DNA of 64,000 bases, taken from an uncultured Chloroflexia bacterium (GTDB lineage Bacteria > Chloroflexota > Dehalococcoidia > GIF9 > UBA5629). The stretch is taken from contig OY970123.1 of NCBI GenBank assembly GCA_963705905.1, positions 774,919 through 838,918 on the forward strand, in the 5' to 3' direction. The notes under the pieces were generated by a model. The model worked only from the letters and a program-made list of their open reading frames with translations, was not told the DNA's origin and did not search any database. The translations under genes were made by a program, and so were the position numbers. Numbering within the stretch: position 1 is the stretch's first letter; each line of letters opens with the position of its first letter. Below, piece after piece: positions 1 to 64,000 of the stretch.

Positions 1-1
1 C

Positions 2-436
2 GCCAATCTGGGGGCGAGCGAGGCAGGGGTTAAATCGGTCGGGCTCAATATAGAACTTCCCCAGGAGCAGAAGTGCAACCTTTACGCCAATCTCAACATA
101 ACCTTTAACCACTTTTTTGTACGCAAGGTCATGCTTGTCAAATATGCCACGGCTTTTGTTATTATGCCGGGTGGACTGGGCACATTGGACGAACTGACCG
201 AAGTGCTCACTCTGATTCAAACCAATAAAATCAAACCCTTCCCGGTTATACTTTTCAATTCTAAATTCTGGCACGGGTTTCTCGATTGGCTTCAAAATTC
301 GGTGCTGATTACGAACTATATTTCTGAATCCGATCTGCACCTGCTACGGCTTTCCGATCAACCATCCGATGTGCAGGATATAGTCAGCAGCTGGTACCTT
401 AAACAGGCCATCGTAGGACGAAGGGCTATTGATTAA
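2..436 (+). CDS. LOG family protein (cytokinin riboside 5'-monophosphate phosphoribohydrolase-like), 5' end cut by the window
   Basis: Reading frame is open from base 2. The translation ...SVGLNIELPQEQKCNLYANLNITFNHFFVRKVMLVKYATAFVIMPGGLGTLDELTEVLTLIQ matches the LOG/TIGR00730 core, including the PGGxGTxxE motif. Confidence 0.7.
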   Translation, partial: ANLGASEAGVKSVGLNIELPQEQKCNLYANLNITFNHFFVRKVMLVKYATAFVIMPGGLGTLDELTEVLTLIQTNKIKPFPVILFNSKFWHGFLDWLQNSVLITNYISESDLHLLRLSDQPSDVQDIVSSWYLKQAIVGRRAID

Positions 437-1823
437 TATAGGTTTCTACGGGGCCGACCGGACCGTTACCGGCTCACGTCACCTGATCAACATCAACGGA
501 TACAAGTTGCTATTGGATTGCGGCCTTTTTCAGGGCCGGCGTGCGGAGACTTACGAGCGAAACCTGCATTTTGCCTTCGATCCGAAATCGATTAATTCAG
601 TCGTGATGTCACATGCTCACATGGACCACCTGGGAGACTTGCCCAACCTGGTCAAGCAGGGCTTCAGCGGCGATGTTAACTGCACATCCGCCACACTTGA
701 CCTGGCCAATATAATGCTAATGGACTCAGCCAACATCCAGGAAAGCGATATCCAATTCGTCAACAAAATCCGGCACCGGCACAATGAACCACCGATGGAG
801 CCCCTTTACGATACAGCCGATGTACCTCCTGCACTAAAATTATTCAGGGGCTGCTCTTATGAACGCCCTTTCCGCGTCACAGGCGACGCGCGGATTGTAT
901 TCCATGACGCCGGACATATCCTGGGATCAGCCATAACTGTTATTGACATTAATGACGGGGGGAGACAACTTTCTATCTGCTATGCCTGCGACCTGGGACG
1001 CAAGGATATGCCGATTATTAGGGACCCTTTCGTCGTAACAAATTCGGATATCCTCATTATCGAAAGTACGTATGGCAACAGGCTGCACTCGGATATAAAG
1101 AATGTAGAGGAAAGGCTGGCGAATGTTATTAACGAGACGGTTGCCAAGGGCGGAAAGGTAATCGTACCATCCTTTGCTCTTGAGAGGACTCAAGAGTTGG
1201 TTTACTATTTGCACCAGCTAAAGCTGGCTAAACGGATCCCGGATATTCCCATCTTCGTCGACAGTCCGCTGGCTATGGATGCCACCGATATATTCAGGGC
1301 ACACCCGGAATGCTACGATTCGCAAACGGCCGAATTCTTGAGAACGGTTGAGGACCCATTCGGTTTCCGGGGGCTGACATATGTATCTTCAGTTGACGAG
1401 TCTAAGAAACTCAATGATATTAAGACGCCCGTCATGATCATAGCAGGATCGGGAATGGCCGAAGCCGGGCGCATTCTTCATCATCTAAAGAATAATATCG
1501 GGAAGCCTAATAACACCGTTTTAATCGTAGGATGGCAGGCTGAAAACACACTCGGGCGCAAAATTGCCGAAAAATGGCCGGAGGTATCTATATTCGGCGA
1601 GAAATATAAATTACGCTGCCGAGTGGAAGTCTTCAATGAGTTCAGTGCTCACGCCGACCGCAATGACCTCATTAACTGGACGAGCGCGGGCAAGGACAGG
1701 TGGCAGAAGGTTTTTGTGGTTCATGGCGAGGAATCGGCTGCGCTTTCTCTGGCAGATGCCTTTAAGGGGATCGGATTGAAAGACGTTATTGTTCCGGAGT
1801 TCGGACAGGTCTTTGAAATCTAG
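429..1823 (+). CDS. MBL-fold metallo-hydrolase, beta-CASP RNA-metabolising nuclease (RNase J/CPSF-like)
   Basis: 464-aa ORF with an HAHMDHLGDLP (HxHxDH) motif and a beta-CASP-like C-terminal half. It starts on TTG and overlaps the LOG stop codon. Confidence 0.8.
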   Translation: MINIGFYGADRTVTGSRHLININGYKLLLDCGLFQGRRAETYERNLHFAFDPKSINSVVMSHAHMDHLGDLPNLVKQGFSGDVNCTSATLDLANIMLMDSANIQESDIQFVNKIRHRHNEPPMEPLYDTADVPPALKLFRGCSYERPFRVTGDARIVFHDAGHILGSAITVIDINDGGRQLSICYACDLGRKDMPIIRDPFVVTNSDILIIESTYGNRLHSDIKNVEERLANVINETVAKGGKVIVPSFALERTQELVYYLHQLKLAKRIPDIPIFVDSPLAMDATDIFRAHPECYDSQTAEFLRTVEDPFGFRGLTYVSSVDESKKLNDIKTPVMIIAGSGMAEAGRILHHLKNNIGKPNNTVLIVGWQAENTLGRKIAEKWPEVSIFGEKYKLRCRVEVFNEFSAHADRNDLINWTSAGKDRWQKVFVVHGEESAALSLADAFKGIGLKDVIVPEFGQVFEI

Positions 1824-1855
1824 CTGCTCCGTTTTGTCACTGGAGACAGGGTCAT

Positions 1856-2824
1856 ATGATTGAATTCATTGCTGGCAATTTTCAAGATTTAAGCGGCGCA
1901 TGGGAACGCATCTATAAAGCCTCGGAAAGCCCGCTTTTGTTTTCATCGCCCGGCTGGTCCGAACTGTGGTGGAAGCATTTCGGCCAAGGCAGTGAACTGC
2001 GCCTGGGCGCCGTGGTGGAAAACGGCTCTGTGATAGGCATTGCCCCCCTCCGGGCAAAGGAGGAGACGTTATGTTTCATAGGCAGCGACAACGTCTGTGA
2101 TTTCCTGGATTTCCCCATAGAATCCGGGAAGGAAAATATCTTTTTCGACGCACTGCTTGAGCATCTGACCGCTTCAAATATGAATTCGATGGACCTGACG
2201 CCGTTGCTGCCTACTTCCAAAGTAAAACGCTTCCTGACAAACCGCGCACAGGATCTAGGGTTCACCGTATCCTGCACGGCCGAGGATGTTACAGTGGCCC
2301 TGGACCTACCGGGGGATTTACCGTCTTATCTGTCACTATTAAGCAGTAAACAACGACATGAACTACTCAGGAAGGAGCGGAGGTTAAATGAGGAGGGGCA
2401 AATCGACTATCGTATTGTGGAAGAAGGGACTAAAAGTGAGATCGATACCTTCCTTCGCTTTTTCCGCGAAAGTAGAGAGGATAAAAATAAATTCCTGACC
2501 GATGATATGGAGGCATTTTTTAGAGCGATAATCGATATGGCGGCAGCCGACAAGATGCTCCAACTGGGGATAATGGAACTAAATAAAGTCCAGGTGGCTG
2601 TTACACTGTGTTTCAGTTATCAAAACGACATGTATCTTTATAACAGCGGCTACAACCCCGATTACAGGCTGCTCAGCATCGGCCTGCTGTCGAAATATTT
2701 TTGCGTAATGAAAAGCATTGAGAGCGGCAAACGGCGATTCGATTTTCTTAAAGGAGCGGAAAAATACAAATTTCACCTCGGCGGCAATGAGACTCAGCTT
2801 TTTCGATGTATAATTAAAAAATAG
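1856..2824 (+). CDS. GNAT-fold acyltransferase of the CelD/BioF2/FemAB-like family (Acetyltransf_6)
   Basis: 322 aa with a C-terminal ...RRFDFLKGAEKYKFHLGG signature (FDFxRGxExYK) typical of this family. RBS ggagacaggg lies upstream of the ATG. Confidence 0.65.
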   Translation: MIEFIAGNFQDLSGAWERIYKASESPLLFSSPGWSELWWKHFGQGSELRLGAVVENGSVIGIAPLRAKEETLCFIGSDNVCDFLDFPIESGKENIFFDALLEHLTASNMNSMDLTPLLPTSKVKRFLTNRAQDLGFTVSCTAEDVTVALDLPGDLPSYLSLLSSKQRHELLRKERRLNEEGQIDYRIVEEGTKSEIDTFLRFFRESREDKNKFLTDDMEAFFRAIIDMAAADKMLQLGIMELNKVQVAVTLCFSYQNDMYLYNSGYNPDYRLLSIGLLSKYFCVMKSIESGKRRFDFLKGAEKYKFHLGGNETQLFRCIIKK

Positions 2825-2848
2825 TTAAATTGTTATCTGGAAGAATTA

Positions 2849-4090
2849 TTGGAAGATAAATTAAAAATAGCCATACTCAGCTTACATACCTGTCCCTTCG
2901 ATAGGCCCGGAAGCCGCTACACGGGCGGCATGAATATCTACATACAGAACCTGGCTCAGGAGCTCGGCAGAAGGGGACATTCCATCGATATTTATACGTG
3001 TTCCCACGCCGATGACGATTTTTGCACCTTAGTCGATGGGAGCGATAACGTACGCCTAATTCATATCAAATCGCCGGAATACAGCTCAATTTCGGAAAAA
3101 ACAATTGGCGATCATATTGCCGGGTTGACCGATTCCATCGCCTTATATTGCCTTGAGCGCGGCGAACACTATGATTTGATTCACAGCCACTACTGGCTGT
3201 CCGGTGTCGTCGGAAGCAAATTGAAGCAGAAATGGTGTATACCTCACATTACAATGTTTCATACCCTGGGCGCTGTTAAAAATAGCCTCGGGCTGGGAAT
3301 ACTCGAGCCTGAATACAGGATCTTTAACGAACATGTGATATTAGGATCCACCGACCTCGTCATCGCCTCCACACTCAGAGAAAAACACGAGCTGATCAAT
3401 AGATACAACGCCAACCCGGCAGCGATTGAAATAGTTCCCTGCGGTATCAATCACGCGCTTTTCCGGCCCATTGACAAGCAGACGGCCAGGCAAATGTGCG
3501 GGCTGGCTCCCAAGAAAACAGCCCTATTTGTTGGCCGGCTGGACCCCCTTAAAGCACTCGGCAATTTACTTGAAGCAATCTCTTATTTGAAATCACGTGA
3601 TGATTTTCAATTGCTTGTGGTCGGCGGCAATGATCATGGGGTTGATTTTCAGGCCATTACGGATGCCGCCTGCGACTATGAAGTGAGTCACAGTGTCAAT
3701 TTTATCGGCTCAGTTCCCCATGAACGCATGTATTTGTATTACAACGCTGCAGATTTTTGCGTAATACCTTCCTACTACGAAAGCTTTGGCCTGGTTGCCT
3801 TGGAATCGCTGGCCTGCGGCACGCCCATTATTGCCACTGACGTAGGTGAAGTCCGGGATATAGCCGGCATATGCCAGTCTTGCAGAATAATCACGGGAAA
3901 TACACCATTGGAACTATCGACGAGTATAAAGGCCATGCTGGACCAGACAGGCGACAAGAAAAATGGATACAAAAACCTGGCGGCGCATTACGGCTGGGAC
4001 CATGTAGTAGATAAAATACTTCAACTGTACCGGTCCGTTATCGACAGAAACGCAGAGTTTGCACAGGAACTCTGCTCATATAAGCCTTGA
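2849..4090 (+). CDS. GT4 glycosyltransferase, MshA-like (N-acetylhexosaminyl transferase type)
   Basis: N-terminus IAILSLHTCPFDRPGSRYTGGMNIYIQNLAQELGRRGHSIDIYT closely resembles the MshA/GT4 donor-acceptor loop. The C-terminal half is a GT-B Rossmann domain. TTG start. Confidence 0.8.
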   Translation: MEDKLKIAILSLHTCPFDRPGSRYTGGMNIYIQNLAQELGRRGHSIDIYTCSHADDDFCTLVDGSDNVRLIHIKSPEYSSISEKTIGDHIAGLTDSIALYCLERGEHYDLIHSHYWLSGVVGSKLKQKWCIPHITMFHTLGAVKNSLGLGILEPEYRIFNEHVILGSTDLVIASTLREKHELINRYNANPAAIEIVPCGINHALFRPIDKQTARQMCGLAPKKTALFVGRLDPLKALGNLLEAISYLKSRDDFQLLVVGGNDHGVDFQAITDAACDYEVSHSVNFIGSVPHERMYLYYNAADFCVIPSYYESFGLVALESLACGTPIIATDVGEVRDIAGICQSCRIITGNTPLELSTSIKAMLDQTGDKKNGYKNLAAHYGWDHVVDKILQLYRSVIDRNAEFAQELCSYKP

Positions 4091-4121
4091 TTATTCAATC
4101 TACGTTCGAGGTAACGATGCG

Positions 4122-4814
4122 ATGAAAGAGCAATACTATGCGATGATTATAGCCCCGCACCCGGACGACTCTGAATTCGCCATAGCCGGCACAGTAGCTA
4201 AATGGGTTAAGCAGGGTAAAAAGGTCGTTTATATTATTTGTACCAACGGAAATAAAGGCACCGATGATCCTAAAATGACACTTGCCAAATTGGCTGAAAT
4301 AAGGAGACAGGAAGAGCTGGACGCTGCTAAAACCCTGGGCGTACAGGAAGTTGTCTTCCTGGAGCATGACGATCAATCGTTGGAAGATACCCCTGAGTTT
4401 CGCAAGGAGCTGGTCAAGGTTATCCGAACCTATCGTCCCGAACTGGTAGCCGCTCCCGACCCTTACCGCAAGTATGTCTGGCACCGGGACCACAGGATCA
4501 CAGGACAGGTGGTCCTCGATGCAGTTTTCCCCTTTGCGCGCGACCGTTTGGCCTATCCCGACCTGCTGAAGGCCGGATTTCAGCCTCATAAAGTTAAAGA
4601 GTTGCTTTTCTGGGCCGCAGATAAACAGAATTTCTTTAGCGATGTTTCGGGCACTTTTGACCTTAAAATGGCCGCCCTGGCCTGCCATAAAAGCCAGATA
4701 AGTAAATTCTCCAAAGAATGGATCGAAGGATTCAAGCTCTTGCACGCACAAAGGGCCAAGGGCAAGGGATTTGAGCTGGCAGAGGCCTTCTTCAGAGTCG
4801 AACTGCCCGGATAA
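4122..4814 (+). CDS. PIG-L/LmbE family N-acetylglucosaminyl deacetylase (MshB/BshB-like)
   Basis: AIIAPHPDDSEFAIAGTVAKW (HPDDxE zinc motif). I place the start at the internal ATG at 4122 because it has an upstream gaggt RBS; the long ORF from 4059 would overlap the GT4 gene. Confidence 0.8.
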   Translation: MKEQYYAMIIAPHPDDSEFAIAGTVAKWVKQGKKVVYIICTNGNKGTDDPKMTLAKLAEIRRQEELDAAKTLGVQEVVFLEHDDQSLEDTPEFRKELVKVIRTYRPELVAAPDPYRKYVWHRDHRITGQVVLDAVFPFARDRLAYPDLLKAGFQPHKVKELLFWAADKQNFFSDVSGTFDLKMAALACHKSQISKFSKEWIEGFKLLHAQRAKGKGFELAEAFFRVELPG

Positions 4815-4840
4815 GACTAAACTCTACTCTTTGCAATAAA

Positions 4841-4868
4841 TCGAAAGGGCTGGAATCAATCCAGCCCT
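4841..4868. terminator. bidirectional intrinsic terminator hairpin
   Basis: aagggctggaatcaatccagcccttttt is a GC stem with A-run and T-run flanks, lying between convergent genes. Confidence 0.6.
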
Positions 4869-4890
4869 TTTTGTCTGCTAACTCCCTGAA

Positions 4891-5031
4891 TTAACCCTTG
4901 CCGATCTTGAACATTTTAGTCCCACAGGTAGGACACACACCCTGACTTGCCGGTTTACCATTCTTCATGGTAATTGCCTTAGGATTTTTCATTTCCTTCT
5001 TAGCCCGGCATTTCATGCAATATGCTTGCAT
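4891..5031 (-). CDS. DUF5679 zinc-ribbon mini-protein (46 aa)
   Basis: Absent from the ORF track because it is under 60 aa. Translation is MQAYCMKCRAKKEMKNPKAITMKNGKPASQGVCPTCGTKMFKIGKG, with a strong aaggaggg RBS. It is about 70% identical to a second copy at 32620..32760. Confidence 0.75.
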   Translation of the reverse strand: MQAYCMKCRAKKEMKNPKAITMKNGKPASQGVCPTCGTKMFKIGKG

Positions 5032-5189
5032 CTGCAACAACCCTCCTTAAAATAATTAATTTATGAAGCATATGGTATTGCAAGCTCGGCTGTCAATGAA
5101 AATCCTGCCCAACTTGATCTCATTTCATATGTGACCAGTACCAAAGTCCCATACGGGTATAAACTAAATACCCATTTATATTTAAGTAC

Positions 5190-5504
5190 TCAGGCTGACC
5201 ACTTCTCAGCCAGGTCGCCGATAAAGGGCAGCTTGAATTTGACTCCCTGGTAGGCTTTGATCATAAGAACGATCCATAGTACCAAGCCGATCACATTCAG
5301 TAGCCAAATCAGGACGGGAAGCCAGAAGAATAAGATACTCAATATTGTCAGAGCGCCGAATGTTATAATGGACTGCATAGCGTGGAATTTTACAAATTTA
5401 CTTTCTTTTTCGATCAGAAAGAAAATCAAGCCTGTGACCCACCCAAGAACGTAGCTGAGCAAAGCCGCCACATTTTCTTCCATACCCATTGATGATTTCG
5501 CCAT
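5190..5504 (-). CDS. small integral membrane protein (DUF4870-like)
   Basis: 104 aa with three hydrophobic helices and an AGGAGG RBS. Confidence 0.55.
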   Translation of the reverse strand: MAKSSMGMEENVAALLSYVLGWVTGLIFFLIEKESKFVKFHAMQSIITFGALTILSILFFWLPVLIWLLNVIGLVLWIVLMIKAYQGVKFKLPFIGDLAEKWSA

Positions 5505-5623
5505 TTACCAACCTCCTCTTTTTTTATAAATAGGATATCCACTCCATATATACGTGTCAATTCACTATAGAAGGGCCGTCATAACTCGCAAAAAGCACTT
5601 GAAAACCACTTAGGGATTAACCC

Positions 5624-6751
5624 TTAAACCTTTTTTCGCGCCCTAAAAAGAAAAATAACCAACCCTGCCAGTAAAAATATTCCGGCCAATATCACTATCA
5701 GGGCCCAATGAGGAATGCCGTCCGATAAGATGGACTTGCCATCCTGCAGAGATTGCGGGGACGGTACGGTATGGAAGGTAAATATAGCACCAGCATCGCT
5801 CAAGACCGGCTCTACAGCTCTGACCTGCCAGTAGCAGCCAGTATCATATGCCAGAAGATCCTTTAATGTATAGACGGTTGTCGATGCAAAATCGTCCACA
5901 ACGATATCATGCAGTTGAGCATCCTTTGCCAGGATAAACTGATATCTGGTGGTCCCCTGATAACCAGACCAATTGAAAGATAAGGGTTTTACCGGATACA
6001 TAGTACTGCCGTCAGCCGGTGTGAAAGCTCGTATAACATTTGTATTGTCAATGGCGTCATAGCCCGGCTCCACGGTAAAAGTTTTTGTTTCGGACCAGGG
6101 GCTATCAATATATCCTCCGGTTGCGGACTGCACACTCCTCACCCTCCAGTAATAAGTATGCCCGGCCTCCAGCGTGCCCGGCGGCATCCAAAAGGCCGGC
6201 GACGCGGCGTCAGATGTATCCAAAGCCCCGGAGTCATATACCTTCAAGGTAAACACGGGGTCCCTAGCGATTTGTACCTGATATTGTCTGGAAAAACAGT
6301 AGTCTTTCCACGAGAAGTCCACCTGCGCGTTCCTGCCCGTGACCGGGTCACTGCTGATAGTATTCCCGGTTTTGACCACTGCCGCATTGACGTATAAGGT
6401 TGTATACCCGTTTCGGATTCCCGCGCCGTTTGAAGCCGTAATTTTATAAATAGTGGAAGATGCCGGAGCAACGTTGATTTGTCCGGACGCAGGTACACCG
6501 CCCATATCAGGGTCGATGCTAACAGATAGTGCATTATTTGATTGCCAGGCCAATATAGCCGAATCTCCTGCGCTAACGATGGACGGCGAGACTGTGAAAC
6601 TAACGATTTCAGGTAAATTGGCACCTTGCGAAGATGCCGCGAAAGCAGGCCAACCGCATGAGCCGGCTATGACCGCCACAACCGGAAACAGTAAAGCTAT
6701 CAATATTATGTAAATGAATTTCACTTTATCACCTGCCGACCATCCCACCAC
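5624..6751 (-). CDS. cell-surface protein with Ig-like beta-sandwich repeats, signal peptide and C-terminal TM anchor
   Basis: N-terminal hydrophobic segment, repeated motifs (SVSIDP..., ...YxWRV...) and a C-terminal LIVILAGIFLLAGLVIFLFRARKKV anchor. Confidence 0.5.
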   Translation of the reverse strand: MVGWSAGDKVKFIYIILIALLFPVVAVIAGSCGWPAFAASSQGANLPEIVSFTVSPSIVSAGDSAILAWQSNNALSVSIDPDMGGVPASGQINVAPASSTIYKITASNGAGIRNGYTTLYVNAAVVKTGNTISSDPVTGRNAQVDFSWKDYCFSRQYQVQIARDPVFTLKVYDSGALDTSDAASPAFWMPPGTLEAGHTYYWRVRSVQSATGGYIDSPWSETKTFTVEPGYDAIDNTNVIRAFTPADGSTMYPVKPLSFNWSGYQGTTRYQFILAKDAQLHDIVVDDFASTTVYTLKDLLAYDTGCYWQVRAVEPVLSDAGAIFTFHTVPSPQSLQDGKSILSDGIPHWALIVILAGIFLLAGLVIFLFRARKKV

Positions 6752-6776
6752 TACTATACCCCGGTTTTAAAAATAG

Positions 6777-8504
6777 TTAAATCCGGTTGTTACTGATTTT
6801 AACCAGGAAATCATGGTACGTTGTGAGATGCAGTAACACCCTGGCAGCCCGTTTCCCCGATGTATAATCGTAATGATCTCCAACCAGCTTCACCTGCTCT
6901 TCAGTGAAAGTGGTGGTAATTACGGGCTTTTTGTAACTGCCGATCCATTGGTCCACCAGCGCCGTTAGAAGCCCGACAATAAATGAATTGATGATCTGCG
7001 CCCGGGTACGACCGCTGGACCCTACCTGGGAAGTGCCATTGGCCACTTCGAGGATATCGTCGACTACACTATCCTTGAGCTTGCCCGAACGCCGGGCCTC
7101 GACCACCACATCTGCCAGCGTCACGATCTGTGTGAGATCCTTTATACCCATAAATAGCGCCAGCATCTCTATCAACTGCCTGACCGCCGACTGCATTATT
7201 TTAAAGTCGGCCGATTTTACATTCTCTATTATTGGGACTATGGCCCTCATAGCCTCAGATCTTTGGGACACCTGCCCGGGGTTCATTTTCTCTTCCTGTC
7301 GCGAGCGCTGCTGCATCAGCAGGTTGCTGAACAACGTGAAACCGCCGAACCCCATGAAAATAAGCGAATCCACGCATTCCAATTCCAGTAGTTTCAGCGG
7401 CGCAATCATATAAGCAATAAAATTCCTGTCGCCGGCGGGATCTACAGGGTTCTGCCGGCTCCATCTGGGTGGGAAGATCTTATCCAGCTCCTCGATTGTC
7501 TCATGGGGCAGCCTTACCACGCGCAGGCCGCCCTCTTCACAGGCCTGGGCGCATAGCACCCCATAGCTTCCACCGGGCGTGATGATAGCCACATAACGCC
7601 CTTTAGGCAGAGGCTGTGTCAAAAAGCCTATGGCTATATCAAGCATTTCTTCGGTATCTTCCACCCGTATAGCGCCCATCTTTTTAAACGCGGCGGCGTA
7701 GACTTCATCGCTCCCGGCCATAGCTCCTGAATGCGACTTAATTGCTTTGGCCGCCGCCTCGGTTTTTCCGGGCTTCAAGATTATCACCGGCTTGGTTGGA
7801 GTGATTTTTTTCACAATGTCCATAAATCTTGCACCGTCATTCAAGCCTTCGATATAGGCCATGATTACCTTTACGCTGGGGTCTTTGCCGAAATGCTCGA
7901 TATAATCTTCAATTTGAACGTCGGCGGCACAGCCGCAGCTTACGTAGCGGTGGAAACCCAGCCCGCGCTCATAGCCTGCCACGACAACCGCAGCACCCAC
8001 ATTGCCACCCTGGGAGACGAAGGCCAGCGGCCCGTCCCTCACCAGCAACGGCATCATAAACGCAGCCAGAGACGACGATGCGCTCCAGTAGCCCATGCAG
8101 TTGGGACCGATAAACCTTATGTTGCCCCTGCGAGCAATGCTTAAGACCTCATCCTGGAGCTTCTTGCCTTCCGGGCCGATTTCAGCGAAGCCCGCCGAAA
8201 TAATGACGGCCGACTTTACGCCCTTTTGCACGCAGTCTTCCATAGCTGCTGCAACCCGTTCAGAGGGGATGGTAAATACAGCCAGGTCCACCGGCCCCGG
8301 AATATCCGTCACTTTTTTGTAGGCCTTGAGCCCCTGTATCTGGTCCTCATGCACATTGACGGGGTAGATGGGCCCTTTATACGTCTGCATCAGGCTGGTA
8401 ATGGTTGAATAGCCCCATTTATTGGTATTATTGGTGGCCCCGATATGCGCCACGGATTTTGGATCAAAAAGCGGGTCCAGTTCTTTTAGAATATCCATTT
8501 TCAT
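6777..8504 (-). CDS. ADP-forming acyl-CoA synthetase alpha-type module (CoA-binding + CoA-ligase domains; no ATP-grasp)
   Basis: N-terminal CoA-binding Rossmann domain (SVAHIGATNN...PVNVHEDQIQGLKAYK), then succinyl-CoA-synthetase-like domains with a His-containing SHSGAMAG segment. Confidence 0.65.
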   Translation of the reverse strand: MKMDILKELDPLFDPKSVAHIGATNNTNKWGYSTITSLMQTYKGPIYPVNVHEDQIQGLKAYKKVTDIPGPVDLAVFTIPSERVAAAMEDCVQKGVKSAVIISAGFAEIGPEGKKLQDEVLSIARRGNIRFIGPNCMGYWSASSSLAAFMMPLLVRDGPLAFVSQGGNVGAAVVVAGYERGLGFHRYVSCGCAADVQIEDYIEHFGKDPSVKVIMAYIEGLNDGARFMDIVKKITPTKPVIILKPGKTEAAAKAIKSHSGAMAGSDEVYAAAFKKMGAIRVEDTEEMLDIAIGFLTQPLPKGRYVAIITPGGSYGVLCAQACEEGGLRVVRLPHETIEELDKIFPPRWSRQNPVDPAGDRNFIAYMIAPLKLLELECVDSLIFMGFGGFTLFSNLLMQQRSRQEEKMNPGQVSQRSEAMRAIVPIIENVKSADFKIMQSAVRQLIEMLALFMGIKDLTQIVTLADVVVEARRSGKLKDSVVDDILEVANGTSQVGSSGRTRAQIINSFIVGLLTALVDQWIGSYKKPVITTTFTEEQVKLVGDHYDYTSGKRAARVLLHLTTYHDFLVKISNNRI

Positions 8505-8673
8505 TTCCCCGTTCTATATGTGCTATACAACAAAAAAATGCCTTGAGTCTCAAAGCACGATGATATATAATAACATCCCAATAGATACTGCACAAACTAT
8601 TAGAATGCAACTCACTGTTTCCCATGTGATCATCTTTTCTGCGCAAATATTCTCAGGTTGAAGGAGTTTAATA

Positions 8674-9726
8674 ATGATAAAAACACGTATGACAGAGCTG
8701 TTCGGATGCAAACACCCTATTATGCTGGCCGGTATGAACTGGGTTACCACGCCCGAACTGGTGGCGGCTGTATGCAATGCCGGTGGTTTGGGAATTTTAG
8801 CCACCGCCAGGTGTACACCGGAGGAGAGCAGGAAGCTTATTCGAGAAATAAGGAACCTCACCGACAAACCTTTCGGAATCAATCAACTCCTCATACTGGG
8901 GCAGGTCGCCAAAGACACCATCGACGTGGCTGTCGAAGAGAAGGTACCGGTTATCAACTACACGCTGGGCAAGCCCTGGTTCATCGACCAGGTGCACGCC
9001 TATGGCGGAAAAGTCATAGGGACCACAGCCTTCGTCAAGCACGCTCTCAAAGCTGAACAATTGGGCTGTGACGCGATCATAGTTACGGGTGCCGAAGCGG
9101 CGGCGCACGGCGAAGAGGCCACCACCATGGTCATGCTGCCCATCGTCGCCAGCAAGGTGAAGATTCCGATTATTTCAGCAGGCGGTTACAGCGACGGCAG
9201 GGGACTGGCCGCAGCTCTGGCCCTGGGCGCCAGCGCTATCTCGATGGGAACTCGCTTCGCCCTGACCAAAGAAAGTATCGTGCACGAAGCCTTCAAACAG
9301 CTCTGCCTCCGGGCCAGCGAGAACGATACCATAGTCAGCGACAAATTCGACGGCATGCGTGGCCGTGCGCTGAAGACTCCGGTCACCGAAAAGATGGCCA
9401 AAGGAGGCTTCCCGGTGGCAGATGCCTTCCAGGGCGCTAATGACATTAAAACCATGCTCAACCTTAACTGGTTCCAGTTCATGGGCATGGGCTTCAAAAT
9501 GATGGCCTCCGACCAGGACCACCCTATGTGGGTGCTGGCCCGCCAGGCCGCAGGTAACCTGCGCCACGCAAAGGCCCTGTACAGCGGTGATACCAAGGAA
9601 GGTATTTTCTTCGCAGGACAGGTCATTGGCTCCTGCAAGGATATGCCCAGCGCCGCTGAATTGATCGACAGGGTCATGGCCGAAGCCGAAGCAACCATCA
9701 AAAAGAACAATTCGATGTTGGCCTGA
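8674..9726 (+). CDS. NAD(P)H-dependent flavin oxidoreductase, nitronate monooxygenase/FabK-like (copy 1)
   Basis: MIKTRMTELFGCKHPIMLAGMNWVTTPELVAAVCNAGGLGILA is the NMO/2-nitropropane dioxygenase TIM-barrel signature. RBS ggagtt. Confidence 0.8.
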   Translation: MIKTRMTELFGCKHPIMLAGMNWVTTPELVAAVCNAGGLGILATARCTPEESRKLIREIRNLTDKPFGINQLLILGQVAKDTIDVAVEEKVPVINYTLGKPWFIDQVHAYGGKVIGTTAFVKHALKAEQLGCDAIIVTGAEAAAHGEEATTMVMLPIVASKVKIPIISAGGYSDGRGLAAALALGASAISMGTRFALTKESIVHEAFKQLCLRASENDTIVSDKFDGMRGRALKTPVTEKMAKGGFPVADAFQGANDIKTMLNLNWFQFMGMGFKMMASDQDHPMWVLARQAAGNLRHAKALYSGDTKEGIFFAGQVIGSCKDMPSAAELIDRVMAEAEATIKKNNSMLA

Positions 9727-9750
9727 TCACTACTTACGATTCAGGGAATA

Positions 9751-9786
9751 AAAAAGGGGGGAGCGCTTTAAAGCGCTCCCCCCTTT
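9751..9786. terminator. bidirectional intrinsic terminator
   Basis: aaaaagggggg-agcgc-tttaaa-gcgct-cccccc-ttt: perfect GC-rich hairpin between convergent NMO paralogs. Confidence 0.65.
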
Positions 9787-9806
9787 ACTTAAAATTTATA
9801 TAAGGG

Positions 9807-10817
9807 CTAGGCCGTGTGAAAACGTTTTTGCGCCTGGCCCAACAGCTCTTCCGCCTGCTTGACCATCCCCTCCACCAACTCCTTGCAGCTTACTACATTA
9901 TGTATCAGGCCGATTGACTGACCCACCGGAAGTAACCCGGCCTGTATATCGCCCTCATCCCAGATTGCCGTCTGCCTCAGGCCCATGAGCAGCGGAGCAA
10001 TTTCCTCAAGCTTGGCATGCCTGGACTCCATTTCCAGGATATCCTTGATCACCACATTTTTCAGGGCCCGGCCCTGCAATTCGATTGTTTTGCCATACAG
10101 GACCGTATCGAATTCCTGACGGGCCACCAGTTCGTCCTTAACTTTAGCATTCATGCGGCATTCTTTGGTGGCCATAAACCTTGATGCCATCATAACCCCT
10201 TGGGCGCCCAGCATGAGAGCCGCTGCCAACCCCCTCCCATCGGCTATGCCTCCTGTAGTAATGACAGGTATTTTCACAGACTCAGACATGCGTGGCGTAA
10301 GCACCATAGTGGTTACATCGTCGTTGAGAGGATGTCCCCCTTCCTCCACACCAGCTGCGATCACTGCATCATAGCCGGCATGCTCAGCGTGTATGGCATG
10401 TCTCACTGAACCCACTTTATGTATAAGCTTAGTCCCCGCATCGTGAATACGTTTTATAGCGTCCGGGCCGAAGAACTTATCTACCGGAGCTCCCGAGATC
10501 TCGAATGCAGCTACCTTCTCGGCCAGGCAGGCGTCCAGCCAGCCGTTATACATCTCTTTGGTTATGCGGAAGGATGGCAACAAAGACAGGTTTACAGAAA
10601 AGGGCTTGTCGGTCATTTCCCGTGTTTTCCTGATCGCCTGGCGCAATTCTTCGCCCGAGTTGTAGTTGGCTGCCGTGATGTTGCCCAATGCTCCTGCATT
10701 ACAGACCGCAGCACACAAGTCCGGCTTGCATAACCACATCATACCACCGCACATAATGGGATATTTGATGCCAAACAATTCTGTCATTCGGGTTTTCATG
10801 GACAACCTCCTCGGCAA
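9807..10817 (-). CDS. NMO/FabK-like flavin oxidoreductase (copy 2)
   Basis: MKTRMTELFGIKYPIMCGGMMWLCKPDLCAAVCNAGALG is paralogous to the flanking copies. Confidence 0.8.
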   Translation of the reverse strand: MPRRLSMKTRMTELFGIKYPIMCGGMMWLCKPDLCAAVCNAGALGNITAANYNSGEELRQAIRKTREMTDKPFSVNLSLLPSFRITKEMYNGWLDACLAEKVAAFEISGAPVDKFFGPDAIKRIHDAGTKLIHKVGSVRHAIHAEHAGYDAVIAAGVEEGGHPLNDDVTTMVLTPRMSESVKIPVITTGGIADGRGLAAALMLGAQGVMMASRFMATKECRMNAKVKDELVARQEFDTVLYGKTIELQGRALKNVVIKDILEMESRHAKLEEIAPLLMGLRQTAIWDEGDIQAGLLPVGQSIGLIHNVVSCKELVEGMVKQAEELLGQAQKRFHTA

Positions 10818-10822
10818 ACAAT

Positions 10823-10882
10823 TTATAACATTTTGTGATATTATAACATGGTCATCTCATAAAACCAATGGAAATGTTATAA
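10823..10882. promoter_or_regulatory. candidate operator in the divergent NMO promoter region: TTATAACA x2 direct plus one inverted copy
   Basis: TTATAACA at 10823-10830 and 10841-10848, and TGTTATAA at 10875-10882. Confidence 0.3.
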
Positions 10883-10995
10883 AAAGAGTCAATTTCTCTG
10901 AACATCTGACTGCAGGGTTTTTCATTGACAATGAACTATGTTTTTGAGAACATTTATGATTCGACAAACCTTAAGAATAATGGAGGTCCCGCATC

Positions 10996-12024
10996 ATGAA
11001 AACTAGAATCACCGAACTCCTTGGAATTAAACATCCCGTCGTTCTTTCCGGAATGGCTTTTGTCAGCCTGCCTGAACTGGTGGCGGCAGTAAGCAACGCC
11101 GGAGGGCTGGGAATTTTCAACAGCGTGGCCAATACACCGGACCAGTTAAAAGGGATTATACAGCATATAAAATCGCTGACCGATAAACCATTTGCTATCA
11201 ATGCTACGCTCATATTCCCCAATGGTAAGGAAAATGCCGAAGTTGCCCTAGCCGAGAAGGCTCCCATTATCAACTTCGCCCTGGGCAAAGGAGATTGGAT
11301 TATCAAAGGAGCGCACGCCTACGGAGGAAAAGTTATATCGACCGTAGCTACGGAACGCCACGCCATCAGAGCTTCGGAACAGGGAGCTGACGCCCTGATC
11401 GTCACAGGTCATGAGGCCGCAGCGCACGGCAGCGACGTTGGCGGTTTGGTACTGCTTCCACAGATAGCCAGCAAAGTTCAGACTCCCATAATCGCAGCAG
11501 GCGGTTATTGCGACGGGCGCGGACTGGCGGCGGCTCTGGCACTGGGCGCCGACGCCATTGCCATGGGCACTCGCTTCGTGTTGACTCAGGAGTGTACGGT
11601 ACATCCCCATATCAAACAGGTCGCTTTGAAAACCACGATGGAAGAGACCATTTATTCGGCGGCGATCGACGGTCTGCCCGGCCGATACTATAGCAATAAA
11701 CGTGCTTTGGAACTGGCTAAAGGCAAGACATCCTATATTGAGGCCATGAGGGCAGGATGGGCATTGCGCAAGCAGGTAGACATCCCCATTTGGAAGCTGC
11801 TTTTCGGGAGCCTGCAGAAGAGGGGCATCACCGAACTGGCCCGGCAGGCTATCGGCATAGACGCGCTGGGCAAAGTATTGAATGACGGCGATCTCGATAA
11901 CGGCGTGGTACCTTTCGGACAGGTGGTCGGCCGTATTGAGAATCTGGCTACCTGCAGGGAAGTAATTGAAGGTATAGTTGCCGAAGCAGAGGCGGAAATC
12001 CGGTCACTGCAGACCAAGTTATAG
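10996..12024 (+). CDS. NMO/FabK-like flavin oxidoreductase (copy 3)
   Basis: MKTRITELLGIKHPVVLSGMAFVSLPELVAAVSNAGGLGIF, with RBS ggaggt. Confidence 0.8.
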   Translation: MKTRITELLGIKHPVVLSGMAFVSLPELVAAVSNAGGLGIFNSVANTPDQLKGIIQHIKSLTDKPFAINATLIFPNGKENAEVALAEKAPIINFALGKGDWIIKGAHAYGGKVISTVATERHAIRASEQGADALIVTGHEAAAHGSDVGGLVLLPQIASKVQTPIIAAGGYCDGRGLAAALALGADAIAMGTRFVLTQECTVHPHIKQVALKTTMEETIYSAAIDGLPGRYYSNKRALELAKGKTSYIEAMRAGWALRKQVDIPIWKLLFGSLQKRGITELARQAIGIDALGKVLNDGDLDNGVVPFGQVVGRIENLATCREVIEGIVAEAEAEIRSLQTKL

Positions 12025-12146
12025 TACGGCTTAGGTCCTGACAACTGCAGCTGGCCCCCGTTCGAACGCATTTCTCGAATGTGTTAATATTGTATTGAAC
12101 TGTAATACCGTAAAACTGCACGCATTTTATTAGCAAGGAGCTCACA

Positions 12147-14873
12147 ATGGTGACGGGTTTGGATGGCAAGAGCATTGAGAAGTATTCTGTTACAGTTGCA
12201 CTCAAAGACGGTTCAAGTTTAATCCTGCGCCCTATACAGTTGTCCGACGAGGAGAAACTGCTGGGCCTCTTTAATCGATTAAGCAAGCAGACCATGTACC
12301 TCCGCTTCCATCATGTTCTTAATAGCATTACACGTGAGGAGGCGCGCCGGTTCTGCACGGTAGACTATTTCAATACCTTTGCCCTGGTCGGCACCCTGGG
12401 CGAAGACGAAGATGAGAAGATCATCGCAGTAGGACACTTTGCACGGGAGCCCGGTGCTGAACGAGCTCAAATCGCCTTCGAAGTGGAAGATAAGTACCAG
12501 GGTCTGGGGATCGGTACGCATTTACTGGACCAGCTTGCCAACGTGGCCAGGGACAAGGGCATTACACACTTTGAGGCAGAGGTGCTGGCTGAGAATAGAG
12601 ACATGATGAATATTCTCATCAATAGCGGCTTCAAAATGCACCGCATGTACCAGGGAGCGACCTATGTAGGTATTCTTGATCTGGCGCCAACTGAATTGGT
12701 GGAGCAGAAATCTTTCGAGCGGGAGAGGGTATCTTCCATAGCATCGCTGCGCGCCTTTCTTAATCCCAAGTCGGTAGCTGTCATCGGGGCTTCCCGGCGG
12801 AGGAATACCATCGGCAATTTCGTTTTCCGAAATCTTATCCAGCAGGATTTTAAAGGTGTGGTATATCCCGTCAACCCCTTCGCTGATGTGATCGCAGCAG
12901 TCAAAGCTTATCCTTCTATTCTCGCCACCCCTGGAGACGTCGATCTTGCCATAATCTCGGTACCGCAGGAAAAGGTACAGCAGGTAGCGGAGGAATGTGC
13001 ACGCAAAGGCGTTAAGGGCATGATTGTTATGACTTCCGGATTTTCTGATGCGGGACCCGAAGGTTTCGAAAGTGAGAGCAAGCTTTTAAAGACCGTGCGC
13101 AGCTACGGAATTCGTATGCTGGGACCTAACTGCATGGGCATCATAAATACCAACCCCGAGATAAATCTCAACGCCACTTTCTCCAGTGTTTTTCCTCCCC
13201 ATGGCACCATTGCCTTTGCTACGGAAAGCGGTGTTTTGGGGTCAGCTATTCTTATGTATACTACGAACTTAAACATCGGCCTCTCCACATTTGTTAGTAT
13301 AGGCAACAGGTCCGACATATCGAGCAACGAACTACTGCAGTATTGGGAAGGGGACCCAGACACTAACGTCGTGCTTCTGTATCTGGAATCATTCGGCAAC
13401 CCCAGGAAGTTCACCAGGGTCGCCCGCAGCATTACTTCCAAAAAGCCCGTGGTAGCAGTTACGGGCAGCCGTATTGCACATCAGATCAGGGCAATTACTT
13501 CTCAGACCGGAGCTATGGCATCCGACCAGGCTGCCACAGATGCCCTTTTCAAACAGGCAGGCATTCTTCGAGTAAATACGCTTGAGGAATTATTCGACAC
13601 GGGCAGCCTGCTTGCCAGTCAACCCGTACCGGCCGGCAACCGGGTAGCAATCATTTCTAATGCCTTCGGACCCGCCCTGCTAACAGCCGATGCTTGCAAG
13701 ATAAAGGGCCTGGATGTGACCAGTCTTTCTGAAAATACTCTGACACAGTTGACCACCATCCTTTCTCCCAGGGCTACTATTTCCAACCCCATTGATACAT
13801 CGCCTGACTATACTATCGACCAGTACCGCCAGTCGTTGAGGCTGCTTCTGGATGATGAAAATGTAGATATAGTAATCGCTATTTTTATACCGCCCATACT
13901 TGAGCTTTCCGACGAATTTGCCTCGGTTATCCGCGAAATCGCCCCTCTTTACCGTACGTTCGGCAAGCCTCTGATAACTTCCTTCCTGGGTTTGAAGGGA
14001 GACAGGGTTGAGTTAGGCTCCAGGGAAAAAGGATACGTACCCTCGTTTGCCTTCCCCGAGGCAACGGCCGGCGCACTTTCCCGGGCGCTCGAATTCAGTC
14101 AGCGGCTTAAAAAACCGGTGGGCAAGATTCCCGATTTACCGGATATCGATAAAGAGCGGGCGGACAACTTAATTAAGTCTGCAATCGAAAAATCGGAGGA
14201 CACCCAGGTGTGGCTCAATGCCGAGGAAATAACCGGCCTTCTGGAATGCTACGGAATAAGCGTGGTCCCCCTGAAGCTGGCCAGAACACCATCGGAAGCC
14301 GTTCAGGCTGCCGAAGAAATAGGCTGTCCGGTAGCGGTCAGGGTGCTTTCCTCTGCTGTCTCGCCAAAGATAGAACTGGAAGGCGTCATCCTCGATTGCC
14401 GGGCTCAAAATGAGGTAGAGAACGCTTTCAACCGTATCAGCGATAATATGCAGAACATAGGCAAGAAGGACCAGATGGACGGTGTGATCATACAGAAAAT
14501 GGTGCAGGGCGGCATAGAGGTTATCGTAGGCGTTACTCAACACCCTGCTTTCGGCCCCCTTATCATGTTCGGCCTGGGTGGCATTTATACTGAACTGCTT
14601 AAGGACGTAACCTTTTACCTCAACCCGCTCACCGATATCGACGCGCACGAGATGGTCAGAGCAGTGAAAGCCTACCAGATGCTGGAAGGCTGGAAAGGTT
14701 CGACACGTGCCGATATTGAAGCCATCGAGGAACTGCTTCTGCGTGTTTCAACTATGATCGTAAACCATCCCCAGATAGTGGAGATGGACCTCAACCCCGT
14801 CAAGGTACTGCCGGAAGGTAACGGGTATCAGGTTATCGACAGCCGTATCCTGGTGAGCACCTATATTGAATAA
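12147..14873 (+). CDS. GNAT N-acetyltransferase fused to ADP-forming acyl-CoA synthetase (alpha + ATP-grasp beta domains); reversed-order Pat-like architecture
   Basis: The first ~180 residues are a GNAT domain (QGLGIGTHLLDQL...). They are followed by CoA-binding, CoA-ligase and ATP-grasp domains (VAVRVLSSAVSPKIELEGVILD). AAGGAG RBS. Confidence 0.8.
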   Translation: MVTGLDGKSIEKYSVTVALKDGSSLILRPIQLSDEEKLLGLFNRLSKQTMYLRFHHVLNSITREEARRFCTVDYFNTFALVGTLGEDEDEKIIAVGHFAREPGAERAQIAFEVEDKYQGLGIGTHLLDQLANVARDKGITHFEAEVLAENRDMMNILINSGFKMHRMYQGATYVGILDLAPTELVEQKSFERERVSSIASLRAFLNPKSVAVIGASRRRNTIGNFVFRNLIQQDFKGVVYPVNPFADVIAAVKAYPSILATPGDVDLAIISVPQEKVQQVAEECARKGVKGMIVMTSGFSDAGPEGFESESKLLKTVRSYGIRMLGPNCMGIINTNPEINLNATFSSVFPPHGTIAFATESGVLGSAILMYTTNLNIGLSTFVSIGNRSDISSNELLQYWEGDPDTNVVLLYLESFGNPRKFTRVARSITSKKPVVAVTGSRIAHQIRAITSQTGAMASDQAATDALFKQAGILRVNTLEELFDTGSLLASQPVPAGNRVAIISNAFGPALLTADACKIKGLDVTSLSENTLTQLTTILSPRATISNPIDTSPDYTIDQYRQSLRLLLDDENVDIVIAIFIPPILELSDEFASVIREIAPLYRTFGKPLITSFLGLKGDRVELGSREKGYVPSFAFPEATAGALSRALEFSQRLKKPVGKIPDLPDIDKERADNLIKSAIEKSEDTQVWLNAEEITGLLECYGISVVPLKLARTPSEAVQAAEEIGCPVAVRVLSSAVSPKIELEGVILDCRAQNEVENAFNRISDNMQNIGKKDQMDGVIIQKMVQGGIEVIVGVTQHPAFGPLIMFGLGGIYTELLKDVTFYLNPLTDIDAHEMVRAVKAYQMLEGWKGSTRADIEAIEELLLRVSTMIVNHPQIVEMDLNPVKVLPEGNGYQVIDSRILVSTYIE

Positions 14874-14875
14874 TA

Positions 14876-15541
14876 TCAATACGTAGATACGTTCAGTTCT
14901 TCCATCTTACCGGTAACCATAAAGACAACCCGCTCACAAATATTGGTTACCCTGTCCCCGGTCCGCTCCAAGTTGTGGGCCACCCACATCAGCCTGGTGG
15001 CACGGGTTATGCTGCGAGGATCTTCCATCATAAATGTCAGTAATTCGCGAAATACCTGGTCGTATAAATTGTCTATTTCGTCATCTTCGCCAACAATTTT
15101 CCGGGCGCTTTCGGCATCATGATTAATAAAGGCATCCAAACTCCGGTGAAGCATGTTTATTGTCTTTTCATTCATGCGCGGCAGATCAATTAACGGCTTC
15201 AAGGGAGGCTCATTACCTACCATTATGGCTATCTTGGCATTGCCAGCCGCATGGTCGGCCATTCGTTCGAGATCGGTAACAATTGAAAGCGTGGCCAGCA
15301 ATATCCTTAAATCGCTGGCCATGGGGGCCTGGGTTGCGATTAAATCCAGTGCTTTTTCTTCTATTTCGAAACGTTTTTTATCTACATTTACATCATCGGC
15401 CACAACTTCTCGGGCCAACTCCAGGTCGCGGTTTCTTAAGGCCTGCATAGACCGGTCAAGGGCTTTTTCCACCATACTGCCCATAACCAAGACTTCATCC
15501 TGTATTTCACGTAGATTTCTCTGGTATGTTTCCCTTGCCAT
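14876..15541 (-). CDS. phoU: phosphate transport regulator PhoU
   Basis: 221 aa, MARETYQRNLREIQDEVLVMGSMVEKAL..., two PhoU repeats, lying downstream of pstB. Confidence 0.85.
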   Translation of the reverse strand: MARETYQRNLREIQDEVLVMGSMVEKALDRSMQALRNRDLELAREVVADDVNVDKKRFEIEEKALDLIATQAPMASDLRILLATLSIVTDLERMADHAAGNAKIAIMVGNEPPLKPLIDLPRMNEKTINMLHRSLDAFINHDAESARKIVGEDDEIDNLYDQVFRELLTFMMEDPRSITRATRLMWVAHNLERTGDRVTNICERVVFMVTGKMEELNVSTY

Positions 15542-15551
15542 ATCAACCTCC

Positions 15552-16385
15552 TTATCCGAAGCGCCCCGTTATATAGTCCTCCGTCCTCTTATCATGCGGT
15601 ACGCTGAAAAGCTCCTTGGTAGGCGCAAATTCTATCAACTCTCCCAGCAAAAGGAAACCCGTGCAGTCCGAAACACGGGCTGCTTGTTGCATGTTATGCG
15701 TCACAATGACAACCGTATAGTCTTTCTTAATCTCCAACATGAGTTCCTCGATTTTTAAGGTCGAGATGGGATCAAGGGCAGAGCAGGGTTCATCAAGCAA
15801 TAGTATTTCCGGTTCAATGGCGATAGCGCGTGCAATGCAAAGACGCTGCTGTTGACCGCCAGACAGGGAAGCGCCGGAACGATTAAGCTTGTCTTTCACT
15901 TCCTCCCACAGGGCCGCCTTCTTCAGGCTGTGTTCAACCAGGTCTTGCATCTCGCCTTTTCTATACCATAGCCGCGTCAGGTTCATGCCAGAAGCCACAT
16001 TATCGAAAATCGACATGGTCGGGAAGGCTGTGGGTTTCTGGAAGACCATGCCTATGCGGCGCCTCACGGAAACCGGGTCAACATCCCCTCCATATATATC
16101 TTTGCCGTCCAGTAAAACCTGTCCCGAGACCCTCCCCCCGTCGGATACTTCGTGCATCCTGTTCATGCAGCGGATCAACGTGGACTTACCACATCCGGAC
16201 GGACCAATAAGGGCGGTAATAGCCTGCGCCTTGATCTTCATATTTATATCATTAACGGCTTTCATCTTGCCATACCAGGCGTTGAGCTTCACCACCTCCA
16301 GCATGTATTTGGTCTTGTCTACAACCTGTGTGGGCATTTCCGGTACGACCTGGCCGGCAGTATTATTCGTCACTTCATAGAGCAT
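15552..16385 (-). CDS. pstB: phosphate ABC transporter ATP-binding protein PstB
   Basis: Walker [19 protein letters not shown] signature, and characteristic PstB N-terminus. Confidence 0.9.
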
Positions 16386-16420
16386 AAGATTTCACGTTTC
16401 CTCTAATTCATTCCTTGCAA

Positions 16421-17263
16421 TTACATAGATTTACGTCTGCTGACCGAGCGGACTACTATATTTATGCCCAGTACCATAATCATAAGCAAAAACGCAGCCG
16501 CCCAGGCCTGCTGCTGCCAATCGGGATATGGCGACAATGCATAACGGTATATTTGCAAAGGCAGTGCCCCTATCGGCTGGTTCAGTCCCTGCACACCAAA
16601 GGCGCTACCCAACGCTGTAAAGATTAACGGAGCGGTTTCACCGGCTATACGCGCAACCGCCAGCATGACACCTGTAATGATACCGGTAAGGGCACCCGGC
16701 ACAACCACCCCCAGTACCGCTCTCCAGCGGTTTATGCCTAGCGCCAGCGCGGCTTCCCGCAACGAATTAGGCACCAGCCGCATCGCCTCTTCGGCCGTAC
16801 GGGCAACTACAGGGATCATTATTATTGCCAAGGCCACTCCCGCAGATAGTGCCGAGTAGCTGTGCATAGGACGTACCAGCAAGGCATAGGCAAACACGCC
16901 CACCACTATGGAAGGAACCCCGGCCAAGATATCAGCTATGAACCGGACTACGTACGCCACAGCCGGTGAGCCGAATTCGGCCAAATATATACCGGCCATC
17001 AGGCCAATCGGCAAGGCAATGATAGAAGCCAAACCAACTAGGATGAAGGTGCCGTAGATTTCATCCCGCATGCCTCCGCCGATCTCGCCCACCGGTTTGG
17101 AGGCATGGGTCAGGAAATCTATATTAAGGTAGCTGATGCCGTTGGCTATGGTATAACCGACGATCAGGGCGAGTATTAATATGCAGATGCCTGCTGCGCA
17201 CCCGCACAATATCAACATTATGTTGTTGGTCCATTTACGCCGTATTTGGCCGCCTTCAGACAT
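16421..17263 (-). CDS. pstA: phosphate ABC transporter permease PstA
   Basis: 6-TM permease with an EAA-like loop, positioned between pstC and pstB. Confidence 0.85.
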   Translation of the reverse strand: MSEGGQIRRKWTNNIMLILCGCAAGICILILALIVGYTIANGISYLNIDFLTHASKPVGEIGGGMRDEIYGTFILVGLASIIALPIGLMAGIYLAEFGSPAVAYVVRFIADILAGVPSIVVGVFAYALLVRPMHSYSALSAGVALAIIMIPVVARTAEEAMRLVPNSLREAALALGINRWRAVLGVVVPGALTGIITGVMLAVARIAGETAPLIFTALGSAFGVQGLNQPIGALPLQIYRYALSPYPDWQQQAWAAAFLLMIMVLGINIVVRSVSRRKSM

Positions 17264-17267
17264 GGAC

Positions 17268-18245
17268 CTATTCTCCCGTAGCCTTAACCGATATCATGCG
17301 CCATACCATCAGCCTGGCTATAATGTTTACCAGCAGTGTAATGCCAAAAAGCACCAAGGCCAGCTCCACCAGGCTGCCGATATAAAGATCACCCGAAGCC
17401 TCGCTGAACTCGCTGGCAATTTTGCTGGCTATGGTAACGCCCGGGGAAAACAGCGAGGCAGTCAATGAATACGAATTGCCGATGACCATGGTAACCGCCA
17501 TCGTCTCACCCAGAGCGCGGCCCAAGCCCAGAATTATTGCACCTACCAATCCGGAGCGGCAATAGGGCAAGACCGTCCCGTAGATAGCCTCCCAGCGTGT
17601 GGCCCCCAGTGCATACATGGCCTCCCTCTGAGTAACTGGGACAGCGCGCATTACGTCGCGGCTGACGGCCGTGATAATGGGTATGACCATTACCGTCAGT
17701 ATGATACCGGCCGCCAGAAAGCCCAGGCCAAAGGGCGGCCCTTGAAACAGTGGAAGAAAGCCCATGTGGCTTCCCAGCCAGCCTTCGATGGGGCTCCTGA
17801 TGAAGGGCACTAAAACGAAAAGCCCCCATAAACCGATAATCACGCTGGGGATTGCAGCCAGCATTTCAATGAGAAAAGAGGCAGGCTCTCTTATCCAGGC
17901 CGGCGCCAGTTCCGATAAAAACACCGCTGAACCGAAACTGATGGGAATTGCAATGATAAGTGCGATAATCGAACTTAGCAGCGTCCCGTAAATGGCCGGA
18001 AGCGCACCGAACAGCTCCTGCACAGGATCCCAATCCATGCTGGTAAGGAAGGACGCCCCGAACCTCTGGATGGCCGGCATGGCATCTATATTGAGGACGA
18101 TCAGCAGCGCAATAAGGATTACAACTATGAGCAGGGCAAAAACAAGGGTCAGGTACAGAAAAATATTATCACCCAACCGTCCGCTGCGGCTGCTCCAGTT
18201 TTTCGCCGCTACCGATGATGTAGTCACCGAGTCACTGTATTTCAT
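17268..18245 (-). CDS. pstC: phosphate ABC transporter permease PstC
   Basis: ABC permease in pst operon order. Confidence 0.85.
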   Translation of the reverse strand: MKYSDSVTTSSVAAKNWSSRSGRLGDNIFLYLTLVFALLIVVILIALLIVLNIDAMPAIQRFGASFLTSMDWDPVQELFGALPAIYGTLLSSIIALIIAIPISFGSAVFLSELAPAWIREPASFLIEMLAAIPSVIIGLWGLFVLVPFIRSPIEGWLGSHMGFLPLFQGPPFGLGFLAAGIILTVMVIPIITAVSRDVMRAVPVTQREAMYALGATRWEAIYGTVLPYCRSGLVGAIILGLGRALGETMAVTMVIGNSYSLTASLFSPGVTIASKIASEFSEASGDLYIGSLVELALVLFGITLLVNIIARLMVWRMISVKATGE

Positions 18246-18339
18246 TTAGTACCCAGTTTTTTTATTATAGCTCAGATAAACGGGAGATGCGGGAGAAGTA
18301 AATTCCCCTGCATCCCCCGGTTGATTTAGTCTCCTGACC

Positions 18340-19449
18340 TTACCGAGATATCAGGGGTTGACCCTGATATTGGATCGAAAGTATCTCATTTTCAGCCTTG
18401 GTAACGGCATCGGGCGCCAGACTGGCATAGGTAAGCGCCTGGTTGTACTGCTGGCCGTCGTGAATTGCCCACCAGAGCATGTTGACCAGCGCCTGACCCT
18501 TGGCTTTATCCGTTTGGTTCTGATAGGCCAGTATCCAGGTAAAACCTACGATGGGGTAAGCGTCCGGATTGTTTGAATTGGTCAGCATCACTTTCATATC
18601 GTCAGGCAAGGTGACGCCTACAGCAGCGGCTGTTGTTGCCGCCAGAGAAGGCTCAATGTAATTGCCTGCCGCATTCTTCATCTTAGCCCATGGTATTTTA
18701 TTTTGGATCGCATAGGCAAGCTCCACATAACCGATGGCGCCCGGCACCTGTTGCACCTGTCCGGCAACACCCGCACTGCCCTGCCCACCTATATCACCTG
18801 GCCATTTCACGGCTGTTGCATTGCCTATCTGGCTGCTCCAGGCCGGGCTAACCTTGGAAAGATAGTTTGTGAAGATATAAGTGGTGCCTGAACCGTCGGA
18901 GCGGTGTACCACCGCAATGGCCGTTGCCGGCAATTGGAGATCCGGGTTGAGGGCCGCAATGGCCGGGTCGTTCCATTTTGTAATTTTCTTCAGGTAGATA
19001 TTGGCCAGGACATCTCCGGTCAGCTTCAATTGGCCAGAGCCGATCCCTGCCAGGTTATAGCATATGGCAACTGCACCGCTGGTCATGGGTATATGAAGTA
19101 TATGCCCGTGTTTGGCTTCCGCTGTTGCTGTCTGGTTGTCGGTCATAATCCCATCGCTGGCGCCGAAATCGACGGTCCCCTCTGTGATCTGGCTAATTCC
19201 GCCTCCTGAGCCGATAGGCTGGTAATTGATTTTAACCCCTGTCAATTTATTGTACTCATCAAACCATTTGCTGTATAACGGCGCAGGGAAAGTTGCGCCG
19301 GCCCCTGTAAGGTTGACTGACTGGGCGGGGGCCGAAGGCTGAGGTGAGGACGGCCCTGTAGAAGGGGCAGCCGGACCGCAGCTTATCAGGACGGCCGCAG
19401 CCAGCACAAGCGCTACAAGGACAACGAACCTTTTTTTGATGCTATGCAA
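18340..19449 (-). CDS. pstS: phosphate-binding lipoprotein PstS
   Basis: Signal peptide plus Cys, and a TGAGATFPAPLYSKWFDEY PstS signature. Confidence 0.9.
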   Translation of the reverse strand: MHSIKKRFVVLVALVLAAAVLISCGPAAPSTGPSSPQPSAPAQSVNLTGAGATFPAPLYSKWFDEYNKLTGVKINYQPIGSGGGISQITEGTVDFGASDGIMTDNQTATAEAKHGHILHIPMTSGAVAICYNLAGIGSGQLKLTGDVLANIYLKKITKWNDPAIAALNPDLQLPATAIAVVHRSDGSGTTYIFTNYLSKVSPAWSSQIGNATAVKWPGDIGGQGSAGVAGQVQQVPGAIGYVELAYAIQNKIPWAKMKNAAGNYIEPSLAATTAAAVGVTLPDDMKVMLTNSNNPDAYPIVGFTWILAYQNQTDKAKGQALVNMLWWAIHDGQQYNQALTYASLAPDAVTKAENEILSIQYQGQPLISR

Positions 19450-19524
19450 ATTTGTTATCTCCTTAACGTATTATTTTCTTTCTGTCATCCAATGATAAGT
19501 TTAAGACATGGAGATAAAGGACAG

Positions 19525-19552
19525 GTTAAACTAATGTTAAATTTCGGTTAAA
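19525..19552 (-). promoter_or_regulatory. candidate Pho box: three direct TTAAC(C/A) hexamers on an 11-bp period upstream of pstS
   Basis: On the pstS strand the region reads TTAACC-gaaat-TTAACA-ttagt-TTAACC. It lies about 75-105 bp upstream of the pstS start, and a phoR/phoB-like pair sits immediately upstream. Confidence 0.45.
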
Positions 19553-19565
19553 ATTCCCACGACCC

Positions 19566-20756
19566 TTACGGGGAAGCCAATGGTAGGGTAAAGAAAAAAG
19601 TGGAGCCTTTCCCTTCGATGCTTTCCACCCATATCTTCCCCCCATGCGCTGAGATGATGTGCTTGGAGATAGCCAGGCCCAACCCCGATCCCTCACCAGT
19701 CCTGGATTTATCGACTTTGTAGAAACGCTCGAAAACGCGCGGCAACTCTTCCTGCGGAATCCCTATACCGGTATCCGAAACTGAAACCAGGATAAAATCC
19801 ATTTCCTTTCTGGCGGCTATAGTAATCCTGCCTCCTTTGCCGGTAAATTTAACGGCATTATGTATCAAGTTGACCAGGACGCTTTCGATCTGGTCACTAT
19901 CGATAACGGGGGACGGCAGCGCCGGCTGGATGTCTATACCAACCGAAATGCCCGCCTTTTCCGCAAGGGCGCTTAACCGTTCGACGGAACGGCTGATCAA
20001 CAGCTGCATATCCGAGGCTCCCTTGTCCGGGGCCGATCTCTTATCCTCTATCCTTGCCAGTACGCTTAGCTCCTCGGTCATTTGCTGCAATTTCTCAGTC
20101 TCGAAATCAATCTTCTTTAAGAAATCCTGTGCAACCTCCGGATCTTTCATCGCTCCATCTGATAGCGTCTCAGCCAGCAGCTTGATGGACGTAATGGGCG
20201 TCCTGAACTCATGTGAAATGTTAGAGATGAGGTCCCGGCGTATATCTTCCAGGTGCTCCCTTTCGGTTATATCGGTCACGATCACGACGTATTTATATCC
20301 GTTCTGAACGGGTAAAACCGTAACATCAAACGATTGCTTTGTACGTTGGTTTCTGATTAACGAATTCTGCTGCCGGACTGTGCTGACACTTTTTTTAAGC
20401 AGTGCGTCGAATTCATAATCCCTCACAATTTCAATAAACGTGGCCCCACCCACTCTCCCAAACCGGGTCCCGAAAAGCCGTTCCGCAGCGCTGTTCATAA
20501 ATTCCACACTATGATTGATATCTGTAATCAGTATGCCGTCCTGTACCCCTGAAAGCGCAGCTCTTAGTACCCCCTCGAAGGTTTCATCAACCTGCTTTTC
20601 CACGCTTGAAACTGGTGCCGGCTTGCCGGGAATAGTCTTGCCACCACCCTTTTTTCCGGCAATTCTTAACCTGTACCAGGATAAAAATATGCTGAGCGCC
20701 AGCAAGATAAACAGGACGACGACGGCAATTATAAGCAAGGCCTCTTCGGTCTTCAT
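19566..20756 (-). CDS. sensor histidine kinase, PhoR-like (TM-PAS-HisKA-HATPase)
   Basis: N-terminal TM, PAS, H-box HEFRTPITSIK, and G1/G2 boxes. Confidence 0.8.
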   Translation of the reverse strand: MKTEEALLIIAVVVLFILLALSIFLSWYRLRIAGKKGGGKTIPGKPAPVSSVEKQVDETFEGVLRAALSGVQDGILITDINHSVEFMNSAAERLFGTRFGRVGGATFIEIVRDYEFDALLKKSVSTVRQQNSLIRNQRTKQSFDVTVLPVQNGYKYVVIVTDITEREHLEDIRRDLISNISHEFRTPITSIKLLAETLSDGAMKDPEVAQDFLKKIDFETEKLQQMTEELSVLARIEDKRSAPDKGASDMQLLISRSVERLSALAEKAGISVGIDIQPALPSPVIDSDQIESVLVNLIHNAVKFTGKGGRITIAARKEMDFILVSVSDTGIGIPQEELPRVFERFYKVDKSRTGEGSGLGLAISKHIISAHGGKIWVESIEGKGSTFFFTLPLASP

Positions 20757-20782
20757 TGTTTTACCTTTGCAGGTGTGCCTTA

Positions 20783-21499
20783 TTAAACAGCAAATTTATA
20801 GCCATAGCCGCGTACAGTTTGCACATATTGTGGATTTTCTGCATTCTTCTCCAACTTCCGCCTCAGCCAGCGGATATGCACGTCCACGGTCCTGGCATTA
20901 CCGATATAATCGTAGCCCCAGACTTTCCTCAAAATCTGTTCGCGGCTCAGCACTTTACCTTTATTGGAGGCCAGAAAAACTAGTAATTCGAACTCTTTAG
21001 GATTCAGTTCCACCGAATCTCCTTTATTGAAGACTTCATGCCTCTCAAGGTCTATCTTTAAGGCTCCGGATTCCAGGTAGCGGGATTTAGCATCGACCGC
21101 GGCAGCCGACATTTTTTCCTGCGAGCGGCGCAGCAACGCCTTGATACGCGCCTGCAGTTCCCTCATACTGAACGGTTTGGTCACATAGTCATCAGCCCCC
21201 ATCTCCAGTCCCACAACTTTGTCGATCTCCTCAGCTTTGGCCGTCAACATTATAATGGGCACCTGCCTCTCGCTCCGGATGATACGGCAGACCTCAAGTC
21301 CGCTCATGACCGGCAACATTATGTCCAAAAGTATGAGGCTGATACTTTTATTACGAAATACTTGCAACCCCTCCTCGCCATTCGCCGCAGTCAAGACCTT
21401 ATAACCTTCTTTTTGAAGGTTATATTGTAGGAGGTCCCTTAAAGTGCGGTCGTCTTCAACTATGAGAATAGAGCCGTCCGTCATAATGGTTCCATCCAA
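20783..21499 (-). CDS. OmpR-family response regulator, PhoB/PhoP-like
   Basis: Receiver domain (ILIVEDD...LLDIMLP) plus a winged-helix DNA-binding domain (VHIRWLRRKLE). Confidence 0.85.
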   Translation of the reverse strand: MDGTIMTDGSILIVEDDRTLRDLLQYNLQKEGYKVLTAANGEEGLQVFRNKSISLILLDIMLPVMSGLEVCRIIRSERQVPIIMLTAKAEEIDKVVGLEMGADDYVTKPFSMRELQARIKALLRRSQEKMSAAAVDAKSRYLESGALKIDLERHEVFNKGDSVELNPKEFELLVFLASNKGKVLSREQILRKVWGYDYIGNARTVDVHIRWLRRKLEKNAENPQYVQTVRGYGYKFAV

Positions 21500-21539
21500 C
21501 TATAAATCATATCATTTTTCCAAAGCTTCAATTAACAAA

Positions 21540-21576
21540 GGAGCCCGCAACCTTGATGGTTGCGGGCTCCTTTTAT
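21540..21576. terminator. bidirectional intrinsic terminator downstream of rpoD
   Basis: ggagcccgcaacc-ttga-tggttgcgggctcc is a 13-bp stem followed by T-runs on both strands. Confidence 0.65.
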
Positions 21577-21596
21577 ATTCCCTTTCGTTATATAAA

Positions 21597-23027
21597 TCAG
21601 GCCAGGAAATCTATTAGCTTCCGGCTGCGGCTGGGGTGTCTTAGCTTGGCCAGTGCCTCTTTTTCGATCTGCCTGATGCGCTCACGTGTCAGACCGAACT
21701 CATGCCCGACCTCTTTCAAAGTCAATCCCTGTTCGTTGTCCAGGCCGTAACGCATCTCAATGATTTTCCGCTCTCTGTCCGAGAGCGAAGCGAGCACATC
21801 ACGGAACTGCTGCCGGAGCATGCTCTGGGCGGCTTCCTCATCGGGCGCCGGGCTGACATCGTCCTCAATGAAATCGCTTAGCTGACTTTCATCTTCTCCT
21901 ATGGGAATGTCCAGCGATACCGGCTCAGCATAAAGTATGCTTACCAGCCAGTCTATCTTATCGCTGTCTACACCCATTTCTGTGGCCAGTTCCTCACTGG
22001 TAGGTTTGCGGCCCAGCTTTTGCAGAAGCTTCTGCCGGGCATTATTCATCTTGGTGATCGTTTCTACCGTGTGGACAGGCAACCGGATAGTCCTTGACTG
22101 ATCTGAGATAACGCGGTTGATAGCCTGCCTGATCCACCAGGTCGCATATGTGCTGAACTTGAAGCCGCGCCTGTAATCGAACTTCTCCACGGCACGCATC
22201 AGTCCGATATTGCCCTCCTGTATCAGATCCGATAGGGGCATGCCTCTCGCCCTGTATTTCTTAGCCATGCTCAATACCAGTCTGAGATTGGCCTTAATCA
22301 TATGCTCAGCAGCTTCCCGCCCGGATTTTCTAATCTTCTCAAAGTGGCCGGCAAGCTTTTCCCTATTTATTTCCAGATACCTGGTGAATTCCGCTTTGGC
22401 AGCGAGGTGTTTCAGGTCAGCCATCTTCCTGACCGTCAAGAAACCATCGACAACCCTCCACGGTACCAGGCGTGTCAATATGGACATCTCGGCTATTGCA
22501 GCAATGGCTTCCTCTTCACTCATGTGAGCACTTCGCGCTACGAACTTTGTCAGCTCATCCTGCGTAATGCCGTCTATATGTGATCTGAATTTCTCATTCT
22601 CCAGGTTTTCAGTCAGTGAGCTTGAAGTCACCTCATAGTGTTTGAACAGCTTTTCCAGAATGGCCGCATATAATCCAAGTCTGGCCAGCAGAGACTTAAC
22701 GTCATCCACTTCAGTTGAATGTCCATTCCGCTTAGTACCGGTCTTTTTAGCTATATTGGCAAGGTAATTAGCCAGCTCCATACGTCCCGCAAGCTCTCTT
22801 TCCTGCTTACCCGTGAGCAGTGGAGTTTTACTGCATTCGGCTATATAAAGGCTCACCGAGTCCTCAGCCATGTCCCTGGCCCTCTTGTCATTGCCATACG
22901 CAGCCTCGTCCATTTCGGACTTAGCATACGATCTCTCGAGACTTCTTAAACTACCTTCGAACTCGCCGAGATCACCCTCGACTGCAATTTTATCTATATC
23001 TTTTACTTCTTCTTTAATCTTTGCCAT
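21597..23027 (-). CDS. rpoD: RNA polymerase primary sigma factor RpoD/SigA
   Basis: Regions 1.2-4.2 are present ([27 protein letters not shown], ...[20 protein letters not shown]). I chose the start at MAKIKEE, which has a gggaggg RBS. Confidence 0.9.
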
Positions 23028-23248
23028 ATTTATTCCCTCCCCCACCTGTATGCGGGGCAGATAATTCAAATTGTTTCAGTAAATTACAATTATAAATACA
23101 TATTGTTAAGGTATTATTATGCTATTCCAATATGAATAATCAGTAAGCGACTTAAGTCTCAAATAATAAAACGGATAGAATTTGGAAAAGGTTGCATATC
23201 GATAGGTAATTAAGGCAGGAAAGTGTGGGGCACAGGCAACCGGGACGG

Positions 23249-23461
23249 TCAGTCTTCTATAGTTACTATTTCATAGGGACACTGCAGTGCCCCTGTCTCA
23301 CAAACGAGCTCACAATCACAACACCATCCGCAATCATCCACCTGGATTAGCGTAACGGTCTCACCGCTCATCACCAGCGCACCGCACCTGCAAACAGCAA
23401 CACAAAGGCCGCAGCCGTCGCATCTGGTCGGATCAAGTACGGGCAACGTGGACAACGACAA
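23249..23461 (-). CDS. small 2x[4Fe-4S]-type ferredoxin
   Basis: 70 aa with CDGCGLCVAVC and CGWCCDCELVC cysteine clusters. Confidence 0.6.
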   Translation of the reverse strand: MSLSTLPVLDPTRCDGCGLCVAVCRCGALVMSGETVTLIQVDDCGWCCDCELVCETGALQCPYEIVTIED

Positions 23462-23527
23462 TTCCCTCCGTATACATTAAAGTAATGTTATACCTCTGCT
23501 TGTTATCATTCTGTAACTAAAATCACC

Positions 23528-24199
23528 TCAAGTGAGCCCTGCCAGCTGGTTTAACAATTCCTTGTTAACTATAACTATTTTATGCCGCTCCAACCTAACG
23601 GCTCCCGTGTCTTCCAGGCTTTTGAGCGACCTGCCAACCACTTCCCTGGCCGTGCCGGCCATGGCCGCCATCTCGTATTGAGTAAGCTTTTGGAATCCCT
23701 CGGCCCCGTGCAGTGAGTTTTCCATCAATATCTTGGCCACCCTACCCATGACATTTTTAAAAGATAAATCTTCGATTAAATCCAGCAATAGCCTGGACTG
23801 GGCCGCCAGCGCTTCCAGCGCATTCTTCACAACCCTCCAGTTTTTTTCCATGAAGGGCATCAGGTCGTTTTTATGGACCAAATATATAAGAGTGGACATA
23901 CCCAGTGCCTGCACGCTGTACGGGCTGGTACCGCCGCCGAACACGGCCGCGTCGTTAAAGGATTCCCCCGGCCTTCCGATCTTGATGATTTGTTCTTTGC
24001 CTTCGGCGGATGTTTTGAAGATTTTAACGACACCCGCTCCCACAAAATACAGGTTTGGTTCACTATCTCCTTCGGATATAATGGTCTGCCCCTTTTGGAA
24101 AGACCTTTGACCGAAAAGCTGTGCCAGGCCCGCAAGACGGTCTTCACCGACTTCCTTAAAATAGCGCAGGCTGCTCAGGTTTTCTATCGTAATCGACAT
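23528..24199 (-). CDS. Crp/Fnr-family transcriptional regulator
   Basis: cNMP-binding beta-barrel followed by a C-terminal HTH (REVVGRSLKSLEDTGAV). Confidence 0.8.
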   Translation of the reverse strand: MSITIENLSSLRYFKEVGEDRLAGLAQLFGQRSFQKGQTIISEGDSEPNLYFVGAGVVKIFKTSAEGKEQIIKIGRPGESFNDAAVFGGGTSPYSVQALGMSTLIYLVHKNDLMPFMEKNWRVVKNALEALAAQSRLLLDLIEDLSFKNVMGRVAKILMENSLHGAEGFQKLTQYEMAAMAGTAREVVGRSLKSLEDTGAVRLERHKIVIVNKELLNQLAGLT

Positions 24200-24343
24200 A
24201 GCAGGTAACCCGAAAAATTATACCAGCCAACCGATAATTATTAAATAACCCAGTACTGTAACCAGTGATTCAGGACCTCTACCTGCTGGTATCTATTTAC
24301 TCGGGTTGACTATACCAAATGTAAGTATTTATAATTTTAAGAC

Positions 24344-24437
24344 TTGGGAACAGGCGGCCCTCATTAAAATGGGTGCAGTCGGGCTAAAAGCAGCGGGATT
24401 TCGGCTCCGTGGGACTTAAGGTTCCACGGGGTTTTTT
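24344..24437 (+). ncRNA. structured 5' leader with intrinsic terminator upstream of the CDF transporter; possible czcD (NiCo)-type metal riboswitch
   Basis: The divergent intergenic region has no upstream + strand gene. The hairpin ccgtgggacttaaggttccacgg followed by TTTTTT ends 9 nt before the ATG. The leader contains ACAG, CAGUCGGGC, AAAAG and GUGGGAC elements. Confidence 0.3.
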
Positions 24438-24445
24438 AATTAATA

Positions 24446-25429
24446 ATGGATAGTCAAAAACAAAAAACCGCAGTCGCAGCTCTGTCAGTTGCCTCCAACG
24501 GCACGCTGGTCATCCTCAAACTCATCAGCGGCGTTTTATCGGGGTCCGTAGCGATCCTTTCGGAAGCCGCACACTCCTCGGTAGACCTGATTGCCTCATT
24601 CATAGCCCTTTTTGCTGTACGGGCTTCAGCCAAACGCCCGGATGAAGAGCATCCCTTCGGACACGGCAAGATCGAGGATATCTCGGCCCTGGCCGAGGCG
24701 CTCCTCATACTGGCGGCAGCAGTTTGGATTATATATCAGTCCATACAAAAGCTCCTCCATCCACAGTCACTTCAAGTCCTCAGTTGGGGTATAGTGGTCA
24801 TGCTTTTCTCGGCAGTGGCCAACATTGTGATATCGCACTTGCTTTTCAAAGTCGGGAAAAAGACCGAATCTCCAGCACTGATCGCTGACGGCTGGCATCT
24901 CAGGACCGATGTTTATACTTCTGCCGGCGTGTTTCTGGGGCTTGGCCTGATATGGGCCGGGACCAGCCTGTGGCCACACATAAACTTTTTCTGGATCGAC
25001 CCCCTGGCGGCCATGCTCGTGGCCCTTCTGATCATGCGTACTGCCTTCAAGCTCTCCGAAGACGCAGTCAAAAACCTGATCGATACCAGTCCACCCCCCG
25101 AGGAACAGGAGTGGCTCTCCGATTATCTTGAAAGCTGGTATCCTACTGTTCGTTCGATACACCGGGTCAGGAACAGGAAATCTGGCGCCAGCCGCTTTAT
25201 TGATTTGCACGTGGTGGTCGATCCCACCATGTCGGTGATCGACTCCCACGAGATAACCGAGAAAATGGAGACGGATATCAAAAACAAATTTAACAGTGCT
25301 GACGTCACTGTGCATATCGAACCCTGCGATGGTGCCTGCAGAAAAATATGCGTCAGCGGTTGCATGATGAGCGATGACGCCAGAAAATCGATGCAGTCCA
25401 AAAACAGTAGAACTGCTAAAATAGCCTGA
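24446..25429 (+). CDS. cation diffusion facilitator (CDF) family divalent-metal efflux transporter
   Basis: 6-TM N-terminal domain with HSxxD-type metal-binding motifs (SEAAHSSVDL, ADGWHLRTD) and a cytoplasmic C-terminal domain. Confidence 0.85.
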   Translation: MDSQKQKTAVAALSVASNGTLVILKLISGVLSGSVAILSEAAHSSVDLIASFIALFAVRASAKRPDEEHPFGHGKIEDISALAEALLILAAAVWIIYQSIQKLLHPQSLQVLSWGIVVMLFSAVANIVISHLLFKVGKKTESPALIADGWHLRTDVYTSAGVFLGLGLIWAGTSLWPHINFFWIDPLAAMLVALLIMRTAFKLSEDAVKNLIDTSPPPEEQEWLSDYLESWYPTVRSIHRVRNRKSGASRFIDLHVVVDPTMSVIDSHEITEKMETDIKNKFNSADVTVHIEPCDGACRKICVSGCMMSDDARKSMQSKNSRTAKIA

Positions 25430-25450
25430 TGTGATAGGTGGTGATATAAA

Positions 25451-26233
25451 ATGAAGATAGTGCATTTTCACGAAGGGAAATCGACTTCCTGGGGAGTTCT
25501 GGAGGGCAACGTCATAGCAGTATATGGGGGCAACCCGTATGCGGAAGGAGAGGAAGCCCGTGCCGCCTTCAAGCCGCTGGGACACGTTGTTCCACTGAAG
25601 GGCGCCAGGTTTTTGTCGCCATGCCCGGCCAGCAAACTGGTCTGCCTGGGACTGAACTATAAACCGCATGCTACCGAGCTCAACCAGCAGCTTCCTGACC
25701 AGCCCCTTCTATTCCTCAAGCCGCCCTCTTCTATCATAGGCCATGAGGACAGCATAATCCTCCCACCCGGCTCCGAAAGGATCGACTATGAGGGCGAGCT
25801 GGGCGTGGTGATCGGTAAAAAGGCCAGAAACATATCTGAAGAAGACTTCTCCGCCTATGTGCTGGGCTATACATGCTTCAATGACGTGACGGACCGTATC
25901 GCCCAGGCCAAAGACGGGCAATGGACCAGGGCCAAGAGCTATGACACCTTTGCACCTATCGGCCCCTGCGTGGAGACCGACGTGAATCCATCCGACTTAA
26001 AGATCGAAACCCGCGTCAACGGGGAGGTCAAGCAGTCAGGCCGCACGAGCGAACTAATCTTTTGGGTGGGGCATCTGGTCAGCTACATATCTCATGTCAT
26101 GACCCTCATGCCCGGCGATGTCATCGCAACGGGCACGCCGGTAGGCGTGGGCCCTATTAAAGACGGGGATATAGTCGAGATTTGCATCGAGGGGATCGGG
26201 ACCCTTAAGAATTACGTTGTATCCGCACATTGA
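25451..26233 (+). CDS. fumarylacetoacetate hydrolase (FAH) family protein
   Basis: GLNYKPHATE...YEGELGVVIGK...GDVIATGTP is the FAH fold signature. Confidence 0.8.
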   Translation: MKIVHFHEGKSTSWGVLEGNVIAVYGGNPYAEGEEARAAFKPLGHVVPLKGARFLSPCPASKLVCLGLNYKPHATELNQQLPDQPLLFLKPPSSIIGHEDSIILPPGSERIDYEGELGVVIGKKARNISEEDFSAYVLGYTCFNDVTDRIAQAKDGQWTRAKSYDTFAPIGPCVETDVNPSDLKIETRVNGEVKQSGRTSELIFWVGHLVSYISHVMTLMPGDVIATGTPVGVGPIKDGDIVEICIEGIGTLKNYVVSAH

Positions 26234-26249
26234 TCGGAGGTAACAATTC

Positions 26250-27389
26250 ATGGGAATCACGAGATTTTATTTACCGACCAGGTTTATTATCGGGGCGGGA
26301 AGCCTGTCACAACTGGGCAAGGAAGCGTGCAGGCTGGGTAAAACGGCCCTATTGGTTACCGGCTCTAAAAGCATGCGCAAAACGGGTGTGCTCGACAGGG
26401 TAATAAACGACCTCAACGGCAACGATGTAAAACCTGTGGTCTTCGATGAGGTGGAGCCCAACCCCCGTGCCAGCACTATAGACCGGGGCGCAGACAAAGC
26501 GCGGCAGAATAATGCCCAGCTAGTCATCGGTCTGGGTGGCGGCAGCGTTATGGACGCCTCCAAATGCATCGCCCTGGCAGCGGGAGGAACGGAACCCATC
26601 TTCTCAATTTATGAAGGCCGCGCCAAAGCAGGCAAAGCGCTACCCATCCTTCTTATCCCCACTGTTGCTGCCAGCGGGTCCGAGGCCAACGCCGGCGCCG
26701 TCGTTACCAACTGGGATACCCATGAAAAGGTCGTTATCGGCAACAGCCAGATGAATCCCACACTTTCCATCATAGATCCCGAGCTTACGCTCACCCTGCC
26801 GGCCCGTCCGACTGCGCAGGGAGGCCTCGATATCTTCTGTCACCTGGTCGAGCCATATATAACCTGTGATGAATTTACGCTTATTAACGATTCATTGCGC
26901 GAAGCCTGTATGCGCACGGTGGTGGAAACATTGCCGGCTGTATTGGCCAAACTTGACGATATCGAGGGCCGCACACGCCTTTCCTGGGCCAGCACCATTG
27001 CCTGCTCGCAGTTCGCAAGCCTGGGAGGCGGCACCGGCCTGATGACCCTGCATGCCATCGAGCACGCTCTGAGCGGCCATTACGATATAGCCCATGCCGA
27101 CGGCCTTGCCGCGCTTTTGATCGAATGGATGAAATACACCTCGCCGGTGCGGGAGGACCGCTTCAAGCGGCTGGGTAAGAATGTTTTCGGTGCTTCCGAC
27201 GGCATCGAGGCGACTCGCAAATGGCTAAAACGGGTGGGTATGGACTTCAAATTAAGCAGCCTGCACGTGAAAGACCCTGATTTCGAAAAGCTGGCCGCCA
27301 CTGCCTTAAAGACAGGGTCCTGGGCCAAGTTCCATCCCAGGACTATGGATGCTACAGCCATAGCTTCGATCTACAAGAAATCTTTCTAG
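26250..27389 (+). CDS. iron-containing (group III) alcohol dehydrogenase
   Basis: GGGSVMDASK glycine motif, and a His-rich metal site (HAIEHALSGHYDIAHADG). Confidence 0.85.
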   Translation: MGITRFYLPTRFIIGAGSLSQLGKEACRLGKTALLVTGSKSMRKTGVLDRVINDLNGNDVKPVVFDEVEPNPRASTIDRGADKARQNNAQLVIGLGGGSVMDASKCIALAAGGTEPIFSIYEGRAKAGKALPILLIPTVAASGSEANAGAVVTNWDTHEKVVIGNSQMNPTLSIIDPELTLTLPARPTAQGGLDIFCHLVEPYITCDEFTLINDSLREACMRTVVETLPAVLAKLDDIEGRTRLSWASTIACSQFASLGGGTGLMTLHAIEHALSGHYDIAHADGLAALLIEWMKYTSPVREDRFKRLGKNVFGASDGIEATRKWLKRVGMDFKLSSLHVKDPDFEKLAATALKTGSWAKFHPRTMDATAIASIYKKSF

Positions 27390-27410
27390 TTTAAGACGTC
27401 TAAATGGATA

Positions 27411-29153
27411 TCAGGCGGCGGCCAGTTCCCTGGCACCGCTTTTCCATTTGTCGGCGTTCTTGACCAGGGCCTCTGCGCCCTTCAACATGACATTGCCGTT
27501 GCGTTCAGATCCAAGCATGGCAGCCAGCTCTTTGAGCCGGTTCTGCCCTTCGATCATCTCGACCCTGCTTGAAGCGCGGCCCGCCTCAATCTCCTTCAGC
27601 AACTTGAAATGGCAATCGCCGAAGCAGGCTATTTGCGGCAGGTGGGTGATACAGACAACCTGGTGGAAGGCAGCCAGCGAAGCCAGTTTCCTGCCTACCG
27701 ACTCGGCTCCTCTGCCCCCGACCCCCATATCTATCTCGTCGAAGATCAGAGTGGGAATTGGGTCGGCCATCTTTAAAGCGCTTTTAACGGCCAGCACAAT
27801 GCGGCTGGTCTCGCCGCCGGAGGCTATGGCGGCCATGGCCCTCATCGGTTCACCCGGGTTGGTGGCCACCTGGAACTCGATCTTGTCTATACCGTCGGAA
27901 GTATAGGCAAAGCATTTGCCTCCGGCGACGGCCAGTCCCTCCACATCCTCCCTGCGGGACAACACTATATCGAATTTGGCCCATGCCAGGTTTAGGTCCC
28001 CCAATTCTTCATTGACCAATTTAACGAGCTTGCCTGCCGCGCCCCGCCTGGCCAGCGAAAGCGCCTCGGCCTGCCTGCCCGCTTCTAACTTTAACTCTCT
28101 GACATCATTCTGCAGCTTTATTTTTCGCTCCTGCCTGTTTTGCAGGGACTCCAGCTCCGATTGCGCCTTTTTACGGAAATCAATAACGGCTTCTATCGTA
28201 TTGCCGTATTTGCGTTTCAACGTTTCAATAGTGCCGATTTGATGCTCGATTTCCTGAAGCCTGTCCTGGCTATTTTCTATTTTCTCGGCATAAGACCTCA
28301 GTTCCGAGGCAGCTTCTTCGACGCTTGCCAGGTCCGACTCCAGCCTTTCCCTGTAGACCGAAAGGTTGCCGTCAATAGACGATATGCCGCGCAGACCGCT
28401 CAACGTTTTGTGTATCAAAACCGAAGCCGACCTTTCATCACCGTACAGGTTGGCATAGGCATCCAGGCAGCCTTCGCAAATTGCTTCCGCCCGCCGCAGT
28501 ATTTCCCGCTCGTGATGCAATTCCTCTTCGTCAACTTCTTCGAGCTTCGTCCTGTCTATCTCTTCCACCTGATATTGCAGAAGGTCTGTATAGCCCTCAC
28601 GGTCTGCATTATCCATGGCAGCCAGCTCTTTCTCATGTGCCCTCAGATCGCCTACAATACGTTTAACGCCGTCGCGCATTTCCTGAAGATTGCCGAAAGT
28701 ATCCACCAGGGTCAACTGGTTGGCCGCGTCCAGCAGCGACAGGTACTCCATCTGGCCGTGTATATCAACCAGGTGCTTGCCCAACTGGCGCAGCGTTGAG
28801 AGGGGCACTGCACGGTTATTGATCCTGGCCACGCTCCTGCCGCTGTCCTGAAAATCCCGGGAAACCACGATCATCCCATTGGCCTCGGCTTCGATACCGC
28901 TTTCTTCCAAAATCATAGAAGCACGAGCGGCTGTGGCGTCGGCCGGCCAGAAAATAGCTTCAATCCGTGCCGAAGTCGTGCCGTTGCGTATGAGCCCGGC
29001 CGGAGCCCGTGCCCCCATTAAAAGACCGAGGGCATCCACCAGCAATGATTTGCCTGTCCCTTCATCCCCGCTGATCACATTCAGCCCGGGCACAAAATTC
29101 AGCGCTATGTCCTTGATAACGGCGAAATTCTTAATATGCAGCTCTCCTAACAT
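27411..29153 (-). CDS. recN: DNA repair protein RecN
   Basis: MLGELHIKNFAVIKD...ISGDEGTGKSLLVDAL Walker A, long coiled coil, and a C-terminal SMC-like signature (FDEIDMGVGG). Confidence 0.9.
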   Translation of the reverse strand: MLGELHIKNFAVIKDIALNFVPGLNVISGDEGTGKSLLVDALGLLMGARAPAGLIRNGTTSARIEAIFWPADATAARASMILEESGIEAEANGMIVVSRDFQDSGRSVARINNRAVPLSTLRQLGKHLVDIHGQMEYLSLLDAANQLTLVDTFGNLQEMRDGVKRIVGDLRAHEKELAAMDNADREGYTDLLQYQVEEIDRTKLEEVDEEELHHEREILRRAEAICEGCLDAYANLYGDERSASVLIHKTLSGLRGISSIDGNLSVYRERLESDLASVEEAASELRSYAEKIENSQDRLQEIEHQIGTIETLKRKYGNTIEAVIDFRKKAQSELESLQNRQERKIKLQNDVRELKLEAGRQAEALSLARRGAAGKLVKLVNEELGDLNLAWAKFDIVLSRREDVEGLAVAGGKCFAYTSDGIDKIEFQVATNPGEPMRAMAAIASGGETSRIVLAVKSALKMADPIPTLIFDEIDMGVGGRGAESVGRKLASLAAFHQVVCITHLPQIACFGDCHFKLLKEIEAGRASSRVEMIEGQNRLKELAAMLGSERNGNVMLKGAEALVKNADKWKSGARELAAA

Positions 29154-29210
29154 CGGGCGCCTCCTGGATCAAATCATTCCGTTTTAAAACAATTGTACTA
29201 CTATCTTATA

Positions 29211-29222
29211 GAACATACGTGC
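29211..29222. promoter_or_regulatory. degenerate Cheo/LexA-box-like palindrome upstream of recN
   Basis: GAACATACGTGC matches the GAAC-N4-GTTC consensus at 10 of 12 positions and lies about 60 bp upstream of the recN start. Confidence 0.2.
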
Positions 29223-29378
29223 TATTTGTCAAGAGGGTTTGCGAAATCTCATGAAGTAGTATCCGGAACTGCTACAGGTAGACTCGTTTTTCACATCGGC
29301 CTTCCGCTGACATATAATATGTACATTTGAGCAAAACTATGAGCGACGAAGGGCAGAGCGCGGCAGGCAACTGAGATT

Positions 29379-30614
29379 TTGATCATGGCTCATGATGTAT
29401 TTATCAGCTACTCCAGCAAAGACAAGGTGATAGCCGACGCCGTCTGCGCCAGCCTGGAAGCGCGTAAAATTCGTTGCTGGATCGCACCCAGGGACGTTCT
29501 TCCCGGAGAAGTATATGCCGAAGCTCTCATCGAGAGTCTGAATGAGAGCCGCCTGATGGTGCTGGTCTTCTCCGCCAACTCCAATGAGTCGCCCCAGGTT
29601 ATTAGGGAAGTGGAGCGGGCCGTAAATAAGGGCATCCCCATTATCCCCTTCAGGATCGAGGACGTAATACCTTCCAAGTCTATGGAGTATTTTGTCAGCT
29701 CCTCCCACTGGCTGGACGCTATGACGCCGCCTTTGGAAAAACATTTGGAAAGGCTGGGTGATACGATCCAGTTGTTACTCGATAAGGGACATGAAGCCCT
29801 GCCGCCTACCGAGTTCCATCCACCCACGGCAGCCGCCGCGCAAAAAGCTGCAATTTCGAAAAAGTTGCTGCCGGTTTATATCGTGGGCGGATGCATGCTG
29901 CTGGTTATGGTGGTCGCAGGTACATTGTTCTTTACCGGGCGCCTGGGCAGGCGAACACCCACCGGCGGCTCAGAGCGTATCCCCCCGGTTTCCACCCCGG
30001 CATCACCCAATCCGGCCCCGGTGCAGCCGAATACGCCTAATTCAACCAGGCTGGCAGCGCCTGCCACCGGCCAGGGCTTTCAAGATGACTTCAGCAACGT
30101 AAACAGCGGCTGGACGAGGGTATCGGATGATATTAAGGATAGCGATTATGTAAATGGGCAATTCAGTCTGACGGTCAAGAAACCCGATACCAGGATCGTA
30201 ATAGTTAATAACAACGCCGGTATATATAAGGACATGTCACTGCAAACGGATGCCCGCCTCATGAGCGGGCCTGGCCAGACCCTGTATGGGCTGGTCTTCC
30301 GTCAGAAGGACCTCGACAATTATTATTGCTTCATGGTCACGGGCGACGGCGCCTATACGTTGCAGAAAAGGGTCGGCGGGTTCGTTACTATAATTATCAA
30401 GAAGACGGACTCGGTCAGCGTTAAAAAGGAAACCTCTTTCAATACGCTGGAAGTCATATGCAAAGGCGATCAGATTGAATTGCTGTGCAACGGCAGCCAC
30501 CTGGCAACTACTACGGACAATTCACTCAGTGAAGGCTGGGTAGGCATTGTAGTGAATACGGGAGCTCCACCCGCCAACTCCATATTCGATAACTTCAAAG
30601 TATCTCCGAACTAA
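29379..30614 (+). CDS. TIR-domain membrane protein: N-terminal cytoplasmic TIR, one TM helix, C-terminal LamG/DUF1080-like jelly-roll domain
   Basis: DVFISYSSKDK...WIAPRD...SANSNESPQVIREVERAV is the TIR fold with a conserved Glu. LLPVYIVGGCMLLVMVVAGTLFF is the TM segment. The C-terminal ~180 aa (GWVGIVVNTGAPP..., YGLVFRQKDLDNYY) is concanavalin-like. Confidence 0.75.
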   Translation: MIMAHDVFISYSSKDKVIADAVCASLEARKIRCWIAPRDVLPGEVYAEALIESLNESRLMVLVFSANSNESPQVIREVERAVNKGIPIIPFRIEDVIPSKSMEYFVSSSHWLDAMTPPLEKHLERLGDTIQLLLDKGHEALPPTEFHPPTAAAAQKAAISKKLLPVYIVGGCMLLVMVVAGTLFFTGRLGRRTPTGGSERIPPVSTPASPNPAPVQPNTPNSTRLAAPATGQGFQDDFSNVNSGWTRVSDDIKDSDYVNGQFSLTVKKPDTRIVIVNNNAGIYKDMSLQTDARLMSGPGQTLYGLVFRQKDLDNYYCFMVTGDGAYTLQKRVGGFVTIIIKKTDSVSVKKETSFNTLEVICKGDQIELLCNGSHLATTTDNSLSEGWVGIVVNTGAPPANSIFDNFKVSPN

Positions 30615-32458
30615 GCCCCTGAAGTTCGCCCTTTGCGGTATACGCGGTATCCCGCCCTGGACAGGAACTCGGGGATCGAGCGCACCGGGTCCCGGTCCTT
30701 ATCCTTCTCTTCCTTCGACAGGTCTTCCCATGGAATGAGGGTCGGGCTGATCTTCCCGACATCGTCCTTGACATCGCCGAGCTTCCAGCCCTTCCTCAAC
30801 CTTTCTTCGACAAAGCGCGTGTGCTCCAGCTTAGCCATTTCTTCAACATCCTCGTCGGAGAACTTGATAGGCTGCTGTTCCCACTCGGGCGACATGGCGA
30901 AATCATAGCCGAACTGCCTTAGCTTCGCAGCGATATTTTCAGCCTGGCTCCTGTTGGACTCCCTCAGGTTGGCCGGAAGCTGGTCCCAGGGCACCATAGA
31001 ACGGTTAGTCTCAGGAGCCTCTCCCCTTCTTACTGCATTACGCCTGTATTCATCATGAATAGCGCGTGCCAGTATCTCATTAGTAGAGCCGCCCCAGATC
31101 GACTCAGGTGTGCATGTCCTCTCGAGCAGCGGGAAGACGCACAGGTTACCCATGTTGTCCTGCCTATCGCCGCCGATGGAGATTAGGGCGGCCAGCCCCA
31201 TGTCCATATTCATCCTCACTATAACCGGCACACTGAGCTCGCCGATCTTCTTGTTCAGCATGAGGGCTGCGTTCAGCGCCTGCGATTCGTCGCCAGTACA
31301 CACGTAGATGATACTGGCCCGGCACCGGCCGTCCTTCTCAAAAAGGAAATCTCCGCGTTCGAATTCAGGGGAACTCATATCCATATCCAGCGCCGTAAGC
31401 TCACAGGCACTCTCAAGCTTGGGATACCTGAGGCTGAGCGACTGCTTCCGGCTGTTTGCCTTCAAGTCGACCATGGTGATGCGCAGGCGCTGCGCCCCGT
31501 CGCTGCGGGTGCCCCACCTGCGGGCGGCATTGACCACCAGGCTCTCCCCCATGCGGCCGATGCCGATCACTAATATGTGCGGCGTTTCTCCCTTCGCTCC
31601 AGGCAGGTCGAACGGGTATTCATACAGCAGCTCGCGTGCACCGCTTTCGTAGACGTTGAAGAAGCCCAGCCTGAAGGCGTCGATGATCCCCATGCGTATC
31701 TCGCGCTCCCTGAGGAAGCTCCAGAGCTGCAGGTCTACGATATGCGCCAGGCACGAAAGCGTCCTGGTAGTGTCCTCCGCCACCAGCTCGCGGGAGTAGA
31801 GGGCGACCTCGGCGTTGGTGCTGTCTTCCCCACACACCGAGATAACGCTCTTTGCAAAATGCACCCTGGCTTTGCGCAGGAGCTGAATATTGGCGGCCTT
31901 GCCCATCAGAACGATGACACCCTGGTCTTTGCAGTGCGTTATCATCGGGTTATTGGCGTCGCTTTCTATGACCACCACTCGCTCGCCCATCGCCCTGTAA
32001 CGGTCGGCAAGCAGCAGGCCCTTCTGCCCCAGCCCGCAGATGATGATATGGTCCTTCGTCATCCTCAACCTCAGCAGTTGGACCTGGTCGCGGAAGATGC
32101 TGATCAGGGCCTCGAAGGCTATGTAGAGTGCGGCTGCCGCCGCCAGTATCCTGGCTATCTGTAGTTCAACAGGTACCGTACCGGGAAGAGGGGTGGAGGC
32201 GGGGTTGAGCAGCCGCAGGGTGTAATAGAAATTGTCCCAGAAGGAGCTCGGCTGGCCGGCGGCCGCAAAATACTTGGCGTGTCCGATGAAGCCCAGCACC
32301 ATGGCGGCGGCCAGCATGAGGCCTGCAAGTGGCAGCCTGTAATCAACCACCCACTGCGTTATCTTCTCGATCAAAGGCGGCTTGGCTGCGGCGCCAGTTT
32401 TGAGCACTTTCCCCTTGTTTCCCGTTTGAGTGCCGTTGCTTTCCATCTTGTGGTCCAC
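30611..32458 (-). CDS. membrane protein with 2 TM helices and a degenerate pore-helix-like segment, two TrkA-N/RCK Rossmann domains and two C-terminal RyR (ryanodine-receptor) repeats
   Basis: TMs at ~40-60 and ~105-125 flank SFWDNFYYTLRLL. NAD-binding-type folds: IIICGLGQKGLLLADRYRAMGERVVVIESD and HILVIGIGRMGESLV. RyR repeats: ILARAIHDEYRRNAVRRGEAP...VPWDQLPANLRESNRSQAE and EEMAKLEHTRFVEERLRKGWKLGD...IPWEDLSKEEKDKDRD. Confidence 0.65.
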   Translation of the reverse strand: MDHKMESNGTQTGNKGKVLKTGAAAKPPLIEKITQWVVDYRLPLAGLMLAAAMVLGFIGHAKYFAAAGQPSSFWDNFYYTLRLLNPASTPLPGTVPVELQIARILAAAAALYIAFEALISIFRDQVQLLRLRMTKDHIIICGLGQKGLLLADRYRAMGERVVVIESDANNPMITHCKDQGVIVLMGKAANIQLLRKARVHFAKSVISVCGEDSTNAEVALYSRELVAEDTTRTLSCLAHIVDLQLWSFLREREIRMGIIDAFRLGFFNVYESGARELLYEYPFDLPGAKGETPHILVIGIGRMGESLVVNAARRWGTRSDGAQRLRITMVDLKANSRKQSLSLRYPKLESACELTALDMDMSSPEFERGDFLFEKDGRCRASIIYVCTGDESQALNAALMLNKKIGELSVPVIVRMNMDMGLAALISIGGDRQDNMGNLCVFPLLERTCTPESIWGGSTNEILARAIHDEYRRNAVRRGEAPETNRSMVPWDQLPANLRESNRSQAENIAAKLRQFGYDFAMSPEWEQQPIKFSDEDVEEMAKLEHTRFVEERLRKGWKLGDVKDDVGKISPTLIPWEDLSKEEKDKDRDPVRSIPEFLSRAGYRVYRKGRTSGA

Positions 32459-32619
32459 CTCTAAATTTATATCCTGCCTGCGCTGATTGTATCACTTATC
32501 CCAAGGGATTTGTTAGAGTGCGGGCCCTTGCGGGCAACGTCCAGGGGAAGCTTATTTTTTTACCCGGGCCATAAACTTTGAGCACGGATTGAGCGTTACC
32601 CATATAAAAGGAGGTACAG

Positions 32620-32760
32620 ATGCAAGCATATTGCGTAAAATGCCGCAAAAAGCGGGAGATGAACAATCCCAGGAACGTCAAAATGAAGAATGGCAAACCT
32701 GCCACTCAGGGGGTCTGCCCGGTCTGCGGAACCAAAATGTTCCGCATCGGTAAGGGTTAG
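32620..32760 (+). CDS. DUF5679 zinc-ribbon mini-protein (46 aa), second copy
   Basis: MQAYCVKCRKKREMNNPRNVKMKNGKPATQGVCPVCGTKMFRIGKG, with an aaaggaggt RBS. Absent from the ORF track. Confidence 0.75.
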   Translation: MQAYCVKCRKKREMNNPRNVKMKNGKPATQGVCPVCGTKMFRIGKG

Positions 32761-32781
32761 CACTCGAGGGTATTCTGCCTG

Positions 32782-32814
32782 AAAAGCCGGGCCCGCAGAC
32801 GCCCGGCTTTTTTC
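32782..32814. terminator. bidirectional intrinsic terminator
   Basis: gaaaa-gccgggc-ccgcagac-gcccggc-tttttt, between the DUF5679 gene (+) and the SDR gene (-). Confidence 0.6.
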
Positions 32815-32829
32815 TTTGTCTAAAACCGG

Positions 32830-33600
32830 TTAATCGGAGGTCGCCATTTTGGCCAGGACCTTTTCCCTCACGAATTGCGGCAAGACCCTGCCGGCTATAA
32901 CCATGTTTCTCATTAAAGGAGGAAACAAATATTCCTTAGTCTCGTTTTTCAGGCCTTTTAAGATATACCCGGCGGCCTGTTCCAGGGTCATGGTAAGAGA
33001 CTTAGGGATGCCGCGCTGTTTATTCCTCTCGGTAACGACAAATCCGGGACAAAGCGTCAGCACCCTTATGTTGTACGGCTTCAACTCGATCCTGGCAGTA
33101 TCCAGGAATATGCGGCAGGCAGCCTTGGCGGCAGAATACTGCCCCTGAGTGGGAAGGCCCTGGAACCCCGCCAGCGAGTTGGTATTGGCTATGATCCCGC
33201 CGCCCTCCTGCGTCTTCATCTGTCGCACCAGCGGGCAGAAGAAATTGATCATGGAATCGTAGTTAACGCGCATGTTTTGCTTTATATCCGCCGGCATGGC
33301 GCTGGCGATATGGAGCGAAGGCCCTACGCCGATATTTAGCAGGGCAATATCTATACGGCCGAAGCGTTCGACAGCCTGTTGAACTGCCCCGGCCGCCTGC
33401 CCCTCATCCAGAGCGTCCCCTACAACAGCCAGGGCTTCGCTGCCGTTCTTTTGTATTCTGTCCGCTACATCCGATAGAAGCTCCTGGCGGCGGGCGACGA
33501 TTATGATGCTGTTATGTTTCCGGCTGAGGGCCAGCGCCACCGCTTTGCCGATACCCGACGAAGCCCCGGTGATCAAGATTACCTTGCCTTCTAAATCCAT
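32830..33600 (-). CDS. short-chain dehydrogenase/reductase (SDR)
   Basis: TGASSGIGKAVA Rossmann motif, and a YSAAK active site. I chose the start at MDLEGK, which has a taggagggg RBS; the upstream ATG at 33639 lacks an RBS. Confidence 0.85.
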   Translation of the reverse strand: MDLEGKVILITGASSGIGKAVALALSRKHNSIIIVARRQELLSDVADRIQKNGSEALAVVGDALDEGQAAGAVQQAVERFGRIDIALLNIGVGPSLHIASAMPADIKQNMRVNYDSMINFFCPLVRQMKTQEGGGIIANTNSLAGFQGLPTQGQYSAAKAACRIFLDTARIELKPYNIRVLTLCPGFVVTERNKQRGIPKSLTMTLEQAAGYILKGLKNETKEYLFPPLMRNMVIAGRVLPQFVREKVLAKMATSD

Positions 33601-33633
33601 GGCAGCCCCTCCTAAATAGGACTTTATTAACAC

Positions 33634-33746
33634 TGTCATTGCGAGGAGTCCCGACGAAATCGGGACGACGTGGCAATCTCATTGGACAATGTCTAGCAAC
33701 CGCCTTCGTACAAAGGATTGCTTCGCTTCCCTCGCAATGACGTATT
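33634..33746. repeat. nested palindromic intergenic element (GTCATTGCGAGG ... CCTCGCAATGAC termini)
   Basis: Terminal 12-bp inverted repeats. Internal hairpin gtcccgacgaaatcgggac. GCAATC / GATTGC arms. Related copies occur at 44733-44890. Confidence 0.5.
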
Positions 33747-33874
33747 CAATAAGTATATATTTGCAGTCCATTATACTATTAATCATTAGCAGTGCTCTCA
33801 GACAAAGCCTGTTATAATAAATGCGGTTCCTTCCGCAAAAATTCACTATTACCTTTCTTTAACGGAGGTTAAAC

Positions 33875-34927
33875 ATGAAAGTACTGGCTTTGAATTCGAG
33901 CCCCCGGGTAAAAGGGCAGAGCAAGACCGAGCTCATGCTCTCACATCTGGTCAAAGGCATGAAAGAGGCGGGGGCAGAGGTCGAGGTAGTCGACCTGCGC
34001 AAGAAAAAGATCAATTACTGTAAAGGCTGCTATACCTGCTGGACCAAGACGCCCGGCGTATGCGTGCATAAAGACGACATGGCGCTGGAACTGTATCCCA
34101 AATGGCTGGCGTCGGACATAGTAGTCTATGCTTCACCGCTTTACTATTACGGCATAAACGCCGAGATGAAGGCCTTCGTCGAACGCACGCTTCCCATACT
34201 TATCCCTTATCTAAAGCGCGGTAAGGACAGGACCGGTCATCCTTTGCGCAGCAAATTCCCGCAATCAGTCGTGGTATCGGTGGCCGGCTTCCCCGACGAT
34301 TCGGTCTTCGAAGCGCTCAGGTACTGGAGCAAGACGGTCTTCGGTAGCTCAGGCGGCCTGCTGGCCGAGATCTACCGTCCGGCCGCAGAATCCATGGTCT
34401 ATTCCGGCAAAAGGGACATTATCCTCGATGCAGTGGAGCAGGCCGGTAAAGAATTGATTCGGGACAAGAAAGTTTCTCCAGCAACCATGGCGGTTATCAC
34501 ACAGCCGGTTGCCGATCCTGATGTTATCGCCGACATCGCCAATATCGCCTGGCAGCCCATGATAGACGCCGCTATGACTCCCGCCGAGATGCAGAAAAAG
34601 GGCGGTCCCGAGTTCAGGCCTGACTCTCCTCAGATTCTGCTCGCTTTGATGTCATTCGCATTCAACCCGCTCAAGGCCAACGGCAAGAGCGGCGTGCTGC
34701 AGTTCAAATTCACAGGCCAGCAGGGCGGCGAAGGCTACCTTACTATCAGCAATGGCAATTGTTCCCGGCACATTGGCCTGGCTGAGAAGGCCGACTGCAC
34801 GGTGGAGGGTCCCTTCGAAGTCTGGGCCGATATAGTCCAGGGCAAGGCCGATGGAGCCAAGATGGCCATGGAGGGCAAGTATAAGGCCCAGGGCGATATA
34901 TCCCTGCTTATGACCTTCGGACAGTAA
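33875..34927 (+). CDS. iron-sulfur flavoprotein (Isf)-like NADPH-dependent FMN reductase fused to a C-terminal SCP2 sterol-carrier domain
   Basis: Flavodoxin-like N-terminus with the compact cluster motif CKGCYTCWTKTPGVC (Cx2Cx2Cx5C). The C-terminal ~110 aa is SCP2-like (LQFKFTGQQGGEGYLTISNG...). Confidence 0.65.
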   Translation: MKVLALNSSPRVKGQSKTELMLSHLVKGMKEAGAEVEVVDLRKKKINYCKGCYTCWTKTPGVCVHKDDMALELYPKWLASDIVVYASPLYYYGINAEMKAFVERTLPILIPYLKRGKDRTGHPLRSKFPQSVVVSVAGFPDDSVFEALRYWSKTVFGSSGGLLAEIYRPAAESMVYSGKRDIILDAVEQAGKELIRDKKVSPATMAVITQPVADPDVIADIANIAWQPMIDAAMTPAEMQKKGGPEFRPDSPQILLALMSFAFNPLKANGKSGVLQFKFTGQQGGEGYLTISNGNCSRHIGLAEKADCTVEGPFEVWADIVQGKADGAKMAMEGKYKAQGDISLLMTFGQ

Positions 34928-34961
34928 AAATTCACTCTTTCTTTATTGTGAGGTAACAGAG

Positions 34962-35339
34962 ATGGAGAAAAAGGCGCACGTAGTTGAGTTCCTGGCGAGG
35001 AAAGGCCCCTACTCCCACGCAGTTGAGGCCGGAGGACTTATTTTCCTCTCCGGCATGCTTCCTATTGATGTAGAAAAGAATATTCAGATCATGGATAATG
35101 TCGGCAAAGCGACAGAGCTCTGCCTGAGCAATATCAAGCGGCTGCTCGAACAGCTGGGCAGCGACATGGGCAGGATGGTCAAGGTAACCGTCTTCCTTAA
35201 AGACATGGCCTCTTTCGACGAAATGAACGGGATTTATAAGACCTTTTTCACCGAAAAGCCGCCCGCCCGTACGTGTGTAGCCGTCAAAGACCTGCCGGGC
35301 GGCTTCCCCATCGAGATCGAGGCTGTTGCCATTAAATAA
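34962..35339 (+). CDS. RidA/YjgF family reactive-intermediate deaminase
   Basis: PYSHAVEAGGLIFLSGMLPID ... ARTCVAVKDLPGGFPIEIEAVA. Confidence 0.85.
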   Translation: MEKKAHVVEFLARKGPYSHAVEAGGLIFLSGMLPIDVEKNIQIMDNVGKATELCLSNIKRLLEQLGSDMGRMVKVTVFLKDMASFDEMNGIYKTFFTEKPPARTCVAVKDLPGGFPIEIEAVAIK

Positions 35340-35357
35340 ATCTGTGAATACAGGAGG

Positions 35358-35801
35358 TTGAAGGCCGTGCCAGATAATTTAATTGACCAGTTCAAAGTTA
35401 AGGCCATAGACCAGGTCAGCTATGCAGTTAAAGATATCGATAAAACGGTTGAGGCATGGTCGAGACTCTATGGCATGGGGCCCTGGACTTACCGCGAGAA
35501 CGGCGGCCTGGATGTAAAGGGCCGGCCCTGGAAAATAAAGATGGCCTTTACACAGGTAGGGCCGTTGGAAGTCGAGCTCGTTCAGTGTCTTGAAGGCCGT
35601 ATATTCCAGTCTCGCTTTCTGGACACCTGGGGTGAGGGAGTGCATCACATCGGTTTCAAGGTGGACGACGTGGATAAAGTGGTCAAAACCCTGGTCGCCC
35701 AGGGCGCCCGACTCTTCATCCATGATCCCGGCCGTTTCGCCTACCTCGACGCGGGGGGACCCGGCGGCGCCATCTTCGAATTGATTCAAAGATCGCACTA
35801 G
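35358..35801 (+). CDS. VOC (glyoxalase/bleomycin-resistance/dioxygenase) family protein
   Basis: Paired beta-alpha-beta-beta-beta modules with metal-site His/Glu (VSYAVKD, HHIGFKVDD, ...FELIQ). Confidence 0.75.
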   Translation: MKAVPDNLIDQFKVKAIDQVSYAVKDIDKTVEAWSRLYGMGPWTYRENGGLDVKGRPWKIKMAFTQVGPLEVELVQCLEGRIFQSRFLDTWGEGVHHIGFKVDDVDKVVKTLVAQGARLFIHDPGRFAYLDAGGPGGAIFELIQRSH

Positions 35802-35839
35802 TCAGCGAACAGGAGCAACCGTCTAACCGGGTGGTCCGT

Positions 35840-37384
35840 TTAACGGAAGACCGGCGGCAGAAGCTGCAGATAGTCCTTTCCGGTTATAGAACCGGCGCAG
35901 ATGAACCCTGAGTGAACGGCGGCTTCGATGCCGCCTTCGTTAATCCGCTTGCCGTATGTGTCTCCGGCAAAATACAGGCCGTCCACAGTGGGGCATTTCA
36001 CGTCTACCCATTCATCCTCGGGGTGCCGCCATAGTATACAGGTATCCCCGACGGTAAACAGCTTGAAATCAAGTGCTTTTCTCCAGCCCTGGAAGGCGGT
36101 GTCGGCAAACTTCAACATCCTGTCGATGACTATATCCACTTTCTTCTTATCATGCGCTTCGTCGGCCAGGATGCTGCTGGCCATGCCAAGGAGGTGCTTG
36201 CCTTCAGGGGCGCTGGTGGGCGCAATGGTGGACATGGATACTATATCCAGCGGGACATTGCCACTGAACAGCCCTTCGCTCTCGGGAATCAACATGGAAG
36301 TATGGTAGAAGGACCTGGGGTCCACTTCGAGCGCACAGAAATCGCTTACGGGCCTGGTCATGCCGAACTGGGCGGCGACCATAGAAGTATGTATTATCCT
36401 CTTGGTCAACCTGACAAATTCCGCCGGCAGAACGCTCTCCGGCAATAGTTTAAGCAGAGCTTTGGGCGGCGCAGTGCAGACAACCACAGGCGCTTTTATT
36501 TCCACGGTTTTGCCGTCGATTTCAGCCACAACTCCTTCCGTCTTTCCGTTACGTATGAGGACCTCTTTAACCGCGGCATCCGTGACTATATCGCCACCGC
36601 GGTCCGTGACCGCAGAGGCAAAACCTTCCGTGATAAAACGATGGCCGGGCGCTCCGGCGAAACCCCAGGAACCATTGGTTATATGCACACCGGTTTCCTG
36701 AACCTGTAAAAATACCTTCAGGTTTTCTCCGGCCGCGTTCATGGCCGGGTCGTTGATTATGGTCTGGAAAGTCCCGATGGCGTAGTGGAATTCCTGCGCG
36801 AGCTCATTCCCGGTTATGCCCTCCACCCAATCTTTGAGGGTCACATGGTCCAATTTCTCGGCTTCAGCTATGGTGCGTACCTGAAGCTTGCCTTTATGCA
36901 CATTGACCATCTCGGCGAAATCTTCGTCGCTCATCCAGCCATACTTGCCTTTCCTGCTTATTATGTAAGGTTTCCAGTCGTGGTCATACCAGACAAAGCC
37001 CACACTGGGGTAGAAAATAGAAGCCTTGTTAAACAGCGCCAGGGCCTGGCTCACACGTCCCCGGTTGGTAAACCAGGCGCCCCTGCCGCCGGCTTCGAAG
37101 ACATACCCGTCAAGCATCTTTTTCTTTATCAGCACGGGCAGGGCGGGCTCTGTCCTGTCGCTTACCCACGAGTGAGCGGCCAGCGCAAGCGTACGGCGAA
37201 ACTGGTCAGCATCCTTGATGCCTTCCCCGCGGAATGACGTGGCGCGGCCCCCGATCTGGGGCGCAGCCTCCAGGACAAGGACTTTCTTGCGTTCCTTACC
37301 TGATAGTATGGCGCCGACAACCGACCCGGCTATCCCGCAGCCAACTACTATAACATCATAGCTATCTGAGATTTTGACAGGCAT
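35840..37384 (-). CDS. FAD-dependent oxidoreductase (phytoene-desaturase/amine-oxidase-like)
   Basis: DVIVVGCGIAGSVVGAIL dinucleotide-binding motif. I placed the start at MPVKIS, which has a ggagggg RBS. The ORF track extends it upstream of that. Confidence 0.75.
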   Translation of the reverse strand: MPVKISDSYDVIVVGCGIAGSVVGAILSGKERKKVLVLEAAPQIGGRATSFRGEGIKDADQFRRTLALAAHSWVSDRTEPALPVLIKKKMLDGYVFEAGGRGAWFTNRGRVSQALALFNKASIFYPSVGFVWYDHDWKPYIISRKGKYGWMSDEDFAEMVNVHKGKLQVRTIAEAEKLDHVTLKDWVEGITGNELAQEFHYAIGTFQTIINDPAMNAAGENLKVFLQVQETGVHITNGSWGFAGAPGHRFITEGFASAVTDRGGDIVTDAAVKEVLIRNGKTEGVVAEIDGKTVEIKAPVVVCTAPPKALLKLLPESVLPAEFVRLTKRIIHTSMVAAQFGMTRPVSDFCALEVDPRSFYHTSMLIPESEGLFSGNVPLDIVSMSTIAPTSAPEGKHLLGMASSILADEAHDKKKVDIVIDRMLKFADTAFQGWRKALDFKLFTVGDTCILWRHPEDEWVDVKCPTVDGLYFAGDTYGKRINEGGIEAAVHSGFICAGSITGKDYLQLLPPVFR

Positions 37385-37488
37385 TTTCCCCCTCCTTGCA
37401 TCATACAGGATGTTAACTATCATACCACACATATTTCACCGTTGCGGTAAAATGAAAGCCGGTTTTCATATTTAATTCAGGAGGTTAT

Positions 37489-37938
37489 ATGATTCGACAA
37501 TTTGTTGCTGAGAACGCAAGGGAACGGGAAAGACTCCGCAACCTCGTAAATAAAATAACTGATGAGGAGTTAATGCTTACTCTTAATATCGAAGGGTGGA
37601 CGGTTGCGGCAGCCTTAGCACATTTAGCATTCTGGGATGATCGACGGCTGGTCCTTGTCCGGAAATGGAAGACACAGGGCATTACAACGTCGCCTATTGA
37701 TGCAGATATTACTAATGATGCGCTGGTCCGATTATTATTGGCAATCCCCCCAAGAAAAGCAGCCAACCTGTCAATACTCGCGTCTGAAGCACTCGATAAG
37801 GAATTGGAAGAAGCCTCTCCCGATCTGATAGCGGCAATCGAGGCCCTGGGAGATAGTCATGCTTTAAACCGGTCCATACACCGTAAGATGCATCTAGATG
37901 AAATTGAAGCCTTACTGAGAACTAAAGGTTCACGGTGA
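37489..37938 (+). CDS. DinB/YfiT-like four-helix-bundle protein (candidate thiol-dependent transferase family)
   Basis: EGWTVAAALAHLAFWD resembles the DinB_2 first-helix GWT..HL motif. His residues recur in later helices (IHRKMHLDE). aggaggt RBS. Confidence 0.45.
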   Translation: MIRQFVAENARERERLRNLVNKITDEELMLTLNIEGWTVAAALAHLAFWDDRRLVLVRKWKTQGITTSPIDADITNDALVRLLLAIPPRKAANLSILASEALDKELEEASPDLIAAIEALGDSHALNRSIHRKMHLDEIEALLRTKGSR

Positions 37939-39867
37939 CAGGTCCTGATTCAGCGGACCCGGCAAGGGCTCTGGCGTTGGGTTGGGCACGGGGCCGGGCA
38001 TCGGTTCAGGCGTGGGATTGGGCACAGGTCCGGGCATCGGTTCCGGCGTTGGGTTGGGCACCGGTCCCGGCATGGGCTCCGGGGTAGGATTGGGCACAGG
38101 CCCAGGCATCGGTCCCGGTGTGGGATTAGGTACGGGGCCGGGCATAGGGCCGGGTCCCGGCAAACTTGTGAACATCAGCGTGAACTCAAGGGAACCGCCG
38201 GGTGAAAGATACTGCGATGAAGGCGACACTCCGGCGAATTCTGCGTTCCAGGGTCCTCCGTCACGGAAATCGACGCTGTACGTCCCCTGCGGGGCTCCGT
38301 CAAAGGTTTGCGCTACGGTATTGCCGGTTTGGACATACGGCCCATGCAGCACGTAGTTTGCAGACCCGTACCAGGACTGTCCGTTCAGCGTTGCATCCAC
38401 CGTAACATATCCCCTGCTCTCCGCGGTGAAGTTCAGGATATATGCAATAGAGCCGCCCGCAGAAAGGTATTGCGTAGGCGACGGCGAGATTCCCGTCAAC
38501 GTAGCACCCACCGGGCCGCCCGAGTCATACACCAGGGTATAGTTCCCGGTGGGGTAACCGGTCAGCCAGCCCGGGATCGTATCCTCGCTATCAATCAGGC
38601 TGCCGTTGCTCAGGGAATAGCTTATAGGGCCTGAGCCCGGATTCGTCACCCACGGCTGGCCGTCCACCCTGGCATAGATAGTGATGTTGCCTGTGTCCTG
38701 CTTGCTGGCAAAGTTCAGGCTGAATACGATGGTGCGCCCGGCGGCCAGCGACTGCGTGGGCGCCAATGTGATGCCGGTCAGGTTAGCATTGGAAGGCCCC
38801 CCTCCCAGGTAAGTTACTGTGTAAACCCCTGTCGGCACACTGGAATAGGTGCGGGGCACCGAGTAGTCGACGTTCAGGAAAGGGTTGCTCAGGGAGAAGC
38901 TGGTCGAGCCGGACCACGGTGACCCGTCCAACGTGGCCTGCACTATGACGTTGCCGGACTGCGACTGTGTGTAGTAGGTAAATGTAAATTCGGCTGCCCT
39001 TCCTCCACTGATTACCAGGGTCGTATCCGGGATTATGCCTCCCAGCGAGGCGCCCGCCGGCCCGCCCGCTTTATAGCTGATACGGTAGGTGCCATCGGGG
39101 ACATTGGGCAGCTTTAGCGGCACAGACGCATAAGACCCTGAAATCGGCCCTGATATGGAATAGCTGACCGGGCCCGTCCAGGAGCCGCTGTTGAAATAGG
39201 CGGTAACCGACAAACTTGAAGCGGACGGCGCCGATGAAAAATTCAAGGTAAAGTCCACCTGACCGTTGGACGTCAGCGTTTGCGAGGCCGAGGGGGAAAC
39301 GCCCGTGAACACTGCATTCTGGGGCCCGCCGTCGTTGTATACCACGGTATACATTCCGGGGTCAACGCTTATGAATGTATGCGGCACGATGGAATCCCTG
39401 TCCTGAAAGTGGCCGTAGATAGTGTAGTCTATGCCACCGTTCCAGGGGGTGCCGTCCAGCATGGCGCTCACGTTTATCCTGGAGTTGCCGGGGGTCTGGA
39501 AGTTGAGCGTAAAGGAGACCGTGCCGCCGGCGCTGAGCTGCTGGGCCGGCGCCGGGGTTACATCGGCCAGTGCTGCCCCCGACGGCCCGCCGTAGTTGTA
39601 GGTGATGGAATACACGCCGGCTTTGACCCCATTGAAACTCCACGGCAGGTTATCTTCGGTATCGGTGAAGGGGCCGTTGACCTGGTAGCTAACGGGTCCC
39701 GCCCATCTTGCGCCATTATATGTGGCATTCACGTAGATGTTGCCCGTAGTTAGCGAGGGTATGGGAGGGCTGGGAGGCTTGGAACACCCCGCAAAAACCA
39801 GCACTAAAATTAAAGCAACTAATAGAACGCAGTATGCTTTCCGTATCATGGCCTTTTCCCTCTCCAA
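37930..39867 (-). CDS. surface lipoprotein with about seven tandem ~90-aa beta-sandwich repeats and a C-terminal Pro-rich tail
   Basis: Lipobox LVFAGC. Repeats share the pattern W.GP..Y...GP.......P..F..V..G.Y...Y..GGP..A.L....P...Q.L..GG...FTLNF. The tail is (PMPGPVPNPTPE)x5. Confidence 0.6.
   Translation of the reverse strand: MEREKAMIRKAYCVLLVALILVLVFAGCSKPPSPPIPSLTTGNIYVNATYNGARWAGPVSYQVNGPFTDTEDNLPWSFNGVKAGVYSITYNYGGPSGAALADVTPAPAQQLSAGGTVSFTLNFQTPGNSRINVSAMLDGTPWNGGIDYTIYGHFQDRDSIVPHTFISVDPGMYTVVYNDGGPQNAVFTGVSPSASQTLTSNGQVDFTLNFSSAPSASSLSVTAYFNSGSWTGPVSYSISGPISGSYASVPLKLPNVPDGTYRISYKAGGPAGASLGGIIPDTTLVISGGRAAEFTFTYYTQSQSGNVIVQATLDGSPWSGSTSFSLSNPFLNVDYSVPRTYSSVPTGVYTVTYLGGGPSNANLTGITLAPTQSLAAGRTIVFSLNFASKQDTGNITIYARVDGQPWVTNPGSGPISYSLSNGSLIDSEDTIPGWLTGYPTGNYTLVYDSGGPVGATLTGISPSPTQYLSAGGSIAYILNFTAESRGYVTVDATLNGQSWYGSANYVLHGPYVQTGNTVAQTFDGAPQGTYSVDFRDGGPWNAEFAGVSPSSQYLSPGGSLEFTLMFTSLPGPGPMPGPVPNPTPGPMPGPVPNPTPEPMPGPVPNPTPEPMPGPVPNPTPEPMPGPVPNPTPEPLPGPLNQDLSP
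37966..38160 (-). repeat. 36-nt in-frame tandem repeat (x5) encoding PMPGPVPNPTPE
   Basis: Near-identical 36-bp units (ggcacnggnccgggcatnggntcnggngtnggattg), visible as period-12 amino-acid repeats. Confidence 0.7.
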
Positions 39868-39937
39868 TACAATCTACGGTCTCCCCTGCCAATCGTCAAG
39901 ACCCAAGAGGCCATAATTTCCGGACCAATTTGCCTTT

Positions 39938-41023
39938 TCAGTTTCTCTGAGTGTTGACCGTATCCTTGTAAACCAATTTCAATGAAGGCAGTAGTGCTTG
40001 CTCTTCGAGAGATATAGCATCGCTTTTCCAGATTAATCTTTTTCGCATGGAAACATTGTCAGAATTATATTTAGGCATACAGGAGAAGACCTTATTTCCG
40101 ATACAACTACCTATCACACCAAAAATTAGAATCAATGTCAACGTTACAATAATCGTCCATTTATTCGAGCGGAATGATTTGAACTTAATAAAAATACATA
40201 GACTGCTGGGGTCGGTTTCTGACCAACGATAAGCTATGACTCTATGGAACGGATATTCTGTCCCTACATATGATGTCCAAATATGGCTTTCTAATTGCCT
40301 ACCGGCAGGTAGACTATGAGAAAAAATATAATCATCTTTGGCTTCTCTCATTAAGAAGAAATGTGATATTTTAAATGAGGTTTTTACCTCACCACGAATA
40401 AGCTCAAGCAAGGAAGCCGGTAAATTGCGTTTTTCGTTAACTCGAAAATCAACCAACTCAGTCTGTAGAAATGCCCCCTCCAGCATTGAATTAAGGGGGG
40501 GCTTATAAATATAGTTAATTTGTTTTACAAAATCACATTTTAGTCTAATGCGATAATAGTGTTTTTTATTTTTTAAATATTCAGGAACCTTTATGGAAAT
40601 TGTGGAACCACCGAATTGATTTAATATGGTTACATCATTCTCAATATCCAATTGATATATACTAAATAAGAATGTTCTATCCGCTCTACATATATCAATT
40701 GTTTTTTCTTGCGATCCACTAGAAACAATATAATCTGCGTTGAAAATGGCAGATACAAGTTCGGTTGAACTCCGAAATAGTGATCCCAAATCAGTCAAAT
40801 TAGATTCACTCAATTTGGCAGGTAAATAAATATTGATGGTATCCATTGGAGGGCTATTTCCCAATACCATCAAACCTATATCTAAAAAACAATTTACGCT
40901 TGAGTCGCCCAATAACCAGTAATTAAAGTGGCATTCCAAATTATAAGTATTGGCGGTTTCTTGCCCGACCTTTTGCCCCGTACACCAAATGGCAATACAG
41001 TTTACCGTTTTTCCCCTAATCAT
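39938..41023 (-). CDS. hypothetical protein with C-terminal transmembrane anchor (island gene 3)
   Basis: 361 aa with no recognisable domain. One predicted TM helix, WTIIVTLTLILIFGVIGSCIG, lies near the C-terminus. Confidence 0.5.
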   Translation of the reverse strand: MIRGKTVNCIAIWCTGQKVGQETANTYNLECHFNYWLLGDSSVNCFLDIGLMVLGNSPPMDTINIYLPAKLSESNLTDLGSLFRSSTELVSAIFNADYIVSSGSQEKTIDICRADRTFLFSIYQLDIENDVTILNQFGGSTISIKVPEYLKNKKHYYRIRLKCDFVKQINYIYKPPLNSMLEGAFLQTELVDFRVNEKRNLPASLLELIRGEVKTSFKISHFFLMREAKDDYIFSHSLPAGRQLESHIWTSYVGTEYPFHRVIAYRWSETDPSSLCIFIKFKSFRSNKWTIIVTLTLILIFGVIGSCIGNKVFSCMPKYNSDNVSMRKRLIWKSDAISLEEQALLPSLKLVYKDTVNTQRN

Positions 41024-41063
41024 TACTTTAACAACAATCCTTAATTCTAACTTGCTAATTTAT

Positions 41064-41432
41064 TTAGATATAGATGAATGATTGTGGAGGCCAAGAGAGC
41101 ATAAATTCATTGAGGGTATATGGTATTTCATAGCGTTTTGTTTCCCTAATCTTAATAGCATATCCAGTCTCGCGCTCTGCGAAATAACTAAAAAACTTTT
41201 TTTTAGTTATTCCAGCATGTTGGCCAGTTTTATACCAAAGAATATCAGGATGAGCCTGAAGAATCGTCCCTATCTGAAATTCGCCGATTATTCGTTTAAC
41301 AGGGTTAGACGCATATATGACCACTGTCGCCACTTCCTGTCGTTTGAAAATGGCCCTTCTATATTCATATTTTTTCGATCCTTCAAATATTTTAGTAGCA
41401 TATTCTGGTTTAATTGACAGCAATACTTTCAT
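41064..41432 (-). CDS. ASCH domain protein (island gene 2)
   Basis: MKVLLSIKPEYATKIFEGSKKYEYRRA carries the ASCH GxKxxExR signature (G-S-K-K-Y-E-Y-R) in a beta-barrel PUA-like context. Its start overlaps the 3' end of the upstream gene by 23 nt. Confidence 0.7.
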   Translation of the reverse strand: MKVLLSIKPEYATKIFEGSKKYEYRRAIFKRQEVATVVIYASNPVKRIIGEFQIGTILQAHPDILWYKTGQHAGITKKKFFSYFAERETGYAIKIRETKRYEIPYTLNEFMLSWPPQSFIYI

Positions 41433-42930
41433 CAGCCTGGCACTCCTTTAATATATCCTTTAGGTTTGGTACAGTTATTTGAGTGAAGCCCCTAGGGACG
41501 TCATTAGTGCTGGGTATAACGCCGATTTCGATAAGTTTCTGTAAATTAATCCTCTTAGGCAAAGAATACACATATAGAAAGTTGACAATAAATGGTCGAT
41601 ATAACGATCTTTTCCATTCCTGCGAAAGCGATCCGTTTGAAAAGACGCTACGTTTAGCTGCCAATTCAATAAAGTCGTTTTCGTCCTTAATATTAGTAAT
41701 AACATTCTCAACTACGCCTATTGTCGTAACAACACTATGATAATATGCTGGATATGCGTCGGCTGTACGATAAAAAACAATCACGTCACCCGAGCTTAAT
41801 CCTCTCTCCATGGATCTTGAAATGAAAACTTTACTAATTGCATTTCTATAAGGTTCATTTTCCACATAATCAGCGGGCGATTCTGTCTGCAGTATAGAAT
41901 CCGGGAATAATTCAGTGTGATATTTAGGATAGATGGATACAATAAAAATTCGTCCCCTTACTGAAAAGAAAGGATACGTTAATTTTGGACTTGACCGATC
42001 AGCCTTTTTTTCACATGACCTCACATATACAAGTTCCTTTCCTCCTAAGCCTACCTTTACACCATGATAGCGGAAGCCATAATCCTCCAATAGATTAATT
42101 AGCCGTTGCTGTTCAATTCGCTTATCAAAAATTGATACATATATTTCCTCAACTTTGAAAAGTAGGGCATTATCAAACACAATTTTTAGAAATCTTTCAC
42201 CTAAACGATATCCGTTCAATACGACTTTAAAACTCCCGATTTTAAGGCGTTTTTTGGGCAATAATGGGGGATTAATGTCAGAATATATCTCGTTTTTATC
42301 CTCAACCTTCAAATAAAGCAAGGCGATTAACTTATTCTCCGACAAACAAATGTAGACTGGTTCGTCAGCCTTCTTGTTAAACCACTCGGTATACTCAGGA
42401 TAATCTTCAATAAAGGAATTAAAAAAATCATCTGATAGTTTTAAGTTTCCGAAATATGACTTCCGTACCGAAAGAACCTTATAATCGGTTAAATTGGGAT
42501 GTTCCTTTGTGACTTTTTCAAGGAACGAATCTATCGTATAGACTTTATCGGCTACATTAAGTATTGAAGCTTTATTAATGATCTTTTTATCTTCAGTTAT
42601 TAATATATCGACACGTCCGGCAAATAGTTCATTAATAATAATTGTGTCGTTGACATCATTTTCATTTTTATCTAGTGGTCCTATGAGTGAATAAACGCTA
42701 TCCTTAATAGGAGCGGTTGTTTTAAGTATATTGTAATTCCTTAATTTAACTTCAAAAGTCTTCCGCACCTCGGGGTCCTGATGTTTTTCTATCTCCTCGA
42801 TAGTTAAATGGTGTATACATTTAGAATAATGAAGATTATCGAGCCACTTGAACAATACTCCAATGTCTTCATTAACCACCGTAGCGGCTTCACGATGAAT
42901 AATGATATTAGTGTCCAGGAGTACCTTCAC
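41410..42930 (-). CDS. multidomain protein: N-terminal PIN-like nuclease domain, central GNAT-like segment, C-terminal EVE/PUA-like domain (island gene 1)
   Basis: GTG start. MKVLLDTNIIIHRE plus downstream acidic residues (NDVNDTIIINE, LITEDKK) fit PIN. The C-terminus, GDVIVFYRTADAYPAYYHSVVTTIGVV, resembles the EVE GDxVxFYHS...G motif. Confidence 0.55.
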   Translation of the reverse strand: MKVLLDTNIIIHREAATVVNEDIGVLFKWLDNLHYSKCIHHLTIEEIEKHQDPEVRKTFEVKLRNYNILKTTAPIKDSVYSLIGPLDKNENDVNDTIIINELFAGRVDILITEDKKIINKASILNVADKVYTIDSFLEKVTKEHPNLTDYKVLSVRKSYFGNLKLSDDFFNSFIEDYPEYTEWFNKKADEPVYICLSENKLIALLYLKVEDKNEIYSDINPPLLPKKRLKIGSFKVVLNGYRLGERFLKIVFDNALLFKVEEIYVSIFDKRIEQQRLINLLEDYGFRYHGVKVGLGGKELVYVRSCEKKADRSSPKLTYPFFSVRGRIFIVSIYPKYHTELFPDSILQTESPADYVENEPYRNAISKVFISRSMERGLSSGDVIVFYRTADAYPAYYHSVVTTIGVVENVITNIKDENDFIELAAKRSVFSNGSLSQEWKRSLYRPFIVNFLYVYSLPKRINLQKLIEIGVIPSTNDVPRGFTQITVPNLKDILKECQADESIAVN

Positions 42931-43102
42931 ATATTATCCTAACGGAATATTATATGATAAATACATAACGATGCGTTTGAGAATATAAGGTCAAATACCT
43001 TTATCATGCTCGTGTAAGAATTTTAATTTTATTCTATATTGTTTAATGGAGATTATCAATCTAAAATACACTATGGTTCTAGTATGATCTTTATAGACTA
43101 TG

Positions 43103-43290
43103 CTATCGGAATACCAACAGCAGAAGCCGCAGATAGTCTTTTCCGGTTACTGATCCCAGCGCAGGTAAATCCTGGGTGAACAGTGGCTTCTATACCTACC
43201 TCGTTAATCCGCTTGCTGAATTTATCTCTGGCAAAATATAGTCCGTCCATAGTGGGGCAATTACGAACCATGCTCCCCTGAGTTTCTGCC
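43103..43290 (-). pseudogene. frameshifted 3' remnant of a paralog of the FAD-dependent oxidoreductase at 35840..37384
   Basis: About 75% nucleotide identity to 35840-36010. It translates to CPTMDGLYFARDKFSKRINEVGIEATVHPGFTCAGIS (compare CPTVDGLYFAGDTYGKRINEGGIEAAVHSGFICAGS), then a +1 insertion occurs. It retains an aligned stop. No upstream gene body follows, because the Zn-ADH gene begins at 43335. Confidence 0.6.
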
Positions 43291-43334
43291 TCAGTTATAC
43301 AAGCAGAATACGAAAAGATAACATCGGGTAGCTT

Positions 43335-44489
43335 CTACGGCTTGATGATCACCTTGACCGATTGGTCGGCTTTGGTCTGGATTTCGAAGGCTTCCATGGT
43401 CTGATCAAGCGGGAATTCATGGGAGATCATGGGCTTGACCTTCACTTTGCCCTCGGCCATCAGCTCCAGCGCTTCCCTGATATCAACGTTGGGCGGCTGC
43501 TTGCCCGGAGAGAATGAGCTTATCAGGCTAAGCTGCTTGTGAATAATATGGTTGACGTCCAGCGACACATTCTGTTCGTACAATGCCACCAGCACGATGC
43601 GCCCACCGGTGCGCGTCATCTCTACCGCCTGCTGCAGGACAAACGGCACCCCGGAACATTCCATAACAATATCGGCACAGCCGCCGTGCTTGCCGCTGAA
43701 GCTGCGTCCCGTGCCGGTCAACTCGATCACCTTTTTCAGCGGGTCCTCTTTGGCAGCGTTGATGACCACATCGGCTCCAAGCTCTTTGGCCAGCTTCAGG
43801 CGCTTCTCCGAGACGTCGGAGACAATCACTTTGGACACGTAAAGCTTGAGCACCTGCATCACAGCCAGGCCGATCGTGCCCAGGCCTGTGACCACGCCGG
43901 TCTCCCATGACTTGGGTTCTCCCTGGTTCACCCATTTATAGGCGCCTGTGACCGGATCGAGAAACGAAGCTTCCGCATAGCTCAGGTTGTCGGGTATCTT
44001 AAAAACGTTGAAGCCCAACTTCGCATAAGGCACGTAGGCATACTCGGCATAACCGCCATTGCGGCTGTATCCCATCAACATATGGCGCTGATTGCTTTCG
44101 CACAACCACCATTCGCCGGTCTTGCAGGGACCGCACTCACCGCAGGCTTTGTGGCCCGCAGAAGAGCACCACTGAGGCTGTCCCCTCGTACACCAGAAGC
44201 ATTTGCCACAGGCGCCGGACGTATCATACAGCCCGTACATCATGGGGATGACGCGATCGCCCACTTTTATGCCCTTTACTTTGTCTCCTGCCTCCACCAC
44301 CTCACCGGCGACCTCATGCCCCATTACAAAGCCGCGCCGGCTGAACAATCCCTCTTTATAAGCGTGCAGGTCGGAGCCGCAGATGCCGGCCGCCCTGACC
44401 TTAATTAGAATGTCGTCGGGCTCTATTTTGGGGTCTTCGATATTTTCAATCCTGAAATCTTTCGCTCCATAGAAGACTGCGGCTTTCAT
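43335..44489 (-). CDS. zinc-dependent medium-chain alcohol dehydrogenase
   Basis: GICGSDLH catalytic zinc motif, structural-zinc Cys cluster (CGKCFWC...C), and a GLGTIGLA NAD-binding motif. Confidence 0.85.
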   Translation of the reverse strand: MKAAVFYGAKDFRIENIEDPKIEPDDILIKVRAAGICGSDLHAYKEGLFSRRGFVMGHEVAGEVVEAGDKVKGIKVGDRVIPMMYGLYDTSGACGKCFWCTRGQPQWCSSAGHKACGECGPCKTGEWWLCESNQRHMLMGYSRNGGYAEYAYVPYAKLGFNVFKIPDNLSYAEASFLDPVTGAYKWVNQGEPKSWETGVVTGLGTIGLAVMQVLKLYVSKVIVSDVSEKRLKLAKELGADVVINAAKEDPLKKVIELTGTGRSFSGKHGGCADIVMECSGVPFVLQQAVEMTRTGGRIVLVALYEQNVSLDVNHIIHKQLSLISSFSPGKQPPNVDIREALELMAEGKVKVKPMISHEFPLDQTMEAFEIQTKADQSVKVIIKP

Positions 44490-44494
44490 AGTGA

Positions 44495-44640
44495 CCTCCT
44501 AAACTGTTTAAAGAATTATATCACCCTCACCCTTGCCCTCTCCCTGGAGGGAGAGGGTTGTTTTTTTCTAAGAGGGGCTTTAAAGCCCCTCTTAGACGCC
44601 CTTAACCCGGTCGGCCGGTACTTCATTCGCCATGTCGCAT
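44495..44640. repeat. cluster of short perfect palindromes/hairpins
   Basis: ccctctccc-tgga-gggagaggg followed by tttttttt; taagaggggc-tttaaa-gcccctctta; ctccccctaaggagaggg. Confidence 0.45.
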
Positions 44641-44732
44641 GTCGCGAAAGGTGATTCTCCCCCTAAGGAGAGGGTTATGCATCTCTAAACTCTTATATTG
44701 GAGTTTCGAATTTTCCTGCAGGGGTTTGCCAA

Positions 44733-44890
44733 AGGATTGCCACGGCACTGCGTGCCTCGCAATGACGTGTAAAAGAGGCCGGTCATTGCGATCCCAGATG
44801 CAATCATGTGAACCATTCCCTTGAATTCAAATGCATGGTCTAATGCCGAAGGATTGCCACGGCACTGCGTGCCTCGCAATGACGTGTAAA
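44733..44890. repeat. two 42-bp direct repeats (AAGGATTGCCACGGCACTGCGTGCCTCGCAATGACGTGTAAA) of the same family as 33634-33746
   Basis: Identical copies at 44733-44774 and 44849-44890, with a GTCATTGCGA-containing spacer. They share the CCTCGCAATGACG and GGATTGC motifs with the 33.6-kb element. Confidence 0.65.
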
Positions 44891-44900
44891 GAGAGGCCTC

Positions 44901-45788
44901 CTATTTGAGCGTCGTAACGTCGAAGGGGACCATCTTGCCGTCGGGGGTGTAGTCGTAGAAGCCTTTGCCTACCTTGCGTCCCAGCCGCCCGGCCTTGACC
45001 ATTTTTTCGATCAGCTTCGATTTGCCGGCGAGATCGGTGGCGCCCAGGGCTGCGAAGGCTTTGCCCACGCGCAGGTAGGTATCGATCCCAGCATTGTCGG
45101 CGATCTCGAAGGGGCCTATATTCCAGTTGAACCCGTACTGCATGCCTTTGTCCACGTCTTCAACAGTCGCAATGCCTTTATCCACCAGGTCGAGGGCCTC
45201 GCGGAAAGCGGCGCCGCTGATACGGTTCATAATAAAACCGGGGATATCTTTCATGACCTTAACCGGGTACTGTCCAAGCGAGTCGACAAAAGCCACGGCC
45301 TTCTTGAATACGGCATCCGATGTTTTCTCGCCCCTGATGACCTCCACCAGGCGCATCATGGGGACCGGGCCGAAGAAATGCATGCCCACCACCCTTTCCG
45401 GGTGCTTTGTAAGCGAAGCCAGCCGGGTAATGGGAATGCTTGATGTATTGGATGCCAGTACCGTATCGGCAGGGCAGGTTGCATCCAACTCTTTGAAGAT
45501 CCCTTTCTTCATTTTCTCGTCTTCGTAGACCACTTCGATAACCCACTGGCATTTAGCAGCAATTGAAAGGTCTTTGACCGGCATAATCCTGTCCTGCACA
45601 ACCTTTGCGCTGTCTTTGATCTTGCCCTTGCCGGCCAATTTCTCGGTGGACCATTTAACCTGCGCCAGCGTTTTTTCCAGGGCTTCGGGGCTTACATCTT
45701 GCAGGTAAACCGTGTACCCGCCCTGGGCTACAACCTGTGCTATGCCTCCGCCCATAAAGCCGGCGCCGATGACCAAAACGTTATCCAT
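44901..45788 (-). CDS. 3-hydroxyacyl-CoA (3-hydroxybutyryl-CoA) dehydrogenase
   Basis: VLVIGAGFMGGGIAQV NAD motif, and a C-terminal dimerisation domain. Confidence 0.85.
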   Translation of the reverse strand: MDNVLVIGAGFMGGGIAQVVAQGGYTVYLQDVSPEALEKTLAQVKWSTEKLAGKGKIKDSAKVVQDRIMPVKDLSIAAKCQWVIEVVYEDEKMKKGIFKELDATCPADTVLASNTSSIPITRLASLTKHPERVVGMHFFGPVPMMRLVEVIRGEKTSDAVFKKAVAFVDSLGQYPVKVMKDIPGFIMNRISGAAFREALDLVDKGIATVEDVDKGMQYGFNWNIGPFEIADNAGIDTYLRVGKAFAALGATDLAGKSKLIEKMVKAGRLGRKVGKGFYDYTPDGKMVPFDVTTLK

Positions 45789-45836
45789 GACGAATTCTCC
45801 TTTTGTGAGTTTAATTGGCGCAAGTATTTAAAAAGA

Positions 45837-46409
45837 CTAGCTGTATTCGCAGCCTTTGAGCAGGGCCGCCTTGTTGAGCTCAAGCTGGTGCTTGTCTTTA
45901 GAGAGAATCTGGTTCAATACCTTGATAATGCTGGTGGTGGTCACCAACTGCGAGTTGGCTATAATGGCGCCCAGCGCCACCAGGTTTCCTACGGACTCGT
46001 CGCCGACTTCCTTAGACGCCTCAACGGTCGGCACGTAGACCGCTTTTATATCACGGCGTGCTGTTTTGTTTTTGATCAAAGATTCGTTGACGACCAAAAG
46101 GCCGCCCGTTTTGACCGCCGGCTCCAGTATCTTCATGGCCGCCGGGTTCATGGCTACCGCGATATCGGGATGCGTAATGAAGATGGATCCTATCCTCTCA
46201 TCGGAGATGTTGACGAAGCAGGTGCACATGCCGCCGCGTTTCTCGCCGCTGTAGTAGGGCAGCCAGGATACTTCCTTGCCTGAACGGAAGGCGGACTCCA
46301 TGAGCAGCCTGCCGATGAAGAGCACGCCCTGCCCGCCAAACCCGGATACGGTTATTTCCCAGCTCAACCTTTCACCGCCTTCTTGAGCGCCTCTACTTCC
46401 GGTATACAC
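45837..46409 (-). CDS. 2-oxoacid:ferredoxin oxidoreductase gamma subunit
   Basis: ITVSGFGGQGVLFIGRLLMESA. The start is uncertain; the listed ATG overlaps the beta gene by 45 nt, and TTG at ~46370 is an alternative. Confidence 0.7.
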   Translation of the reverse strand: MYTGSRGAQEGGERLSWEITVSGFGGQGVLFIGRLLMESAFRSGKEVSWLPYYSGEKRGGMCTCFVNISDERIGSIFITHPDIAVAMNPAAMKILEPAVKTGGLLVVNESLIKNKTARRDIKAVYVPTVEASKEVGDESVGNLVALGAIIANSQLVTTTSIIKVLNQILSKDKHQLELNKAALLKGCEYS

Positions 46410-47161
46410 TTAAATTCATTGAGGGGAAACTGCGGAATCATGTTCTCGGCCATCCACTGCCGCGCCTTGACCGGCTCGACCTTCCAGTTGATGGGACACA
46501 TAGACAGGACCTCTACAAAGGAAAGTCCCAGGCCGGCAAGCTGCGCCCTGAAGGCCAGCTCGATGGCTTTCCTGGCTTTCCTGACATTGGCCGGGTTGTG
46601 CAGTGATACCCTGGCTATATAGGAAGGGCCGTCCAACGTGGCCAGCATCTCGCTCATCCTTATGGGATAGCCCGATTGCTCGACCGTCCGTCCCTTGGTA
46701 GTGGAAGCTGAATACATTCCGATCAGGGTCGTGGGGGCAAGCTGGCCGCCCGTCATACCGTATGTGGCGTTATTGGCAAAGATTACGGTTATCTTCTCGC
46801 CCCTGGCCGCAGCGTGCACGATCTCGGCCGTGCCGATGGACGCCAGGTCGCCGTCGCCCTGCAATGTGAAGGGAAAGAGCTCGGGACGGCAGCGCTTGAT
46901 GGCTGTGGCAACGGCCGGTGCGCGGCCGTGCGCCGATTCGAGGCCATCCACCTTAAAATAAGCATAGGCCGTAACCGTGCAGCCAATGGATGCCACGCAG
47001 ACTGCCTTCTCCTGTATGCCCAGCTCGTCGATGACCTCGCCGATAAGGCGCTGGGTGATGCCGTGTCCGCAGCCGGGGCAAAAGTGCGTCGGCCGGTCTT
47101 CCATGACCTCCGGCCTGCCGAAGATCATATCTTCAAATCCGTTCATGCTCGCTTTTCTCAT
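46364..47161 (-). CDS. 2-oxoacid:ferredoxin oxidoreductase beta subunit (TPP-binding)
   Basis: FCPGCGHG cysteine motif, and a GDGD thiamine-PP motif. Confidence 0.85.
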   Translation of the reverse strand: MRKASMNGFEDMIFGRPEVMEDRPTHFCPGCGHGITQRLIGEVIDELGIQEKAVCVASIGCTVTAYAYFKVDGLESAHGRAPAVATAIKRCRPELFPFTLQGDGDLASIGTAEIVHAAARGEKITVIFANNATYGMTGGQLAPTTLIGMYSASTTKGRTVEQSGYPIRMSEMLATLDGPSYIARVSLHNPANVRKARKAIELAFRAQLAGLGLSFVEVLSMCPINWKVEPVKARQWMAENMIPQFPLNEFKCIPEVEALKKAVKG

Positions 47162-47170
47162 ATATTTCTT

Positions 47171-48217
47171 CTATGCCATTAAATCTATCGCTTCAAATAT
47201 TTCGTCGGCGGTCAGGGGCACGCCGCCCCAGGAGTTGACCAGTTTGATCTCGTTGCGGTTTCCCACAGCGATGCGCACATCCTCGACCATCTGCCCTGCG
47301 CTCATCTCGGCCACCACGAATTTACAGCCGCGGCCCGCCAGGTCGGAAAGCGGCTGGTAGGGGAAGGGCAATACCGTGATCGGCCTCAGCAGCCCCACCT
47401 TTATCTTATGCAGCCGCGCTTCCCGCATGGCTGTCATGGCTGAGCGGGCTACGCTGCCGTAGGCTACCAGCACTATATCGGCGTCTTCCAGTTCGAGGCC
47501 TTCGTAGCGGACCTCGTTGCGCTGCATCCTCTCGAATTTTTGCAGGATCAGCTTGATCCTGGCAGGATGGTCCATAGGGTTCATCTCGAAGGAGTTGATC
47601 AGGTTCTTGGGCCTACCGGATGCGCCGGTGATGGCCCATTTCTTCTCGGGCAGCCTCTTGACAGGCTCCCTCATCACGACCGATTCGACCGCCTGTCCTA
47701 AAAATCCATCGGCCATGACCAGGACGGGATTGCGATACTTGTCGGCCAGCTCGAAGGCCAGCATGGTATAGTCCATCATGTCCTGCACCGACGAAGGCGC
47801 CAGCGTTACCAGGTAGTAGTCGCCGTGCCCGCCGCCTCGCGTACACTGCATGTAGTCGCCCTGGGCGCCGCCTATATTGCCCAATCCGGGACCGGCACGC
47901 ATGATATTGGCGATCACAGCCGGTATCTCGGAACCGGCCATGTAGGAAATGCCTTCCTGCTGCAGGCTGAAGCCGGGGCTGGAGGTGGAGGTCATGGAGC
48001 GGAAGCCGGCTGCGGCCGCACCGTAAACCATGTTGATAGCCGCCAGTTCGCTCTCGGTTTGCAGGAAAACCCTATCATACTCGGGCATACGTTTGGCCAT
48101 ATGCTCGAGCAGATCGTTCTGCGGTGTGATGGGATAGCCGAAATAGGCGCCGCATCCGGCGAGAATGGCGCCTTCAGCTATGGCAATGTTACCCCCCATG
48201 AGGGTTCTCTCAGGCAA
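47171..48217 (-). CDS. 2-oxoacid:ferredoxin oxidoreductase alpha subunit
   Basis: GNIAIAEGAILAGCGAYFGYPITPQNDLLEHMAKRM, a canonical PorA/VorB N-terminus. Confidence 0.85.
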   Translation of the reverse strand: MPERTLMGGNIAIAEGAILAGCGAYFGYPITPQNDLLEHMAKRMPEYDRVFLQTESELAAINMVYGAAAAGFRSMTSTSSPGFSLQQEGISYMAGSEIPAVIANIMRAGPGLGNIGGAQGDYMQCTRGGGHGDYYLVTLAPSSVQDMMDYTMLAFELADKYRNPVLVMADGFLGQAVESVVMREPVKRLPEKKWAITGASGRPKNLINSFEMNPMDHPARIKLILQKFERMQRNEVRYEGLELEDADIVLVAYGSVARSAMTAMREARLHKIKVGLLRPITVLPFPYQPLSDLAGRGCKFVVAEMSAGQMVEDVRIAVGNRNEIKLVNSWGGVPLTADEIFEAIDLMA

Positions 48218-48244
48218 TAGACGGCTCCTCGATGATTAAACCGG

Positions 48245-48508
48245 TCAGGATGTTGTATCGTCGTCCGGGCTGCTGCGGTGGTATATGGTGATGGCAAGGT
48301 CGGGGCACATGATGGCACAGGCCTTGCATCCCGTGCAAATAAACGCTTTTTCCGCAATCAGCTCGGCGTAATTGACCCCGAAGCGGTTAATTTCTTTAGA
48401 TATACCGATGATCTCCCTGGGACATACCGAAACGCAGTACAGGCAGGCTTTGCATTTGTCTTTCTCAATGACGATGTAGTTTGTTTTACGGCTCTCAGAT
48501 ATCAACAA
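48245..48508 (-). CDS. 2-oxoacid:ferredoxin oxidoreductase delta subunit (2x[4Fe-4S] ferredoxin)
   Basis: CKACLYCVSVCP and CTGCKACAIMCP clusters. First gene of the D-A-B-G operon. Confidence 0.8.
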   Translation of the reverse strand: MLISESRKTNYIVIEKDKCKACLYCVSVCPREIIGISKEINRFGVNYAELIAEKAFICTGCKACAIMCPDLAITIYHRSSPDDDTTS

Positions 48509-48637
48509 TTCATCTCACCTTCAATCTAATACAAAAAAAGCGCAATGCAAAAGTTATTTTACAGATAGATTGACTACAAGTCAACAGGCGCAATTTCCGC
48601 AGGCCTTTCCAGCATATTTGGGGCAAAAGGCGCGGGA

Positions 48638-49831
48638 TTACTCGCTTCTGGCTATATAGCAGCCCGAGCAGACCACGTATTGCTTGCCGTCGGAGCCTGT
48701 TACCAGTTTGTAATAGGCCGATTTATAGAAAAGGCCTATCTGGCCCGGCATGGTGAAGACGTAATCTTCCCATCCGGTCCCATTGGCCAGCGCACCGGAG
48801 ACGATATCGTCCCTGAAAAGCTTGCCCGCCAGGTCCGGCACTCCTTTGAAATCGCGGCCGACCACAGCGGGGTTATCGGCGTTGGCAACCTCTATCACCT
48901 GGTTGTCGAAGACGTAGACGTAGAGCGTCGGGTCCTGCGGATCAAGGTAGGGAGCCTGCTGGGCATTTATTTTGACGATGGTCCCGGGCGCATCGGCGGC
49001 TATATCAGCGGCAGTCTTGCCGACCAGTTGAGTGACCGTATCACGTGAAACACTGGTGGAGGCATATTGCGGCAGTGCATAGCTGGTTATTATCTTTTCG
49101 TAAACGCTCATGCCCCCGGAGCTGTCCTCTTTTTTTAAATCTTCGAGGGCCTTCTGCCAGGCCTGTATTGTACCGTCCGGGACGTTTTTGTTAAAGGCAA
49201 TATAGAAGTCGTTCCTGACGGCATATTTGGCGGCCGTGATCTCGGCCGGATTGACGCCGGCCCTGTAGGCCACGAAGGGCATCCCCAGGGCAGGCCCCAG
49301 CCAGGCCTCGACCTGGCCGTTAACCAGCTTCTGAATGCACTGCGTGTCGTTCTCGCTTATATCGAGGTTGGTAAATCCCTGGCCGGATAAAAATACCTGG
49401 TTGGAGTCATCCTTGTAAACGGCTATGGACTTCAGCTTTCTGGCATCATCCAGTGAGTTGATCACAAGGTCCGAGCCGCGCCGGGTATAGAAATAGTTGT
49501 CGTCGAAGCCGATTGGCCCAACCCATTTAAACAGGCTCTCCCGGGAAGGCAATCTGACGGTAGAATAAAGGGCGGTGCCCGGTGCACTCTGCGCCAGCGC
49601 ATAGCCCTGAGACCAGGGCAGAAGCTCGAAGGTCGCATCGGCGCCGGTTGACTTCAATATCTGGCGGACTATCTCGGTCGACTGCCCCGTGATGGTCCCC
49701 TTTTCATCAGTAAAATTAAAGGGCGGATTGTCTTCCGTAAGGATATGCAGCCTGGGTGCAGGATTATTGACCACGCAGCCCGAAAGCAATATAAGGACTG
49801 TCAGAGCCAGGCCCATTATGTTCTTCAACAT
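48638..49831 (-). CDS. lipoprotein with type-3 solute-binding (PBPb) domain fused to a C-terminal single-Cache-like domain
   Basis: Lipobox LLSGC. The N-terminal ~230 aa resembles an amino-acid-type SBP. The C-terminal ~140 aa (VVGRDFKGVPDLAGKLFRDDIVSGALANGTGWEDYVFTMPG) fits the sCache_2 pattern. Confidence 0.55.
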   Translation of the reverse strand: MLKNIMGLALTVLILLSGCVVNNPAPRLHILTEDNPPFNFTDEKGTITGQSTEIVRQILKSTGADATFELLPWSQGYALAQSAPGTALYSTVRLPSRESLFKWVGPIGFDDNYFYTRRGSDLVINSLDDARKLKSIAVYKDDSNQVFLSGQGFTNLDISENDTQCIQKLVNGQVEAWLGPALGMPFVAYRAGVNPAEITAAKYAVRNDFYIAFNKNVPDGTIQAWQKALEDLKKEDSSGGMSVYEKIITSYALPQYASTSVSRDTVTQLVGKTAADIAADAPGTIVKINAQQAPYLDPQDPTLYVYVFDNQVIEVANADNPAVVGRDFKGVPDLAGKLFRDDIVSGALANGTGWEDYVFTMPGQIGLFYKSAYYKLVTGSDGKQYVVCSGCYIARSE

Positions 49832-49876
49832 CTTCGCCTCCCATCGCTAACAACTATTCCCTTGCGAATTATCGCC

Positions 49877-49915
49877 ATATCTTCACATATTCAAAGATAT
49901 GATATATTATATCTT
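49877..49915. promoter_or_regulatory. AT-rich palindromic cluster (ATATCTT-N10-AAGATAT-N9-ATATCT), candidate TetR operator
   Basis: Located in the divergent region between the lipoprotein gene and the TetR gene. Confidence 0.2.
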
Positions 49916-50026
49916 AGGTTGATTGACCAATTATGCAATAAAGTTAACCCCCTTTCCCCCGTTGTAAACCTGCCCGGATTTTACCGTCGGCCTAACAAAA
50001 TATAACCGTATTAAGAGGATTTTGCA

Positions 50027-50695
50027 ATGACAGTTAGAAAAAAGAAAATGGGCCTGATAAAGCCGCCGGGCAGGGGCACCAGGCTTAATCGGACCCAGAA
50101 GGGCAAGCAGATCGCGGCTATCAGAAAAAAGCAGATCACCGGAGCGGCTTACGAGGTCATTGCCGAAAAGGGATATTACAATTTCACCATGATGGATATA
50201 GCCAGGCGGGCCGGCGTTTCCTCAGGCCTGATACATCACTATTTCAAGGATAAAGAGAACATGCTGGTCACGCTGCTCAGGGAGATGCAGCAGAATATCC
50301 GCACTTCGCTGGAAAAGACCATCGAGAATGTGCCCGACCCATCTAAAAAACTGGATATTTTCATGGACCAGGCCTTCGACCTGGTGATCAGTCAAAGGGA
50401 ATACGTCTACGTTACCTACGATTTTATGACGCAAATCAAGTTCAATGAGCGCATGCAGCGCATCCTTAGCAAGCTATACCGCGGCTACAGGGAAACGCTG
50501 GAATCCATCCTCAAGGAAGGCAAGCAGAAGAATAAATTCAAGGACGTGGACGAGCATTACCTGGCCACCGTCTTCATCTCGGTATTGCTGGGGTTCGAAC
50601 AGCAGTATATCCTGGACAACACCGCCTTTGCCTACCGAGACTACACCAAACGCATCAAAGACTATATGTTCAGCCAGGTATCGATCAAGAAATAA
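50027..50695 (+). CDS. TetR/AcrR-family transcriptional regulator
   Basis: N-terminal HTH (FTMMDIARRAGVSSGLIHHYFKDKENM) and a C-terminal ligand-binding domain. The start could instead be the internal ATG at 50048. Confidence 0.8.
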   Translation: MTVRKKKMGLIKPPGRGTRLNRTQKGKQIAAIRKKQITGAAYEVIAEKGYYNFTMMDIARRAGVSSGLIHHYFKDKENMLVTLLREMQQNIRTSLEKTIENVPDPSKKLDIFMDQAFDLVISQREYVYVTYDFMTQIKFNERMQRILSKLYRGYRETLESILKEGKQKNKFKDVDEHYLATVFISVLLGFEQQYILDNTAFAYRDYTKRIKDYMFSQVSIKK

Positions 50696-50866
50696 CCAGG
50701 GCTGAGCAATGTGCTTCGTGCTAGGCCAGATCTGAGGTGCAATGCGGGCACCTCGATGCTTTCAACGGTATAGCACTGATGCAATAGGGACATTCTTTGG
50801 AATACCTTTTTCATAGTTAATACTCCATTTAATGTCTTTATATCGCCAAAATCCTTCCTTAAAAGC

Positions 50867-51346
50867 CTAACCCCGGCATAGCCCTTTCAAGAGGGAAAAA
50901 GCGGAAGGCTGGTCGAGCCTTCCCTCCTCGAAGTCATTTTTGATCCTGTCCACCGCCTCTTTCATGCCCCTGGCGGCCAGTCCTTTGTCATCCAGGGGAA
51001 ACTCGGGGAACAGGAAGAACAGGCGGGCAATATCGCCCCTGTTTCCGCAGATAAGCTCCTCCACGGGCTGCACCATCATATCCTTCTCCTCTTTGTTGAG
51101 CGGCGCACGCGTGAAGACATCATTGCAGAAATGATAGCGGCATTCCCTGGGCCTGATCTCATAGATCGGGCAGGTGCTGAATTTGTCCGAATAAAGCCCG
51201 CAATGTATATTCTTACAGCAGTAGCCGTCGCAGGGCGGGCATACCGCCACAGCAGTCTCGTTGAGTATCTTTACGATACGCGAGATCTGCGGCCCGAACA
51301 GCTCTTCGAACTCATCGTCGGTCAGGAAAATCTTGGTATGGTCCAT
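50867..51346 (-). CDS. YkgJ-family cysteine-cluster protein (CxxCxxCC zinc/iron-chelating domain)
   Basis: CPPCDGYCC motif plus further Cys residues (CGLY...C...CRYHFC). Confidence 0.65.
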   Translation of the reverse strand: MDHTKIFLTDDEFEELFGPQISRIVKILNETAVAVCPPCDGYCCKNIHCGLYSDKFSTCPIYEIRPRECRYHFCNDVFTRAPLNKEEKDMMVQPVEELICGNRGDIARLFFLFPEFPLDDKGLAARGMKEAVDRIKNDFEEGRLDQPSAFSLLKGLCRG

Positions 51347-51391
51347 CTTACGGTCAGCCCCGGTCCGCCGGGTAATTAATTTGAGTCGGCT

Positions 51392-51420
51392 TTGACTGTT
51401 GAATAGGCAGAAGTTAATAT
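51392..51420 (+). promoter_or_regulatory. sigma70-type promoter (TTGACT-17-TAATAT)
   Basis: Exact 17-bp spacer, about 110 nt upstream of the AbfD-like start. Confidence 0.4.
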
Positions 51421-51530
51421 TGAGAATACATCTTTGCCTGCAACACGCATATTAATTTTAACATAGCCCGGCAGGATGCACTGCGTCCTGAGCCTTTCAA
51501 TATATAAACAAAGTATAAGGAGGTCCCTGC

Positions 51531-53072
51531 ATGATAAGGACGGTAGAACAATATCTGGAAAGCCTTGACGACGGGAGGGTCGTCTATTGTCTGGGAGAAC
51601 GGGTAAAAGATGTCAGGACCCATCCCATGCTTCGCACTATGATAAGGTCGGCTGCCATGGATTTCGCTATGCCGCACGATCCGCGATTCCGCGACCTTTT
51701 CGTAACCAGGGACGAAGATGGCGAAGACGTCAATTTTTTACTTACGCCGCCCCGTACGGCAGAGGAACTGCTCAGACGGCGGGAATGCTTCGTGCAGGGC
51801 ATCCGCTCAGGCGGCGGCTTCCTTGTGCATTGCATGGGAGTTGACGCACTGGCTGCAGCGACCCTGGCGGCCAACAGGATGGACCGGGCGCTGAAGACCA
51901 ATTACGTGGAACGCGTTGAAAACTACCGTAAATTTCTCCAGAAAAAAGACATCGGACTGACAGGCGCCATGACCGATGTGAAAGGCGACAGGAGCCTGCA
52001 TCCATCGAAGCAGGTCCAGCACAAGGATTTCTACCTCCGCGTGATCGACAGGCAGAAGGATGGCATCGTTGTCAGGGGCGCCAAGATACACATCAGCGCC
52101 ACCCCATGCGCCAATGAGGCCATCGTGCTTCCCTGCCGCACCCATGGCGAAGACGATAAGGACTATGCCCTCTCATTTGCCATCCCTCTGGGGACCAAGG
52201 GCGTCAAGCTGCTGGCCGTTGAGCCTGTCACACGCAGCTATGGCGAGGAGGCAGCCTGGGACTATCCGCACGCTGCTAACCTCCAACCCACGGAATGCCT
52301 GATCGTTTTCGACGACGTTTTTGTCCCCTGGGAGAGAGTCTTTATGTGCGGCGAGTGGCAGTTCTCCAGGGATATCACCTATGGCTTCGCCAGCTTCCAC
52401 CGCCTCTTCGGCACCTGCAAGATGGTGGGCGAACTTGAGAGGCTTTGCGGCGCAGTAAGGCTGATAACCGAATACAACGGCCTCGAAAAATACGAGCACA
52501 TAAAGAACAAACTGGCGTGGATGGCAATGATCGCCCAGACGGTTGCTTCCCTGGGCGAAATGTCCTGCATCAAGGGAGTTAAAGATGAGGCCTCGGGCAT
52601 GATGGTGCCCGACCTTATGCTCACCAATTCGGCCAAATTCACCTTTGCCGATAATTTCCACGAAATGTGCAAGCTGGCGCAGGACATATGCGGCGGGGTA
52701 GCCACCACCGTGCCCAGCTACCGCGACTGGAAAAACCCGGAGATCCATGGCTATATTGAGAAATACCTGGGCGGCAGGGCTGGCATACCGACGGCGGACA
52801 GGATCAAGGTCATCCGCATGATCAAGGATATGACCCACAATTATTACCAGATCGACCATATACACGGCGAAGGCTCAAGGGCTGCCCAGCAGATTTTCCT
52901 CTACCTTAGCGCAGACTGGAACAGGTATAAAGCCGCGGCCAAGCGCGAGTTGCACATCGACGGTTGGCAATCCGACCCGGTTTACGGTGGGCTGATCGAT
53001 GCAGAAAAGGCTGTGGATCCCAAGATGCCGCCCGTGGACACCTCTTATAAGTTGTTTTCCAATGTCGAGTAA
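51531..53072 (+). CDS. 4-hydroxybutyryl-CoA dehydratase/vinylacetyl-CoA isomerase (AbfD)/HpaB-fold family protein
   Basis: Strong similarity to AbfD: AMTDVKGDRSLHPSKQ...DGIVVRGAKIH; HCMGVDA aligns to CVGMDA; HRLFGTCKM aligns to HRQSYGGCKV. AAGGAGG RBS. Confidence 0.75.
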   Translation: MIRTVEQYLESLDDGRVVYCLGERVKDVRTHPMLRTMIRSAAMDFAMPHDPRFRDLFVTRDEDGEDVNFLLTPPRTAEELLRRRECFVQGIRSGGGFLVHCMGVDALAAATLAANRMDRALKTNYVERVENYRKFLQKKDIGLTGAMTDVKGDRSLHPSKQVQHKDFYLRVIDRQKDGIVVRGAKIHISATPCANEAIVLPCRTHGEDDKDYALSFAIPLGTKGVKLLAVEPVTRSYGEEAAWDYPHAANLQPTECLIVFDDVFVPWERVFMCGEWQFSRDITYGFASFHRLFGTCKMVGELERLCGAVRLITEYNGLEKYEHIKNKLAWMAMIAQTVASLGEMSCIKGVKDEASGMMVPDLMLTNSAKFTFADNFHEMCKLAQDICGGVATTVPSYRDWKNPEIHGYIEKYLGGRAGIPTADRIKVIRMIKDMTHNYYQIDHIHGEGSRAAQQIFLYLSADWNRYKAAAKRELHIDGWQSDPVYGGLIDAEKAVDPKMPPVDTSYKLFSNVE

Positions 53073-53184
53073 TATGGATAGAGATGCCTGTAAACCGCCT
53101 GCCCCGTAAAAATGTTACAAATATTAGATGTTTCTGAAACGGAATTTATGATAATTAAATATCCGCCCTGATAACATATTTTCA

Positions 53185-53277
53185 CCGGGACAAATGAGGA
53201 ATGGTGGTTATGTGGTTGGAAAGTAGTAATGGTGGAATCGAGGCGGGATATTTTTAGGGATGGTTCATTTGTCCCGG
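53185..53277. repeat. perfect 13-bp inverted repeat (CCGGGACAAATGA / TCATTTGTCCCGG) around a 67-nt loop with two AATGGTGG copies
   Basis: Arms at 53185-53197 and 53265-53277, followed by TTTT. Lies between the convergent AbfD-like and histidine-kinase genes. Confidence 0.5.
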
Positions 53278-53292
53278 GTTTTAAAACAAATC

Positions 53293-55575
53293 TTATGAAG
53301 CTGCCGGACCGATCGGCAGAGTAAAAAATACGGTAGTCCCCTTACCTTCTTCAGATTCCATCCAGATACGTCCGCCATGTGCCTCAACCAGCCGTTTGCA
53401 TACCACCAATCCCAACCCGATACCCCTGGATGTGTCGTTCTTTTCCCTGCCTGCGCGCTGGAAGGGATTAAACAGCCGGGCCTGGTCATCTGCGGATATG
53501 CCCATGCCGGAGTCCTTGATACCCACCCGGACGAAGCCGTCCTGCCTGTCAGCGGAAATTTCTACCGGCGTGCCGGCACGAGAATACTTAAGCGCATTTT
53601 GCACAAGGTTGAAAATCACCCGCTCGATCCTTAAGGCATCCGCTTCTATAACCGGTATGTTGTCATTCAATTTCAGAACGAAGTGGTGATCGTCCTCCGC
53701 GCCGAACTTGGCTAAAACCCTTTTCAACAGGTCGGAGATCACAACGGATTGGTGGGAGATTCTAAGTCGGTCGGCCTGCGAACGGGACAGCTCCAGCAGA
53801 TTGTCCAGGATATGCGACAGTTCATCCGATTCAGCTGTGGCATCCTCAAGCAACTGCCTGATTTCAGCCTTTGACAATTTATTTATATCCTGTGCCAGCG
53901 TGTCCAGAGCCCCCATGATAACCGTCAGCGGCGTGCGCATCTCATGCGATACCATGCCTATAAAATCGTCCTTCATCTGGTCGACTTTCTTGCGACCCGT
54001 GATATCGCGGCCGTAAAAGCGGAACGTGCCATTTACGGTATCGTAGTAAATTGTTTCTTCATACCACAAGTCGCCGACCTGCACTTCCCGTGTGAGAATA
54101 TCAAGTTTGCTTCCGTTCTGGCTTGCGATCTCTTCAAGACCCTCAAGGATGGGATGCCGGCTGCCCAGGTCAGCCATGTCCGGAAAGGCGCGGCGGGATG
54201 CGCTATTCATATAGAGTATGTTGCCGTCCCTGTCCATTTCGATCACAGGCATGGGATTGCGATCGGGGAAGGACGCCAGATGGGCAAGCTCGGCCTCCAT
54301 GGCCTTGCGCATGGTAATATCACGCAGGAATACGAAGAGACGTCCGCCTTGTACATCATAGTAATTGACGCTGGCTTCGATATCGACGGTGCCGCCGTCC
54401 TTGCGCCTGTGGCTGGTCTCGAATCTCTCTGACCCCGTTTTTACTAACCGCTCAATGCGACGGGCTATATCCATTTCCGTATCCAGCGCCTCCACATCCC
54501 TTATTCTCATGCTCAGCAGCTCGTCCCGGCTGTATCCTGTCAATTGGCAGTAGGCGTCATTGACATTAAGGAAACGTCCGTCAAGGTCGACCATCCAGAA
54601 ACCATCCATAGCTGTTCGCAGGATGGTCTCCCTTTCCATATCCGCCTGCTTGCGCTCGGAGATATCGGCAAATATGGCCAGGTAGCCGATAAATTTTCGC
54701 TCCCCGTCGAAAAGGGGCACCGAATTGTTTATGGCCCAGATGAGGGAGCCGTCCTTTTTCACCATTTTAAGATCGTATTGCTCAATAATTCCTTGGCGCC
54801 TCTGCTGCTGCCTCACCTTCATCATAGGCAACTGTTCACTGCTGACAAGGTCCAGGAACTGCCTGCCGACTAACTCATCTATTGAATAGTCCAACATTTC
54901 GGCCATACGCCGATTGACGAAGGTAATCAAACCCTCGGGGTCAGCCAGCAAGATACCCTCGAAGGCATTCTCAACAATATCCCTGTAACGCTGTTTCTCC
55001 CTCTCGATCGTCCACAAAGATTCTTCTATCCTCTGCTGCTGTTTTACAATCTGCAGAAGCAGCTTCTCCCTGTCCAACTCAGCCTGCTTGCGTGCTGTTA
55101 TGTCACGGATGACGGCCAGGACGCCGACGATTGCATTGCGCTTTCCTCTGACCACAGACAGTGAAGATTCCACGAAAATACTGTTACCGTTATTCAGGAT
55201 GTGGATGTTCTCTCCCTGCCAGTAGCCGAATTTCTCGAGGGACTGCCTGGCATCGCTCTCATCGATCGGCTCTATCCATTCATTCCTGAAAAACTCACGG
55301 TAGTTTCGCCCTAGGGCATCCCCGGCCTTAACGCCATAAAGTGTTTCGGCAGCGTGGTTCCAGCAAAAAACCCTCTCCTCTACGTCCAGGCAGATGACAA
55401 CATCCTTAATCTGGGAAAGGAGATCGATCTCCAGTTCCTCATGCCCCCCGGACACCTTTAGCCCACGCCCATCGGTTTTTAAACTGGCCGTAGTAACAAG
55501 CTTCCTTTTCCCACCAGGATTGCTGCTGCCGGCTTCGACTGATATTTTGAGCTGTTTCTTCGCTTCACGCTTCAT
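53293..55575 (-). CDS. multi-PAS sensor histidine kinase (cytoplasmic)
   Basis: At least four PAS/PAC modules, then HisKA (SHEMRTPLTVI) and HATPase_c (GIGLGL). Confidence 0.85.
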   Translation of the reverse strand: MKREAKKQLKISVEAGSSNPGGKRKLVTTASLKTDGRGLKVSGGHEELEIDLLSQIKDVVICLDVEERVFCWNHAAETLYGVKAGDALGRNYREFFRNEWIEPIDESDARQSLEKFGYWQGENIHILNNGNSIFVESSLSVVRGKRNAIVGVLAVIRDITARKQAELDREKLLLQIVKQQQRIEESLWTIEREKQRYRDIVENAFEGILLADPEGLITFVNRRMAEMLDYSIDELVGRQFLDLVSSEQLPMMKVRQQQRRQGIIEQYDLKMVKKDGSLIWAINNSVPLFDGERKFIGYLAIFADISERKQADMERETILRTAMDGFWMVDLDGRFLNVNDAYCQLTGYSRDELLSMRIRDVEALDTEMDIARRIERLVKTGSERFETSHRRKDGGTVDIEASVNYYDVQGGRLFVFLRDITMRKAMEAELAHLASFPDRNPMPVIEMDRDGNILYMNSASRRAFPDMADLGSRHPILEGLEEIASQNGSKLDILTREVQVGDLWYEETIYYDTVNGTFRFYGRDITGRKKVDQMKDDFIGMVSHEMRTPLTVIMGALDTLAQDINKLSKAEIRQLLEDATAESDELSHILDNLLELSRSQADRLRISHQSVVISDLLKRVLAKFGAEDDHHFVLKLNDNIPVIEADALRIERVIFNLVQNALKYSRAGTPVEISADRQDGFVRVGIKDSGMGISADDQARLFNPFQRAGREKNDTSRGIGLGLVVCKRLVEAHGGRIWMESEEGKGTTVFFTLPIGPAAS

Positions 55576-55584
55576 AAAAATTTA

Positions 55585-56301
55585 TTACCCTGTTTTCAAA
55601 GGAACATTCTCGCTGCAACAGCTTTCTATGGCCTGCACTACGTTTTCCGTGTCGGCTAAATCCTTGAATGCGTAATCAGCACCTGCGTTTTTCAGGTCGT
55701 CAACTGAATGAACGCCGGTGGCGACCGCGACGGACAGGGCCTTGATCTTCCTGGCACAGTCTACGTCCCTGAGGGCATCGCCGATGATCACCACTTGTTT
55801 TCCTGAAAACTTCGTGCCTGTAAGATCCCCGGCTTTGCTCACGGCCAGTTTTGCCATATCCAGTCGGGTTTTGGCTTCGGTGCCGTAGACCTCAAACCTG
55901 AAATACCCGTCGAGACCGGCTGATGCAAGCACCTTGCCGGCAATTGCCGGTGAGTCCCCGGTATAAAGGACGATCATATGTCCGTCCTTTGTCAAACGCT
56001 GCAGCAATTGCCGCACACCAGGCAAAACATATCCCGACAGATCAGGCGGCATCAGAGAAAAAAATATTTGCTCATATTCGGCCAACAGTTCTGCCATGCG
56101 GACACGTACTGAGTCAGCATCGATGCCATTCACCCTGGCAAGTTCTGCGATATTGTCGGTCAGGCTTCGGCCCGAAAAATCAATCCCCGTCAACTTCGCA
56201 TCTATATTGAATTCCTTCAGGAAGAGCCGCCGGACGGTTTCCGCATGGCCCGGCAGGAAATCCACCAGCGTCTGGTCCAGGTCGAAAATTATTAGCTTCA
56301 T
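55585..56301 (-). CDS. HAD-superfamily hydrolase
   Basis: MKLIIFDLDQTLVDF motif I (DxD), and motif IV GD. Confidence 0.75.
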   Translation of the reverse strand: MKLIIFDLDQTLVDFLPGHAETVRRLFLKEFNIDAKLTGIDFSGRSLTDNIAELARVNGIDADSVRVRMAELLAEYEQIFFSLMPPDLSGYVLPGVRQLLQRLTKDGHMIVLYTGDSPAIAGKVLASAGLDGYFRFEVYGTEAKTRLDMAKLAVSKAGDLTGTKFSGKQVVIIGDALRDVDCARKIKALSVAVATGVHSVDDLKNAGADYAFKDLADTENVVQAIESCCSENVPLKTG

Positions 56302-56324
56302 GATAAATTACCAATACAATGCTG

Positions 56325-56358
56325 CCGGAGCCCGAAAGCTCCGGCAGCATTAAAGGAG
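56325..56358. terminator. perfect 14-bp stem hairpin (AATGCTGCCGGAGC-CCGAAA-GCTCCGGCAGCATT) downstream of the usp gene
   Basis: Perfect palindrome with no strong T-run, so terminator status is tentative. Confidence 0.35.
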
Positions 56359-56402
56359 AAACCCTTAGCTGTTAATATCCAACTCCATTTATTAATGCCT
56401 GA

Positions 56403-56879
56403 TTATTTTTTATAAAGGTTGCCACAGCCTTTGACCCGGACCATCAGAACCGGTACGCAGACGCCGTGTAAGAGCTTATCGGCCACGCTCCCCCATATCC
56501 AGCGGCTGAAGCCGGACCGTCCATGCGTTGCCATTATCACAAGGTCGATTTTATTATGATCGACAAAGTCGATGATAGTATCTGCAGGAAGACCGTACAA
56601 AATTTTGACTGATGTTTTAATGCCCGCTACAGTCATTCGGGCAGCTATCTTATCGAGGTATTTTTCCGCCTTCGTTTTTTCGTCTTTCTCCACTTGCTCC
56701 ATCTGAGGCAACGTCAGACCCGGGGTCAGGGCTTCTGTATACGGAATCATAAATGGTTCGATAACACGCAACAATATAACCTGGGGATTCTGGCACCCTC
56801 TGGCAATGGTCTCAGCATGTTCAATGGCTGTCTCAGACAGCTCCGAACCATCCAGCGTCACTACTATATTTTTGTACAT
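56403..56879 (-). CDS. universal stress protein (UspA family)
   Basis: IVVTLDGSELSETAIEHA ... ATP-binding G-x2-G-x9-G(S/T)-like C-terminus. Confidence 0.8.
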   Translation of the reverse strand: MYKNIVVTLDGSELSETAIEHAETIARGCQNPQVILLRVIEPFMIPYTEALTPGLTLPQMEQVEKDEKTKAEKYLDKIAARMTVAGIKTSVKILYGLPADTIIDFVDHNKIDLVIMATHGRSGFSRWIWGSVADKLLHGVCVPVLMVRVKGCGNLYKK

Positions 56880-56935
56880 ACAACTTCCTTAGACCGGATG
56901 TTTATATCCGCCGGTTCGGATAACCTTTATATGTT

Positions 56936-57331
56936 TTAGCTAACCGCGATCTGCTTATCGGACTGCCAGAGCCCATGTATATTGCACAGCGAGGTAGCAT
57001 AAATTGTTCCCGGCTTACTGAGCTTTACGGAGAAGGCCGCCTCAGGGTGGGTATATGCCGGCCCAGTATTGGGCCCCTGGGTAGATTCCCCGTGCGCCGT
57101 GAATTCGAAATGCCCCAGCTGGTAAGCGAAGTTCTCGCCCTCTGCCAGGAAATACACCGAAATCCAGCTGATATGGTGCTCGGTAGTATTAGGATGCGCA
57201 ACCTCTTTGCCTACCGAGACTTTAACGGACAGCATGTCACCCGCCTTGATTTTATCGGAGCATTCTATCACAGGAACATGTTTCTCGGCTTTCCAGTCTC
57301 CGGTCTTAAACAGCTCGGTAAATGGTTTCAT
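56936..57331 (-). CDS. superoxide reductase (neelaredoxin-type, single-domain SOR)
   Basis: EKHVPVIE, HPNTTEHHISWI and CNIHGLW ligands, aligning along the whole length with archaeal/bacterial 1Fe-SORs. Confidence 0.85.
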   Translation of the reverse strand: MKPFTELFKTGDWKAEKHVPVIECSDKIKAGDMLSVKVSVGKEVAHPNTTEHHISWISVYFLAEGENFAYQLGHFEFTAHGESTQGPNTGPAYTHPEAAFSVKLSKPGTIYATSLCNIHGLWQSDKQIAVS

Positions 57332-57390
57332 TTGCTTCCCCCTAAATTTTATTCGCTATTTTTATCATCAATTAATGCTGTCTGCGAGTC

Positions 57391-57873
57391 CTATTTTTTA
57401 GCTTTGGGCCGGCCGGCGGAAATCTTGACGCCTGCCCGTTTCGGTTTCCTGCTGTGGTCCTTGGGAAGGTCGATCTGGAGTATACCGTCGCAATAGTTGG
57501 CTTTGATCCCTGATTTCCGGACTTCCGAAGGCAACGGCAGCGAACGGTAGAAACTGCCGTATGACATTTCGCACTGAATATAGTCTCGGCCCTTGGAAGA
57601 AGACTCGGATTTCTTCTCACCTTTGATTATCAGGCCGTTGCCGACGATGTCGATATTTATATCCTCTTTCTTTACGCCCGGCACCTCAACACGCAGGGTG
57701 ATTTTATCTTTATCCGAGTACATTTCAATGATCGGCGACCATAGAAGGCTGTCGTTAGGGGTTCTCCAGAATAACGGGAACCTCGTTGCCGTGACAGGAT
57801 ACTTACCTGCCTTTTCCATACGTCCGGTGGCATCCGGCATTGTTCCTATTGCAGACATTCTTTGCATTACCAT
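57391..57873 (-). CDS. Hsp20/alpha-crystallin small heat-shock protein
   Basis: Alpha-crystallin domain: ITLRVEVPGVKKEDINIDIVGNGLIIKGEKK ... ANYCDGILQIDLPK. Confidence 0.8.
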   Translation of the reverse strand: MVMQRMSAIGTMPDATGRMEKAGKYPVTATRFPLFWRTPNDSLLWSPIIEMYSDKDKITLRVEVPGVKKEDINIDIVGNGLIIKGEKKSESSSKGRDYIQCEMSYGSFYRSLPLPSEVRKSGIKANYCDGILQIDLPKDHSRKPKRAGVKISAGRPKAKK

Positions 57874-57905
57874 GGCTTCCTCCTTACACGCGGCATATAT
57901 TTAAG

Positions 57906-58340
57906 TTACCTGGCTCCCACCTTCAAGCGGGCGCTACTGTTGTCTAGATATTCGAAACCTGCCAAGGACGATTTCCTGTAGTTGAGCAAGATCGAATCAT
58001 ACTGTGAAACGACTGACCCCTTTTCAACGACGGTTATATCCGAGCTGTCAAGCCGGTGCGGCCTCCCCAGGTAGCAGAATTTTTCCACCTTAACATCTTC
58101 TTCCAGAATGCAATGGTCAACCAGGCTATATTCGTCCACTTCTGCGTTGGATAGAAGGATGGAATTCCTGACCACTGCATGAGGTTTTACATGCACGTTG
58201 CCGGCCAGGATCGAGTTCTCGACCCGGCCCTCCACTATGCAATCAGGACCGCACCAACTGTTGTGTATATTTTTCATAAAGATCACCCCGGGTTCGGAAT
58301 TATTATCAGGGTTTTCTCCTACCCCGACTGATGACCTCAA
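57906..58340 (-). CDS. left-handed beta-helix (hexapeptide) domain protein resembling only the C-terminal domain of glucose-1-phosphate adenylyltransferase; possible gene remnant
   Basis: SWCGPDCIVEGRVENSILAGNVHVKPHAVVRNSILLSNAEVDEYSLVDHCILEEDVKV parallels the GlgC C-terminal LbH. No nucleotidyltransferase domain is present upstream. Confidence 0.4.
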   Translation of the reverse strand: MRSSVGVGENPDNNSEPGVIFMKNIHNSWCGPDCIVEGRVENSILAGNVHVKPHAVVRNSILLSNAEVDEYSLVDHCILEEDVKVEKFCYLGRPHRLDSSDITVVEKGSVVSQYDSILLNYRKSSLAGFEYLDNSSARLKVGAR

Positions 58341-58465
58341 TGGTAATCTCCACTTGATTAAATAATCATAAAATGCCCCAAAAAAGTATTAAATAATCGT
58401 GTCATTTGATGAGGTTTATGTGAAGTAGAGGCGGCGGCCTGAGGCCGCGGATTGTGGAAGATTTT

Positions 58466-59164
58466 CTATGCCGGTTTTTGTTTGAACATATAGCCCAGTT
58501 TAGGGACGGTCACAATATATTCAGGTTCGTCGGGATTATTCTCGAGCTTGTTTCTGAGCCTGCTGATCCATGTCCTCAGGATTTGAATGTCGTTACGGTA
58601 TTCCGGTCCCCAGATCCTGCTCAGCAACTCCTCATAGGCAATGACCCGTCCCGTATTTTGAACCAGTTCGGCTAGCAGGAGCCACTCAATCCTGGTCAAA
58701 TGTTCCTCTGAACCCTTAACCATCAGGCTGTGACCTTTAAAGTCTATGTGCACATCTTTTAAGGCAAGTGTTTCGACAGGCTTGCCCTTTTGCTCCTGGC
58801 CGATACGCCGGCTGATAGCTTCGATACGGGCGATAAGCTCGTTGGGATTAAAAGGTTTGGGCAGGTAGTCATCGGCTCCCAGGTTGAGCCCCTGGATTTT
58901 ATCTACATCCTCACTCCTGGCACTAAGTATGATGACCGGCACCTGAGAGAAGGTCCGCAGTTCCTTAAGAAACTCGAAACCGTCCATCTCGGGCATGACG
59001 AGGTCGAGGACGATTATATCGGGATCATAGTTATGGAAGCGTTCGAATGCTTCCTTGCCGTTGCCGGCGGTCAAAACCTCGTAACCGGAAACCCTTAGCT
59101 TGGACCTGAGAAAATTGATAATGCGCTCTTCGTCATCCACCACCAGTACATTTAATTTTTTCAT
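58466..59164 (-). CDS. OmpR-family response regulator
   Basis: Receiver domain (VLVVDDEERI...VLDLVMP) plus a winged helix (RIWGPEYRND...). Confidence 0.85.
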   Translation of the reverse strand: MKKLNVLVVDDEERIINFLRSKLRVSGYEVLTAGNGKEAFERFHNYDPDIIVLDLVMPEMDGFEFLKELRTFSQVPVIILSARSEDVDKIQGLNLGADDYLPKPFNPNELIARIEAISRRIGQEQKGKPVETLALKDVHIDFKGHSLMVKGSEEHLTRIEWLLLAELVQNTGRVIAYEELLSRIWGPEYRNDIQILRTWISRLRNKLENNPDEPEYIVTVPKLGYMFKQKPA

Positions 59165-59271
59165 AGTTTACAGTATCACGTACAAGCTATAAAAGAATGA
59201 TAATCCTGCAAGCGTTATATGTCAACAGATACGTTTTTAAGGCTTCGATTTTGGTCGCGGCTAAAGACTAT

Positions 59272-59814
59272 TTATAAATTTTCCTTTTCCAACCCTTCTA
59301 CCAGTTTCCGGTATTTTTCATGAATCAGCTTTCTGTCGAACTCCCAGAACTCCAGCAGCATCTTGTCCTGCTCTTCTTTGCTGAAATAATCCAGGATGGG
59401 ATAAAAGAAATGCTTGTCTTCTTTTTCTATATGCTCAGGGTAAAAACCGGCCAGCTCTTCCATGAGGCCAATCACGTCTTTCAAGGCTTCTGAACTACCC
59501 TTCATATAGCCCTGCCTGGCTTCGACCAGAGCGGCAACCATTTTACGGGCGTTTATATGTTCCTCTATTAACTCTTGCATTATCCTCTTGTGTTCGGGCG
59601 TCAATTGCTTTTTAGACAGGTCCCTGAAAAGAATATCCTCCTCCTTGCCGTGATGCGTCCTATCGGCATAGGTCCTGATAAAGTCGACCGCTGTTTGAAG
59701 GAACTCGACGTCGATAGTGTTGCTTTTGCGGGCCTGCGCCGCCTCTTTTTTCAAGAGAGCAATCATGCGCTCGATTAAGCGGTGCTCAACCATTAGTGGG
59801 CCGATCGGCTTCAT
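59272..59814 (-). CDS. hemerythrin-like (HHE cation-binding) domain protein
   Basis: LMVEHRLIERM ... HHGKEEDILF ... His/Glu ligand pattern. Confidence 0.75.
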   Translation of the reverse strand: MKPIGPLMVEHRLIERMIALLKKEAAQARKSNTIDVEFLQTAVDFIRTYADRTHHGKEEDILFRDLSKKQLTPEHKRIMQELIEEHINARKMVAALVEARQGYMKGSSEALKDVIGLMEELAGFYPEHIEKEDKHFFYPILDYFSKEEQDKMLLEFWEFDRKLIHEKYRKLVEGLEKENL

Positions 59815-59844
59815 CCCTTACCTCCTTATCTATATCACTTTATC

Positions 59845-60354
59845 TTATTTTTGCATTTCCTCAAGCGCCTTTTTAGCCTCGAGGTCTATGCCCAGCGTGA
59901 GTGTGCTGTCTTCCAATGCAGCCATAACATGCTTCAAAACGTCATCGTAATCACGGGTACGCAGGTCATGGAACACGTGATGTGCGCCCACCCTGACTTC
60001 ATCGGACCGGGGATGCTCGATCAAGGCGTGCAATATGGGTTTTATCGACTTGGGGCCTATCTGTATGAGTGCCTGAGCGGCCAGCCAGCGTACATCGAAC
60101 ATCTTGTCTTGCAAAGCCGTAACCAGAGCGTCCACAGCCGCAGGATCCTCGATCTCACCCAGCGATTTAGCAGCTTCCCACCTTACCACCTGATTCTTAT
60201 CTTTGAGCGCCTCTATCAGATATTTCACGGCCGGGTGCCCGATTTTGCCCAAAGCTTTCCTGGCCCTGACCCTGATCCTGCCGTCCTTGCTGCCCAGGTC
60301 CTTGACCAGTATCTTGGGATCTGTGCTTGATGGCTTACTGTTTGAAGTACTCAT
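59845..60354 (-). CDS. HEAT/PBS-lyase-repeat protein
   Basis: About five repeats of the form VRxxAAxALGxIGxPxAVxxLIxAL. Confidence 0.7.
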   Translation of the reverse strand: MSTSNSKPSSTDPKILVKDLGSKDGRIRVRARKALGKIGHPAVKYLIEALKDKNQVVRWEAAKSLGEIEDPAAVDALVTALQDKMFDVRWLAAQALIQIGPKSIKPILHALIEHPRSDEVRVGAHHVFHDLRTRDYDDVLKHVMAALEDSTLTLGIDLEAKKALEEMQK

Positions 60355-60464
60355 AACACATCCTCTGAATATTTAATTCAATATATATATCTTCAGCTTA
60401 AATAATAATAAAATTTGCCGTTTAATTATTACAAAAGAATGACATTAAATCCGGGGCGGCGATA

Positions 60465-62597
60465 TTACTTGTTGATCCGCATAAACAGCATCAGGCCATT
60501 GGGAGGAATGTCGACTGTTTTGCCTGCCTCAGTCCTGTTTTTTTTAGCCGGCAGGCCGGCCTTCGAGGTATCCAGAACGATTTGCCACCTGGTAGATTTC
60601 CTGAACTCCGGCATTTTAAATGGTATTTTATCTTTATATGCATTGAGCACCATTAGAAATGTATCGTCCTGAATGGAATTCCCTTCATCGTCGTATTCGT
60701 CCAGAGCTTCTCCGTCCAGGAGCAGTCCCACGCAGTGCACCCATGAAGTATCCCAATCGGGTTGAGCCATCTCGCTGCCGTCCGGCCGCAGCCAGACTAT
60801 ATCCCTGACTTCCTGTCCGCGTATAGGCCGTCCACTAAAGAACTGGCGCCGGCGGAATACGGGATGGTCGCGGCGCAAACAGCATAGGTCTTTTACAAAG
60901 GTTTGAAAATCCTTTTTCCCGGCGTCCAGGTCCCAGTCATACCAGCTAATCCGGTTATCCTGGCAATACGCGTTATTATTGCCGCCCTGTGTACGGCTGA
61001 GCTCGTCGCCGCCGTAGATCATGGGAACACCCTGCGACAGCATCAAGGCTGCTATAAAATTACGTTTTTGCCGCTCACGAAAATCGAGGATCGACTGGTC
61101 GTCAGTGGCGCCCTCGGCCCCACAATTAAATGACAAATTCTCATCCATGCCATCCCAAATAAAGACGCCGTTGGCTTCATTGTGCTTCTGGTTATAGCTG
61201 ACAAGGTCCTGCAGGGTAAAGCCGTCATGCGCTGTAATATAGTTGATGCTGGCGTAAGGCCGTCGGCCGTCATCCTGATAGAGGTCGCTACTGCCGGTCA
61301 GGCGGTAAGCCAGGTCGCCAACCTGTCCCTCATCGCCCCTCCAGAAGCGCCGCAGCGTATCCCTGTACTTGGCATTCCATTCTGTCCACAGGATGGGGAA
61401 ATTGCCCACCTGGTAACCCCCTTGCCCTACATCCCAGGGTTCCGCTATCAGCTTGACCTGTGATATAACCGGATCCTCCTGGATGATATCGAAAAATGCC
61501 GATAACCTGTCCACTTCATGCAAATTCCTGGCCAGGGCCGAGGCCAGGTCGAACCTGAAACCATCCACGTGCATCTCCGTCACCCAGTAGCGCAGGCTAT
61601 CCATAATCAGCTTCAATACCTGGGGCTGCTGTACGTTCAAGCTGTTCCCGGTGCCGGTGTAGTCCACATAGTAGCGCTTGTTGGACGGATCCAGCCGGTA
61701 GTACGTTTCATTATCTATACCCCGATAGCTAAGGGTAGGACCAAACTGATTGCCTTCGGCAGTGTGATTGTATACGACATCCAGGATTACTTCGATGCCC
61801 GCCCGGTGTAAGGCCTTGACCATGCGTTTAAACTCCACGACCTGTCCTCCCCCGTCCCCCGAGGAGGAATAGCGCGAGGTTGGGGAAAAATAGTTGATGC
61901 TGTAATAACCCCAATAATTGGTCAGGCCCCTGTTAATCACTCCCTTATCATCGGTGAATTCATGCACGGGCATTAGTTCCAGGGCAGTGATGCCCAGTCG
62001 TTTGAAATAGTCCAGCATGACATCGGACGCCAACGCAGCATAACTCCCGCGGTGTCGTGCCTCGATCTCAGGATGTTGGATCGTACAGCCCCTGACATGC
62101 GTCTCATAAATAATGCTTTTCGGCCAGGGTATGGAGGGAGGGCGGTCATTGTCCCAGTCGAAAGATGGATCGATAACCACGCACCTGGGTGTGCCCGCGC
62201 TATCATCCCGGCTATCCATAACCAGGTCATCAGCCTTAGTGGTGTCGTAACCATACAGCGGTGACTGCCAGTCGATTTTGCCGGAGATGGCCCTGGCATA
62301 GGGATCGAGGAGAAGCTTGTTCCGGTTGAATCGCAGGCCATTTCCCGGTTGATAAGGGCCGGAAGCCCGATACATATAGAGTTGTCCGGGCCTGAGCCCA
62401 GGCACACACATATTCCAAATCTGTCCCCTGACTTCTCTAAAGGCAATACACTCGCTTTCGAAAACGGAGCCCTCGTCAAACAGGCAGAGCTCCATCTTTT
62501 CGGCTTTTTCGGAATAGACGGCAAAGTTAACCCCTTTGCCATCCCACGTAGCTCCAAGGGGAAAAGGATTACCCGGCAATACACCTCGTGTCATCAC
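60465..62597 (-). CDS. glgX: glycogen debranching enzyme GlgX (GH13 isoamylase-type)
   Basis: N-terminal CBM48 (LGATWDGKGVNFAVYS), and GH13 catalytic motifs (GFRFDLAS, EPWD). Confidence 0.85.
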   Translation of the reverse strand: MMTRGVLPGNPFPLGATWDGKGVNFAVYSEKAEKMELCLFDEGSVFESECIAFREVRGQIWNMCVPGLRPGQLYMYRASGPYQPGNGLRFNRNKLLLDPYARAISGKIDWQSPLYGYDTTKADDLVMDSRDDSAGTPRCVVIDPSFDWDNDRPPSIPWPKSIIYETHVRGCTIQHPEIEARHRGSYAALASDVMLDYFKRLGITALELMPVHEFTDDKGVINRGLTNYWGYYSINYFSPTSRYSSSGDGGGQVVEFKRMVKALHRAGIEVILDVVYNHTAEGNQFGPTLSYRGIDNETYYRLDPSNKRYYVDYTGTGNSLNVQQPQVLKLIMDSLRYWVTEMHVDGFRFDLASALARNLHEVDRLSAFFDIIQEDPVISQVKLIAEPWDVGQGGYQVGNFPILWTEWNAKYRDTLRRFWRGDEGQVGDLAYRLTGSSDLYQDDGRRPYASINYITAHDGFTLQDLVSYNQKHNEANGVFIWDGMDENLSFNCGAEGATDDQSILDFRERQKRNFIAALMLSQGVPMIYGGDELSRTQGGNNNAYCQDNRISWYDWDLDAGKKDFQTFVKDLCCLRRDHPVFRRRQFFSGRPIRGQEVRDIVWLRPDGSEMAQPDWDTSWVHCVGLLLDGEALDEYDDEGNSIQDDTFLMVLNAYKDKIPFKMPEFRKSTRWQIVLDTSKAGLPAKKNRTEAGKTVDIPPNGLMLFMRINK

Positions 62598-62640
62598 TAT
62601 ATAATATAAGTATACTTAATGTCAGGACGGGAGGGAATAT

Positions 62641-63990
62641 ATGATGGAACCAATGGACAGTTTACTGAATGCACAAAGAGAATTTTTCAACAGCCATAAG
62701 ACCAGGGAAATCATCTTCCGCATGGCGCAGCTTGAGAAACTGAGAGACTGCATTTTAGCTCACCAGGATAATATAGTTCAGGCCCTGCATAAAGACCTGC
62801 ACAAGCCGGCACGGGAAACCTATGCTACGGAAACCGGCTTTTGCCTGGCGGAGATAGATTATATGCTCAAGCACCTCAAGTTTTGGTCTCGCACCATCCA
62901 GGCCAGGGGGCCGCTTCTCTTTCCGGAGTCTAAAACTTATATTCAGTACGAACCGTTCGGAGTGGCCCTGATAATCTCACCCTGGAACTATCCCTTTCAA
63001 CTGACCATTTCACCTTTAGTAGGAGCATTAGCAGCCGGAAATTGCGCCGTGCTTAAACCCTCAGAATTGTCCCCCAGCACCTCCGCTGCCATTGAAAACC
63101 TCATCCATGATTGCTTTGACCCAGGTTATGTATCGGTCGTCCAGGGCGACGCCGCTGTAGCACAAAGCCTCCTTCAGCAAAAGTTCGACTACATTTTCTA
63201 TACGGGCGGCGGTGCGGTTGGAAAGTCGGTCATGAAAGCTGCGGCAGAACACCTGACCCCGGTTACACTGGAGCTGGGAGGCAAATGCCCCTGCATAGTC
63301 GATAGCGATATCGATCTGGAGAAGGCCGTCAAACGTATAGTCTGGGGCAAGTTTATGAACGCCGGGCAGACCTGCAATGCACCGGACTACCTGCTGGTTC
63401 AGCGGGACGTTAAGACCAGCGTCGTTGAAGGTCTGACGAAGTCGATCATGGAGTTCTACGGCCCTGACATCAAGGCCAGCCCGGACTATGGAAGGATAGT
63501 CAACCGGCGGCATTTCGACCGCATCTCCTCTTACCTGTCGGACGGCTCTGTGATTTTCGGCGGTCAGTCCGATGCCGAAAGCCTGTATATTGCACCGACC
63601 CTCATGGAAAATACGCCCCCGGAATCGAAGGTCATGCAGGAGGAGATTTTTGGCCCGGTCCTGCCCATCATCGAATATTCCGGTTTGGACGAGGCTATAA
63701 GGTTCGTAAACAGCCGGCCCAAACCGCTGGCCCTCTATCTTTTCTCAAACGACAAGGAGGTACAGAAGAGGGTATTGCATGAGACCAGTTCGGGAGGCGT
63801 CTGCTTAAATGATGCGGTGGTCCAGATCGCCTACCTTCAACTTCCGTTCGGAGGGGTGGGTGACAGCGGCTTCGGCAAATACCACGGGAAACACAGTTTC
63901 GAGCTGTTTTCAAACAAAAAAGGCATTATGCTGCAAACAGTGGAGCAGGACCTCGCTATCAGATATCCGCCTTACCAGACCGGCGGATGA
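62641..63990 (+). CDS. NAD(P)-dependent aldehyde dehydrogenase (class-3-like)
   Basis: ELGGKCP, catalytic Cys in GQTCNAPDY, and EEIFGPVLP motifs. Confidence 0.85.
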   Translation: MMEPMDSLLNAQREFFNSHKTREIIFRMAQLEKLRDCILAHQDNIVQALHKDLHKPARETYATETGFCLAEIDYMLKHLKFWSRTIQARGPLLFPESKTYIQYEPFGVALIISPWNYPFQLTISPLVGALAAGNCAVLKPSELSPSTSAAIENLIHDCFDPGYVSVVQGDAAVAQSLLQQKFDYIFYTGGGAVGKSVMKAAAEHLTPVTLELGGKCPCIVDSDIDLEKAVKRIVWGKFMNAGQTCNAPDYLLVQRDVKTSVVEGLTKSIMEFYGPDIKASPDYGRIVNRRHFDRISSYLSDGSVIFGGQSDAESLYIAPTLMENTPPESKVMQEEIFGPVLPIIEYSGLDEAIRFVNSRPKPLALYLFSNDKEVQKRVLHETSSGGVCLNDAVVQIAYLQLPFGGVGDSGFGKYHGKHSFELFSNKKGIMLQTVEQDLAIRYPPYQTGG

Positions 63991-64000
63991 ATATCAACTC

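Follow-up and report, generated by a model that had tools for sequence, protein, structure and literature searches.

A TIR receptor-like protein and a channel-like protein with tandem RyR domains, encoded by adjacent genes, as a probable NAD-derived signalling or immune module

Our analysis of a 64-kb stretch of DNA from an uncultured Chloroflexia bacterium (hereafter the window) indicates that a gene pair encoding a membrane-anchored TIR protein and a channel-like protein with tandem ryanodine receptor (RyR) domains probably forms an NAD-derived signalling or immune module not described before, since the adjacency of the two genes recurs and RyR domains of phage proteins bind TIR-made cADPR signals. 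On balance we favour the more specific reading that the pair constitutes a Thoeris-like module, distributed over two convergent transcription units, that works through an NAD+-derived second messenger. The original prediction, made from the sequence alone, had suggested a circuit running from a TIR enzyme to a membrane effector, and computational evidence now supports it: gene adjacency, a conserved glutamate (E75) and the GsuK-like architecture of the partner. Published experiments on ligand binding by phage RyR domains add to this. Our literature search found no paper describing a TIR-RyR-channel circuit for host genes.

The two genes and their overlap are as follows.

29385..30614, + strand: TIR-TM-lectin gene, 409 aa, ATG start; NCBI MGA9048057.1
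30611..32446, − strand: 2TM-RCK-RCK-RyR-RyR gene, 611 aa, ATG start; NCBI MGA9048056.1, annotated 'NAD-binding protein'
30611..30614: overlapping convergent stop codons, CTAA (TAA on the + strand, TAG on the − strand)

Both predicted reading frames are present. The program that listed them had used longer starts (TTG at 29379 for the TIR gene, GTG at 32458 for its partner), giving 411 and 615 aa; because database orthologues begin at internal ATGs, we take the proteins to start at 29385 and 32446, with 409 and 611 aa. The 4-nt overlap of the convergent 3′ ends is likewise as first described, and an identical stop overlap occurs at L084/L085, with other convergent pairs separated by about −15 to +48 nt. 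The locus is flanked by housekeeping genes (RecN, SDR, Fe-ADH) and no defence-island or mobile context was found there. No other TIR or RyR gene was found in the window, and no relatives were found on viral contigs.

In every close orthologue pair that we looked at, the TIR and RyR-protein genes sit side by side. The genes around the pair are unrelated in four lineages (L001, L002, L008 and L075); most lineages have the two genes in convergent orientation, and one (L090/L095) has them divergent. All four full-length TIR-TM-lectin relatives in a metagenome scan were paired (4/4). Beside distant relatives of the RyR protein, drawn from several phyla, TIR genes lie co-directionally downstream, in convergent orientation or upstream. 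In a downstream census of 70 species-representative loci of these distant relatives, TIR_2 was the top Pfam family among immediate neighbours (12/70 loci), and a TIR gene occupied position +1 at 10/70 (14.3%) compared with 3/174 (1.7%) at least four genes away (odds ratio 9.5, P = 3e-4). When both adjacent slots were counted, a positional test within loci reached only moderate significance (P about 0.014); several of the paired loci are related by descent. Conserved adjacency, which had been named as a check on the original prediction, is thus seen in all close orthologues, amid unrelated flanks and with a decay over distance. The pairing has exceptions: no TIR gene occurs within 6 kb at 49 of 72 distant RyR-protein loci, and two TIR-TM-lectin paralogues have no RyR partner. 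TIR genes also pair with RyR-TPR_S-cyclase proteins, stand-alone RyR proteins and distant TrkA_N-RyR proteins.

These patterns bear on another account, which we regard as unlikely, in which the genes are functionally unrelated: the partner would be a conventional cation channel that serves ion homeostasis under NAD(H)/ATP control, the TIR protein an independent surface receptor, and their adjacency inherited synteny in a TIR-rich lineage. Convergence, with each gene seemingly its own transcription unit, fits this account, as do the housekeeping flanks, the synteny shared between the window locus and L004-L007, the very large size of the TIR subfamily (6,546 matches) and the absence of TIR genes from most RyR-protein loci. 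However, the pair is retained where the surrounding genes are entirely unlike and where the two genes diverge, and TIR is the top +1 neighbour across phyla, with distance decay; TIR genes pair with non-channel RyR-domain proteins as well, and the TIR gene here is the only one in 64 kb.

The favoured reading, a linked signalling module, is consistent with the domain organisation of the TIR protein.

29385..29786, + strand: cytoplasmic TIR domain, aa 1-134 (Pfam TIR_2; alpha/beta model)
29607-29609, + strand: codon of the candidate catalytic Glu, E75 (409-aa numbering)
29868..29933, + strand: single transmembrane helix, aa 162-183 (hydropathy; helix in the model)
29937..30065, + strand: Pro-rich disordered extracytoplasmic linker, aa 185-227 (pLDDT <50; sequence)
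30078..30608, + strand: extracytoplasmic concanavalin-like beta-sandwich, aa 232-408, CBM66/DUF1080-like (pLDDT >90)

The predicted N-terminal TIR domain was recovered as TIR_2 (PF13676; aa 7-115, 5.9e-21, 75.6 bits against a gathering cut-off of 28). E75 is invariant in an alignment of 37 homologues, which answers a second check proposed at the outset, conservation of the catalytic-position Glu. Its counterpart in the IL-18RAP TIR is the conserved alphaC Glu (an S..WC..E-type position), and, judging by the motif, it probably corresponds to the catalytic Glu of plant and SARM1 TIRs. PADLOC gave only weak ThsB/TIR matches for this protein (E 3e-4 to 6e-8), and its NCBIfam matches were to TIR models only, far below threshold. 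A single transmembrane helix followed by a concanavalin-like C-terminal domain, as originally described, agrees with hydropathy, the model and Foldseek, which places the beta-sandwich closest to CBM66 (4b1m, TM 0.80), then to the DUF1080-type structure 3u1x and to galectins. Pfam DUF1080/3keto-disac_hyd (PF06439) scores 26.0 bits, just below its cut-off of 26.8, and is assigned to many orthologues in precomputed Pfam. With identities of 77% for the TIR domain and 43% for the ectodomain, the former is far more constrained than the latter. The receptor-like topology had been thought unusual among bacterial TIR proteins; this did not hold for the subfamily, since 102 of the 120 best homologues share the TIR-TM-ectodomain arrangement.

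The partner combines a pore-like module with nucleotide-binding and RyR domains.

32060..32338, − strand: pore-like membrane module; TM1 aa 37-63, re-entrant helix 69-78, loop 79-92, TM2 93-129
31592..32047, − strand: RCK domain 1, aa about 134-285; GLGQKG and Glu161 (611-aa numbering); Pfam TrkA_N 2.9e-16
31112..31579, − strand: RCK domain 2, aa about 290-445; GIGRMG and Asp327; model, with tandem-RCK matches to GsuK and TrkA
30872..31084, − strand: RyR repeat 1, aa about 455-525; pocket positions H464, Y467, N481 and N498 (611-aa numbering)
30635..30856, − strand: RyR repeat 2, aa 531-604; Pfam RyR 1.4e-14; pocket positions H542, F545, S567 and D584

In the structure model (mean pLDDT 84) this protein resembles GsuK, MthK and TrkA in its predicted two transmembrane segments, re-entrant helix, inner helix and tandem RCK domains. 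The GsuK fold match spans about 510 aligned columns (E = 4e-11) and includes NAD- and ADP-bound forms, and MthK also matches over its full length. In contrast to these channels the partner has no TVGYG-type filter, carries an additional C-terminal RyR tandem and shares only 15-18% identity. A GYG filter at the P-loop is absent from the window protein and from all 101 homologues, and Pfam Ion_trans_2 was not detected in the partner. The P-loop sequence differs between the window clade (TLRLLNPASTPLPGT) and the remaining family (consensus TLQLFxLESGxVSGP), and the model is of moderate confidence there (pLDDT about 63). The GxGxxG motif and the acidic residue are intact in both Rossmann domains and 97-100% conserved; Pfam calls TrkA_N only for RCK domain 1 and makes no call for RCK domain 2. 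No PADLOC model matches the partner. Thus a two-TM module without a TVGYG filter, inferred earlier from the sequence, is corroborated by the model, the P-loop composition and the GsuK/MthK fold matches; the two NAD-binding-type Rossmann domains are upheld by motifs and model, with Pfam support for the first; and the protein described as channel-like is, in the model, structurally a GsuK-like RCK channel.

The presence of two RyR repeats, also part of the original prediction, was verified by Pfam (PF02026, 54.5 bits against a gathering threshold of 27.4), by comparison with RyR structures and by the model, in both of which a tandem repeat is seen. Eukaryotic RyR Repeat12 is matched with E = 6e-19 (Bt-hRyR Repeat12 chimera) and about 1e-16 (RyR2); the fold corresponds to that of RyR3 R12 in complex with ADP, ATP or dantrolene. 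Two 2026 preprints report that the phage proteins RyDEP (mycobacteriophage DyoEdafos gp78) and RyR Tad (Pectobacterium phage CB1 gp68) bind or cleave 2′cADPR, 3′cADPR and cADPR with nM affinity through a pocket of the form H..W, H, D (PMC13232231; 10.64898/2026.06.04.730250). We aligned repeat 2 with other RyR repeats and, via a Gordonia phage homologue, with PDB 35tm, which is probably the RyDEP structure; H542, F545, S567 and D584 correspond to RyDEP H75, W78, H100 and D117. Among 101 family members, three of the four equivalent positions in each repeat are 91-100% conserved, with H542 (99%) and D584 (97%) matching catalytic H75 and D117 of RyDEP, and with F or W at position 545. At the position of the phosphate-binding H100, repeat 1 has Asn and repeat 2 varies (S567 here). 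Most of the predicted ligand-pocket residues are nearly invariant in this family. The likely sensor of the signal is the pair of RyR repeats, either alone or together with the RCK domains. Because RyR3 Repeat12 binds plain ATP and ADP too, the ligand could also come from a source other than the TIR.

The partner shares PF02026 with RyDEP and RyR Tad, and much of the putative pocket (His, an aromatic residue and Asp, plus Lys/Arg) is conserved between them. Those two phage proteins are small, soluble, dimeric viral anti-defence proteins that act as sponge or glycosidase, whereas here the RyR tandem is intramolecular and C-terminal on a host membrane protein; being genetically tied to a TIR gene as well, it would be a signal receiver and not an inhibitor. 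It is also conceivable, though improbable in our estimation, that the genes are linked but that their roles differ: the TIR protein could be the effector, through NAD+ depletion, or a non-enzymatic scaffold, with repeat 2 hydrolysing or buffering a cADPR-type signal to reset or dampen it, or the channel could act upstream of the TIR protein. Retention of the RyDEP catalytic His/Asp dyad is in keeping with this, as are the stand-alone RyR domains beside TIR genes and the frequency of NUDIX and SLOG-like companions, possible signal-turnover enzymes. RyDEP itself is a glycosidase and its homologues sponges, but most homologues tested only bind despite keeping these residues (PMC13232231; 10.64898/2026.06.04.730250). 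A hydrolase or sponge fused to a complete 2TM-RCK scaffold is hard to explain unless the ligand controls the pore, and in Thoeris the effector is generally the non-TIR partner (10.64898/2025.12.03.692087).

SLOG-like, NUDIX, RelA/SpoT-SLOG-RyR and STAND genes are common near RyR-protein genes, with at least one of them at 53/72 loci; 19/72 have no recognisable companion. At 23/72 loci a second RyR-domain protein lies beside the channel-type one. Multi-protein conflict systems typically include STAND NTPases with shared adaptor domains, and the repeats could in principle be homotypic adaptors instead of ligand sensors, assembling STAND-RyR, RelA/SpoT-SLOG-RyR and channel-RyR proteins into a conflict complex in which TIR is merely another frequent island member. 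Dimerisation of single bacterial or phage RyR domains, which mimics the tandem repeat (PMC13232231; 10.64898/2026.06.04.730250), would suit such a role. Nevertheless, we consider this the least probable of the alternatives: the window locus has no other RyR-domain gene, the RyR protein there needs no RyR partner because it already contains an intramolecular repeat pair, and the conserved residues are those of the ligand pocket and not only of interface helices.

Returning to the signalling module, we propose that the 409-aa protein acts as a type-II-like membrane receptor whose lectin/CBM-like sandwich would sense an external or envelope cue. Sensing would activate the cytoplasmic TIR domain, presumably via clustering, and the TIR domain, using its conserved Glu, would convert NAD+ to an ADP-ribose-derived signal that, judging from its family, may be a cADPR isomer or a relative. 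The near-invariant pocket residues suggest that the C-terminal, Repeat12-like RyR tandem of the partner reads this signal. A 2TM pore of the GsuK/MthK type, presumably tetrameric and devoid of a K+ filter, could then be gated by the signal, perhaps jointly with NAD(H) or adenine nucleotides occupying both RCK Rossmann sites. The expected outcome would be ion flux or membrane depolarisation, serving either a defence of the abortive-infection type or a physiological reaction to some external cue.

This scheme has clear parallels in Thoeris (types I-XI), where a TIR protein with a catalytic Glu also adjoins a protein combining a sensor with a membrane module and the sensor is reused across effectors. 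Types II, V, VII and X couple TIR proteins to membrane or ion-channel effectors (10.64898/2025.12.03.692087), and the nearest to the window locus are type II (TIR with Macro-2TM ThsC), type VII (SLATT) and type X (TIR with the ion-channel protein ThsK). In contrast to Thoeris, the putative sensor here is a Repeat12-like RyR tandem and the putative effector a GsuK-like 2TM-2xRCK channel-like protein, the TIR protein is itself a predicted membrane receptor with an extracytoplasmic lectin-like domain, and the genes are convergent or divergent, with no operon and no defence island; a defence role is putative. The terms 'RyR', PF02026, 'TrkA' and PF02254 were not found in the accessible portions of the text and supplements of a 29-type Thoeris survey.

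The resemblance to Toll-like receptors is one of topology only. Both have one transmembrane segment, an extracellular ligand-binding domain and a cytoplasmic TIR domain, but here the TIR is N-terminal and inside and the ectodomain C-terminal and outside, an inverted orientation; the ectodomain is a lectin-like beta-sandwich and not an LRR, and the TIR is probably enzymatic. Eukaryotic RyRs and the partner alike attach a Repeat12 domain to a cation-channel-type protein, although the channel cores, 2TM RCK here and giant 6TM in eukaryotes, are wholly different and proof that cADPR binds eukaryotic R12 directly is itself lacking. We tentatively speculate that the RyR module is an ancient receiver of TIR-made cyclic-ADP-ribose-type signals that here directly gates a cation channel, in a bacterial outside-in pathway leading from a lectin-type receptor through TIR and messenger to an RyR channel. 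[quoted passage not shown] RyR-domain effectors of TIR signalling would then emerge as an unrecognised family that spans multiple phyla and is large, with about 2,000 clusters at 50% identity.

The 2026 preprints on phage RyR domains leave the roles of many host-encoded bacterial RyR-domain proteins unaddressed. The locus and its relatives suggest a concrete answer: the bacterial RyR domain occurs in genetic association with TIR enzymes and in fusions with a channel scaffold, with cyclases and with STAND/SLOG proteins. If confirmed, the module would provide a new effector and sensor class for Thoeris-like TIR signalling, a tractable prokaryotic model of the long-debated link between cADPR and the ryanodine receptor, and, in a Dehalococcoidia lineage without a cell wall, an example of a TIR protein that works as a genuine transmembrane receptor through an external lectin-like sensor. 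A function would also be suggested for about 2,000 protein clusters that currently carry the labels 'NAD-binding protein', 'Kch' or 'hypothetical'.

Two sequence elements lie outside the coding regions.

29290..29318, + strand: promoter-like site, TTCACA-17-TATAAT, 67 nt 5′ of the TIR start codon (consensus match only)
32781..32812: 12-bp GC-rich hairpin with A-/T-run flanks

Promoter-like consensus sites around the locus are no more numerous than expected by chance. The hairpin, which has the form of a bidirectional terminator, separates the RyR-protein gene from the upstream SDR gene.

The adjacent TIR and RyR-domain genes are best read as a Thoeris-like two-component circuit. In such a circuit, an external lectin-like domain would sense a cue, and the TIR domain, presumably when clustered, would make an ADPR-derived signal from NAD+. 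This signal would be bound by the partner's RyR tandem, with NAD(H) or adenine nucleotides at the RCK domains perhaps acting as co-regulators, and binding would open a non-K+-selective pore. Among TIR second-messenger systems, the proposed circuit would stand out by sensing through RyR repeats, by having a GsuK-like channel as effector, and by using a TIR protein that is itself a transmembrane receptor whose ectodomain is lectin-like.

Both open reading frames of the original prediction are present in the ORF list (29379-30614, plus strand; 30611-32458, minus strand). Internal ATG starts, as used in public orthologues, give a 409-aa TIR protein from 29385 and a 611-aa partner from 32446, which correspond to NCBI MGA9048057.1 ('TIR domain-containing protein', which comes from a Dehalococcoidia MAG whose contig measures 2.47 Mb) and, from the same MAG, MGA9048056.1 ('NAD-binding protein'). 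The 3′ ends do overlap by 4 nt, as had been claimed: in the CTAA at 30611-30614, TAA closes the plus-strand gene and TAG the minus-strand gene. Judging from sequence signals, each gene of the pair seems to have a separate transcription unit. A promoter/terminator scan returned counts that were not above shuffled controls, and just two sites, the last two listed here, are suggestive by their positions:

29385-30614, plus strand: TIR protein gene
30611-32446, minus strand: RyR-domain partner gene
67 nt upstream of the TIR start codon: near-consensus promoter-like site, a pattern match only
32781-32812: strong 12-bp GC-rich hairpin, bidirectional terminator-like, with A-run and T-run flanks, likewise a pattern match only

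The hairpin stands between the RyR-protein gene and the upstream SDR gene. In related loci, a 46-aa DUF5679 ORF is annotated in the equivalent spacer (L084:9225-9365).

Pfam recovered the predicted N-terminal TIR domain (TIR_2, aa 7-115, E = 5.9e-21), and the DUF1080 family (3keto-disac_hyd) scored 26.0 bits on the TIR protein against a cut-off of 26.8. An AlphaFold2 model made with 37 homologues as input (mean pLDDT 78.7) has the following parts:

aa 1-134: TIR domain, with an alpha/beta TIR fold
aa 162-183: TM helix, a long model helix that is the sole hydrophobic segment
aa 185-227: Pro-rich linker, disordered in the model
aa 232-408: ectodomain, a beta-sandwich modelled very confidently

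The best solved match of the sandwich is the carbohydrate-binding module CBM66 (TM 0.80, rmsd 2.7 Å), followed by DUF1080-type 'putative glycosyl hydrolases', the galactocerebrosidase lectin domain and galectins. Because there is one TM helix and no signal peptide, the modelled protein must hold its TIR domain in the cytoplasm and its sandwich outside. The glutamate highlighted from the sequence (E75 in QVIRE75VER) is invariant among 37 full-length homologues and aligns with the conserved alphaC Glu of one eukaryotic TIR. Mean identity to the window protein is 77% in the TIR domain versus 43% in the ectodomain, so that the TIR domain is far more constrained. A sequence search of the PDB with the TIR domain gave only weak matches (best E = 1e-4, TIR-STING) and no pointer to product identity. 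The receptor-like topology, which had been thought unusual, is instead the norm for this TIR subfamily: among the 120 best homologues (P0121-P0240), 102 have their TIR at the N-terminus together with a single TM helix and >100 aa of ectodomain, and precomputed Pfam assignments on these homologues include PPC, WD40, TPR, LRR, FGE-sulfatase and DUF1080 domains. With 6,546 matches at E ≤ 1e-3 among 8,000 candidates, this TIR_2 subfamily is very large, and its diverse ectodomains give it the look of a repertoire of receptors in metagenomes rich in Chloroflexota.

For the partner, Pfam detects a single TrkA_N domain at aa 138-228 and a single RyR stretch at aa 538-606 (both in 615-aa numbering). 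A model with 101 homologues as input (mean pLDDT 84; 611-aa numbering) resolves the architecture further:

aa 37-63: TM1
aa 69-78: short helix
aa 79-92: loop
aa 93-129: TM2, long and continuing directly into Rossmann domain 1
from about residue 290: Rossmann domain 2
aa 455-604: helical tandem repeat

Its top Foldseek matches are to GsuK (about 510 columns aligned, E = 4e-11), a K+ channel of the 2TM type whose subunits each carry two RCK domains and which was solved with NAD and ADP. TrkA, full-length MthK and RyR Repeat12 domains come next, the last including human RyR3 R12 with ADP, ATP or dantrolene bound. GxGxxG and an acidic residue are kept in both Rossmann domains in 97-100% of the 101 homologues, and the last 169 aa of the protein match RyR repeats with E = 6e-19. 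Model and fold matches thus agree with the predicted layout, in which a degenerate pore helix lies between two TM helices and a pair of RCK domains and a pair of RyR repeats are present, and the modelled partner is channel-like in architecture. It cannot be a canonical K+-selective channel: a GYG-type filter is absent from the P-loop of both the window protein and the family alignment (101 homologues), where the family as a whole has the consensus TLQLFxLESGxVSGP and the window clade reads TLRLLNPASTPLPGT. The family is large, with 2,083 representatives (50% identity, E ≤ 1e-30), and its members carry the annotations 'NAD-binding protein', 'Kch' or 'hypothetical'.

Ligand specificity of RyR domains is established for phage homologues. 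The pocket of RyDEP, a phage PF02026 protein with glycosidase activity, uses H75, W78, H100 and D117, and other phage PF02026 proteins bind cADPR-type ligands with nanomolar affinity (PMC13232231). An independent June 2026 preprint reports 3′cADPR (Kd 43 nM), 2′cADPR and canonical cADPR as ligands of the phage protein 'RyR Tad' (10.64898/2026.06.04.730250). The scope of both preprints is phage proteins only (PMC13232231; 10.64898/2026.06.04.730250). A Gordonia phage homologue aligned to the 139-aa PDB entry 35tm with an offset of +9, and because this offset reproduces the RyDEP residue numbers (H66/W69/H91/D108 becoming H75/W78/H100/D117), the alignment suggests that 35tm is RyDEP. The phage homologue and the window protein reach the same RyR1 repeat columns, which gives these correspondences (611-aa numbering; conservation over 101 homologues):

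RyDEP H75: H542 in repeat 2 (100/101); H464 in repeat 1 (101/101)
RyDEP W78: F545 in repeat 2 (F, W or Y in 100/101); Y467 in repeat 1 (100/101)
RyDEP H100: S567 in repeat 2 (variable: S, N, H); N481 in repeat 1 (91/101)
RyDEP D117: D584 in repeat 2 (98/101); N498 in repeat 1 (93/101)

The Arg following the last of these positions is likewise conserved. Given this conservation, a RyDEP-type pocket appears to be largely preserved in the window RyR repeats, with the exception of the phosphate-binding His. The catalytic His/Asp dyad of RyDEP is kept in repeat 2, and this, together with the existence of stand-alone RyR, NUDIX and SLOG-like companions at other loci, makes it plausible that the RyR domain degrades or buffers the signal; most RyDEP homologues with the dyad bind ligand only (PMC13232231).

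Conservation of the pairing, raised as a check in the original prediction, was borne out: the TIR gene is kept beside the RyR-protein gene in all close relatives. At ≥59% RyR-protein identity (L001-L008, L075, L084/85, L092-94), every locus carries a TIR-TM-lectin gene tail-to-tail at the 3′ end, with gaps of about -15 to +48 nt; the TIR gene of L004 is truncated or split, and the RyR-protein gene of L075 is split into two ORFs. The flanking genes RecN and SDR are common to the window and L004-L007, and the flanks of L001, L002, L008 and L075 are unrelated; the gene pair therefore moves as a unit. The TIR protein of L090/L095 is 46% identical, and there the genes are divergent with a 181-nt spacer. 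A metagenome scan found all four full-length TIR-TM-lectin relatives paired with a RyR-protein gene, and the TIR paralogues P0135 and P0138 are unpaired, the MAG of P0138 also having a paired copy. One unpaired TIR-TM-lectin paralogue (L088:6001-8209, L089:396-2628), whose MAG also has the paired copy, is convergent with a 282-aa protein that has no Pfam match and carries a PD-(D/E)xK-like motif (EIDIIAF...LAIEVKN); this protein may be an alternative effector.

Among distant relatives, sampled at one genome per species, there were 80 loci (35-50% identity), which belong to Chloroflexota, Bacteroidota, Ignavibacteriota, Deltaproteobacteria, Gemmatimonadota, Planctomycetota, Acidobacteria and one Methanoperedens archaeon; the 72 with a cleanly called gene are the base for companion counts. 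A TIR gene of this subfamily lies ≤6 kb away in 23/72, placed co-directionally downstream, convergently or upstream. TIR_2 is the commonest family at the immediate downstream gene (12/70, unbiased Pfam scan), and with a custom TIR HMM the frequency was 10/70 at +1, 2/66 at -1, 12/210 at two to three genes and 3/174 at four or more. The +1 slot differs from the most distant slots with an odds ratio of 9.5 (P = 3e-4, Fisher's test, related loci treated as independent). This slot-specific distance-decay test is stronger than a first within-locus test of either adjacent slot against a random position, which was only moderately significant (P about 0.014). Because some loci are related by descent yet counted as independent, the statistics are a weaker argument than the qualitative evidence of several orientations, different flanks and several phyla. 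In Gemmatimonadota, local gene order around the RyR-protein gene recurs in 3-4 MAGs (L059, L061, L062, L063): TIR (L059, L061, L063), a DUF6572-like protein (L059, L063), then RyR-protein, followed in L061-L063 by gamma-glutamyltranspeptidase and a Zn-dependent dehydrogenase.

TIR genes of this subfamily also adjoin RyR-domain proteins of quite different architecture. TIR-Sel1 lies beside a RyR-TPR_S-adenylate/guanylate-cyclase, convergently in L132 (2-3838) and divergently in L153 (1491-5239), a second, non-channel TIR/RyR-domain pairing. In L135:2339-4420, PPC-TIR has as its neighbour a stand-alone RyR domain of 96 aa (Pfam E = 5e-36); by analogy with phage RyDEP and RyR Tad, this domain could be a host signal buffer or degrader. 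Plain TIR genes lie downstream of distant TrkA_N-RyR proteins in L154 and L170. That the two genes are together through mere synteny is unlikely, since flanks differ, orientations change and the pairing crosses architectures. Thoeris, CBASS and type III CRISPR share a sensor-domain signature, with one signal-making enzyme family and one small domain fused to many outputs; by analogy, the TIR/RyR pairing pattern carries the same signature.

The usual neighbours of the RyR-protein gene are genes typical of nucleotide-signalling or conflict systems, with at least one such companion at 53/72 loci. Other proteins sharing only the RyR domain with the partner occur at 23/72. They include STAND/AAA-RyR proteins of ~700-900 aa, among them one of ~890 aa (L042:2635-5325, plus strand; also L029, L030, L041, L055, L073, L083), of which the example checked has a weak nSTAND_NTPase5 match and a strong C-terminal RyR match. 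Their gene lies two genes upstream of the channel-type RyR gene, with a SLOG-like gene in between. Eight loci have a ~830-aa RelA/SpoT-TPR-SLOG(LSDAT_prok)-RyR protein and an adjoining small NUDIX hydrolase gene (L023:10777-13703, plus strand; also L034, L035, L051, L062, L068), so that TRPM-type SLOG and NUDIX are united with a RyR domain in one bacterial cluster. A ~190-aa protein is encoded directly upstream of the 2TM-RCK-RyR gene at 17/72 loci (L042:5330-5977, plus strand; also L029, L030, L055, L056, L069, L073, L083 and others) and is fused to the RyR-protein in L082 (5386-7668). Its motifs (GVTGHR..AEGADR..WDG..GGT) and consistent but sub-threshold Pfam matches to the SLOG clan (YAcAr, YpsA, cpYpsA, DNA_processg_A) tentatively mark it as SLOG-like; a profile search of the PDB gave no match. 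Further companions are SLOG-SLATT 2TM proteins and DUF4062-NACHT-WD40/TPR giants (19/72). DUF4062, the N-terminal domain of these STAND giants, was rejected as a TIR-like domain because hhalign against the TIR alignment gave it a probability of 0.2, and DUF4062 proteins were therefore left out of the TIR-partner counts. In large multi-RyR islands the RyR domain is a possible homotypic adaptor; such a role is unnecessary in the window, where an intramolecular repeat pair is present and no second TIR or RyR gene occurs elsewhere in the 64 kb.

A December 2025 survey of TIR systems puts the number of putative Thoeris types at 29, among them a type X that has an ion channel and was validated; in its text and the supplements searched, RyR, PF02026, TrkA and PF02254 are nowhere mentioned (10.64898/2025.12.03.692087). 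Literature searches for prokaryotic RyR with SMODS, SLATT, NUDIX or TIR, and for host-side RyR with Thoeris, returned only the two phage preprints, and PADLOC and NCBIfam gave no system-level match for the TIR/RyR pair. Its main value is as a simple two-gene bacterial system for testing the link between cADPR and RyR domains. A physiological, non-defence function is a possibility because the module is flanked by housekeeping genes and looks vertically inherited inside one Dehalococcoidia clade, and because a scan of viral contigs found no relatives of the RyR-protein family. A phage or prophage origin of that family is likewise unsupported by the empty scan.

Two other stretches of the window deserve mention. 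The minus-strand genes at 39938-42930 have a low GC content (0.36-0.42 versus about 0.52 elsewhere) and encode three proteins: one of 361 aa with no Pfam match, one of 122 aa with an ASCH domain, and one of 506 aa whose N-terminal part weakly matches PIN_3. This stretch is probably a horizontally acquired islet. At 37930-39867 (minus strand), a 645-aa protein, probably a surface protein, has an N-terminal hydrophobic segment, then repeated Ig-like or CopC-like modules, and ends in a perfect (PMPGPVPNPTPE)n repeat.

Follow-up and report, generated by a model that had tools for sequence, protein, structure and literature searches.

A candidate toxin-antitoxin or abortive infection module comprising PIN-GNAT-EVE, ASCH, and membrane proteins in an AT-rich chromosomal island of an uncultured Dehalococcoidia bacterium

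A short block on the chromosome of an uncultured Dehalococcoidia bacterium is richer in A and T than the DNA on either side of it and carries three genes on a single strand, raising the question of where these genes originated and whether together they could constitute a defense module. A preliminary description of the 64,000-nucleotide stretch of DNA that we analyzed, referred to here as the window, had proposed that the block was a horizontally acquired island encoding a candidate type IV-like restriction or abortive infection system, in a three-gene combination that was not recognized as a described one. The island and its components are as follows.

39900..43100, no strand: AT-rich island, horizontally acquired to judge from its composition (GC, 0.35, versus 0.52 for the host; z = -6.3)
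42931..43100, minus strand: AT-rich noncoding leader upstream of gene 1, presumed promoter region (GC, ~0.28)
41410..42930, minus strand: gene 1, GTG start, 506-aa PIN-GNAT-EVE protein (PADLOC PDC-M11A, core GevT-like)
41410..41432, minus strand: 23-nt overlap of the gene 1 stop region and the gene 2 start, ATGAAAGTATTGCTGTCAATTAA
41064..41432, minus strand: gene 2, ATG start, 122-aa ASCH protein (PDC-M11B, GevA-like, ZmASCH homolog)
39938..41023, minus strand: gene 3, ATG start, 361-aa tail-anchored membrane protein, dedicated accessory of ASCH/GNAT modules
43104..43262, minus strand: 3'-terminal amine-oxidase paralog remnant, abutting the island and outside the system

The compositional profile across 39 to 44 kb sets the block clearly apart, as had been claimed: the 1-kb segments at 40 to 43 kb have GC contents of 0.353, 0.365, and 0.342, with the rest of the window at about 0.46 to 0.61, and the 3.2-kb island as a whole has a GC content of 0.352, against 0.516 ± 0.026 (minimum, 0.457) for other 3.2-kb segments (z = -6.3). 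A fine GC profile places the borders at ~39,900 and ~43,100. Homologous modules in other genomes are also more AT-rich than their own flanks (68 of 69 loci); homologs 54 to 70% identical are distributed widely but patchily across many bacterial phyla and archaea, with copies on plasmids, conjugative ones included, and phages, and related Dehalococcoidia loci, though close, vary in content. The GC contrast and these identities uphold the earlier claim of horizontal acquisition, and on sequence grounds we regard the island as a mobile three-gene cassette, present here as a chromosomal, solitary, and intact copy. PUA-like domains and GNATs are common among translation-related enzymes, and in one NCBIfam family (NF008917) an ASCH domain of the gene 2 type is fused to ribosomal protein L22, as might be expected if the genes encoded a housekeeping modifier of RNA or protein, such as a tRNA or ribosomal-protein acetyltransferase, of odd composition. 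A GC content 16 points below that of the host, the variable content of close Dehalococcoidia loci, the existence of phage and plasmid copies, the matches to PADLOC candidate-defense models, and identities of 54 to 70% over bacterial phyla and archaea, which are incompatible with vertical descent, make such an explanation extremely improbable.

The sequence AGGA lies 7 nt 5' of the GTG start of gene 1, the start codon given in the preliminary description. The leader contains a sigma-70-like match (positions 43059 to 43031), but matches of this kind are no more numerous than in shuffled sequences, so that no promoter is demonstrated there, and a search of its 170 nt for an upstream open reading frame found none. 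The decayed paralog fragment reported beside the island is confirmed: positions 43104 to 43262 are 79.9% identical over 159 nt (E = 9e-36) to positions 35841 to 35998, the 3' end of an intact amine-oxidase gene (annotated PF01593). Genes around the island within the window are metabolic, with no restriction-modification (RM), CRISPR, or other defense neighbors, and the suggested defense-island setting does not apply to this copy; its location among metabolic genes is an observation against a defense reading.

Gene 1 is composed of three domains, given here with the residues that characterize them.

42496..42930, minus strand: PIN domain, VapC-like, residues ~1 to 145 (D6, E46, D95, and D114 intact)
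42016..42483, minus strand: GNAT acetyltransferase domain, residues ~150 to 305 (invariant Y177, W183, K230, and E299)
41413..41973, minus strand: C-terminal PUA-like (EVE/ASCH-type) barrel, residues ~320 to 506 (invariant K367 and near-invariant Y387)

The PIN and EVE/PUA-like domains had been recognized previously, and the acidic PIN residues are where they were expected, but the GNAT domain, which occupies the middle third of the protein and is its most conserved part, had been overlooked. The order PIN, GNAT, and EVE/PUA-like is that required for the PADLOC candidate system PDC-M11, and the PDC-M11A model (PDLC04422) aligns with residues 1 to 505 over positions 1 to 500 of its 501-position profile (E = 1.3e-207). 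In gene 1 itself the Pfam PIN match falls below threshold and the GNAT domain is detected by profile or fold only; Pfam matches to EVE, GNAT, and PIN were obtained across 83 diverse relatives. The PIN fold of the VapC type is an RNase in characterized toxins. About one-quarter of the relatives of gene 1 have no PIN domain and in one more subgroup it is degenerate, the GNAT plus PUA-like core being the invariant part of the family; because the family can thus dispense with the PIN domain, the central mechanism cannot be RNA cleavage by this domain.

These observations bear on type IV-like restriction, in which EVE and ASCH domains would read modified invader DNA, the PIN domain would cut it, and the membrane protein would be an abortive infection effector. 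PUA-like/EVE and ASCH folds, which may bind a modified base in DNA or in RNA, are present in genes 1 and 2; in other systems, EVE-type domains are established readers of 5mC and 5hmC in DNA and occur in fusions with restriction nucleases, and Bell et al. infer DNA binding by ASCH from HTH-ASCH and HsdS-ASCH fusions (PMC7641849). RM genes are also found among the neighbors of family loci, and at one locus type I RM genes (HsdR-HsdM-HsdS) lie directly 5' of an ASCH-gene 3-GNAT triad. However, the VapC-type PIN is the sole nuclease domain found by Pfam, NCBIfam, and PADLOC searches, with HNH, PD-(D/E)xK, PLD, or similar DNA endonuclease domains missing, and it is the domain so often lost or degenerate among relatives; we consider the type IV-like mechanism of the preliminary description to be quite improbable.

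Gene 2 is an ASCH protein, as first described, scoring 25.0 bits against the Pfam ASCH model (gathering threshold, 21.2) and carrying the GxKxxExR motif as G18-S-K20-K-Y-E23-Y-R25. It matches the PDC-M11B model (PDLC04425) with an E value of 6.9e-49 and the ZmASCH structures (PDB 5GUS/5GUQ) with an E value of 9e-12; Y40, K46, and S118 correspond to ZmASCH Y47, K53, and S128, the three residues probed by mutagenesis, and by sequence the protein belongs to the ZmASCH subgroup of the ASCH domain. The same overlap of 23 nt recurs in 75 of 89 homologous loci and also in the phage gene pair GevT/GevA, and gene 2 lies directly 3' of gene 1 in 75 of 80 loci, four of the five exceptions being contig ends. 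Gene 3 follows gene 2 after a spacer of 40 nt, so strict translational coupling applies to genes 1 and 2 only, and of the three coupled, codirectional genes first envisaged, the shared strand and the overlap stand and the coupling of gene 3 does not. ASCH domains are also fused to gene 1 homologs, at the N terminus (~620-aa forms) or the C terminus (P0239), and on alpha-proteobacterial plasmids an (HTH-)ASCH gene is found directly 5' of the gene 1 homolog; the antitoxin gene comes first in the usual toxin-antitoxin order. An AAA_17 ATPase accompanies 21 of the 80 loci.

A base acetylation system, in which the GNAT would acetylate a DNA or RNA base, the EVE and ASCH domains would act as reader and/or eraser, and the modification would mark self or invader, would agree with several of these features: the invariance of the GNAT plus PUA-like core, the presence of two PUA-like domains per acetyltransferase, the constant presence of ASCH and its fusion in some homologs, and the recurrence of a small stand-alone GNAT with ASCH and gene 3. 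The gene 2 product might then act as a deacetylase, in the manner of YqfB, an ac4C amidohydrolase. We think this explanation unlikely; according to Bell et al., base acetylation was proposed by Iyer et al. in 2013 (PMC7641849).

The (PIN)-GNAT-EVE plus ASCH operon was reported by Bell, Wolf, and Koonin in 2020 (BMC Biol, PMC7641849), who credit it to Iyer et al. and, by whose account, a toxin-antitoxin or defense role has been predicted for the family since 2013. Those researchers described the modules as all uncharacterized at that time, noted that they are associated with loci for type I RM and CRISPR, and suggested tRNA or aminoacyl-tRNA as the target. PADLOC took up the family because its members lie within loci for BREX, DISARM, or type I RM, and PDC systems are candidate systems (Payne et al. 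2024 preprint, 10.1101/2024.01.29.577857). On the evidence of their sequences, genes 1 and 2 correspond to this operon and to PDC-M11, as well as to GevT/GevA; the pair is already catalogued and thus known as a prediction rather than new, contrary to the earlier statement that the combination was not a described system, and the PDC-M11A and PDC-M11B matches support the view that it is a candidate defense module. The literature searched yielded no experiments on, or published mechanism for, any PIN-GNAT-EVE member. The family is large: clustered at 50% identity, it has 1,753 representatives, from bacteria, archaea, plasmids, and phages.

What distinguishes the present locus is gene 3, whose product is anchored by a single helix.

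40088..40162, minus strand: gene 3 transmembrane helix, C-terminal, residues ~288 to 312 (Kyte-Doolittle maximum, 2.56)

This helix, noted previously, is the sole hydrophobic segment of the protein, appears at residues 288 to 315 in the AF2 model, and is conserved in place among homologs; a search of gene 3 for a signal peptide found none. The remainder includes a cytoplasmic beta-sandwich domain, for which fold matches are at 6 to 10% identity only; kinship with the M1-aminopeptidase N-terminal domain or Ost1 (ribophorin I) was considered and rejected, there being no sequence or catalytic-domain homology. Gene 3 matched no family in any library searched, is not modeled by PADLOC, and is not mentioned in the published descriptions of (PIN)-GNAT-EVE plus ASCH systems that were examined, and the three-gene form appears to be undescribed so far. 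Co-occurrence in other genomes, strong for genes 1 and 2, extends to gene 3: among 69 informative loci from an independent collection, an ASCH and/or GNAT(-EVE) gene adjoins the gene 3 homolog in 63, with varying gene orders, and gene 3 is present in 12 of the 80 gene 1 loci. Tentatively, and with more doubt than confidence, we suggest that gene 3 represents a hitherto undescribed tail-anchored membrane protein family whose members are obligate partners to ASCH/GNAT modules, defining a membrane-coupled GNAT-EVE/ASCH subtype if they serve as sensors or localizers. The partners would be PIN-GNAT-EVE, GNAT-EVE, or minimal stand-alone GNAT proteins; the most divergent members occur with a small HNH nuclease instead. 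If this suggestion is true, gene 3 might, for instance, hold the toxin at the membrane, the site of phage genome entry, or free it on envelope perturbation, a trigger logic that would be new for GNAT-EVE/ASCH systems.

We suggest, with a probability of roughly 0.55, that genes 1 and 2 form an RNA-directed toxin-antitoxin or abortive infection module to which gene 3 adds an optional membrane subunit. Gene 1 would encode the toxic effector: its EVE/PUA-like barrel would pick out a nucleic acid, most plausibly modified RNA (tRNA or aminoacyl-tRNA), its GNAT domain would acetylate the chosen target, and its VapC-like PIN domain would be able to cleave RNA, resulting in a block in translation. The gene 2 product, a putative binder of single-stranded nucleic acid, would be produced in a fixed ratio to gene 1 by virtue of the overlap and would restrain the effector, either as its antitoxin or as a regulatory subunit, until the effector is freed by infection or stress, leading to growth arrest or to abortive infection with an anti-phage role; gene 3 would reside at the inner membrane, and the probable task of its beta-sandwich domain is to tether the complex there or to regulate it. 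The toxin-antitoxin element of this reading derives from the 42% and 49% identities to GevT and GevA and from the antitoxin-first (HTH-)ASCH order on alpha-proteobacterial plasmids, and the RNA-directed element from the VapC-like PIN tetrad, the homology of gene 2 to ZmASCH, and the ASCH-L22 fusion. The mobility of the module and the RM genes near family loci, among them the type I RM genes beside one triad, favor the anti-phage element. Two points weigh against an RNA target: elsewhere, EVE domains read modified DNA, and the ASCH partner is argued by Bell et al. to bind DNA (PMC7641849). Fusion of ASCH to gene 1 homologs in cis fits less well with a labile proteic antitoxin than with a cofactor or regulatory subunit, and the effector-first order found here, atypical of type II systems, is a further observation against the toxin-antitoxin reading.

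The preferred reading overlaps with that of a selfish addiction cassette without a defense role, loss of which would kill the cell and which would hitch-hike on mobile DNA, since addiction and defense are combined in many toxin-antitoxin modules. The GenBank toxin/antitoxin annotation, the solitary position of this copy amid metabolic genes without defense neighbors, the plasmid copies, conjugative ones among them, and the very wide, patchy spread are compatible with such a cassette. Against it, the pair in the lambdoid phage PhiR47_2 sits just 3' of cI, the position of the rexAB exclusion genes in lambda, and family members are associated with loci for type I RM and CRISPR (PMC7641849) and reside within loci for BREX, DISARM, or type I RM (10.1101/2024.01.29.577857); we judge pure addiction rather improbable. 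The locus adds no new system and is a clean, intact, solitary example in an uncultured Dehalococcoidia host; what is new is the tight linkage of a membrane-anchored third component to PIN-GNAT-EVE/ASCH modules, and a defined three-gene construct allows the question of what membrane tethering adds to be posed. Because two toxin folds and two reader domains of the PUA-like type come together in this family, a solved mechanism would show how acetylation and cleavage are linked to a mark on nucleic acid.

Among known systems, ZmASCH of Zymomonas mobilis (PDB 5GUQ/5GUS) binds single-stranded nucleic acid and cleaves single-stranded RNA in a Mg-dependent manner, the latter in vitro only (Kim et al. 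2017, PMC5615036). Its identity to gene 2 is modest, and the PDB entry describes it as HTH domain containing, whereas gene 2 is a bare ASCH domain. TacT, AtaT, and ItaT are GNAT toxins of type II systems with DUF1778/RHH antitoxins, and these toxins and VapBC share with gene 1 the GNAT and four-acid PIN folds, respectively. The target class, tRNA or aminoacyl-tRNA, is plausibly shared as well, as Bell et al. suggested (PMC7641849). Unlike those systems, gene 1 joins both toxin folds and a PUA-like reader in one polypeptide, and its partner is an ASCH protein encoded 3' rather than an RHH, AbrB, or DUF1778 protein encoded 5'; at the level of sequence gene 1 belongs to neither group. Membership in TacAT/AtaRT/ItaRT was rejected, a GNAT-fold toxin being present but no RHH/DUF1778 antitoxin gene upstream, where the 170-nt leader is free of open reading frames; so was membership in VapBC, the PIN acidic tetrad being present but without an upstream VapB frame and as part of a 506-aa protein. 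In SNIPE (bioRxiv 10.1101/2025.11.03.685801), a transmembrane segment sets defense activity at the inner membrane, limiting self-damage; there is no homology with gene 3, the SNIPE segment being N terminal within the nuclease and gene 3 a separate tail-anchored beta-sandwich subunit, and any likeness would be a speculative functional analogy.

Much closer are GevT and GevA of Escherichia phage PhiR47_2 (GenBank PV340567.1), which are 42% identical to the core of gene 1 and 49% identical to gene 2, have the same gene order and overlap, and, in the case of GevA, share with gene 2 the N terminus MKVLLSIKPE. GevT (357 aa) is without a PIN domain, and the pair is without gene 3 and is located in the immunity region of a lambdoid prophage; "GevT toxin" and "GevA antitoxin" are the depositor's annotation, for which we found no paper. 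The closest counterpart is the operon of Bell et al., PDC-M11, which has the same three-domain protein with an ASCH partner directly 3' and a 23-nt overlap, both models of which are matched at full length, and which has the same broad, patchy, and mobile distribution; the copy described here differs from it in being without the AAA_17 ATPase and in carrying gene 3 in addition.

The AT-rich block reported in the preliminary description is real. Its GC content over 3.2 kb is 0.352, against 0.516 +/- 0.026 for all other 3.2-kb windows (minimum, 0.457; z = -6.3), and a compositional profile sets it apart from the rest of the window: the 1-kb bins at 40 to 43 kb have GC contents of 0.353, 0.365, and 0.342, compared with 0.43 to 0.61 elsewhere, with transitions at about 39,900 and 43,100 in a 200-nt profile. 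The three co-directional genes described there, the GTG start of the first, and its overlap with the second were all seen in the sequence:

41410..42930, minus strand, g1, ORF of 506 aa with a GTG start
41064..41432, minus strand, g2, ORF of 122 aa
39938..41023, minus strand, g3, ORF of 361 aa

The g1/g2 overlap is exactly 23 nt, and 40 nt separate g2 from g3. An AGGA lies 7 nt 5' of the g1 GTG, a start position shared with homologs; a g3 start at codon 7, suggested by the MNCIAIW N terminus of its homologs, was ruled out, as that codon is GTA, which is not a start. Promoter matches were no more numerous than in shuffled sequence.

The 10 kb on each flank, like the remainder of the 64 kb, carry metabolism and housekeeping genes, among them those for alcohol and 3-hydroxyacyl-CoA dehydrogenases, 2-oxoacid:ferredoxin oxidoreductase, HpaB, amine oxidase, glyoxalase, RidA, two-component systems, and phosphate transport. 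The decayed fragment noted earlier at 43.1 to 43.3 kb is genuine: positions 43104-43262 share 79.9% identity across 159 nt with the final ~52 codons (35841-35998) of an intact amine-oxidase gene about 7.2 kb away, and represent a remnant of the 3' end of a paralog. The stop codon of this remnant is on the island side and the truncated 5' end on the side of the alcohol dehydrogenase stop, a layout that suggests an old deletion or rearrangement where the island inserted. Neither direct nor inverted repeats were found at the island flanks, no tRNA or integrase signal was found in the window, and there was no Rfam RNA family at 39.5 to 43.5 kb; given these blanks and the metabolic flanks, the island stands alone, an insertion next to the amine-oxidase remnant. 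Two further sets of PADLOC matches, outside the island, were set aside: each concerns a lone component and looks like generic cross-matching between domains. One, to MzaA, is a sensor kinase; the other comprises mad3, LmuB, and GajA matches to a 580-aa ATPase (27411-29153, minus strand), full length for mad3 (E 3e-23) and restricted to the N termini for LmuB and GajA; this protein is probably an SMC/RecN-like ABC ATPase with a housekeeping rather than a defence role. Beyond the other end of the operon, with its start codon 70 nt past the g3 stop, lies a gene (37930-39867, minus strand) for a predicted 645-aa surface protein that has a hydrophobic, signal-like stretch at its N terminus, about seven beta-rich repeat units of ~90 aa with a faint Big_3 match, and about five copies of a C-terminal proline-rich repeat, PGPMPGPVPNPTPE.

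Taken singly, g1 gives little away: Pfam yields only a sub-threshold PIN_3 match, a sequence search of the PDB found no match, and a weak GNAT match emerged with a profile only. The PADLOC candidate defence model PDC-M11A nevertheless covers it end to end (E 1.3e-207), and an exhaustive search gathered a family of 1,753 cluster representatives with three architectures: ~500 aa, as in g1; ~355 aa, beginning near g1 residue 150 and devoid of PIN; and ~620 aa, in which an additional N-terminal ASCH domain is the source of ASCH matches. When 83 diverse relatives were run singly against Pfam, matches were to PIN_3 (16), EVE (15), Acetyltransf_1 (9), ASCH (9), and DUF3850 (7), and on account of these matches we assign g1 the architecture PIN-GNAT-EVE; one relative, P0239, has ASCH at its C terminus. 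The PIN and EVE ends recognized in the preliminary description thus hold, and the central GNAT had been overlooked. All invariant columns (Y177, W183, K230, E299, P320, and K367) fall within the GNAT-PUA core. The PIN domain is missing from a quarter of the family, and each of its acidic residues is retained in just 73 to 79% of PIN-bearing relatives, although the tetrad (D6, E46, D95, and D114) is complete in the window's copy. Judged from the alignments, the GNAT middle is the most important part of the protein. In about 20% of PIN-bearing relatives, D6G (with N8D) occurs together with D114N (residues 6, 8, and 114 of A1, the alignment of diverse relatives), which suggests a clade in which PIN may have been inactivated or re-purposed while the GNAT-PUA core stayed invariant. 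Type IV-like DNA restriction, the first function proposed for the operon, in which reader domains for modified bases would be paired with a nuclease, draws on the PIN and PUA-like folds; it is improbable, since the PIN is of the VapC type and dispensable and the GNAT is left without explanation.

The identification of the second gene as an ASCH protein stands: g2 scores above the Pfam ASCH threshold, matches PADLOC PDC-M11B (E 6.9e-49), and aligns over its full length with ZmASCH (PDB 5GUS/5GUQ; E 9e-12). ZmASCH binds single-stranded nucleic acid and shows Mg-dependent cleavage in vitro of ssRNA but not ssDNA, and mutagenesis has implicated Y47, K53, and S128 (PMC5615036); the aligned residues of g2, Y40, K46, and S118, are identical. 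On alpha-proteobacterial plasmids, homologs of ZmASCH lie directly upstream of g1 homologs, which ties the sole available ASCH biochemistry to the g1/g2 system. The "unknown domain" of NCBIfam NF008917 ("50S ribosomal protein L22/unknown domain fusion protein") is also a g2-type ASCH (E 6e-13; profile positions 191-310 of 311), a fusion which hints that this ASCH subgroup may bind ribosomal or other RNA.

The best 80 of 547 genomic relatives of g1, 54 to 70% identical to it and identified with a tighter alignment as the query, come from Chloroflexota, Deltaproteobacteria, Bacteroidota, Bacillota, Planctomycetota, Acidobacteriota, and cyanobacteria, as well as from DPANN archaea, Bathyarchaeia, and Methanoperedenaceae. 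A g2 homolog lies directly downstream in 75 of these 80 loci, four of the five exceptions being contig ends, and the 23-nt overlap is conserved in 75 of 89 loci. The module has a lower GC content than its flanks in 68 of 69 loci, by a mean of 9.5 GC points, and low GC therefore belongs to a mobile module and not to this site. That the module encodes a housekeeping enzyme is scarcely credible. An AAA_17-type ATPase (~178 aa) lies directly upstream in 21 loci, counted with a search seed picked by its Walker-A motif, in agreement with the literature. Restriction-modification (RM) genes near g1 loci, given as raw counts and not as enrichment, were N6_N4_Mtase (4), ResIII (3), and Methylase_S (2), and type I specificity-subunit models match three further neighbours. 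Two Dehalococcoidia relatives (L009:3611-4150 and L012:9389-9928) have a conserved multi-pass membrane protein of ~179 aa directly upstream of the g1 homolog; unrelated to g3 and the AAA_17 ATPase alike, this protein may belong to the host or be a further accessory. A PIN-GNAT-EVE homolog is also encoded by the Methanothermobacter phage psiM100 as ORFD (AF301375.1/NC_002628.3, 8233-9522), inside "inserted fragment IFa," with 26% identity over 85% of g1.

As first described, g3 has a single C-terminal transmembrane helix (~288-312 by hydropathy, signal peptide absent) and no recognizable family, with no match in Pfam, NCBIfam, PADLOC, or PHROGs; a fold comparison with BFVD viral structures gave nothing meaningful (TM-scores <= 0.27). 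Alignment of its 111 homologs shows a conserved soluble region of ~280 residues and, after it, one hydrophobic helix. Invariant residues of the soluble region, many of them polar or aromatic, include P68, F94, N95, Y156, R158, R160, D192, R199, R242, L244, E245, W249, Y252, and Y265, and an invariant TELVDFRxNEKRN motif contains D192, R194, N196, E197, and R199. Most homologs terminate just past the helix, and g3 is therefore predicted to be tail-anchored with a cytoplasmic domain; the ~45-residue tail beyond the helix is unique to the window's copy. Homologs of g3 occur in 12 of the best 80 g1 loci, after g2, between g1 and g2, or upstream on either strand. Reciprocally, an independent metagenome collection supplied 80 loci with g3 homologs; 69 were informative, and a g1 and/or g2 homolog adjoins g3 in 63 of them. 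The order is g1-g2-g3 in 28 loci and g1-g3-g2 in 10, half of the latter with the ATPase upstream, and g2-g3 and divergent ATPase-g2/g3 arrangements also occur. In 21 loci lacking g1 (L119-L166, e.g., L131:7101-7577 and L147:6480-7064; L168:6498-7094), g3 is followed by an ORF of 154 to 199 aa; these are stand-alone GNATs, with Pfam Acetyltransf_10/1/7 matches, several above threshold, and the YPEFxxW(Y/F) motif of the g1 GNAT, giving ASCH-g3-GNAT triads. A conjugative Pseudomonas plasmid places the small GNAT alongside a full GNAT-EVE/ASCH/AAA_17 set, in the order ATP-binding protein, N-acetyltransferase (GNAT-EVE), ASCH with the 23-nt overlap, small GNAT, and an oppositely oriented g3-like gene. 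Such linkage in varied orders argues that g3, though optional, is dedicated to ASCH/GNAT modules as an accessory and is no hitch-hiker. At L131:3-7577, a type I RM set, HsdR-HsdM-HsdS, has ASCH-g3-small GNAT immediately after it in the same orientation, an instance of the type I RM embedding by which PDC systems were nominated. The most divergent g3-like proteins (~26% identity) adjoin neither ASCH nor GNAT; a small HNH endonuclease gene (113 to 127 aa) directly precedes them with an 8-nt overlap (L157:5634-7053 and L162:5676-7056; also L160, L161, L164, and L165), and the pair may form a separate two-gene system using the same membrane protein family.

The three folds of g1, its intact PIN tetrad and invariant GNAT-PUA core, the conserved nucleic acid-binding residues of ZmASCH type in g2, the fusion of ASCH to the N or C terminus of g1 homologs, the conserved coupling overlap, the spread across domains of life, and the tight genomic linkage of g3 were all seen here. 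We suggest that g1 is a toxic effector whose PUA-like barrel would pick out a (modified) RNA that the GNAT would acetylate and the PIN domain cut, tRNA or aminoacyl-tRNA being the most plausible candidate; that g2 holds g1 in check as an antitoxin or regulatory subunit until infection or stress frees it and translation stops; and that g3 may tether or regulate the complex at the inner membrane. To this reading overall we assign a probability of roughly 0.55, and for its mechanism part the odds are about even. A purely selfish addiction module, in which g1 and g2 would serve only their own persistence, overlaps this explanation and is distinctly unlikely on its own.

That g1 and g2 belong to the PIN-GNAT-EVE plus ASCH family is near certain, and their core adds one more member to a known family that is predicted but unsolved in mechanism. 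The preliminary reading of the operon as a candidate defence module is therefore upheld, and the novelty of its two-gene core is not. Bell, Wolf and Koonin (2020, PMC7641849) associated PIN-GNAT-EVE with type I RM and CRISPR loci and GNAT-EVE with prophages, noted that not one module had been characterised, and made no mention of a membrane partner; as they credit it, Iyer et al. (2013) gave the first description and proposed DNA-base acetylation. We consider a base-acetylation writer/reader/eraser system along those lines unlikely. The PADLOC PDC set comprises 145 untested candidates, nominated ("guilt-by-embedding") because they lie within loci for BREX, DISARM, or type I RM (10.1101/2024.01.29.577857). 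Literature searches on GevT, GevA, GevAT, and PhiR47 found no relevant paper behind the annotation of PV340567.1, the GenBank entry for phage PhiR47_2, in which a pair is named "GevT toxin" and "GevA antitoxin." Lambdoid E. coli phages in the phage collection carry the GNAT-EVE core, and in PhiR47_2 GevT is 42% identical to the g1 core (E 3e-63) and GevA 49% identical to g2 (E 1e-43). The two phage genes overlap by 23 nt, as do g1 and g2, and sit immediately after cI and before kil, the position that rexAB occupies in lambda. As far as the literature searched and four family libraries extend, the three-gene form with a tail-anchored g3 is an undescribed variant; to a specialist the core will be unsurprising, and the linkage of g3 to it offers a useful lead.
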